Assembly: GCA_025340205.1 (NCBI GenBank)
Contig: CP006868.1
Span: forward strand, 510,001 to 542,000
From: Ignicoccus pacificus DSM 13166
GTDB lineage: Archaea > Thermoproteota > Thermoprotei_A > Sulfolobales > Ignicoccaceae
Length of the DNA stretch: 32,000 nt
Direction: 5' to 3'
Below, in pieces: positions 1 through 32,000 of this stretch. A program made the position numbers and the translations under genes. How positions within the stretch are numbered: the first letter of the stretch is position 1; the number at the start of each line of letters is the position of its first letter. The notes beneath the pieces are model-generated. The model searched no databases and was not told the origin of the DNA. It saw only the letters and a program-made list of their open reading frames with translations.

Positions 1-85
1 CCTTCTCTCCTAGGACGTAGATCTCAGCTCTCCTGCTCCTCTCGCTGAGCGCTTTGATGTACTCTTCGGGCTTCCTTAGCCCCAT
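1..85 (-). CDS. 5' end of a CDS that runs off the window; possibly a 4-hydroxybutyryl-CoA dehydratase / HpaB-family flavoenzyme
   Basis: Manual reverse translation from the ATG at 85..83 gives MGLRKPEEYIKALSERSRRAEIYVLGEK. This resembles the N-terminal xEEYIxSLRxxxxxVYxxGEK pattern of 4-hydroxybutyryl-CoA dehydratase / 4-hydroxyphenylacetate monooxygenase family proteins. Only 28 aa are visible. A TATA-like box lies about 35 nt upstream. Confidence 0.4.
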   Translation of the reverse strand, partial: MGLRKPEEYIKALSERSRRAEIYVLGEK

Positions 86-118
86 TCCTATACACCGCTC
101 TCCCCTTACCGTTGCGAC

Positions 119-128
119 AATTTATACC
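119..128 (-). promoter_or_regulatory. TATA-box-like element for the partial CDS at 1..85
   Basis: The minus strand reads GGTATAAATT, with the TATAAA core at plus-strand positions 121..126, about 35 nt upstream of the ATG at 85. Confidence 0.4.
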
Positions 129-203
129 TATCTTTACAGTATTTACTCGTTTATATGGTAGGAGAGGGTTCCTACAAGAAGGTTCTCGAGTTAAGGCATT
201 GAG

Positions 204-213
204 AATAAAAAAG
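204..213 (-). terminator. Oligo-T terminator candidate downstream of the giant gene
   Basis: The minus strand reads CTTTTTTATT (T6 run = plus-strand A run at 207..212), about 20 nt after the TAA stop at 233..231. Archaeal termination typically occurs at oligo-T tracts. Confidence 0.4.
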
Positions 214-230
214 AGTATTATAAGAGCGGC

Positions 231-3200
231 TTAGCCTTGGTATAGCACCATCTTACATGTTAACGAGGTCAAGGATATGTTGATAGTGTTTACGTTGTTG
301 GCTTCTCCGATCAGCGGGTTCTGCGCACAACTGCAGAAGCAATTTCCGGAGTTCTGAGAGTTGGTGGGCGAGGGGGCGATTTGCACGCTCGGAGAGTTAC
401 AGTTGATACACTGTGCTCCTCCGATGAGCATGTAAAGATTACCTTGGTATTGTGCTAGAATGTCCCAACTTGTAGTTAGAGCAACGCTCATGTAATCACC
501 GTTCCTGCTTACTGTTAAGTTACCTATGGGCAGCTTCTGCCACACCAGGTTGGTATCAGGAGCCTTAGGTATCTTAGGTCTGTTGAAGAGATCCATACCA
601 CTCCACACGTCACTGAAGAGTCCAACTTGTTGATATCCCCTATCAGTTCCCTTGGCAGTACTCAAGATCACGAAACTGGCCCGCGAGCCGCTTGAAGTGC
701 TTCCCTTGAAGCCTATAGTCATTGAGTCCAGACCTACTGCATCCGTCAAGTTGGCTCCCGGAAAGAGGAAGTCCGTTCTATCATATTGGAGCAAGAAGTC
801 GCCGCTCTCGTAGAGTATTACGCCGAATCTACCTCTCATCCACGGCGAGTAGGTAGTGTTCGGATGACCTTCTTCGTCCCACCATATAGCGCTCCACTTC
901 TGTCCGTGACTGTAACCGTACTGAGCCCACGTGGCCAGATGAGCCCCTTCCCAGCCGTAGTACTGCGCGGTAGTGTTCCTACTCATATCAAAGGGACTCT
1001 CGGCTATCGCGATAGTAGCATTGGCCCCTCCGTTGCTAAATACTAGCGAACCTATTCCGGGCGTGATGCTTACGTTGGTATAATTTATTCCATAGAGCTC
1101 AAAGCTGGGCAACTGCAACGAAGCATTGCTAGGCAGTATGGAGAGCGTCACCCATGGCCAGCTGTTGTTCACTGACGCACCACTCAAGCTGGAGTAGCTT
1201 AAGGTAGTAAGGGCTCCAACAGTTCCCGGCGGGATGTAGGTTCCATTCTCGCTGACTCCCCAGAGCTGATAATTCACGGAGGTCGGCGCCTCCCTTTCCC
1301 AAGGTGGTACGTCATAGGGATCCTTACTGGCAACGTATTCCAAATACATTCCGTTGGTTTTCACCCAACTATTATTAGCGAGGGCGATCAATTTCTGAGG
1401 ATCCTTGATGCTGGTCTTCGGAACTATTAATGTTATGTTATCAATGTATACGGCACCGGCAACGTTGCTACCCGTTGTAGCACTGAAGCCCATGAACCAG
1501 TACCTAGGAATGCTAAACCCAGCCGAACCAGCTGTAGTGTTAAGCACCAACTTTCCGTCTATGAACACCAATACCTTTCCTCCACAAGTAGCAGTACTTG
1601 TCTTGAATGAGAAATCGGTTAAGCTGGGTGAGCGGTCATAATAACAATTGCCGGCCCATGTCGGATCGACGTAAATGGTAACGCTGTGCCATTTGCCATC
1701 GTTGAGGATATTGGCTAAAGGCACGCCATGGTATCCTATGTGATTGTATGGCGAGTCTTTCACCAGAGCCACATGACTGCCGGTGTTCACTTGAAGACCC
1801 TTCTCCAAAGTTAAACCGGGTATGCTGCTGACGTTATTTAAGACGTAATCGAACTCAACGGCGTAACCTGGGCTGTAACCGGCCTTGGGTCCAGCTAGAA
1901 GACCTAGGGCGCTTCCACCCATAGGTCTTACCTCCCACACGCTACTCAAATTATTGGGTGCCATTGGGTAGAATCTCTTGTAAAAGAAGAAGGCAAAGCC
2001 TTCTGGCGTTCCCTTTACCTTTACCTTGAAGTTTATAGCCCATGGTTTGTTGTTAGTTAACCATCTGATGATGTTCATCTTCTTGGGGGCAATTAGTAAC
2101 ACCGTCGCCCTATCATAATCATCTGGTACCAACCTTAGGTAGACATTACCAGTAGTGACGTTCTGTATTACTCCTATTCCTATGCTCGGAACGGTCTTCT
2201 CCTCTGGTCCAGGTTCATAGTTCTTCACAACCTCAAAGTTATTAATGTAATTGAAATCGTCATCAAAGAGCACTTTAATCTTATTCTCTTTGGCGTAGTC
2301 GGTGTAGTTAGCTGACGCACACATTTGGACCAGTCTTTGGGTGCTGATATCGGGTGATGCTTTACATATCCTCACGTTATCTATCAGCGTCGTCACGTTG
2401 TTAGGTCCTAGGTTCCCGCTGGCGGTGAAGCCTATGCTCCAGCTGGGAGGTATGTATATTCCGGCAGAGCTCCCTACATTCACCTCATTGACCTTTACGT
2501 AAAGTCCTCCTCCCTTGCAACTGTTCTCAAAATAGATTATTATGATGTAATAGCCAGGCTCATCGAAGCTGACATTGAACCTCTTGGTTTGATGGGAGGC
2601 ATAAGTCCAACCGCTTTCGACCACTCTTGGCTTCTCGGCAAATCTCCACGTGCCATCGGTCTCGTTGTAGTAAACTCTGGCGACCACTACCTCTTGTGCG
2701 TTAGTGGCACTTATAGTAAAGCTTAGCACCGTAGGCTTGTTTATCTTGATGATGCTGTAGGCTACTGAGAAGACTGGGTAGGTATTTCCTGTAGCGCTGT
2801 CCAAGTCAATCGGCGGCGGGAAGCTACTACCGCTAAGCAACGGGAACTGCCATATTCCGACAGCGTAATTGACACCATTGTAGCTATAGTTTCCTAATAA
2901 CAGCGGATAACTGTAGGGAATTCTCGTCAATGTATTCACGTATATGTCATAACCATAGTTGAGATAGTATTGGGCATTTGCTGGCGAGTCGTAGAGCAAG
3001 TAGTAGGATGCGTCGGTGGGGATTAATCCAAAGTAGGGACCCGCTTTAATGAACTGCTTTACAGTAGCATTGTAGTAGACGTAACTGTAGGGGTTTGGTA
3101 TCCCTTGAGGCAACACCGCTTCCTCGCTTCCTAAGAACCAAGCGCTTCCGAGAGGTAGCACTATTCCTTGTGGATAGCTGTACAGGTACTCCAGTATCTG

Positions 3201-6200
3201 TCCATTTGCATAGACGGTTCCTTGGGGAGTATTGAGTACCAACGAGCCATTAATGAAGGGGACGAATTCGTTAAACGCTAACGAAGTTATTATCTGAGGG
3301 AAGGTGTTGTTACCTACTGTTATGTTCCAGACAGCTAGGCTAGGTTCGTTGGCTATTTCGTAAACGTTAGTATAGTACCAAGTAGCACCGTTGTTAAAGT
3401 AGTTCGATATGTTCTCCATAGGCGGTCTTAGCATCTCCACCACGTCATCTCCGGGTTTGACGTTAGGTAACGTCCAGTTCGCTGGGCTTGGAGTGAGCAA
3501 AGGTGATACACTGAAATCACAAGTCTTTATATTCTTGTCAATGAACATCCTAACAATCCAAGGTATCATACCCTTACCGTTGTACACGTCAACACTCACG
3601 TAATCGGGATATCCGGTATCGGCCCACAGCACTATTATCCTATATTTTCCAGGTTTAACGTTGAGCGGTATCAAGTAGTTAGGTACGTTCTTAGCCACTA
3701 CAGATGCATTTAAAAGCACAACGGGCTTGCCCCAAGTTCCTCCAACTGGCTTATATTGATACCATACGACTATACTGTTCCCTCCGCTCACTTGGAGAAA
3801 TATCGTTCCTTGTCCGCTCACTCCGAAGGTTCCGGTTATTAGACCTACCGTAGAATTACTCGAGCCCGTGTCTAGACCAGTCCATATTACGTTGTTGCTA
3901 GAAGCGTAAACTGGCGGCAGCAACTGGAGGTTCTGTACGATCTTTTGTTTCTCACAGTAGTACTGTGGTCTCTTGTGGCACGTGCAGTTGTGAACGTGAA
4001 CGTAATAGCAGTAATATTCGGTATAGGAGTTTGTCGTCTCAACGCTCGGCGAGAAGAGCCAGCTCCTGTTTGGTCCATTGAAGACCGTTACGCCGACGTT
4101 AGGAGCTGTCGTCAGACTTAAGGCGCTCGAAAACTTAGGCGTCGTCGTTATTGGGTAACTGCTGATCACTGAGACCTTTGTACTATTTCTTACCAAGTTT
4201 CCTAAGCTTAGAGGAACGGGGCTGAGGGTGCTTGAGAACGGCAGTGTGAAGCTGGTTGTTCCGTTACTAACCGTAGGAGATAGGGTGACGGGCGTCAAGG
4301 CTGGTAGTGAACTATTGCTCTTAAAGACGATGACGCTCCACGTTACAGCTGTTCCATTGGGGAAGTACTCTAATATATCGCTCCCTATGGCCTCACCCCC
4401 GGAGTAGGTCTGTCCAGTAAAGTCCTTCTGCAACACTATGCCCTTGATCCTTCCCGTAACGTTATCGGTCTCGTATGCCGTTATGTTTATCTCTTGAGCA
4501 TAATAGCTTCCCTTTACAAGCTTTGGTTCCTTCGGCTCCACGACCACACATATTCTGTGCCATCTGTTGAGTAGATAGCTGTAGTTAGTTACATTACTCG
4601 CGATGACCTCGCCCGGCAACCAGTTCGTGAACATGTTTCTGTAAAGTAGGGCGAAGTGAGGTGCCGGCGGCTCGTTGTCTAGGTAGAAGTCATTAGTCCC
4701 ATCAAATTGAGCCAACGGCGTGTACTTAGTATCTATTTCAAGACCAAAGCCCGAGCTATCGCCGGTCCCGAAGAAGCCCATTATCGGTCCGGCTCCTGGA
4801 AGGTAGTTGAAGCTCTTGTAGAAGCTCATCACCATACCCTCTCCTGGTCCTCTGTAAACGCTCGTTCCGCTGTAGTTACCGTTAGTTGCAAGCATGACGT
4901 CGTAACAAATAACCCATCTGTCCATCAGCTGCGGTCTAAGCTTTTCCATTACGTCTTCGCTTAAGTAAACGCCTCCTTTAGTTATCATCAGCTCCATGTC
5001 TCCTGTGTCATTCCCTAATATTGGGTAATCTTTACTCTTTAAGTAGCTGTCCAAGTCTTCAACATATATGTTGCTCTTAGGTAGCACACCCCACTTACCG
5101 CTGAGTATCATGGCTTGAGCGTTGTACATACCTCTGCTTAGAGTGTTATTACCGTATTCTTGGAAGTTCTCGCTAAGTGGTATATTAAGAAGTGTCGCTG
5201 GCTGTTCCCCATGCAGATTAACGCTAGTGAGAGGACAACTGGCTTGGTCTTGCACGGTGGCATTATAACATCCCCTCTCAAGAGGGGCGTAGTAGATTGT
5301 GTAATTTCCTTGGGGTGGGGCGATGTAGTTTGATGGCACCTTCACCTCTACTGGAGCGTTGCCGTTTAATACTCCCCCGAGTTCATTCCACATCTCCAGT
5401 GGCCAGTACTTTACATAAATCGCCACCCCTCCCTTTATCATCTCACCAGGTTGTACTTCGAAAGGCACGTCTACAGTAACCCATCCAGCAGCGTTGCCAT
5501 AACCATATGAGCTAAGCAAGGGCTTGCTCAATACGCCATCTCCGCCATCACCGAACTTAAAGATCAAGTAACCAGTATCGATGTTGTCGTGGAAGTATAT
5601 AGTTAATACATGATGTCCTTGCCTTACGTTTATAGCTATCTCTTTGCTGTACTCAATTGGAAGCGTTTTGCTTGTCTTCACTAGTTCATACCCAAACCTT
5701 CCTTCCACACCAAATGGGATCAGAGGCCTTATCCTAAGCTCATCTATCCAATATGGGTAGTCACCTCTCACGACAATTTTGTCGAAGACCGAGTTCGGTG
5801 AGATAGATAGCTGGGCTCCTAGCTTAGCGGTCGTTGGTCCATCGACGAAGTACTGGAGACTCATAGGAGTTATTGTAAACTTATTGTAGTACCACTCACC
5901 TATCATTACTTGCATGGGTCCTTCGACTATCGTGCTACTTGTAAAGGACGGCATGAAGCTCCTCCTCAATATAGAGATTGAACCACTTCCTGTGAGGTTG
6001 AGTACGGCGTCGAATTCATGGGTTTCATTTCCAAGGCCCACGCTGACCACGTTGGGACTATTGGGCATTATCGAGAAGTATTCCAAGACCAGACCGTTAC
6101 CTAAAGTTAGAATCTTCGATGGCCACTTTATATAGTGAAGGTGAACGGTAGGAGCGTAGACCCTTATTCTAATCCACTTTATTCCGACCTTGGTCGCTCC

Positions 6201-9200
6201 TGAATCCGTATCTCCATGAAGGATTAACGTTACGTAGCTACCGAACTTCGGAAGAGCTAGGGACGCTGGAACACTATAATCGAAATGTGGACTCTCTAAC
6301 AGCGAGCTGTAGCTATAATCCTCATAAAACTTGATCGCTGTCCCATTGAATATTACTTTAAAGTATCTTGGATAGAGTGGGTTTATCCTCTCACTAACTC
6401 CATATTTCGTTGAAAGAGTTCCATTACCGATGCCGTACTTCAGCACCCAGACGGGTTGTTCTGTCCCAACGTCACTAACGAGAGCGAGACCCACATAGCT
6501 CTTGTAGATGTCCGGAAGGGTCGTGTTGTCTAGATACGTCACGTTGGTCAGTATCAATCCTAAGTCATGATCCCCGCTTCTGGACGTCCCATTGCCCCAT
6601 GCCAATCCCTCTATAACAATAGGATGTGAAGATATGAAGGACGTAGGTATTGGGTTAGAATAGGCTAATGCTGCCTCGTAGCTATACTTGAACGGATTCC
6701 AGCTCACGTTCCACCAATCGTTCCAGTTACCCCAAGCTAGCAGTGCTCCGTCTACGTCATAGTTCGGCGGAGCAGTTAGGGTCTCGTTTCCTCGTAGGAA
6801 TAGCCATTCCCAATTGCCGAGACTTTGAGAGAAGTCGGTGTACATATAAAAGACATCGCTTGGATCCGCTACGTTGCTTGTGTTGGATACGCTTATGTTT
6901 AATATTATTGATTGTTTAGGAGCCAAGTACAGTCTTACCCATATGTAACCGTCACTCCTTGTGTAATCGGTTGTACACGCTCCGCTGAGCGTTTCATAAC
7001 AGAAGCTCACTGAGGTATAGTTAGGACTACTCACGTAGAGTGGTTTTCCTACAAAGGGTGTTTTGATCCTTATTGCCACCCCGTCACTGTAGTCAACGGT
7101 CCCAGCGTTTGTCACGTTAACGATCACGTAGCCACTGTCGGCTTGATCCGCGGGAATTTCCAGATACCCTCCAGCAGGATCGTTAGCTCCTAGAGGGAGA
7201 GAGCCGGGTATAACGGTCTTCTCAACGGCGCTCCTCCCGTAGAGGGAGGTCGTGAAGCTCGGCACTATGACTGTTCCGTAGTCGTACCCCAGAGCAGTCA
7301 ATGGTGGCTCCAAGGTTCTCCATCCCATATCGTTCATGAAGCTATCATAGTAGTAGAACACCTCTCCCGGTTCGCTGGCACCATTCGTACCTACCTTGAC
7401 CAAGAACTTGTTACTCCCACTTGTAAGGTTTGTCTTAATCCATATTGCTACGTCATTTGAAGAAGGAGATGAACTGCAAGCACCGTAGACGCCTAGCTGG
7501 CCCACCACGTTAGCCTCTTCGTAACAGAAGGGTATCTTAGTACCGTTCTCAGTATAGATGCTAATTGGCTTTCCTATGAGCTCTGGGGGGAGCTTTATCC
7601 TGATAATTTGGTCTTGTAAGACGCTAGGTGAGGTCACACTAATATACCAGCTCTTTACTAGTTCAGTTACGTTACTCTCTTCATTCCAGTTTGTGTAAAC
7701 GGGATTACTATCAAGGAACACCTTGACTCCCGTACCGTAAACGTTTAGCTTGAGGAACACTGTACCATTTATCAGAGCGTTAAACGGTATTTTGATAACT
7801 CCGTATGCGTTACTCCCGCTCAGCGCGGGGTCCATGTACTTTATTACGTGATCGGCCGTGATGTTGGTTGAGTCCCCACCATAGCTAGCACCTATCAACG
7901 CCACTGTATCTCCGGGTTTGAATGACGTCGTTGAGTTCGCATAGGGAAGGGAGGCCGGGAAGTAGGTGGGACTATAGGGCTCTAGAGTGCCCGTGTTCGT
8001 GTACAGCAAGTAAGTCATGTTTAGTATTACTGAAGGTACGAAGAGACCCCAGTGGTCACTTAGGCTAAAGGGAGCATTGGAGAGCTTATTACAATCGCTT
8101 CCATAACATATGTAGACTTCCGGTACCATGTTATTATCCTTATCTTGAAGTACGATACTATATCCAAGTGGGTTTCTGAATGTTAAGGAGCTAACATTAG
8201 AGTATATAGTTCCACTAGCCGTAGGATAAGGAACCAAGCTCTGATCGAGCTGAGTTAAGGGACTGATAGCTGGTGTAAAACTCCACTTAACTAACGTCTT
8301 TTGCCCCGTCTCCGGGTTCTCTACCCATGCCATTATACCGTAGATGTACGCACATCTAAATCCTCCAGGTCCACAAGTTTCTTTAAAGAATTCTATTCTT
8401 TTCTGTAAATTAGGGTCGTTCGCGTATACTTCCTTTAAGTAATTTATAGGGAAGCTCTTACCGTCCGCAGCGTCTTCTAGCGCTAATTCGGTAGCGTTGA
8501 CCGGTATGACCACCGGAAAGTCCTTTCTGGTTGTCTGAGACAGCACTTCAAAAGGAATAAAGAACACAGCAGTCCTGCCGTCCGGAGGAGGCGGCGCGTT
8601 TCCGCTGAGGAAGCTGGCCGCAAAGGATATCCACTGAGTCACGCTGAGTCCAGAGACCTTACACGTGCAGTTACATTTACTCGTACTTTGAGTGCCTTGA
8701 AGGATCAAGTTCTGGGCTGACAGGGTGCCCGTCGAGTTCGCTATGGTTAATCTGCATGGCGCTAGAGAAACGGTGCTATCCGGCGTGCTTACCTTCACAT
8801 CTATTACTTTTATCCTCTTAACTACCGGGGTGCTCTGCTGAAGGGCGAACTGTATCAAAGCTATCGCGTACATACCCGTGTTGGTGTTATTGTTTACCGC
8901 TACTTCCCATCCTTCCTTCTCCGCTCCTTCAAGTAAAGTCTGGAATGGTGGTGACCTCTCAGTTGTAGGTAGCAAGAGCTTGAACCCTGCAACTGCGCTC
9001 TTGCCTGTAATCGGATCTATCAAGGCTAATTGACTGAAGGTACTGGTGGGTGTGAGCACTACTTGAGTTATTGTTTTGGCACCGCTTTCGAAAGTTACAT
9101 TTAAGGTAAGTGTTATTGCCACCATTATTGTATCTGGTAGCTTCACCCCGCCTTTGTATATTAAGCTGAGCAAGCTAGCTGAGGGGAGTGCCGGCACTTG

Positions 9201-9422
9201 GACATCTTGCGAGGTACATGCACAAAGCCCACTTGCTAAAAGAGATGCTTGTAAGGCCGCACTCGCTTGACTGTTCGCTTGGATACCCTCCATCCTTACC
9301 TCTTGTTGCCTATTTATGAGGTTGACAACCATCATTATGGCTAAGAATAGTAGGATCATCATTATGAAGGCACCTATGACCATTCCGATTCCTCCGCGGC
9401 GAAGGTTCTGAATCACTCTCAC
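231..9422 (-). CDS. Giant (3063 aa) secreted or cell-surface glycoprotein with a prepilin-like (class III) N-terminus, DUF2341-like modules, L-type-lectin / ConA-like jelly-roll modules and Cys clusters; putative adhesin
   Basis: An uninterrupted 9.2-kb ORF with a GTG start. The N-terminus MRVIQNLRRGG followed by IGMVIGAFIMMILLFLAIMMVV is a charged segment plus Gly plus a roughly 25-aa hydrophobic helix. Dozens of N-x-S/T sequons are present. Lectin hallmarks are EGFAFFF, GYAVEFDY..N, DGKWHSVTIYVD, YWFMGFSATTGS and IDNITL. The gene has its own TATA box and an oligo-T terminator. Confidence 0.9.
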   Translation of the reverse strand: MRVIQNLRRGGIGMVIGAFIMMILLFLAIMMVVNLINRQQEVRMEGIQANSQASAALQASLLASGLCACTSQDVQVPALPSASLLSLIYKGGVKLPDTIMVAITLTLNVTFESGAKTITQVVLTPTSTFSQLALIDPITGKSAVAGFKLLLPTTERSPPFQTLLEGAEKEGWEVAVNNNTNTGMYAIALIQFALQQSTPVVKRIKVIDVKVSTPDSTVSLAPCRLTIANSTGTLSAQNLILQGTQSTSKCNCTCKVSGLSVTQWISFAASFLSGNAPPPPDGRTAVFFIPFEVLSQTTRKDFPVVIPVNATELALEDAADGKSFPINYLKEVYANDPNLQKRIEFFKETCGPGGFRCAYIYGIMAWVENPETGQKTLVKWSFTPAISPLTQLDQSLVPYPTASGTIYSNVSSLTFRNPLGYSIVLQDKDNNMVPEVYICYGSDCNKLSNAPFSLSDHWGLFVPSVILNMTYLLYTNTGTLEPYSPTYFPASLPYANSTTSFKPGDTVALIGASYGGDSTNITADHVIKYMDPALSGSNAYGVIKIPFNALINGTVFLKLNVYGTGVKVFLDSNPVYTNWNEESNVTELVKSWYISVTSPSVLQDQIIRIKLPPELIGKPISIYTENGTKIPFCYEEANVVGQLGVYGACSSSPSSNDVAIWIKTNLTSGSNKFLVKVGTNGASEPGEVFYYYDSFMNDMGWRTLEPPLTALGYDYGTVIVPSFTTSLYGRSAVEKTVIPGSLPLGANDPAGGYLEIPADQADSGYVIVNVTNAGTVDYSDGVAIRIKTPFVGKPLYVSSPNYTSVSFCYETLSGACTTDYTRSDGYIWVRLYLAPKQSIILNISVSNTSNVADPSDVFYMYTDFSQSLGNWEWLFLRGNETLTAPPNYDVDGALLAWGNWNDWWNVSWNPFKYSYEAALAYSNPIPTSFISSHPIVIEGLAWGNGTSRSGDHDLGLILTNVTYLDNTTLPDIYKSYVGLALVSDVGTEQPVWVLKYGIGNGTLSTKYGVSERINPLYPRYFKVIFNGTAIKFYEDYSYSSLLESPHFDYSVPASLALPKFGSYVTLILHGDTDSGATKVGIKWIRIRVYAPTVHLHYIKWPSKILTLGNGLVLEYFSIMPNSPNVVSVGLGNETHEFDAVLNLTGSGSISILRRSFMPSFTSSTIVEGPMQVMIGEWYYNKFTITPMSLQYFVDGPTTAKLGAQLSISPNSVFDKIVVRGDYPYWIDELRIRPLIPFGVEGRFGYELVKTSKTLPIEYSKEIAINVRQGHHVLTIYFHDNIDTGYLIFKFGDGGDGVLSKPLLSSYGYGNAAGWVTVDVPFEVQPGEMIKGGVAIYVKYWPLEMWNELGGVLNGNAPVEVKVPSNYIAPPQGNYTIYYAPLERGCYNATVQDQASCPLTSVNLHGEQPATLLNIPLSENFQEYGNNTLSRGMYNAQAMILSGKWGVLPKSNIYVEDLDSYLKSKDYPILGNDTGDMELMITKGGVYLSEDVMEKLRPQLMDRWVICYDVMLATNGNYSGTSVYRGPGEGMVMSFYKSFNYLPGAGPIMGFFGTGDSSGFGLEIDTKYTPLAQFDGTNDFYLDNEPPAPHFALLYRNMFTNWLPGEVIASNVTNYSYLLNRWHRICVVVEPKEPKLVKGSYYAQEINITAYETDNVTGRIKGIVLQKDFTGQTYSGGEAIGSDILEYFPNGTAVTWSVIVFKSNSSLPALTPVTLSPTVSNGTTSFTLPFSSTLSPVPLSLGNLVRNSTKVSVISSYPITTTPKFSSALSLTTAPNVGVTVFNGPNRSWLFSPSVETTNSYTEYYCYYVHVHNCTCHKRPQYYCEKQKIVQNLQLLPPVYASSNNVIWTGLDTGSSNSTVGLITGTFGVSGQGTIFLQVSGGNSIVVWYQYKPVGGTWGKPVVLLNASVVAKNVPNYLIPLNVKPGKYRIIVLWADTGYPDYVSVDVYNGKGMIPWIVRMFIDKNIKTCDFSVSPLLTPSPANWTLPNVKPGDDVVEMLRPPMENISNYFNNGATWYYTNVYEIANEPSLAVWNITVGNNTFPQIITSLAFNEFVPFINGSLVLNTPQGTVYANGQILEYLYSYPQGIVLPLGSAWFLGSEEAVLPQGIPNPYSYVYYNATVKQFIKAGPYFGLIPTDASYYLLYDSPANAQYYLNYGYDIYVNTLTRIPYSYPLLLGNYSYNGVNYAVGIWQFPLLSGSSFPPPIDLDSATGNTYPVFSVAYSIIKINKPTVLSFTISATNAQEVVVARVYYNETDGTWRFAEKPRVVESGWTYASHQTKRFNVSFDEPGYYIIIIYFENSCKGGGLYVKVNEVNVGSSAGIYIPPSWSIGFTASGNLGPNNVTTLIDNVRICKASPDISTQRLVQMCASANYTDYAKENKIKVLFDDDFNYINNFEVVKNYEPGPEEKTVPSIGIGVIQNVTTGNVYLRLVPDDYDRATVLLIAPKKMNIIRWLTNNKPWAINFKVKVKGTPEGFAFFFYKRFYPMAPNNLSSVWEVRPMGGSALGLLAGPKAGYSPGYAVEFDYVLNNVSSIPGLTLEKGLQVNTGSHVALVKDSPYNHIGYHGVPLANILNDGKWHSVTIYVDPTWAGNCYYDRSPSLTDFSFKTSTATCGGKVLVFIDGKLVLNTTAGSAGFSIPRYWFMGFSATTGSNVAGAVYIDNITLIVPKTSIKDPQKLIALANNSWVKTNGMYLEYVASKDPYDVPPWEREAPTSVNYQLWGVSENGTYIPPGTVGALTTLSYSSLSGASVNNSWPWVTLSILPSNASLQLPSFELYGINYTNVSITPGIGSLVFSNGGANATIAIAESPFDMSRNTTAQYYGWEGAHLATWAQYGYSHGQKWSAIWWDEEGHPNTTYSPWMRGRFGVILYESGDFLLQYDRTDFLFPGANLTDAVGLDSMTIGFKGSTSSGSRASFVILSTAKGTDRGYQQVGLFSDVWSGMDLFNRPKIPKAPDTNLVWQKLPIGNLTVSRNGDYMSVALTTSWDILAQYQGNLYMLIGGAQCINCNSPSVQIAPSPTNSQNSGNCFCSCAQNPLIGEANNVNTINISLTSLTCKMVLYQG
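1419..2270 (-). other. L-type (legume-like) lectin / ConA-like domain, aa ~2385-2668 of the giant protein
   Basis: The ordered motifs PEGFAFFFY, GSALGLL, GYAVEFDYVLNN, GSHVALV, DGKWHSVTIYVD, FMGFSATTGS and YIDNITL match the canonical order of legume-lectin-fold motifs (dGlAFfl, lavEFDt.N, nHvgid, W..v.I.Y, vGFSAsTG). Confidence 0.55.
4503..4925 (-). other. Second ConA-like/lectin-like module, aa ~1500-1640 of the giant protein
   Basis: Motifs MGFFGTGDSSGFGLEIDTKY, DNEPPAPHFALLY and LNRWHRICVVVEP have the same motif logic as the C-terminal lectin-like domain but are more divergent. Confidence 0.4.
6813..7160 (-). repeat. DUF2341-like module, copy 2 (protein-level tandem duplication, aa ~755-870)
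   Basis: The segment GVAIRIKTPFVGKPLYVSSPNYTSVSFCYET...DGYIWVRLYLAPKQSIILNISVSNTSNVADPSDVFYMYTDF is parallel to copy 1. Confidence 0.5.
7323..7670 (-). repeat. DUF2341-like module, copy 1 (aa ~585-700)
   Basis: The segment QIIRIKLPPELIGKPISIYTENGTKIPFCYEE...DVAIWIKTNLTSGSNKFLVKVGTNGASEPGEVFYYYDSF follows the DUF2341 pattern (x.i.v.., dg..lpy.iE.., vWVkv..l.ag.n.fy.yyGn..a......vF). Confidence 0.5.
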
Positions 9423-9446
9423 CGAGCAGATCGGAAGAAAACCAGC

Positions 9447-9456
9447 GCTATAAAAG
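9447..9456 (-). promoter_or_regulatory. TATA box of the giant gene (leaderless-type spacing)
   Basis: The minus strand reads CTTTTATAG, with the TTTATA core at plus-strand positions 9449..9454. Its 3' edge is about 26 nt upstream of the GTG start at 9422, the classic archaeal TATA-to-TSS distance, which implies a leaderless or near-leaderless mRNA. Confidence 0.5.
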
Positions 9457-9548
9457 AGATTGTTTGTTCAAAGCCATGAACAGCCCAAAAGGACTTTTCA
9501 GTAAAGTTCTCTTTTTGACAATAATAAAATTATCGTAAATGCACCTAG

Positions 9549-10052
9549 TTAACGCACTTGTGTCATCCAAGTATTTATATTCCTTACTTTACTCGGACCA
9601 AAGAACTCTATTTTACCGAACTTGGAAATAGGAACGTTCAATTGAGCTACTATTACATCCCCTGTGCTTAAACAGTAAGTTTTGTTGAACTCCTTTAATA
9701 CTATTACGTTTCCCAATAGGTCCTTCACGATCACTCCTTTCACGCAACCGCTTCCGAGTAAGACTTTTCCTACCACGGTTACGTTGCCCGAGCTTGGTAC
9801 TAAGATAACCTTATACCTCTGTTGAAATACTATAACCTTATTATTAATGATCATGATTGATGCCCCTTTAGAATAGACTGAGCTCAATAACGGGAGGGTA
9901 GTAGACTTAGCTATCGTTTCTATACTAATTATAATCATCCTGGTATCAGTATTAGGTTTTGCTCTCAAGAGCCAGCCCATCAATATCGTAGCTGCTACAA
10001 TCACCCCGCTCATGAGCAACAACACCTCAAGGGTCGCTATCCCTCTTCTCAA
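9549..10052 (-). CDS. Type IV pilin-like protein (167 aa) with a class III signal peptide
   Basis: A TTG start overlaps the upstream stop (T-TGA). The N-terminus MRRG followed by IATLEVLLLMSGVIVAATILMGWLL fits the prepilin peptidase motif [KR]G[ALIV..] followed by a hydrophobic helix. The remainder is beta-rich. Confidence 0.75.
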   Translation of the reverse strand: MRRGIATLEVLLLMSGVIVAATILMGWLLRAKPNTDTRMIIISIETIAKSTTLPLLSSVYSKGASIMIINNKVIVFQQRYKVILVPSSGNVTVVGKVLLGSGCVKGVIVKDLLGNVIVLKEFNKTYCLSTGDVIVAQLNVPISKFGKIEFFGPSKVRNINTWMTQVR

Positions 10053-10714
10053 CCTATCACCCCTGTCATGCTATAGTAATAGACCGGGTTTCGGTCGTAA
10101 AACACCATAAGGGGAACTTGAGTCGTTATCGTGGTTACATATGTCGACGAGGTTAGGGTTAAGGTGACCGTGGTACTGCTGGTACTAACCACCTCTGGCA
10201 AAGCGAATGCTATCACGAACTTACCGTAATTAGTAGTTACGGTACAAGAGGGGAAATAAGCAGTTATTACCATAGTTAGATACGTACTAGCTACTGACAC
10301 TGTAGTGAAGTTTACAGATATGGAGGGTGCTACGCAAGACGCTACTCCCTTGTCGAGCAAGTAGACTGCTTCTGGAACGACTTCTCCCGCCTTGCCGAAG
10401 TAAGGCAATTGAAAGGTGCATGATAATGCCGTGGTCAAGTTAGTACATATAAAGCTAGGCGCGTTGCTGGTCACTCCCACGAAGAGCTCGGATATTCTTT
10501 CCCAAATATCGAGCATCATCAAGTATTTGGAGACAGTATCCGAAAGTTGTTGTACCGAATGAAACATAGGTAGTAAGTAGCTTGTGCTCAAGCCAAGCAC
10601 TATCGCTAAAAGCATCAATGCTCCTAACAGTTCCGCCCCTCCTCTTCTTGCCGCGATTCCTTTCCCCCTTTCAAGAGCACACCTTGCCCTTTTGAACGTG
10701 TATTGCTGACCCAT
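10049..10714 (-). CDS. Type IV pilin-like protein (221 aa), first gene of the operon
   Basis: The segment ...GKGIAARRGG followed by AELLGALMLLAIVLGLSTSYLL is a charged region plus GG plus a hydrophobic helix. The C-terminal part is Ser/Thr/Val-rich (STSSTTVTLTLTSSTYVTTITTQ). The start is uncertain because the pre-helix leader is long. Confidence 0.7.
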   Translation of the reverse strand: MGQQYTFKRARCALERGKGIAARRGGAELLGALMLLAIVLGLSTSYLLPMFHSVQQLSDTVSKYLMMLDIWERISELFVGVTSNAPSFICTNLTTALSCTFQLPYFGKAGEVVPEAVYLLDKGVASCVAPSISVNFTTVSVASTYLTMVITAYFPSCTVTTNYGKFVIAFALPEVVSTSSTTVTLTLTSSTYVTTITTQVPLMVFYDRNPVYYYSMTGVIG

Positions 10715-10796
10715 CTCCGGATAGGTAATTATTAGAGATTACGCTTTACCCCCTTTTAAGGTTACCGGTCTTACTATACTGAAGTGGTGGACGAGC
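10715..10796. promoter_or_regulatory. Divergent promoter region between the pilin-like operon and the RHH regulator gene
   Basis: This is an 82-bp spacer. AATTATTAGA (about 10727..10740) lies roughly 15-25 nt from the minus-strand ATG at 10714. CCTTTTAAGG and CTTACTATAC (about 10760..10780) lie roughly 17-37 nt upstream of the plus-strand ATG at 10797. Confidence 0.4.
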
Positions 10797-10988
10797 ATGA
10801 GGCTGGTAACAGTCAAGATGCCCGAGGCGTATGTTGAAGCAATAGATGAGCTGGTTAGGAAGGGGAGGTTCACTTCCAGAAGCGAGGCGATAAGGGTCGC
10901 AATAAGGGAATTGCTGAGAAAGGAGCTGTGGGTAAGGGAGATCCCCAGCTCCGAGGAAGAGGAGGAGGACTTCATCGACGAGCTTTGA
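10797..10988 (+). CDS. Ribbon-helix-helix (CopG/NikR-N-like) transcriptional regulator with an acidic tail
   Basis: [43 protein letters not shown] is a textbook RHH_1 pattern (beta strand, helix, xSRSExIRxAIRxxL). The C-terminus is [13 protein letters not shown]. Confidence 0.85.
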
Positions 10989-11721
10989 GCTCCCTCCCCT
11001 TCCTTCCCAGAACCTCGCTCACCTTTCCGAAAACGCCAGCGCTTTCTAACTCGGTAGTTATGGTCACCGTAATTCCTCCGGGCGTCTCGACCCTCGCCCT
11101 CAAGCTCAGCGGATCTTGTTTGTTAAGCATTTCCAACGTCCCAATTATAGACTCCTTAGCCGCCTCCTCTGCTATTTCCCTAGGAACTCCCGCGTAGACC
11201 ATGGCCTCTACGAGGGATAGGTAATAGAGGGCGTGAACCGCTGGCCCGGAACCTACTACGGGTAGCGCAGCGTCTAGAACGGCTTCCGAAGACCATATTG
11301 GCTTTCCGAGGATCTTGAGCAACTCCTCGACCTTATCATCAGCACATCCTCCCCTCTCGGCTACCATTATAGGAGATCTCCTCACCTCGACCGTTACTGA
11401 AGGCATTATTCTATAAGCGCACTTCACGTACTCCTTTATCTTCTTCAAGGGGTATAGGGCGGCTGTGGATACCACGGGCTTCTCCACTCCCTTTATCTTG
11501 CTTAGCACGACGTCCATCGCCGAGGGCTCCACGGCCACTATTATCAGATCGCCGAAGGAAGCACAATCTTCAATTGGAACTACCTCGTAGCCGTCCTCCC
11601 TAGCCCACTGGTCGGTGGGGGGCAAGGTGCTTACCTTAACTTGAGCCCTTCCCTTGAGACCCCTTCCTATAGCTGAGCCAAGCCTTCCGTACCCGATTAA
11701 ACATACCTTCAAGCTGGACAC
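10972..11721 (-). CDS. proC: Pyrroline-5-carboxylate reductase
   Basis: An N-terminal Rossmann GxGxxG ([13 protein letters not shown]) is followed by [38 protein letters not shown] and VETPGGITV (the SPGGTT-type motif) in ProC order. Confidence 0.8.
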
Positions 11722-11747
11722 CGAAGGAAATGCCTTAGGGATGGGTT

Positions 11748-12947
11748 TTAGGCGAGCCTCTCCTTAAGGAACTTCTCCCTCTCCCTCACGTATCGCAATA
11801 GGGCCTCGACGTCCACCTCCTTCCTTATCCCCTCTACAGCCCTCTTGGAGTGAGTGTAGGGGGATTCCCTAAAGGTGACTTCCAATTCCTTTCCTTCCAA
11901 GAATACTCCCTTCCCATCCTCAACTCTTCCTATCTCGATTGTTCCTTCAGGACACTTGGAGGAAATGAAAACTATTGAATCTACGCTGGTCCTCAAGGGA
12001 TCGAGGTTCAGCTCCTCCAGCGCTTTCAAGAGCTTAGGATGGACGGCTTTGTATACAGAATCGTAAAGTATTACTTTAACCCCTTTGACCTCGCTTATCT
12101 CATGAGCGTCTAAGACTATTCCCCCGTTGGTCCAGTCGAACGCTCCCTTTACCTCCTCCACTTTGAAAGCTTTCCTTATCTCCTTACAGAAGTCCAAGTT
12201 TACGGTGAGGTCCGCCAGCTCCTCAAGGCCATGATAAAGTGCTATCGCTGTAACCGTTCCACCTCCTTTGCCCACAGTAGAACACAGGAGGTCTCCCGGC
12301 TCGACGTTGAATCTATTCCATTCCCTAATCCCTTTCCCTACGGCAAAGCTTCCCCCGGTTACCCTCTCCCCCCACACCACATCCCCTCCTATCCTCAGAG
12401 TGCTTCCTCCAGCGAACCTTGCTCCGCATCCCTCGCTCGCTACCTTGGCCCCGACGCTTACGTCTAACACGTAGCTGATATCAGTATCATCCGCTACGTG
12501 GACGTCTATCAAGGTAGCTAATGGATCCCCACCGGCTACCATCACATCTCTCATGGCCGCCCTCGTCGCGTGGAAGCCCATGAGCAAGGGGACCTCGTTG
12601 AGCCTCGAGTGGAAGCCATCGGCTGCCAATACTAGGTCCCCTATCGTGAAGGCATCTCCGGGAGAGGAGAGGCTGGTTAAGGCCTCGTGAACCCTCTGAT
12701 CCCCGAGGCCCCTAGACCCTAGGCCCCCTTCCCCTGCCCTTACTCCTATTTTCAGGGGCTTGTACTCGCTCAAGCTTTTAGTGGAAACTATTGCGTCCTT
12801 GACCGCTCCCTCAGCTATCCTTAGGGACTCCTCCTTTCCCCATCCCTTCCTTACGGATGCCAAGAAGGCTATTAGCAGTTCAACTTGCTCCTCTTTGAAG
12901 CCCTTTCCCATCAAAAACTTGGCTAGGTCTTCTACGTCCATCCTCAC
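11748..12947 (-). CDS. AIR synthase-related protein (PurM/ThiL/HypE superfamily; selenophosphate-synthetase-related group)
   Basis: PurM-fold motifs are present: LVLAADGFHS, ATRAAMRDVMVAGGDPLATLIDVHVADD and a C-terminal GGGT-containing half. At 399 aa it has an extra N-terminal helical region. The start overlaps the argS stop by 4 nt. Confidence 0.65.
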   Translation of the reverse strand: MRMDVEDLAKFLMGKGFKEEQVELLIAFLASVRKGWGKEESLRIAEGAVKDAIVSTKSLSEYKPLKIGVRAGEGGLGSRGLGDQRVHEALTSLSSPGDAFTIGDLVLAADGFHSRLNEVPLLMGFHATRAAMRDVMVAGGDPLATLIDVHVADDTDISYVLDVSVGAKVASEGCGARFAGGSTLRIGGDVVWGERVTGGSFAVGKGIREWNRFNVEPGDLLCSTVGKGGGTVTAIALYHGLEELADLTVNLDFCKEIRKAFKVEEVKGAFDWTNGGIVLDAHEISEVKGVKVILYDSVYKAVHPKLLKALEELNLDPLRTSVDSIVFISSKCPEGTIEIGRVEDGKGVFLEGKELEVTFRESPYTHSKRAVEGIRKEVDVEALLRYVREREKFLKERLA

Positions 12948-14809
12948 ATCCTCTCCGGGGCCTCTATTCCTAAGAGGTCTAGGCCCCTCCTCAAGGTGTT
13001 AGCTACAGCCTTAACCATAGCTAGCTTTAGTTGCTTGTACCCTTCGTCGGGCTCCTTGCTGACGGGGTGTTCGTGGTAGAACTTGTTGAAGAGGTCCGAA
13101 AGCTCGCTCAAGTAGACGGCTATCTTCTCGGGAGCTAGGTCTTCTGCGGCCTTTCTGGTAACTTCCGGAAACTCCCCTATCTTGAGGATCAATTCCCTAT
13201 GGGCCTCCGCCTTGCTGAAGTCAGCCTTATCTAGGTTTACTTCCTCGTTGGCCTTTCTCAGTATTCCCACCGCTCTGGCGTGGGTATACTGTATGTAGGG
13301 AGCGGAGGACCTCTCGAAGTTGAGCACCTCGTTCCACTTGAAGGTTATTGGCTTATCCTTAGAAACTGAGACCATGGCGTACTTTATCGCTCCTACCGCC
13401 ACGACCCTGGCTATCTTTTCCCTCTCCTCGCCTTGGAGCACGCTCCTCTCCTCTACCAAAGGCTTCACCCTCTTTATTGCCTCATCCACGAGCCAGTCCA
13501 ACGTGATCATCCTTCCCCTTCTCCCGCTCATCTTCATTCCAGGAATATTGACCATTTCGTAAGCATAGTGGATCAAGTTCTCCGCATACCTCTTATAGCC
13601 CAGAGCCCACAGAGCCAGCCTGAGCTGGGCTTGAGGAAGCCTCTGCTCGGTCGCTATTACGTTGATTACTTCATCTGCGTTGAACTCCTCGAACTTCTTT
13701 ATTGTGTAAGCTATATCTCTAGTTGTATACAAGGTGGTTCCGTCACTCCTCACCAAGACGAGCGGAGGTATTTCCAGGCCCTTGGGTATTCTAAGCCTCT
13801 CCCTAATTTCATCATTTAAGAAGTTGAACTCTATTACCAAGGCTCCGTCCTTTACCTTAGCTATTCCTAACTCCTTAGCCTTCTTCAGTATCATATCAAC
13901 CATTCCGCTCCAGACGAGCTCGCTCTCCCAGTCCCAGACGTCGTGCCTTACCCCAACAACTTCCATGCTCTCCTTGAATCCATCAATTACCTTGTTGACC
14001 ACAGTTCTGAACGCTTTTACCGCCTCTTCCTCCTTGTTTTCATATCTCTTCATTAGATCTGATATCTCCTTGTTTATCTCCTCGTAGCTCTTGTCCTTTA
14101 ACTTCTCCTCTAGCTCCTTCACGATTTCCGGATATTTGCTCCTCAGCTCCTCCAGTATTGGAACCCACTCGTCCCTTTCCGGGCCCTTGCTCTCTATTAC
14201 AGCATTGGCGACGCTGTAAACTATTCCGTACCAATGGTCCGGCTTCTGTTCCTCGGGAGGGAGGAGCCTTCCCATCTTGAGGAGGGCATATACTAAGACG
14301 GTGACTTGCCTTCCGACGTCGTTCACGTAGAACCTGGTTTGAACTTCGTTTCCATAATTCTTCAGGATTTTAGCTAAGGAATCCCCCAGGAACATGTTCC
14401 TTACGTGACCTATGTGGAGGGGATGGACGGGATTAGCGCTCGTGTGCTCCACCACCCTCCTTCCGGGAACGTTCCAAGTTCCGTAGTCCTCCTTGATCGC
14501 TTCCTCCAAGAGCCTTTTGGCTATTTCATTTACGTCTACGAATGCATTGAGGTACCCTCCTACCGCCTTTAGCTCCTTCACCCCCTTTACCTTTATCTTC
14601 TCCGATAGTTCCTTTACCAAGTCGTAAGGTTTCATCTTTAGCATCTTGGCGTACTTGAAGAGGGGAACTCCCCAGTCTCCCAGCTCCGGGGAGGGGGGAG
14701 GCGCTAGAGACCTCAGCAGCTCCAGCTCGTCCGCCTCAACACCCTTTTCCTTTAGAGCCTCTTTTACCTTCTTTATGAACTCATTCTTCAAGTCCACGAG
14801 AGCGTACAC
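12944..14809 (-). CDS. argS: Arginine--tRNA ligase
   Basis: The class I HIGH motif is present (SANPVHPLHIGHVRN). Length is 621 aa. A C-terminal anticodon-binding (DALR-type) region ends in ...LGIEAPERM, which is the typical ArgS C-terminus. The start is GTG. Confidence 0.93.
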   Translation of the reverse strand: MYALVDLKNEFIKKVKEALKEKGVEADELELLRSLAPPPSPELGDWGVPLFKYAKMLKMKPYDLVKELSEKIKVKGVKELKAVGGYLNAFVDVNEIAKRLLEEAIKEDYGTWNVPGRRVVEHTSANPVHPLHIGHVRNMFLGDSLAKILKNYGNEVQTRFYVNDVGRQVTVLVYALLKMGRLLPPEEQKPDHWYGIVYSVANAVIESKGPERDEWVPILEELRSKYPEIVKELEEKLKDKSYEEINKEISDLMKRYENKEEEAVKAFRTVVNKVIDGFKESMEVVGVRHDVWDWESELVWSGMVDMILKKAKELGIAKVKDGALVIEFNFLNDEIRERLRIPKGLEIPPLVLVRSDGTTLYTTRDIAYTIKKFEEFNADEVINVIATEQRLPQAQLRLALWALGYKRYAENLIHYAYEMVNIPGMKMSGRRGRMITLDWLVDEAIKRVKPLVEERSVLQGEEREKIARVVAVGAIKYAMVSVSKDKPITFKWNEVLNFERSSAPYIQYTHARAVGILRKANEEVNLDKADFSKAEAHRELILKIGEFPEVTRKAAEDLAPEKIAVYLSELSDLFNKFYHEHPVSKEPDEGYKQLKLAMVKAVANTLRRGLDLLGIEAPERM

Positions 14810-14973
14810 TTCTCTTGACCCCCTTAGGGGAGGGAGGGGAGCAAAATCAGCATCTCTGTCAGATGTTGGAAGAGAGTAGAGGAGATTGTCTATAGATAAA
14901 AACTACGAGTGTTGCTTGCTGGTCGAATGGGGCAAAAACATGTTAACCCCTAGTCAACAAGCTATCGATCTTG

Positions 14974-17295
14974 TCACCTCCTGCGATGCCTCCAGATCAT
15001 GTGGAACGCTAGAGGTGCCAACAGAAACGGAGCAGGTACGCACTTACAAATGGCTTCCTCGTTGTTAACCTTGTACACAACCACCTCTCCCTTACTAGCG
15101 GCTAGAACGTAGCCGTTCTTCCAATCCACAGAAACGGGGGCTCCGCTCAAAGAGTCCGTGAACACGAACTTCTTACTTCCCAAGCTATAAATTAACAGTT
15201 TGGTGTTGCTCTCACTTTTAGTGAGGAAGGCAATCGAACTACAATCGGGGGAGAAAGTCATGTCGATTACATTAGTTAAGCTGGGAAGTTCGTACTCTGA
15301 TTGTGTTCCGTTGAAGTAATACAGAACGACTTCTCCCGAGGGATACGCTGCAACCAAATATATTCTGTTAGCAACATCGCTTACTATGGCAGCAGCCGTC
15401 ATCGTTCCTTGAACGTTAAGCGTTTCGCGCTTTGTGCAAAGTGCAAGCTTAGCATCCTCAACCTCGCCTTTAACGCTGTCGTGGGGTGTGAAGGAAACTA
15501 TCGTCTTAACACCATCAAACGCTACTTCCTTCACCTCTATCTTCCCGTTGTCGGCGACAGCTACGTAAGCTGAGGAGAGAGTAGGTAGCGTGTTTGACTT
15601 AGCGAGCTCGTCGTAGTTTATTGGGACGCTGGACGCTATATACTTCCCCGTACCTACGGGGTACGGTTTATAGTAACTGTCCGTGCTGGGGTCATCGAAA
15701 TACACCACGCATCTTTGAGTCCCTTGCGGCGCTGAGGCAGTGTCTGTAAAACACTCGCCCCAAGCGGTGTAGTACTTTACAGAGCCCTTCTCATTTACCT
15801 CAAAAGTACCTATGTAGGTGAAGTCCGTGAGAGATTCAGCGTCAACGTCAGCCTTCCACTGAACGGAGGGTGAGTCTATCAGCTTGACCTCAGTGCCCTT
15901 TAATTGATCATCTATTACTTTATAGACGTAGAACATACCGTTGTAATAACCTATCATGAAACCGCAACCGCATGGACTACTGGATATACCGAAGGGCACT
16001 AAATTAGGGGTGATATAGGAGGATATGCTATTACTTATTTGCGGTACAGCCGATTTGAAGAACGGTTTGTTATCGCCTATCTTGTACACACTCAAGCTAT
16101 CAGCGCCGTTGATGCTAGTGAACGCGTAGAACTTATCGCAACCCAACGACGCTCCAACGATTCCACCAAGGCTCAGCTCGCTTACTCTGCTGAAAGTTGG
16201 TTCAGCTGAGAGTAGGGGTGCGTCGAAGTACTGTACGGGAGGTGGCGTGGAAGTTGTGGTTGTTGTTTGGGGGACTTCTGTTTGTGTTATTACAGTTGTT
16301 TGAATTATTTCTGTCTCTGATGATGTGTTTGATGTTATATTTGGTGGTTGATATCCCTCTACCTTGAGCATAATTACAGTACCATTATTTGTACCGATAG
16401 CTATCCTATCTCTCCACCAAGCTACTGACCAAACATAATCCCCAAATTGTTTCTCCAAAACTTGCCTTCCGGTTGCCACGTCGAAAATATGAATCTTTTT
16501 ATCATTTACATCAGAACTTGCCAAGTATTTACAATCCGGAGAGAAGGCAATATTATACGCTCCTGCGCAACCCCCTCCGTAGCAACTGTTTGCTATTCCA
16601 TCGACACCCCATAACAACCTTGGGTCGTAAGGATAACTTATATCGTAAAGGTAAACGTTGTGAGCTGCTCCAAGAGCAAGGTAATTTCCGCAGACCTGTG
16701 CATCCCAAATTCTTTTAAAGAACTTTATTGTCTTCACTTCTCTTCCATCTGAGAGTTCGAGAATGGTTAGGGCCCCCTCCTCCCAAGAGGGCCAATCCCA
16801 CCTTGGAACATAAACATAATTCCCGTAAACAGCTGGACCGTTGCTAACCCGCTCCAACTTCATCTTCCACTTCTCATTCCCTTTAGGATCAAGGTAAACT
16901 ATATTAGCGTAACCAAGTAGGAAACCGTCCTTAAGCATGCTGATTGCTTGATCGGCATAGTAATCATACCTAACACTTATCTTATCCCATTCTTGCGTTT
17001 CGATATCGTAGATATAGATGTATTCATAGTAGGCAATAAGAGAATTGATAAATCCAAATTTACCACAACAGTATGAAACATCGTTTATCCTTAGACCTTC
17101 ACACTCTTTACTAATCAAGTTTCCATTGGTATCAAAGACATACGCACAACGACCTCCGGAAGCAATCCCTAAATAACCATCATCAGAGAAGGCCAAACCT
17201 CTAACGCTACCTCCGGTCTCATACCTCCAAAGTGGGGCTAACGAGAGAGCCAGTAACCACCCTGAAAGGAGTAAAAACGCTAAAGCAGTCCTCAC
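14974..17295 (-). CDS. Secreted two-lobed beta-propeller (WD40/PQQ-like repeat) surface protein with a Thr-rich linker and a C-terminal membrane anchor
   Basis: The signal peptide is MRTALAFLLLSGWLLALSLAP. Repeated segments of the type G..v..iafSpDg.yla are seen (LAFSDDGYLGIAS, IAFSPDCKYLASS, MTFSPDCSSIAFL). The linker is TSNTSSETEIIQTTVITQTEVPQTTTTTSTPPP. The C-terminus is VPAPFLLAPLAFHMIW followed by RHRRR. Confidence 0.8.
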   Translation of the reverse strand: MRTALAFLLLSGWLLALSLAPLWRYETGGSVRGLAFSDDGYLGIASGGRCAYVFDTNGNLISKECEGLRINDVSYCCGKFGFINSLIAYYEYIYIYDIETQEWDKISVRYDYYADQAISMLKDGFLLGYANIVYLDPKGNEKWKMKLERVSNGPAVYGNYVYVPRWDWPSWEEGALTILELSDGREVKTIKFFKRIWDAQVCGNYLALGAAHNVYLYDISYPYDPRLLWGVDGIANSCYGGGCAGAYNIAFSPDCKYLASSDVNDKKIHIFDVATGRQVLEKQFGDYVWSVAWWRDRIAIGTNNGTVIMLKVEGYQPPNITSNTSSETEIIQTTVITQTEVPQTTTTTSTPPPVQYFDAPLLSAEPTFSRVSELSLGGIVGASLGCDKFYAFTSINGADSLSVYKIGDNKPFFKSAVPQISNSISSYITPNLVPFGISSSPCGCGFMIGYYNGMFYVYKVIDDQLKGTEVKLIDSPSVQWKADVDAESLTDFTYIGTFEVNEKGSVKYYTAWGECFTDTASAPQGTQRCVVYFDDPSTDSYYKPYPVGTGKYIASSVPINYDELAKSNTLPTLSSAYVAVADNGKIEVKEVAFDGVKTIVSFTPHDSVKGEVEDAKLALCTKRETLNVQGTMTAAAIVSDVANRIYLVAAYPSGEVVLYYFNGTQSEYELPSLTNVIDMTFSPDCSSIAFLTKSESNTKLLIYSLGSKKFVFTDSLSGAPVSVDWKNGYVLAASKGEVVVYKVNNEEAICKCVPAPFLLAPLAFHMIWRHRRR
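16238..16348 (-). repeat. Low-complexity Thr/Ser/Pro-rich linker coding segment
   Basis: The plus strand is G/T-rich (ggaagttgtggttgttgtttggggg...), encoding ...QTTTTTSTPPP... on the minus strand. Confidence 0.7.
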
Positions 17296-17744
17296 TTTCT
17301 CCCCACTCTAGATTAGTACGGAAAGACCTTTCTCCTTTTCCTTAGTCAATCCGTCAGTTTTCTAGAGATTAACACAGACGATCGTATTATCACTTCTTCT
17401 ACATTGAAAGCAATATAATATTTGATATCTTTTTAGTCTTAGAAAACTGTCTTACAAAGATCTCTGGAATAACTTAACTATAGTCCAAGCATCTGATATT
17501 CTATAGGCGTTCCTTTGATATAATGTTATCAAATATACTTATCGATAGAACATCAAATAATTGTTAATGAGATTCTTACTGCTTATCTCCACGTACTAAC
17601 ACTTCATTTTCCTAGGATTCTCACAGACTTCTCGAAAATAGATGCGTTCATGCCCAGTCTCTATTAAAAACACCTAAATTTTAATAATCCCAGTCTCTTA
17701 CAGCTCGGCACAAGAAAAGAAAAAGTACAATTACTTAGAGTTTA

Positions 17745-17935
17745 ACTTTTAAGGATCCTTTCAGAAGCCTCCCCGGAAAGTGCCAGAGGGTAATGGCAAG
17801 ACAGCCGCACTGTCAGCACAAGTCCCAGGAGGGCACCTCGAACCTATCGTGTATTGGCTTGCTCACTCGCAACCCTTGAGGTCCCGTTAGGGAAATTGCT
17901 ATATCCTACCCTTCCCTCTCCTGGAAGCGGTGCAA
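17745..17935 (+). other. GC-rich ~190-nt element embedded in AT-rich spacer directly upstream of the ATPase gene; candidate structured RNA or leader. Strand and function are unknown
   Basis: There is a sharp composition switch from the very AT-rich 17296..17744. Nested helices can be drawn by eye: GUGCC 17780-84 with GGCAC 17832-36, GGG 17788-90 with CCC 17824-26, GC 17796-97 with GC 17816-17, GACAG 17800-04 with CUGUC 17810-14, and a second stem CCUCGA 17836-41 with UUGAGG 17876-81. Confidence 0.25.
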
Positions 17936-17938
17936 TGA

Positions 17939-19393
17939 GTGAGTTCAAGGACGTTCGCAGAGATTGAATGGGCTTCCGTGTGTTTTCCTAGTTACGATAA
18001 AAATGGTAATCCAAAGTTAAATCCAGACGAACTAATATGTACCCATTACAAACCAGCTAATGGCAAGTCTATTCCTATAAAGAAGCTTACCGTGCTCTTT
18101 GGCCCCAACAGCACAGGTAAGACGAACTTCCTGCTAACCTTTCACCCCTTCGTTTCTCCTCCTCTTGGCTGTGATGAGATCACCTTAGCCTTATTGAAAC
18201 TATTCTCGGTAGGCTTCGTGAATCTCAAGTGGCCCCTTCCTCTCTTCAGCATCTCAAAGGTGTACATAGATGGTAAGGAGCTATATTTAATGTGGGTGAG
18301 GTTTTCAAAGGATTTATTCCAAAAGGAAAGTGAAATAGAAAAGTTAATCAAAATATTATTTAATAACGACCAAAACAACTCTGTTTTCAAAAGAGTAGAA
18401 GTGAGACAAAATGATCCGGAACTTAACCAAATTTATCAACGTAAAAATGAAATAATTGAGTACATACGAACCGTGCATATACCCAATCAACAGTCAAACA
18501 CAGATCCTATATTCCTCATACCTGGAAGAAATAGAGTTAGAGATAGAATATATACGTTCACCTTCCTCAAGGAAGGTAATAATGTCAAGATTTTGAGCAA
18601 GGGGATCGTATCCGGTTCAGTCAGATGGGAGAGAAGCAACTGCGTGATTCCTCCTATCTCTATTGGATATTCCGGTCCTCACGTTTCATTAGTTAGGACC
18701 GCATCAAGAGGGATCTTCCGTAATTGGAATAAAATAAAGGATCTTATCGATAAGGATGAGAGTTCGATAGTTGACTTCTGTAAGAACGTCCTGAAAAGCA
18801 AGGGCGAGGATTTCTGCATTAAGGAGCTGAAAAGCGGTGAGATGCTTGAATCTACCTTTGGATATGGTTTTGTTCTTGATGATCAAACAACCGTCCCTCT
18901 TTGGAGTATGGGAGATGGATTTAGGGGAGGGGCTGTACAGCTGTCAATACTCGACGCTCTCTCAACTTCTCATAAAATACTAGGGTCACCAAACAAGAAG
19001 CTGTTTGTATTGGATACACCAGAGGCCTTCATGCATCCGGAGCTCGAGGAGTACTTGGCTTCGCAAATAGCCTATGAGGCCTCAAGGACTGAGGATCTTT
19101 ACGTCGCTACGGCGACGCAGAGTATGGAATACTTCATACTTCTATTAAGCAATTTCTTCACATCTTATGGCATTAATGTTGGTGATGAGGACAAAGCAAG
19201 AGAAAGCATTTCCGTCCTATTGTTTGGAAGGCCCGGTACACATCATGGGGAGGATATTGAAGTTAACATAACGGAATTAGAAATAACGAAGAAACAAATC
19301 GAAATGGATTCACCTATCAAAAACGTTTCAAAGCATTTTACTATCCTAGAGTATTTGAACTTGGGAATTGATATACGTTTCCTAAAATATTGA
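17939..19393 (+). CDS. ABC-type ATPase of the AAA_15/AAA_21 (OLD/AriA/AbiLi-like) kind
   Basis: Walker A is LFGPNSTGKTNFL (GPNSTGKT at 18101..18124). A signature-like loop is WSMGDGFRGGAVQLSIL. Walker B is KKLFVLDTPEAFMHPE (19001..). The H-loop position reads LYVATATQS. A long insertion between Walker A and the signature is typical of SMC/OLD-like ABC ATPases. The gene starts with GTG and is AT-rich. Confidence 0.8.
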   Translation: MSSRTFAEIEWASVCFPSYDKNGNPKLNPDELICTHYKPANGKSIPIKKLTVLFGPNSTGKTNFLLTFHPFVSPPLGCDEITLALLKLFSVGFVNLKWPLPLFSISKVYIDGKELYLMWVRFSKDLFQKESEIEKLIKILFNNDQNNSVFKRVEVRQNDPELNQIYQRKNEIIEYIRTVHIPNQQSNTDPIFLIPGRNRVRDRIYTFTFLKEGNNVKILSKGIVSGSVRWERSNCVIPPISIGYSGPHVSLVRTASRGIFRNWNKIKDLIDKDESSIVDFCKNVLKSKGEDFCIKELKSGEMLESTFGYGFVLDDQTTVPLWSMGDGFRGGAVQLSILDALSTSHKILGSPNKKLFVLDTPEAFMHPELEEYLASQIAYEASRTEDLYVATATQSMEYFILLLSNFFTSYGINVGDEDKARESISVLLFGRPGTHHGEDIEVNITELEITKKQIEMDSPIKNVSKHFTILEYLNLGIDIRFLKY

Positions 19394-20466
19394 GAGGTGA
19401 GTGTGTGATGGACGACATAGCTAGGTACGTTTATCTATTTGTACCAGAAGGCGAAACAGATATAGTCACATTGAAAGTTCTCCTATTTTCATTTCTGAAA
19501 AGAAAAGATTTTGAGTGTAATAAAATTTCAAATAATAAAATGGGGGCTTTTCCCTCGTACTTAAGCATAACGAGAGTGTTAAGTGACTTGATGAAAGTTG
19601 CACCAACTAGTTCCCTAATGTTTTCGATCATCAGAAACATGTTGTATTGCAAGTCTGCCCAAAGTAAAAAGGAAGTAATCATAGTAATTCTACAACCTCT
19701 TTATCTATGGGGGAGAGGTTATGAGAGTACAGTAGCACACCTAGTGATGTACCTAAAAAGCGGTATATTACAACACAAATCAGTCCCCAAGAGATCCCTT
19801 GATACGCGCTTTGAGTTAGTAGGGGTTCTGGATATTGATGTCCTTTTACATAAACCTTGGAAGCCTTCACATGAGAAAAACGTCCATAATACCTTATCTG
19901 ATATATTACATAAGGTAGTCGATTCTGATGATAACTTTTACATAAAGGATCTCATTATTCAAGAGATTGAAGGGAAAAGGGTTTCAAGATTGGCCAAATT
20001 GATCTATGAGCCATCTTCTTCAAAACGTTCCTATGCATGGCTCTTGTTATGGGGTTACTGTAAGAACTTTAACTGCCATAAATCTGTAGAAGACATAGAA
20101 GCCGAAATGATAGGAGTAATAGCTAAGCAAAGTCAGGATAATAAGTATCGAGAAAGAGCTTCTCAACTACTTAAAGTTCTCAAACGCAGTCGAGATCCGA
20201 AAGGGAACCAAGGAGGTTGCGGAGGAGGTTGTCTGAGCCCTGTAGGAGGAGGTGCTTCGCTTCGATTGGATCTAATCCTACCTTTACAAACGCTGGCAAT
20301 GAGTTTAGGTGAAAAGCATCCAGTATCTCTATACGATTTTAAGAAATCTAAATTTGCCGGTATGAAACTTAACAAATTCTTGGATTCAATATACGATAAG
20401 GTAATCGAGGACTGTGAGCTGAAAGAGGCCTTAGAGGAGATCTTCAAAGAAGCGCTTCAAGGCTAA
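19390..20466 (+). CDS. Toprim-like (DUF4435/RloB/AriB-like) putative nuclease partner with a novel C-terminal extension
   Basis: The gene overlaps the ATPase stop; the TTG at 19390 is upstream, and the more likely start is the GTG-ATG at 19405/19408. Motifs are YVYLFVPEGETD (Glu at 19447), ELVGVLDIDVLL (DxD at 19831..19839), SYAWLLLWGY (20029..20058) and then GNQGGCGGGCLSPVGGG. Confidence 0.6.
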   Translation: MRGECVMDDIARYVYLFVPEGETDIVTLKVLLFSFLKRKDFECNKISNNKMGAFPSYLSITRVLSDLMKVAPTSSLMFSIIRNMLYCKSAQSKKEVIIVILQPLYLWGRGYESTVAHLVMYLKSGILQHKSVPKRSLDTRFELVGVLDIDVLLHKPWKPSHEKNVHNTLSDILHKVVDSDDNFYIKDLIIQEIEGKRVSRLAKLIYEPSSSKRSYAWLLLWGYCKNFNCHKSVEDIEAEMIGVIAKQSQDNKYRERASQLLKVLKRSRDPKGNQGGCGGGCLSPVGGGASLRLDLILPLQTLAMSLGEKHPVSLYDFKKSKFAGMKLNKFLDSIYDKVIEDCELKEALEEIFKEALQG

Positions 20467-20516
20467 AGGACCTCCTCCCTTTTTGCTTCCCTCCCTCCTC
20501 ACAGCAAGGAGCGAAG

Positions 20517-21272
20517 ATGATAGAGCTGGACGAGATCCTTGAGATCTTAGAAAACAGTTTGGGCCTCAAGGTGGGAGTCGAGGACGGCAAGATTAGGATA
20601 AGCGACGGAAAGGAGGAGGTGCTCGCGGAACCCGGTTACACCTTGCCAGCGATAGCTCTCTTCGTCGAGCCCCGGAAGGCGTGGAGCGTCATAAGAATAC
20701 TCTACGGAGATAAAGCCCAAGCGAAGAAGGCCTACGATGAATACAAGGAACTTCCTTACACCACCTCTGGAAAGGTCTGCTGGCTTCACAAGGCCTTGGC
20801 GAAGGCTGTAAATCAGAGAGTGAAGGGAGCTGACAAGGAAAGGGTACTCACCTGGCTCGAGGACCAAGTCTATAGGAGATGGCCCAACGTCTGCGGGGAG
20901 GCTGACAGCGCTCCAGAGCTGACGAAGCTGGTAACGGAGCTAAACTCCTTAGGCGTATCAGCTTCCATGAACTTAGACAAGAGCGAGGTCGAATTAAAGG
21001 TGAGGAACTATACCTTGAGGCTTCGGAGGAGGTCCCCGCAGTCCCTGAAGCTGATAAAGGAGCTCAGAAAGCTGGCTAAAGAGAATCATGAGATCATCCC
21101 GGACCTAGTGAAGCTTATGTCGGACCCAGCTAGTTGCCTGGACCTTGCCAAGGCTTTGAAGTTAAGGGAAGAATTAAAGAAATATCCAATGATAAGGGAT
21201 AAACTACTGGAAAGCGCTACCGCCCTCGCGGAGAAGATGATTAAGAGAACAAAGACTTTTAGTGAGGACTAA
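20517..21272 (+). CDS. Hypothetical protein (251 aa), helical and charged in the C-terminal half
   Basis: A long ORF with an ATG preceded by GGAG and with codon usage and GC like the flanking core genes. No family was recognised. Confidence 0.6.
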   Translation: MIELDEILEILENSLGLKVGVEDGKIRISDGKEEVLAEPGYTLPAIALFVEPRKAWSVIRILYGDKAQAKKAYDEYKELPYTTSGKVCWLHKALAKAVNQRVKGADKERVLTWLEDQVYRRWPNVCGEADSAPELTKLVTELNSLGVSASMNLDKSEVELKVRNYTLRLRRRSPQSLKLIKELRKLAKENHEIIPDLVKLMSDPASCLDLAKALKLREELKKYPMIRDKLLESATALAEKMIKRTKTFSED

Positions 21273-21323
21273 CTCACCTCCTCCCCGTATATACCCCTCT
21301 CCGGTCCGCTACTCACGATACCA

Positions 21324-22487
21324 ATGAAGAAGCTGCTGGCGCTCGTTGCTATAGCGTCCTTGGTGCTTCCGTTTCTTCCTAACGGAATATACGTGGCCGT
21401 CCCAGTCTGGATCGCCTTACTAGCAATAGGGTATAAGGTAAACAAGGCCTTCACTCTACACTTCCTATCGAGGTTGCTGGACGCCTTCATAGTGCTGTTC
21501 GTAGTGTTGATAATTACAGTTGCTATGTTCGGAGGTACTATAGCACAGATTAAGAAGCAGATGATTATTGATATGGTAAAAAGACAAGTAGCCAGCAATC
21601 CTCAGCTGGCCCAACAGCTAGGACCGAAGATCAAGGAGTACATCCAGCAGACGGCGGAGAAGCTGATCAAGGCGGAGGGATTGGATAAGCCTTGGTACAT
21701 GAACTTACCGATGTACTTGTCAAGCGTAATTACCCTTGATCTAAAGAGCCAAGTGCTGACCTCCAACAGCGGTTCGAGGCTTGTTAGGGACATAGTTATG
21801 GAGAGACTCCCTAGAACGGTCCTCCTCTTCACCACAGCTACCATAATAACGATAATAATAGGTGTCTTGCTAGGCCTTTTGGCGGCTAAGAAGAGGGGAA
21901 GCATCTTCGACAAGATAGTGACCGTCTTCGCTCTGGTGACGGCGAGCTTCCCAATGTGGTGGGTAGGTATGCTAATGCTGGAGCTCTTCTCCTACGAACT
22001 CAACTTGTTCCCATCAGGAGGAATGACCTCCGTGCCTCCTCCTAAGCAACCCCTAGCCTACCTAGCGGACCTCCTCTGGCACATGGCACTGCCGGTAATG
22101 ACTATTGTACTTGTTTCCTTCGGAGGATGGGCCTACGTGACTAGGAACATACTGCTAGGCGTACTGAAGGAGGACTTCGTGCTGGCGGCCAGAGCTAGGG
22201 GTCTGCTGGAGAAGACGGTGCTCTTCAAGCACGTCCTCAGACCCTCACTACCTCCGATAGTCACTATGATGGCGCTGAGCATCGTAGCGTCCCTCTCCGG
22301 AGCTATAATCACCGAGATCGTGTTCAACTGGCCTGGAATGGGTATGCTCTTCTGGGAAGCGATAGAGACCCTCGACGTGCCGGTGATACTAGGACTGACG
22401 TACATTTTCACCTTGGTCTTCGTTATTGCAATGCTGATCTTGGACATAGTCTACGCGATCCTAGATCCAAGGGTGAGGAAGGGGTGA
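21324..22487 (+). CDS. ABC transporter permease, Opp/Dpp (OppB/DppB-like) family
   Basis: The segment LSRLLDAFIVLFVVLIITVAMF is followed by a large loop. The EAA-type region LAARARGLLEKTVLFKHVLRPSLPPIVT and the C-terminus ILDIVYAILDPRVR are hallmarks of OppB-type permeases. There is an N-terminal extension of about 40 aa with extra hydrophobic segments. Confidence 0.85.
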   Translation: MKKLLALVAIASLVLPFLPNGIYVAVPVWIALLAIGYKVNKAFTLHFLSRLLDAFIVLFVVLIITVAMFGGTIAQIKKQMIIDMVKRQVASNPQLAQQLGPKIKEYIQQTAEKLIKAEGLDKPWYMNLPMYLSSVITLDLKSQVLTSNSGSRLVRDIVMERLPRTVLLFTTATIITIIIGVLLGLLAAKKRGSIFDKIVTVFALVTASFPMWWVGMLMLELFSYELNLFPSGGMTSVPPPKQPLAYLADLLWHMALPVMTIVLVSFGGWAYVTRNILLGVLKEDFVLAARARGLLEKTVLFKHVLRPSLPPIVTMMALSIVASLSGAIITEIVFNWPGMGMLFWEAIETLDVPVILGLTYIFTLVFVIAMLILDIVYAILDPRVRKG

Positions 22488-22493
22488 TGTGAG

Positions 22494-23852
22494 ATGGGGT
22501 TGTTCAAGGAGATTATGAGCCAAAAGGCGGGAGCCTTAGGAGTGATAATACTAGCCGTGCTGATAGCCCTAGCGATATGGGCCCCCATACAGTACGGCAA
22601 GTACTACGCCTACTGGAGGAACACCAGCTACTGGTCCCTCTACCCTAAGGCCGTCCCTCCTGACTGGGTGAGCTTGTTCTCTTCAAAGAAATTACCTCCC
22701 ACGATCTTCCTAAAGCCTTCCAACGTAACGCAGAAGTCGCTTTACCATGGCTTAGCAAAGGAAATAACCTACAAGTTCGAGGTTAACTTCAACTACGACG
22801 AACCACCGAACGACGTGATATTCGTGCTTAACGTGAAGTACCAGAAGCCGCCGGCGATAATGATTTACGTCACTAGACCGGATGGTGAGACCGTCAAGAT
22901 ATTGCAAGGAAGCGCTTCTAGCTTGAACAACGTCATACAGATAAACAATGATCAAAGTGTAAAGGACAACATCTACTCGTGGCTTCTCTCAAAGGGATTA
23001 AACGTAAGCAGTCCCTCGGCCATAGTCCCGACGGACGCCATATTCTGTAAGCTAAGTAACGGGTGCTGGAACAACCCTCAAGTACTGAAGGGTAAGTACG
23101 TATTCACCATCAAGATGATAGGATTAGGGAACTTCACCGCCAAACCCCTTGTGGACCTGACTGGAAAGACCTATGGACTTATGGGCACCGACGTCTTCGG
23201 AAGGGACATATTCATCTACGTGATGCTGGGCTTGCCCTACGGATTGGCGGTAGGTATACTGGCGAGCGTCATAGCGGCGTTCTTCGGTACCATATACGGT
23301 CTGGTGAGCGGATACTTCGGAGGAATAGTTGACAAGATAATGCAGAGGATATTGGAGATCTGGTATTCCATACCGGCGCTCCCTCTGCTAATACTCGCAG
23401 CGATAGTGTTTAGACCTAGCATATGGTTAATCACAGTGTTCATAGCAATATTCGCCTGGATGGGAGTGGGTAAGGTCGTCAGATCCATGGCCTTGCAGCT
23501 GAGGAACGAAGGTTACGTCGTGGCGGCGAAGGCAGCAGGAGCCTCTGATAGGTGGATAATGCTCAAGCACGTATTACCTCAGCTGTTGCCCTACACGATG
23601 GCACAAGTAGCTCTGGGAGTTCCCGGAGCTATACTAACTGAGGTGGGACTGGACTTCCTAGGACTGGGAGACCCTAACGTGCCTACCTGGGGTTGGCTAC
23701 TCCACGACGCCAACGTCTACGGAGCGACGGTGAACGGGTACTGGTGGTGGGTGATACCTCCGGGCCTGATGGCAGCGCTGGTGGGATTGGCGTTCGCGCT
23801 GATAGGCTATGCTATGGACGTCATACTGAACCCGAGGTTAAGGGAGAGGTAA
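22494..23852 (+). CDS. ABC transporter permease, Opp/Dpp (OppC/DppC-like) family with a large extracytoplasmic loop
   Basis: Motifs are LMGTDVFGRDIF, VAAKAAGASDRWIMLKHVLPQLLP and the C-terminal MDVILNPRLR. A loop of about 190 aa follows TM1. Confidence 0.85.
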   Translation: MGLFKEIMSQKAGALGVIILAVLIALAIWAPIQYGKYYAYWRNTSYWSLYPKAVPPDWVSLFSSKKLPPTIFLKPSNVTQKSLYHGLAKEITYKFEVNFNYDEPPNDVIFVLNVKYQKPPAIMIYVTRPDGETVKILQGSASSLNNVIQINNDQSVKDNIYSWLLSKGLNVSSPSAIVPTDAIFCKLSNGCWNNPQVLKGKYVFTIKMIGLGNFTAKPLVDLTGKTYGLMGTDVFGRDIFIYVMLGLPYGLAVGILASVIAAFFGTIYGLVSGYFGGIVDKIMQRILEIWYSIPALPLLILAAIVFRPSIWLITVFIAIFAWMGVGKVVRSMALQLRNEGYVVAAKAAGASDRWIMLKHVLPQLLPYTMAQVALGVPGAILTEVGLDFLGLGDPNVPTWGWLLHDANVYGATVNGYWWWVIPPGLMAALVGLAFALIGYAMDVILNPRLRER

Positions 23853-23889
23853 TTTTTGAAGAATGACAGAAGTTTTTGGGTAAAGAGGA

Positions 23890-24102
23890 ATGGTTCAGAG
23901 GTGTTGGAACAAGGGTCCTTTAGGTCCCTCTATAGGATGGGGCTCCTTCGTATTGTATTACTTCAACGATCCTAATGATAAGAACGTGAAGTACTTGAAG
24001 GAGAAATTCAAAAGTGCTAAGATAGTTAAGGTTGAAGACGTGAAGACAGATCCCGATTCCAAGGAAGTTCCCTTCAAGTACGCTCTAGTGTGGAGCTGGT
24101 GA
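23890..24102 (+). CDS. Small hypothetical ORF (70 aa); coding status uncertain
   Basis: This is only an ORF with an ATG start downstream of the permease genes. No motif was recognised. Confidence 0.25.
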   Translation: MVQRCWNKGPLGPSIGWGSFVLYYFNDPNDKNVKYLKEKFKSAKIVKVEDVKTDPDSKEVPFKYALVWSW

Positions 24103-24290
24103 GCCTCTTGACTGAAGTCGACTTGGGATCTTCCGCTATTTTCCTTTAAGATATCTCTTTAAGTGAAAGATCAGCAAATGAGAAAGCTCTAAGGTTATTT
24201 CAGCCATTAAGAAATATGAGAATCCTTCCTTATACCTAGAAGGCTTTCATCTCTTTACCCCTTATCAGAGTAGACTAAGGGCTTCAAACC

Positions 24291-24854
24291 TTGTCCCTCC
24301 TCGAAGAACTCCAAAGGAAAGCTAATGAAGAAAGCAAGTACCCAAACGATCAAGAGTTCTTGGAGAGGAAGGCAATTGATGTAGTTTACGAAATGCTCAA
24401 GGCAAAGGAACTGCTCGAAAAGGGAGATACTAGGAACGCAGCTGGCAAGGCCTTCCAAGCTTGGAAGGATTTGCTTTCATGCTTGATCTGCTTGAACTTG
24501 GATGAGCTGCTGAAGAGGGCGAAGGATGAAAGGGAGAGGAAGTGGATAAGGGAGAAGGCCGTGTTAGTTCCTACAAGCAGAATGGCTAGATTGGCTCAAG
24601 CTCTGGAAGAAATGGGAATAAGGAACGTATCTCCGTGGACGAATACCGCTATCAAGCTTCACTCCTACCAGTACAACGGACCGGATCCGGATGGAATATA
24701 CTTCGCTCCAAGGGATGAGGAGGAAGCTAGGGAGGACATTAAGCTCTTACTCGAAGCTGCTAAGGAGTACTTGGAGAGGTACGTTCTTCCTAACATTAAG
24801 GGAAAGAGCTTGGAGATGATAAGGGAAGGGATGAAGCTATTAGACTTTCCCTAG
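24291..24854 (+). CDS. PaREP1-like helical-bundle protein
   Basis: AKELLEKGDTRNAAGKAFQAWKDLLSCL and ...TNTAIKLHSYQYNG resemble the PaREP1 pattern (LEEGD..qAseKlWgAa..avKa ... LH.nFYe). The start is TTG and uncertain. Confidence 0.5.
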   Translation: MSLLEELQRKANEESKYPNDQEFLERKAIDVVYEMLKAKELLEKGDTRNAAGKAFQAWKDLLSCLICLNLDELLKRAKDERERKWIREKAVLVPTSRMARLAQALEEMGIRNVSPWTNTAIKLHSYQYNGPDPDGIYFAPRDEEEAREDIKLLLEAAKEYLERYVLPNIKGKSLEMIREGMKLLDFP

Positions 24855-25598
24855 GACGTACTTCTCCGTGAGCTCGTGCTTCGGTCTCGTAAATATCTCA
24901 CTGGTAGGTCCTACCTCCACGACCTTTCCGTCGTAGATGAAGGCCACGTAGTCGCTAATCCTTGCAGCTTGTTGAGGGTTGTGGGTGACTATGAGTACGG
25001 TGAACTCCTTCTTGAGCTCAACGATGTTCTCCTCTATCCTCTTCGTGGATACCACGTCTAGGGCTGAGGTGGGCTCGTCCATTAGCAATACCTTTGGCTT
25101 TAGCGCTATGGCCCTTGCTATACAAAGTCTCTGCTGCTGACCTCCGGAAAGCCTTCCGGCCTTCCTCTTGAGATCGTCCTTCACCTCGTCCCAAAGGTAA
25201 GCCCTTTTTAGAGACCATTCTACTAGCCTCTCAAGCTCTTCCTTACTCTTTACCATCTTGTGCATCTTGGGCCCAATTGCAACATTATCAAATATACTCA
25301 TATGAGGAAATGGGTTGGGCCTCTGGAAGACCATTCCAACCATCTTCCTAAGCTCATGGGGATCCATCTGGTAGACGTCTCTCCCTTCTAGCAATATCTT
25401 GCCCTCCACCTCCACGTCTGGGTACAAGTCCCAGAGTCTGTTGATAGCCCTTAACAGAGTGCTCTTTCCCGAGCCCGAGGGTCCCATTATGGCGAATATC
25501 GATCCTCTGGGAACCTCTAAGTCTATTCCCTTGAGTATTTCCTTACCGCTGATCTTCACCTTTAGTTTTTCTATCTTTAGTATTATGTCAGAACTCAT
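24840..25598 (-). CDS. pstB: Phosphate ABC transporter ATP-binding protein
   Basis: Motifs are GPSGSGKSTLLRAINR, the PstB-typical DLYPDVEVEGKILLEGRDVY and VGMVFQRPNPFP, LSGGQQQRLCIARA, LLMDEPTSALD and VTHN. It lies downstream of pstC and pstA. Confidence 0.93.
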   Translation of the reverse strand: MSSDIILKIEKLKVKISGKEILKGIDLEVPRGSIFAIMGPSGSGKSTLLRAINRLWDLYPDVEVEGKILLEGRDVYQMDPHELRKMVGMVFQRPNPFPHMSIFDNVAIGPKMHKMVKSKEELERLVEWSLKRAYLWDEVKDDLKRKAGRLSGGQQQRLCIARAIALKPKVLLMDEPTSALDVVSTKRIEENIVELKKEFTVLIVTHNPQQAARISDYVAFIYDGKVVEVGPTSEIFTRPKHELTEKYVLGKV

Positions 25599-26430
25599 GT
25601 TTCCTCACCACCAGCTTGCTTATTATTATTAATGGTAGTATTATCATAAAAACCAAAATAAAGGAAGCGGCCCAGCTCAGCTTTAACCAGAGTTCTTGGG
25701 AGCTGAAACCGAACTTGTATATGAGCACGCTCAGGCTAGCAGAGGGCTGGAAGGGATCTAAGCTCACCTTGTTGCTCCACCCGGCGGTAAAGAGCAAGGG
25801 AGCGGCTTCTCCGGCGGCCTTGGCTAGGGCTATTAACACTCCCGTTATGACTCCCGGAGCGACTAAGCCTCTGAGTATCTTGAAGAGTACCTTGGAGTAC
25901 GGTATTCCTAAGGCTAGACCTCCTTCTTTTATCAACTTCGGAACCTTCCTGTAAGCCTCGGCGGTGTAGAGCGCTATGTAGGGTATCATGATCAGCGAGA
26001 GGGCTACTGAGCCAGCTATGGCGGAAAAGCCTTGAGTGGGGACTACTATGAGCCAGTAGATGGCTATTCCGGCAGCTATGGTAGGAACCTCCACCAGCAA
26101 GGAAGCGACGTGCTCGGCCGCCTTAGCAAGCCTAGTGTAGTAGAACTCTGAGATGAGTACTCCGGCGAGGAATCCTATGGGGAAGGATATCAGCAACGCT
26201 ATAAACACTATCATCAGTGTGCCTACTATTGCTGGCGCCAAGCCCACCTCAGGAGGGGGCCCGAAGAAGAAGACTGGGGGCGGTATGTTGGCAGTAAATA
26301 GTTGCACTCCGTAGTGGAGGACCACCGGTAAGCCGTTTACCAGTATCGCTCCTAGCACCCAGAGGAGGAGACCCAAGGCGAGGAAGCTGAGGAGGTATAT
26401 CGCAAGTATTCCAGGATGCACCTTACGCAT
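25588..26430 (-). CDS. pstA: Phosphate ABC transporter permease PstA
   Basis: A multi-TM protein of 280 aa, second permease in the pstC-pstA-pstB order, with overlapping start and stop codons. An EAA-like segment EAYRKVPKLIKEGGLALG is present. Confidence 0.8.
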   Translation of the reverse strand: MRKVHPGILAIYLLSFLALGLLLWVLGAILVNGLPVVLHYGVQLFTANIPPPVFFFGPPPEVGLAPAIVGTLMIVFIALLISFPIGFLAGVLISEFYYTRLAKAAEHVASLLVEVPTIAAGIAIYWLIVVPTQGFSAIAGSVALSLIMIPYIALYTAEAYRKVPKLIKEGGLALGIPYSKVLFKILRGLVAPGVITGVLIALAKAAGEAAPLLFTAGWSNKVSLDPFQPSASLSVLIYKFGFSSQELWLKLSWAASFILVFMIILPLIIISKLVVRKHEF

Positions 26431-27355
26431 GGATCTCAGCCTCCACGAAGTTCTTGCTTATCTTCCTACCTAGGTAGAGCAAAACAGATCCCATCGCTAT
26501 TAGGATCACTATTAAGGCTGTTAGAGCTTCGCTGTGCGAGGGATTCATCATTGCTTCTTGGAACTCGTTAACAACTATGGAAGTTATCGTTGCTCCCCTG
26601 CACAGAAGGCAAGGCTTGAACGGTCCGACGGAGTTCCCTATGAGCATGGTAACTGCCATCGTCTCTCCCAGAGCCCTTCCAGCTGCTATTATCACTCCCG
26701 CCAGTATTGATGACTTTATGTAGGACAGGGTCATTTTTATTGCATCCCACTTGCTTCCTCCTAAGGCGTAAACAGCTTCAATCATGTCCTTGGGAGTCAT
26801 CTCGTAGGCGTTCCTTATTATCGCTGAAGCGTAGGGAGTTATCATCAGCGCTAGCACCAAGACGGCGGTCATGAAACACTGGGGAGTTATTGCATTAGTA
26901 GAGAATAATGTGGAGAGTAGTGGAACGCCGGAGAACGCCGACTGGAGGAGGGGGTACACCGTGGAGGCCAACAAGGGTCCGAATATCATCAATCCCCAAT
27001 AGCCGTAGACCACGCTCGGAATCGCGGCGATTAGGTCCACGAGTCCTCCAAAGAGTCCCCTGAGCCTTCGAGGGGAGAGGTCGCTGGCGAAGACCGCTAG
27101 GGAGACCGCTAGCGGCGTTGCTAGCAGCGTGGACCAGAAGGTCACCCAGAGGCTTCCTAGTATGAACTGGAGGCCCCCGAACTGATTCATCATGGGGCTC
27201 CAGTCCATTGAGGTGACGAGCTCGACTCCTCTCTTGAGGAGGAAGGTATAGCTGTTAGCTAAGAGGGGGAAGAGAACGACGAAGATAGCGGCTAATACTA
27301 AAACTCCTCCTATTCCTAGAAGCGCTAGCAGTCGTCGTTCCTTTATTCGAGTCAT
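26423..27355 (-). CDS. pstC: Phosphate ABC transporter permease PstC
   Basis: A multi-TM protein of 310 aa and the first permease. The EAA-like segment is IRNAYEMTPKDMIEAVYALGGSKW. Confidence 0.8.
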   Translation of the reverse strand: MTRIKERRLLALLGIGGVLVLAAIFVVLFPLLANSYTFLLKRGVELVTSMDWSPMMNQFGGLQFILGSLWVTFWSTLLATPLAVSLAVFASDLSPRRLRGLFGGLVDLIAAIPSVVYGYWGLMIFGPLLASTVYPLLQSAFSGVPLLSTLFSTNAITPQCFMTAVLVLALMITPYASAIIRNAYEMTPKDMIEAVYALGGSKWDAIKMTLSYIKSSILAGVIIAAGRALGETMAVTMLIGNSVGPFKPCLLCRGATITSIVVNEFQEAMMNPSHSEALTALIVILIAMGSVLLYLGRKISKNFVEAEIHA

Positions 27356-27404
27356 CTTTCCCGGTCGCCCCTTCGAGCAAGGGCTTAAGACTCTGTCTTC
27401 TGAG

Positions 27405-28100
27405 TTAGAGCACGAAAGCGAAGATCACTGAGACGCTGAACATAGCTATCCATAACATCATGTTGCCTCTGAACACCTTCGCTCCGTCGAGGGGATCCAA
27501 AGGCAACAAGTTGAAGACAGCTAGGTACCAATTGATTGAAGCTATCATGTAGAATGGAATGTATCCGGTTGTCATGTGGAGGAAGGTGAAGATCAAACCT
27601 ATTATTATGTTGCTCGCTGGCCCAGCGGCCGCTATCCAAGCCTCCGGGTTGGAGGTCTCTACTGGAAGTCCCATCCTAGCTCTTCTGTAAAGGTAAGGAC
27701 ATGTGAACATAACTGCCCCGGGCGCGGCGAATACGAACCTTCCCAAGGTTATTACGCCTAGGAACAAGGCGAGGGCCAAGCCCATTGGCCAGAGGACGTA
27801 CTCCGCCAAGCACCCAAACCTCTTCGCCACCTCTCTATGAGCGAGCTCGTGGAAGACGAAGCCTAGGCCAACGGCTACCATGCTCCAGAAGAAGTACTCT
27901 ACGTATCCATAAACCAAGAACCTTATCCCAAACGCTATGCTGAGGACTATCCAAGAGAGCAACAGTCCTTGGAGTCCATAAGTCCACTTGGAGGGGATCT
28001 GCGCCCTTGGAACGTACATACCCTTTGCCCCGCTTCCGAGGGGGCACCTCCAAATTAAGCGGTGTGGAAGGAAAGGGTCCGTGCCGGTCCACCTCTTCAC
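27405..28100 (-). CDS. M50-family (site-2 protease-like) membrane zinc metalloprotease
   Basis: The HExxH motif occurs within a TM segment (FVFHELAHREVA), together with the second M50 motif FNLLPLDPLDGAKV. The start is uncertain; an alternative ATG at 28019 (MYVPRAQ...) would remove an atypical 27-aa leader. Confidence 0.8.
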   Translation of the reverse strand: MKRWTGTDPFLPHRLIWRCPLGSGAKGMYVPRAQIPSKWTYGLQGLLLSWIVLSIAFGIRFLVYGYVEYFFWSMVAVGLGFVFHELAHREVAKRFGCLAEYVLWPMGLALALFLGVITLGRFVFAAPGAVMFTCPYLYRRARMGLPVETSNPEAWIAAAGPASNIIIGLIFTFLHMTTGYIPFYMIASINWYLAVFNLLPLDPLDGAKVFRGNMMLWIAMFSVSVIFAFVL

Positions 28101-28126
28101 CTCTCAGACGCGGAGGTCACCTCTCC

Positions 28127-29197
28127 TCATCCCCTCCAGCAAGCCCCTCTAACCTTCAACGTGAAGGGTTCCCCTATCTTCCCCTCGAGCTCCAGCTCCG
28201 CCTCCGGCAATATCTTCTTCACTACGTGGACGTGAGTCCAGGCGTGCATAGTCAGCTTGGCCCCTCCCACCTCCGCCTCTCCGCAAGACAGGGCTAAGTA
28301 AGGGATTATCATGTCGCTCATGTGTCTGTCCAACGCTTTCTTCGTGGATAAGTCTTCAATCAGCTTCGTCGCTGCCTCCTCCCCGACCTTCTCCGCCGGC
28401 TTCCCCCTAGCTCCCAAGGAATCTCCTCCGAGCAAACTCCTCTCCGCTATCGCCCACAGCACTATTCCGCTCCCAGGACCCAAGTGAGGATCCCTTTCCC
28501 TAGGGTACCATTCCAAGTCTATTTGGACGTTCTCGTAACCGCTTCTCTTTAAGAGCTCCTCCGCTGCCCTCGCTTGCCTCTCCGCCACGTGCTTGGGAAG
28601 TCTGACGCAGTGGGAGAGACCCCTTATCTTGATCACCTCTCCTCTCTCCAGCTCCCCCCAAGGTCTGAGCATCCTAGGAGGGGATGGAACCTCGAACTCG
28701 ACTATCCCTCCTCCCTTTGGGTAGTGTCCTCTTCTCTTTAAGATAATGTTAATATCAGCCCCGAATTTGCTCAAGATGGGCTCAAACACGAAGCGGAGAT
28801 AGTCTATGGGAGGGCTCATCGGTACGTCCGTCCCTCCTCTCAACCACACCTTCACTGGTTCTGGGGCGAATAAGGCAGCTGGCGTTATCGCTTGGATTAC
28901 CAAGCTAACGCTTCCAGCGGTTCCTATGTCGAACCTATAATTGCCTCCTTTCAACCTCTTAGGGATAAACACCAATTCCTTGGAACCGACCTCAAGTCCC
29001 TTTACCTCCGCATCCGTCATCTCCGCCAACGCCTTAACTGCTGTGAAGTGCTGCCTCCTGAGACCGGGGTTCTTTCTTTTAGCCCTAATATTGAATATTC
29101 TGACTGGTCTTAAGGTGACAGCTGAGAGGGCTATGGAGGTCCTCAGTATTTGTCCTCCCCCTTCTCCGAAGGAGCCATCAATTTCTATGATCTTCAA
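28127..29197 (-). CDS. rtcA: RNA 3'-terminal phosphate cyclase
   Basis: The N-terminus [47 protein letters not shown] is the RtcA signature. Also present are [12 protein letters not shown] and [15 protein letters not shown] (the catalytic His region). Confidence 0.92.
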
Positions 29198-29288
29198 GCT
29201 ATCCCCGTGGGGACGGATTTATGCTTAGTTAAGAGCTCGAAGCCTCTATATTCTACCACGCAGGTAACAATCAAGGGATTGGAGAGAG

Positions 29289-29933
29289 TTGACGCTCGAG
29301 CCCTTGGCGATAGCCGGAGGTATCACGGGGGCGATAGAGGTCGCGGCCGGAATTGTAGCGATCCTCAACGCTAGAGACAAACTCTACAGCTGGCTCAAGC
29401 TCTTCGGAATAGGCGCCCTCCTCTTGGGCGTTGGCCAGATCGTGTGCAAGCTCATAGGTCATGGAATTCTTGGAACGCCGATCACGTTTGCGATAGGGAT
29501 ACCATTTAAGACTCTGGGACTTTCAATACTCATTTACTCAATACTCAAAGCAATAGATTTCCCATATATGAAGTTAGCGGTGGCGTTGATAGCCTTCTCA
29601 GCGATCTACTTTATGATAGGAAGCATATACTCCCTTGGCGTTACGGCTAGATATCATAATGCAGTACTCTTCGGCATCCCTCACCTCCTCTTCCTCACCG
29701 TATTGCCTTGGTTAACCGCGAGCGCCTTGTTCTACATATATAAGACCATGAAGGATAGGGGAGCCTTAACCTTCGGAATAGGTCTACTCCTCTATGGATT
29801 AGCTACTATTGTAATAATGTACTTGATATTCAAGGGAGCGAGTATGTTTGAAGCGATGACGTTAGGATTGGGACTGAGGGGTCTCGGAGTGGCGGTAATG
29901 CTCTTGGGCTTCTTCATTGCCGAAATGGAGTAA
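29289..29933 (+). CDS. Polytopic membrane protein (about 6-7 TM), function unknown
   Basis: Hydrophobic helices run throughout the protein. The start is TTG. No catalytic motif was recognised. Confidence 0.6.
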   Translation: MTLEPLAIAGGITGAIEVAAGIVAILNARDKLYSWLKLFGIGALLLGVGQIVCKLIGHGILGTPITFAIGIPFKTLGLSILIYSILKAIDFPYMKLAVALIAFSAIYFMIGSIYSLGVTARYHNAVLFGIPHLLFLTVLPWLTASALFYIYKTMKDRGALTFGIGLLLYGLATIVIMYLIFKGASMFEAMTLGLGLRGLGVAVMLLGFFIAEME

Positions 29934-29975
29934 ACCATGATACCTCTTTCTCATTCCGGTAATACCAATTGAGAG

Positions 29976-29988
29976 AATAATATATTTA
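29976..29988 (+). promoter_or_regulatory. TATA-like box upstream of the 30023 CDS
   Basis: AATAATATATTTA lies 35-47 nt upstream of the GTG at 30023, and a GAGGTAGGGGG purine tract lies just before the start. Confidence 0.35.
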
Positions 29989-30022
29989 CCACGGGAGCGT
30001 AAGTGAGGTAGGGGGCCGCCCG

Positions 30023-30661
30023 GTGAACGTCGCAGAGGCTAGAGCGAGAGAGTTCCTCGAAAGGTATGGCGAGAAGGGGGAGCTCGTCCTCCGGGCGGCC
30101 CTCGAGACCGCTGAGGAATATAGGAAGACCGGAAAGGACGTCCTTGGGGATTTCGATTACAAGGGTGTTGTGAGGAAGCTCAAGCTCTACGGTCTCGAAT
30201 ACAATCCCTCCCCTCTCCTTTCCAAGCTTGAGAAGGAGTACTCCCTAATTGAGACAACCTACAAGAGCTCGGGTCAGCACTGGTGGAGGTTCGTAGATGA
30301 GGAGTCCATAAGGCTGGCCCTCGAGGGAGATGACGAGGAGGAGCTGGAGGACCCAGAGGTAGCCGTACTGAAGGTCCAAATAGCAGCACTAGAGCTCGAT
30401 GAAGTAAAGGAAAGACTGCTAAAGATTTTGAACAAGAAGAAGATGAGCGTAGCTGACAAGAAGTGGTTCAAGAACTTCGCCTTCGAGACTTTACCTCTAA
30501 TAGCCCAAGTTGCTCAAAAGGTCCTCGAAGAGGGATATGAGGACGATCCAGAGCTCCTGGAGCCGGTGAGAGTTCTTCAGCTGGCGATGAAAGTTGCGAA
30601 GGTTGCGAAGGTAAAGGCAGTGAGAAAGTTAGAGCTACCGGCTTTGAAGGTCGAAGAGTGA
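30023..30661 (+). CDS. Hypothetical acidic helical protein (212 aa)
   Basis: A long ORF with core-like composition. The central acidic tract is EGDDEEELEDPE. No family was recognised. Confidence 0.6.
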   Translation: MNVAEARAREFLERYGEKGELVLRAALETAEEYRKTGKDVLGDFDYKGVVRKLKLYGLEYNPSPLLSKLEKEYSLIETTYKSSGQHWWRFVDEESIRLALEGDDEEELEDPEVAVLKVQIAALELDEVKERLLKILNKKKMSVADKKWFKNFAFETLPLIAQVAQKVLEEGYEDDPELLEPVRVLQLAMKVAKVAKVKAVRKLELPALKVEE

Positions 30662-30663
30662 AG

Positions 30664-30873
30664 CTAAGGGGATGAGAGGGTTCCTTGAGTAGCTTGCTGG
30701 GCGAGTAAGAGCCTCTGCTGCTCGACGGTCCACCATATGTTCATAAACCAAGCCATAACAGCTATTGTCATGAGGAATGTAATGAAGAGGAACAAGTTGA
30801 GGGGCGTTAGGTACTCGGCGATCAAGTCGGTGATCAAACCCTTCCGAAGCTTTCTCATCAGTTTCCCCACCAC
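30664..30873 (-). CDS. Small single-pass membrane protein (69 aa), tentative
   Basis: A basic N-terminus (MRKLRKG) is followed by one clear TM helix (LNLFLFITFLMTIAVMAWFMNIWW). This frame is preferred over the overlapping 94-aa frame, which has no protein-like features. Confidence 0.4.
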   Translation of the reverse strand: MVGKLMRKLRKGLITDLIAEYLTPLNLFLFITFLMTIAVMAWFMNIWWTVEQQRLLLAQQATQGTLSSP

Positions 30874-30930
30874 GCTCTAGCGCTGAATTACTTATTTTTT
30901 CAACAGCTCCCTTAAGCACCGGTAGAGGCT

Positions 30931-31542
30931 ATGGCTCTTCTGACTTTCAAAAACGTTGCTAAGAGGTACCTCTACGACTACGTAATTAAAGACTTCAACT
31001 TGGAGGTGGGGTATAGCGAAGTGGTGAGGCTCGAGGGACCTAACGGCTCCGGAAAGACTACCCTGCTGAAGCTCGCTGCTGGAATAGAAAGGCCGAGCGA
31101 GGGAGAGGTTCTGATCGAGGAACTCCCTCCGTGGCATCTAGAGAGCAAGAGGAAGATGGGAGTTGTAATGCACAATAACATGACTTATGCAGAGCTTACG
31201 GTAAGGGAGAACTTAGAATTCTTCGCTTCCCTTTATGGTGTTAATCTAGACGAAGCGATGAGGTTGAGCAAAGAAGTAGGTCTCGATAAAAGGATGGAAC
31301 AAAGGGCAGGGGAGCTGAGCTTCGGGTGGAGGAAGAGGTTAGAGCTGGTCAGAGCCCTAATGCACAATCCCAAGCTGATACTCCTCGACGAGCCCTTCGT
31401 AGGCCTCGATACTCCGGGTAAGGAAGCATTGCTCAAGCTACTAAGGGAAGCCTTGAGGAAGGGATCCACTGTGGTTTACACGGCTCCGGTTGGATCCGAG
31501 GGGAGGGTAAGCGAGGAAGAAAAAGTAGTTAGGTTAGTATAG
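30931..31542 (+). CDS. Short ABC transporter ATP-binding protein (CcmA/ABC-2-like, 203 aa)
   Basis: Walker A is GPNGSGKTTLLKLAAG. The signature variant is LSFGWRKRLELVRA. Walker B is LILLDEPFVGLD. The H-loop position reads VVYTAP, with no His. Confidence 0.8.
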   Translation: MALLTFKNVAKRYLYDYVIKDFNLEVGYSEVVRLEGPNGSGKTTLLKLAAGIERPSEGEVLIEELPPWHLESKRKMGVVMHNNMTYAELTVRENLEFFASLYGVNLDEAMRLSKEVGLDKRMEQRAGELSFGWRKRLELVRALMHNPKLILLDEPFVGLDTPGKEALLKLLREALRKGSTVVYTAPVGSEGRVSEEEKVVRLV

Positions 31543-31543
31543 C

Positions 31544-31732
31544 TCACTCTCCTGAATTATCAGCCATGGCTTCGGCTATGGTATCAAAGAGCTCCCTCAA
31601 AAGAGTCCTAATCAATTGCTTACAACGCTCGTCCTTAGGATTCTCACAACCCACTTTGTCCCAGTCGATAGTCACCTCTATCCCAACCCTCACGCCTTCC
31701 CACTCGTCTTGGAGACGGTGGACCTCTCTCAC
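31544..31732 (-). CDS. Small hypothetical protein (62 aa)
   Basis: An ORF with an ATG start. A minus-strand AATATAAAAATT TATA-like box (about 31765..31776) lies roughly 35-45 nt upstream. No motif was recognised. Confidence 0.4.
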   Translation of the reverse strand: MREVHRLQDEWEGVRVGIEVTIDWDKVGCENPKDERCKQLIRTLLRELFDTIAEAMADNSGE

Positions 31733-31816
31733 TTCTCTCCGCCACTACTTGCTCTGCATTTGAGAATTTTTATATTCAGTCTCTCTATCCATATAGGAGA
31801 ATGGAGAGAAAGATAT

Positions 31817-32000
31817 TTAATGTTGTTGACCCTCCTTTTTCAATTCCCTTACCGCCTCAGCTATCGCCTCAAGACCGTAACTGAGCTCATTTAGTGGTGC
31901 GGAGTAGCTTATCCTCAAGGAATCCCATCCGTATTTCTCGGAGAACACCTTACCCGGTATCGTTATCACGCCCTTCTCGGCGAGCTTTAGGGCCAACTTC
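31817..32000 (-). CDS. 3' end of a class I/II aminotransferase-like CDS (partial)
   Basis: Manual reverse translation gives KLALKLAEKGVITIPGKVFSEKYGWDSLRISYSAPLNELSYGLEAIAEAVRELKKEGQQH followed by a stop (TAA at 31819..31817). The pattern G..pG..F.......lRiSya......l.eal.rl is the usual aminotransferase C-terminus. Confidence 0.6.
   Translation of the reverse strand, partial: KLALKLAEKGVITIPGKVFSEKYGWDSLRISYSAPLNELSYGLEAIAEAVRELKKEGQQH

Follow-up and report, generated by a model that had tools for sequence, protein, structure and literature searches.

A paired ABC ATPase and orphan partner protein of hyperthermophiles as a candidate antiviral module

Introduction

Whether two adjacent genes in an AT-rich islet of Ignicoccus pacificus DSM 13166 represent a version of the defense systems in which an ABC ATPase controls a Toprim nuclease is the question addressed here. 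The genes, IPA_02990 (gene 1) and IPA_02995 (gene 2), lie in a 32-kb stretch of the genome that was analyzed as a whole (hereafter, the window), and the original prediction took them for a divergent pair of the PARIS, AbiL, or split-OLD type. The reading favored here, to which we give about an even chance of being correct, is that the pair is a horizontally acquired operon of an ABC ATPase and an effector, antiviral or abortive-infection in role and similar to PARIS, AbiL, and split-OLD systems, in which gene 2 encodes a Toprim-like effector. The ATPase class, the pairing of the genes, and the foreign islet stand on the evidence described below, whereas the assignment of gene 2 as a Toprim nuclease falls short of proof.

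The Locus and Its Gene Models

All of the predicted open reading frames and motifs of the two genes were found (Table 1). The true reading frame of gene 1 is probably that of 484 residues, and the present work sets right the NCBI annotation of IPA_02990, a truncated model of 377 residues from which the Walker A motif is left out. Because each gene has a homolog in one other genome, on a metagenome-assembled contig designated L068, both are real genes rather than chance reading frames.

The start of gene 2 bears on how the two genes are joined. The N terminus of its homolog, P0003, aligns to Met-7 of the 358-residue reading frame, and the corresponding ATG at 19408 is preceded by a Shine-Dalgarno (SD)-like sequence, so that this ATG is likely the true start and a gap of 14 nt between the genes is the more likely arrangement. 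The predicted 4-nt overlap is present with the TTG start at 19390 and disappears with the likelier ATG, and the argument for translational coupling drawn from it is weak for that reason. GGTG(A) also stands 6–8 nt ahead of gene 1 and of the two L068 genes; such an SD-like sequence before every start fits an operon. The downstream gene of 251 residues (gene 3, 20517..21272), for which the prediction had allowed either an unrelated neighbor or a third component, is an unrelated native neighbor outside the module.

The region upstream of gene 1 presumably holds its promoter and 5' leader. It contains no open reading frame of at least 40 residues and no similarity to L068, and its predicted folding is unremarkable; the sole Rfam match, to the MEG3_2 lncRNA, is at chance level (17.6 bits, with the gathering score at 60; E = 0.75).

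The composition of the locus bears out the AT-rich islet. GC content falls to 0.38–0.41 over about 16500–20500, versus 0.48–0.54 in the flanks, and GC at third codon positions is 0.43 in gene 1 and 0.36 in gene 2, with values of 0.60–0.66 in core genes. As had been predicted, no integrase lies nearby, in that a domain search of all window reading frames of at least 100 residues found neither integrase nor transposase domains. The neighbors of the pair in I. pacificus are housekeeping and transporter genes, not defense genes.

Table 1. Coordinates of genes and sequence features in the window
Feature	Position	Strand	Description
Non-coding stretch upstream of gene 1	17296..17938	+	643 bp; AT-rich part, then GC-rich part of ~190 nt
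Gene 1 (IPA_02990), ABC ATPase	17939..19393	+	ORF, 484 aa, GTG start
Walker A/P-loop GPNSTGKT, residues 55-62	18101..18124	+	G55, N57, G60, K61 invariant in homolog
Signature-like loop SMGDGFRGG, residues 323-331	18905..18931	+	W322, G325, D326, G327, R329 invariant in homolog
Walker B region LFVLDTPEAFMHPE, residues 355-368	19001..19042	+	D359 followed by T360
H-loop position T393-Q394-S395	19115..19123	+	Gln in place of switch His
Gene 2 (IPA_02995), orphan partner/putative effector	19390..20466	+	ORF, 358 aa from TTG 19390; 352 aa from ATG 19408
SD-like GAGGTGA	19394..19400	+	7 nt upstream of ATG 19408
YVYLFVPEGETD, gene 2 residues 13-24	within 19390..20466	+	N-terminal motif region
E20-G21-E22-T23-D24, candidate Toprim Glu motif	19447..19461	+	After hydrophobic strand YVYLFVP; E20, G21, T23, D24 invariant
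D148-I149-D150, candidate Toprim DxD motif	19831..19839	+	After hydrophobic strand ELVGVL; V144, G145, V146, D148, I149, D150, V151 invariant

Conservation of the Gene Pair in a Second Genome

A search of 1.84e9 cluster representatives, standing for ~15 billion proteins, returned P0003 as the sole homolog of gene 2 (34% identity, E = 7.5e-38). The homolog of gene 1 (L068:8698-9990; 27% identity, E = 3e-39) lies on the same contig, 10 nt upstream of P0003, so that the genes are adjacent, co-directional, and in the same order in both genomes. L068 carries reverse gyrase and comes from a hyperthermophile. There the pair abuts Cas10/Cmr2 and RAMP genes of a type III-B CRISPR cluster, with a DNA methyltransferase near, and it again occupies a low-GC patch, making its composition foreign in both genomes. 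The predicted co-occurrence thus holds in the one further genome where either gene is found, a single additional locus. Because the sole homologs of the two genes are adjacent, low in GC, and neighbors of a type III-B CRISPR cluster, the two-gene module is a real one, horizontally acquired and associated with defense, and it probably represents an antiviral module of great rarity.

A Defense-type ATPase with a Degenerate Nucleotide Site

By its profile matches, gene 1 is classed, as predicted, as a divergent defense-type ABC ATPase of the AAA_21/AAA_15 (AriA/OLD/AbiLi-like) class. The Pfam AAA_21 model matches residues 50–382 with E = 1.1e-7 and 32.7 bits (cutoff 27), and the L068 homolog scores 34.0 bits. 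These scores lie above the ATPase threshold used for detection of PARIS (AAA_15 at 32 bits or more, or AAA_21 at 27 bits or more; Rousset et al. 2022, PMC9122126), but AAA_21 alone is unspecific, as transporter ATPases of the usual kind elsewhere in the window score 48 and 30.7 bits and also exceed it. Among the PADLOC models, the best and only full-length matches of gene 1 are to AriA (1.6e-8 and 1.9e-7, the latter joining residues 43–378 to profile positions 17–353 of 373). Other matches include Old (2.8e-6), HEC-01A (7e-6), AbiLi (2e-5), GajA (weak), and mad3/8, together with phrog_4747 (6e-7). The L068 homolog matches AriA, AriAB, ATPase-Toprim_I-B, AbiLi, and PDC-M38A, with PtuA among the weak matches and JetC at 9e-4, a similarity at the level of the P-loop only. 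Most of these ATPase families occur either beside or fused to a Toprim-type partner; on the partner side, AriB matches PDC-M38B and HEC-01B, and an RloB seed matches GajA, AbiLii, ATPase-Toprim_I-B, and mad4. The clustering with SMC, RecF, or RecN proteins that would have spoken against the assignment was not seen; no SMC_N or RecF/RecN model in Pfam or NCBIfam matches gene 1 at E ≤ 1.

Walker A, the signature-like loop (MGDGFR), and the Walker B Asp (VLD359) occur in gene 1 in the right order, are kept in the homolog, and are aligned to the AriA motifs, the Walker A region to the AriA P-loop by hhalign. Walker A is separated from the signature motif by an insertion of some 260 residues. An alignment of both family members with two AriA sequences and one RloB-partner ATPase identifies the SMGDGFRGG loop as the counterpart of AriA LSSGERQ. 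In the same alignment, Walker B reads D-T in both family members versus D-E in the other three sequences, with Thr-360 of gene 1 at the position of the AriA catalytic Glu-393, and the H-loop reads T-Q-S in both family members versus T-H-S in AriA and T-H-N in the RloB-partner ATPase. A competent site of the AriA type, with a Walker B Glu and an H-loop His, is therefore absent from gene 1 and from its homolog. The departure at Walker B had gone unremarked in the original prediction.

The same combination is found in the degenerate sites of heterodimeric ABC exporters of the TAP1 and ABCB11 type, in which the Walker B Glu is missing and another residue stands in for the switch His (Asp and Gln, respectively, in TAP1). 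The exporter site, however, is one of two in a transporter heterodimer, whereas gene 1 encodes a soluble and presumably homo-oligomeric protein with degenerate sites only. Loss of the Walker B Glu is a hallmark of degenerate ABC sites (PMC7544095), and the AriA E393A variant is ATPase-defective while wild-type AriA hydrolyzes ATP (PMC11464382). Given Thr for Glu and Gln for His in a site that keeps the P-loop, the signature loop, and the Walker B Asp, the gene 1 protein should bind ATP and dimerize but hydrolyze poorly.

Is Gene 2 a Toprim Protein?

As summarized from Aravind et al. (1998) in PMC11464382, Toprim domains have a Rossmann-like core with a conserved Glu ending strand 1 and a DxD motif ending strand 3. 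Candidates for both can be recognized in the N-terminal α/β region of gene 2, the DxD motif as part of LDID (residues 147–150). Three residues nominated beforehand, Glu-20, Asp-148, and Asp-150, proved invariant in the alignment of gene 2 with P0003, from which all invariance in gene 2 is taken here. As 7 of the 21 Asp residues and 9 of the 22 Glu residues are invariant (32–34% overall identity), the chance that all four acidic motif residues are so is ~0.02. An N-terminal hhhEGxx[DE] motif combined with hhhDxD occurs in none of 1619 background reading frames but in gene 2, P0003, two of three AriB seeds, and all five RloB seeds. The only local alignment to the AriB family obtained with hhalign, which is non-significant (E = 0.14), places Glu-20 on AriB Glu-26 and Asp-24 on Asp-30, both residues of the metal site (PMC11464382). 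In a control with true homologs, AriB and RloB, the same segment is all that aligns (E = 0.015). Asp-148 and Asp-150 are plausible equivalents of AriB Asp-88 and Glu-90, although no method aligns them. An AF2 model places strands before both acidic motifs and helices after them, but at low confidence (pLDDT 37); a further structure prediction was also of low confidence (pLDDT 34), and the Foldseek output is meaningless.

The expected family relationships did not emerge. Neither gene 2 nor its homolog has significant similarity to Toprim, DUF4435, RloB, DUF3226, or OLD-TOPRIM profiles. No model in Pfam, PADLOC, NCBIfam, or PHROGs matches gene 2 at E ≤ 1–10, and the PDB yields nothing by sequence; P0003 and a gene 2 construct with the putative insertion deleted are likewise without a match, P0003 in Pfam and PADLOC at E ≤ 10. 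Control AriBs match PADLOC AriB at 4.7e-9 and 1.4e-15, and a control RloB seed matches OLD-like_TOPRIM (4.9e-5), RloB (4.4e-3), and AbiLii (7e-5). Absent profile matches are nevertheless weak evidence in the Toprim superfamily because hmmscan with Pfam fails to find DUF4435 even in a validated AriB, that of B185. With thin HMMs of AriB and RloB, gene 2 ranks about 96th–99th of 1618 sequences (~96th with RloB), and P0003 ranks 161st with the AriB model, positions within the background. Membership of gene 2 in the DUF4435 or RloB families is therefore rejected.

The spacing between the Glu and DxD motifs is also unusual, at 128 residues versus about 50–62 in AriB and RloB, so that a Toprim reading needs an insertion of ~70 residues. 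The third motif of the original prediction, WLLLWG (within SYAWLLLWGY, residues 214–223), does not hold up, its Trp not being conserved and the presumed position of the RloB-type Glu having no acidic residue; nor does the alignment contain a clear equivalent of AriB Glu-122 in the third acidic motif. Beyond the N-terminal region, a non-conserved Gly-rich linker (about residues 270–292) leads to a conserved helical C-terminal region with the motifs GEKHPxSL and CELxEAL. What survives of the predicted motif set is the Glu and DxD motifs, present, ordered, and invariant, and a Toprim-like site in gene 2 is best treated as a motif-level hypothesis.

Comparison with Known Defense Systems

PARIS, in which AriA is paired with the DUF4435 protein AriB (Escherichia coli B185 and O42; PDB 8UX9 and 8V46), shares with the present pair an ATPase encoded first and an effector of ~300–350 residues second, mobility and foreign composition, and a partner with an N-terminal hhhEGxxD motif followed by a later hhhDx[DE] motif. 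The two systems also differ. PARIS is activated when viral anti-restriction proteins are present, and the AriB dimer, on its release, cleaves tRNA. The Glu-to-DxD spacing is 62 residues in AriB, and gene 2 is without the "SxEN" motif of the Glu-122 type. Neither it nor P0003 reaches the PARIS partner threshold (DUF4435, PF14491, at 27 bits or more, or a PADLOC AriB match), whereas genuine AriBs match PADLOC, and gene 1 departs from AriA at both hydrolysis residues. The host of the pair, moreover, is a hyperthermophilic archaeon. According to the original prediction, such systems have been characterized only in bacteria; computational detection has, however, already turned up PARIS-type pairs in genomes of archaea (PMC9122126).

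AbiL (AbiLi and AbiLii) and the "AAA_15/AAA_21 | RloB" pair of an E. coli P2 hotspot are likewise split into an ATPase and a small Toprim-like partner. Weak AbiLi matches (~2e-5) of gene 1 and its homolog, and a partner that opens with hhhVEGxxE/D and has hhhDxD, add to the likeness. At 358 residues, however, gene 2 has twice the length of these partners (about 170–200 residues), with an extra insertion and C-terminal domain; it has none of the RloB (PF13707), AbiLii, and OLD-like_TOPRIM matches that an RloB seed obtains, and it mirrors the "FELWLLLHF"-type motif only loosely.

The OLD proteins (P2 Old, Classes 1 and 2) and GajA belong to the same ATPase superfamily, have an insert between Walker A and the signature, and embody the same principle, a Toprim nuclease under the control of an ABC ATPase. 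In these proteins, the Toprim domain is fused to the ATPase in one polypeptide and Walker B is the canonical D-E, whereas the present pair is encoded by two reading frames in both genomes, lacks an OLD-like_TOPRIM match, and has a degenerate ATPase site.

Proposed Function and Alternative Explanations

In the favored reading, gene 1 would serve as a sensor or scaffold that depends on ATP and keeps its partner inactive, and gene 2 would be the effector, with E20-G-x-x-D24 and D148-x-D150 most likely forming a Toprim-like two-metal site. When a viral cue is registered by the ATPase, the effector would cut nucleic acid, either tRNA or DNA, and the infected cell would be arrested. A possible but somewhat unlikely alternative keeps the defense or abortive-infection role while making gene 2 a non-Toprim protein, either a new effector fold or a DxD enzyme (phosphatase or nucleotidyltransferase-like) in which EGxxD has another role, such as an ATPase-binding interface. 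The silence of deep profile libraries that detect the controls, the background ranks with thin HMMs, a Glu-to-DxD spacing roughly double the one in known partners, and the missing Glu-122 equivalent all fit this alternative, as do the conserved motifs QxxYxxGxGY, KPxKPxHxKN, and GEKHPxSL, which neither AriB nor RloB shares. Non-Toprim partners also exist for such ATPases, as in Septu, where PtuA, a weak match of the L068 homolog, pairs with an HNH protein. The Toprim-like reading draws instead on two hallmark motifs that are ordered, strand-preceded, invariant, and jointly absent from background sequences, on an hhalign alignment to AriB that falls on the catalytic Glu motif, on the Toprim partners of most ATPase relatives, and on the failure of Pfam to recognize a validated AriB.

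It is improbable that the pair has no part in immunity and is a selfish cassette of the addiction or toxin-antitoxin-like type, or has some other role such as nucleic-acid maintenance, moving among hyperthermophiles. Besides the pair, no defense genes, integrases, or CRISPR loci were seen in the I. pacificus window, so that the defense context is that of one locus, L068; a hydrolysis-dead ATPase is unusual among known defense ATPases, and AAA_21 in Pfam's own labeling refers to an AbiEii/type IV TA toxin. The closest profile matches of gene 1 and its homolog are, however, all defense ATPases; type III-B CRISPR adjacency, extreme rarity, and foreign composition are together typical of defense genes, and defense and addiction roles are not mutually exclusive. 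Very improbable is the suggestion that both reading frames are decaying remnants of a once-active module or that gene 1 is an accessory ATPase of a neighboring ABC peptide transporter, to which the truncated NCBI model without a P-loop, the lost catalytic residues, and ABC permease genes 2 kb downstream might point. Both reading frames run uninterrupted through 484 and 358 codons of AT-rich DNA, and because D-T, T-Q-S, and all other motifs are kept between homologs at 27–34% identity, selection rather than decay is indicated. As for a transporter, gene 1 has no match to Pfam ABC_tran, its 260-residue insert is absent from transporter nucleotide-binding domains, and its composition is unlike that of the transporter genes; transporter-type ATPases are found elsewhere in the window, and the L068 homolog adjoins no transporter.

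Implications

With two known members among ~15 billion proteins, the effector family may represent either a highly diverged Toprim or a novel nuclease, in a module that current defense-finder models miss. A more ambitious interpretation, which we consider doubtful, is that of an immune module restricted to hyperthermophiles, in which a soluble ABC ATPase without any hydrolysis may serve purely as a conformational switch or sensor that binds ATP and the effector, of a family with no relatives detected, would be an extreme, insertion-bearing Toprim or a new nuclease fold, possibly tied to type III CRISPR in one host. An ATPase without the two hydrolysis residues offers a test of whether ATP binding alone suffices for sensing and effector release; in PARIS, the trigger lowers ATP turnover, a hint that it may. 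To our knowledge, nearly all experiments on OLD, Gabija, PARIS, AbiL, and Septu come from mesophilic bacteria, and a version fixed in hyperthermophiles would extend this immune family of ABC ATPases and nucleases.

Conservation and rarity of the gene pair

The three open reading frames of the original prediction, namely a candidate defence ABC ATPase (gene 1, IPA_02990), its partner and putative effector (gene 2, IPA_02995) and a downstream gene (gene 3, IPA_03000), are present exactly at the coordinates predicted, and all of the peptide motifs then quoted are found in ORFs of the window, which derives from Ignicoccus pacificus DSM 13166. Genes 1 and 2 form a unit that is conserved, extremely rare and horizontally mobile, with a defence neighbourhood at one of its two loci. 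An exhaustive phmmer search of gene 2 against 1.84 billion cluster representatives returns only gene 2 itself and a single homologue, P0003 (E = 7.5e-38 at 34% identity), a protein of 347 aa whose gene is on a contig of 37.9 kb in GCA_054016835.1 (locus L068). The gene-1 homologue there (430 aa, E = 3e-39) passes AAA_21 at 34 bits and is separated by 10 nt from P0003, which follows it, so that the predicted co-occurrence is seen as adjacency in one other genome. Word-indexed homology searches with either gene or with the gene-2 alignment recover only self matches and P0003. No further members were found with the ATPase alignment among metagenome and viral contigs or with the gene-2 alignment among viral contigs, and tblastn returned nothing for gene 2 against plasmids or for gene 1 against phages.

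The pair at L068 is flanked directly upstream, on the opposite strand, by the effector genes of a type III-B CRISPR cluster (Cas10/Cmr2 and RAMPs); on its downstream side are genes for a Macro-domain protein and an N6/N4 DNA methyltransferase. A reverse gyrase encoded on the same contig (554 bits, above cutoff) indicates that the organism of GCA_054016835.1 is a hyperthermophile too. The pair and an upstream 211-aa ORF occupy a low-GC patch, with GC3 of 0.47-0.58 versus 0.73-0.84 in neighbouring genes. In this sample of two loci, conservation, rarity, mobility and, at L068, neighbourhood are consistent with a defence system.

The orphan 211-aa ORF (L068 8034-8669, plus strand, GC3 0.47) has no family matches; it runs divergently to the cmr operon, with 28 nt separating it from the ATPase homologue downstream. 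In that genome it may belong to the module as a third gene, but the idea of a conserved third component is rejected, since nothing in the I. pacificus window corresponds to it.

Locus, composition and gene models

The AT-rich islet described in the original prediction is evident in the present analysis, with GC of 0.38-0.41 versus 0.48-0.54 in the flanks, and GC3 is 0.43 in gene 1 and 0.36 in gene 2, compared with 0.60-0.66 in ArgRS, P5C reductase, the permeases and gene 3. The low-GC zone extends past the two-gene module, as two minus-strand neighbours are also AT-richer than core genes. The earlier statement that no integrase is nearby agrees with the finding of no integrase or transposase domain in the window ORFs. 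With no tRNA across the window and no excess over chance of direct or inverted repeats flanking the pair (16500-21500), mobile-element boundaries were not found; likewise, the window has no Rfam family at gathering thresholds. When a neighbouring permease was compared with genome contigs to look for synteny in other Ignicoccus, all relatives were at most 46% identical and Ignicoccus was absent. The RtcA gene about 8 kb downstream is probably unrelated housekeeping.

Features of the I. pacificus window discussed in the text
Feature	Coordinates	Strand	Remarks
Giant ORF, 3063 aa	231-9422	-	Sole match DUF2341; GC3 0.53
WD40/beta-propeller-like protein, 773 aa	14974-17295	-	Signal-peptide-like N-terminus; GC3 0.47
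Non-coding gap upstream of gene 1, 643 bp	17296-17938		AT-rich part, then GC-rich ~190 nt (17745-17935)
Gene 1 (IPA_02990)	17939-19393	+	484-aa ORF
Gene 2 (IPA_02995)	19390-20466	+	358-aa ORF
Gene 3 (IPA_03000)	20517-21272	+	251-aa ORF
PaREP1/PaREP8-family gene	24291-24854	+	Pfam E = 1.5e-22; between two ABC-transporter gene sets
Ordinary ABC-transporter ATPase	24840-25598	-	Scores on Pfam AAA_21
RNA 3'-terminal phosphate cyclase (RtcA)	28127-29197	-	Pfam RTC E = 3e-80
Ordinary ABC-transporter ATPase	30931-31542	+	Scores on Pfam AAA_21

The NCBI annotation of IPA_02990 (377 aa, starting at about V108 and without Walker A) is probably too short in the 5' part (17939-18260), and the 484-aa form starting at GTG 17939 probably correct, because the latter includes the P-loop and can be aligned to its homologue right from the N-terminus. 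The 4-nt overlap of genes 1 and 2 proposed originally is less well supported. It needs a TTG start at 19390, the form from which gene-2 residues are numbered here, while ATG 19408 (M7) lies 7 nt 3' of GAGGTGA (19394-19400), is the Met to which the P0003 N-terminus aligns, and has the same spacing as every other start at both loci, each of which is preceded at equal distance by GGTG(A). A 14-nt spacer is therefore likelier than an overlap; despite it, the two genes are clearly operonic.

The non-coding gap upstream of gene 1 is unusually long, contains no ORF of at least 40 aa and has no similarity to L068; it could represent an extended 5' leader or what is left of a gene. Its GC-rich stretch was considered as a non-coding RNA and rejected, with no meaningful Rfam match and unremarkable folding z-scores. 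Gene 3, left by the original prediction as either an unrelated neighbour or a third component, is the former: its composition is native (GC3 0.655), similarity to genes around the L068 pair is absent, as is synteny with permease homologues elsewhere, and it has no family matches in Pfam, PADLOC or NCBIfam.

Gene 1, an ATPase with a degenerate catalytic site

Gene 1 matches Pfam AAA_21 over residues 50-382 (E = 1.1e-7, 32.7 bits against a cutoff of 27) and, under the 32.1-bit cutoff, AAA_15 (E = 0.0023, 18.1 bits). Among PADLOC models it matches AriA (E = 1.6e-8, and nearly full length in a second AriA model, E = 1.9e-7), NsnB (5.6e-8), Old (2.8e-6), HEC-01A (7e-6) and AbiLi (2e-5), with weak matches to mad3/8 and GajA; in PHROGs it matches phrog_4747, a 610-aa profile (E = 6e-7). 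The AAA_21 match alone is not diagnostic of a defence ATPase, since two ordinary transporter ATPases in the window score on it about as high as gene 1 or higher (48 and 30.7 bits). Jointly, the lack of any transporter profile, an insertion of about 260 aa and the AriA-type full-length match class gene 1 by sequence as a defence-type ABC ATPase, as originally predicted. A housekeeping origin of the SMC/RecF/RecN type is likewise not indicated, with no match to ABC_tran, SMC_N, RecF or RecN in Pfam or NCBIfam. Neither phmmer with the protein nor hmmsearch with its alignment found anything relevant among PDB sequences, and AlphaFold2 modelled gene 1 as a single sequence with pLDDT of only 34.

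The degeneracy of the catalytic site emerges from a C-terminal motif alignment of the gene-1 family with two AriA proteins from metagenome loci and one RloB-partner ATPase. The signature loop MGDGFR falls in register with LSSGER, as does the Walker B Asp, but this Asp is followed by Thr in gene 1 where AriA has E393, and the H-loop is T-Q-S versus T-H-S/N in the compared ATPases. In the PARIS structure paper, E393A is the ATPase-defective AriA mutant (PMC11464382), and degenerate ABC sites characteristically lack the catalytic Walker B Glu (PMC7544095). The same Thr and Gln substitutions occur in the only homologue of gene 1, at 27% identity, and have therefore been selected rather than arising by decay. 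The gene 1 product is thus predicted to bind ATP and to hydrolyse it poorly.

Gene 2 and the Toprim question

As originally proposed, gene 2 may be Toprim-like on its nominated motif residues, but no Toprim-family profile in Pfam or PADLOC matches it. At E<=10, Pfam and PADLOC contain no model that matches gene 2 or P0003, and gene 2 matches no NCBIfam model at E<=1; PHROGs matches of the two are at chance level (E = 0.06 and 0.91). Searches of PDB sequences with gene 2 (phmmer) and its alignment (hmmsearch) gave nothing relevant, P0003 was likewise unmatched, and deletion of a putative insertion (residues 40-92) from gene 2 still gave no Pfam match. In the search for deep DUF4435/RloB profiles, the sampled E. 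coli P4-satellite hotspots held other systems, and AriB or RloB seeds brought only 3 and 11 close relatives from viral and metagenome contigs. The resulting HMMs were thin (6 AriB and 5 RloB sequences) and gave nothing significant; among 1618 sequences gene 2 ranked about 96th-99th and P0003 161st (AriB HMM). As positive controls do match in PADLOC (AriB B185 at 4.7e-9 and AriB O42 at 1.4e-15, with the RloB seed matching the GajA, AbiLii and ATPase-Toprim models), gene 2 is, on profile evidence, outside the DUF4435 and RloB families. Sequence-to-profile searches nevertheless see this superfamily weakly: the experimentally validated E. coli AriB B185 itself has no Pfam DUF4435 match by hmmscan, only DUF3226 at E = 0.03, and in hhalign the true homologues AriB and RloB, compared as thin profiles, reach E = 0.015 at best.

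The residues nominated originally, E20, D148 and D150, are invariant in P0003, as are G21 and D24. In all, the two proteins share 7 of 21 Asp and 9 of 22 Glu, and the chance of all four acidic motif residues (E20, D24, D148 and D150) being conserved is about 0.02. A combined pattern, consisting of an N-terminal hydrophobic strand with EGxx[DE] and, 35-170 residues on, a hydrophobic strand with DxD, is present in gene 2, P0003, two of three AriB seeds and all five RloB seeds, and in none of 1619 background ORFs (at least 120 aa, from 67 unrelated loci). The sole hhalign local alignment between the gene-2 and AriB families, non-significant at E = 0.14, places residues 16-35 on AriB 22-41 and pairs E20 with E26 and D24 with D30, both metal-site residues of AriB (PMC11464382).

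The third motif originally proposed, WLLLWG, counts against a Toprim reading, having no acidic residue and a Trp that is Tyr in P0003. By inspection of the gene-2/P0003 alignment, HAD-phosphatase (DxDxV) and Pol-beta nucleotidyltransferase readings of the DxD were put aside, as EGxxD, the position and the absent GS/GDxxxD companions do not fit. AlphaFold2 gave pLDDT of 37 from the two-sequence alignment, and a Foldseek likeness to Rab GTPases (E ~0.1, TM 0.16), arising from this poor model, was disregarded.

Proposed mechanism and alternatives

What the sequences show directly is the ATPase class with its degenerate motifs, the conserved pairing of the genes, their foreign composition, the invariant acidic motifs and, at one locus, a defence neighbourhood. 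An evenly balanced judgement attaches to the reading preferred here, in which the pair is a PARIS/AbiL-like module whose fold, activity, trigger and phenotype we infer as follows. An ATP-bound, hydrolysis-poor ABC ATPase, the gene 1 product, would act as sensor and scaffold and would restrain the gene 2 product, in which E20/D24 and D148/D150 would make up a metal-dependent nuclease site. On viral perturbation this effector would be released or activated, and its action would lead to cell arrest.

A defence module with an effector that is not Toprim is a possible but clearly less favoured explanation. It accommodates the spacing from Glu to DxD, 128 aa in gene 2 versus 50-62 aa in the AriB/RloB controls, and the lack of an evident counterpart of AriB E122; the invariant acidic motifs speak for Toprim, as do the ATPase relatives of gene 1, which come overwhelmingly from families paired or fused with Toprim partners. 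That the pair is instead a non-immune selfish or other module is unlikely: the defence-type ATPase, the foreign composition in both genomes, the rarity and the CRISPR neighbourhood at L068 point towards immunity. Decay, or a role as a transporter accessory, is very improbable, given the selected substitutions in gene 1 and its lack of a transporter profile, even with transporter gene sets in the window.

Relation to known systems

In its way of working, the PARIS/AbiL-like module proposed here is closest to PARIS (AriA ATPase with the DUF4435 Toprim nuclease AriB) and AbiL (AbiLi ATPase with the RloB-family partner AbiLii), although gene 2 matches the partner-protein family of neither, and AriA has a catalytic ATPase site whereas gene 1 does not. 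From OLD/GajA the pair differs in being split into two genes and in lacking an OLD-TOPRIM match. The module escapes current PADLOC models. An archaeal host is not in itself new, because PARIS-type pairs have already been found computationally in archaeal genomes (PMC9122126). What is new here is an orphan effector family, an ATPase site whose degeneracy is fixed, and an occurrence confined to two genomes of hyperthermophiles.
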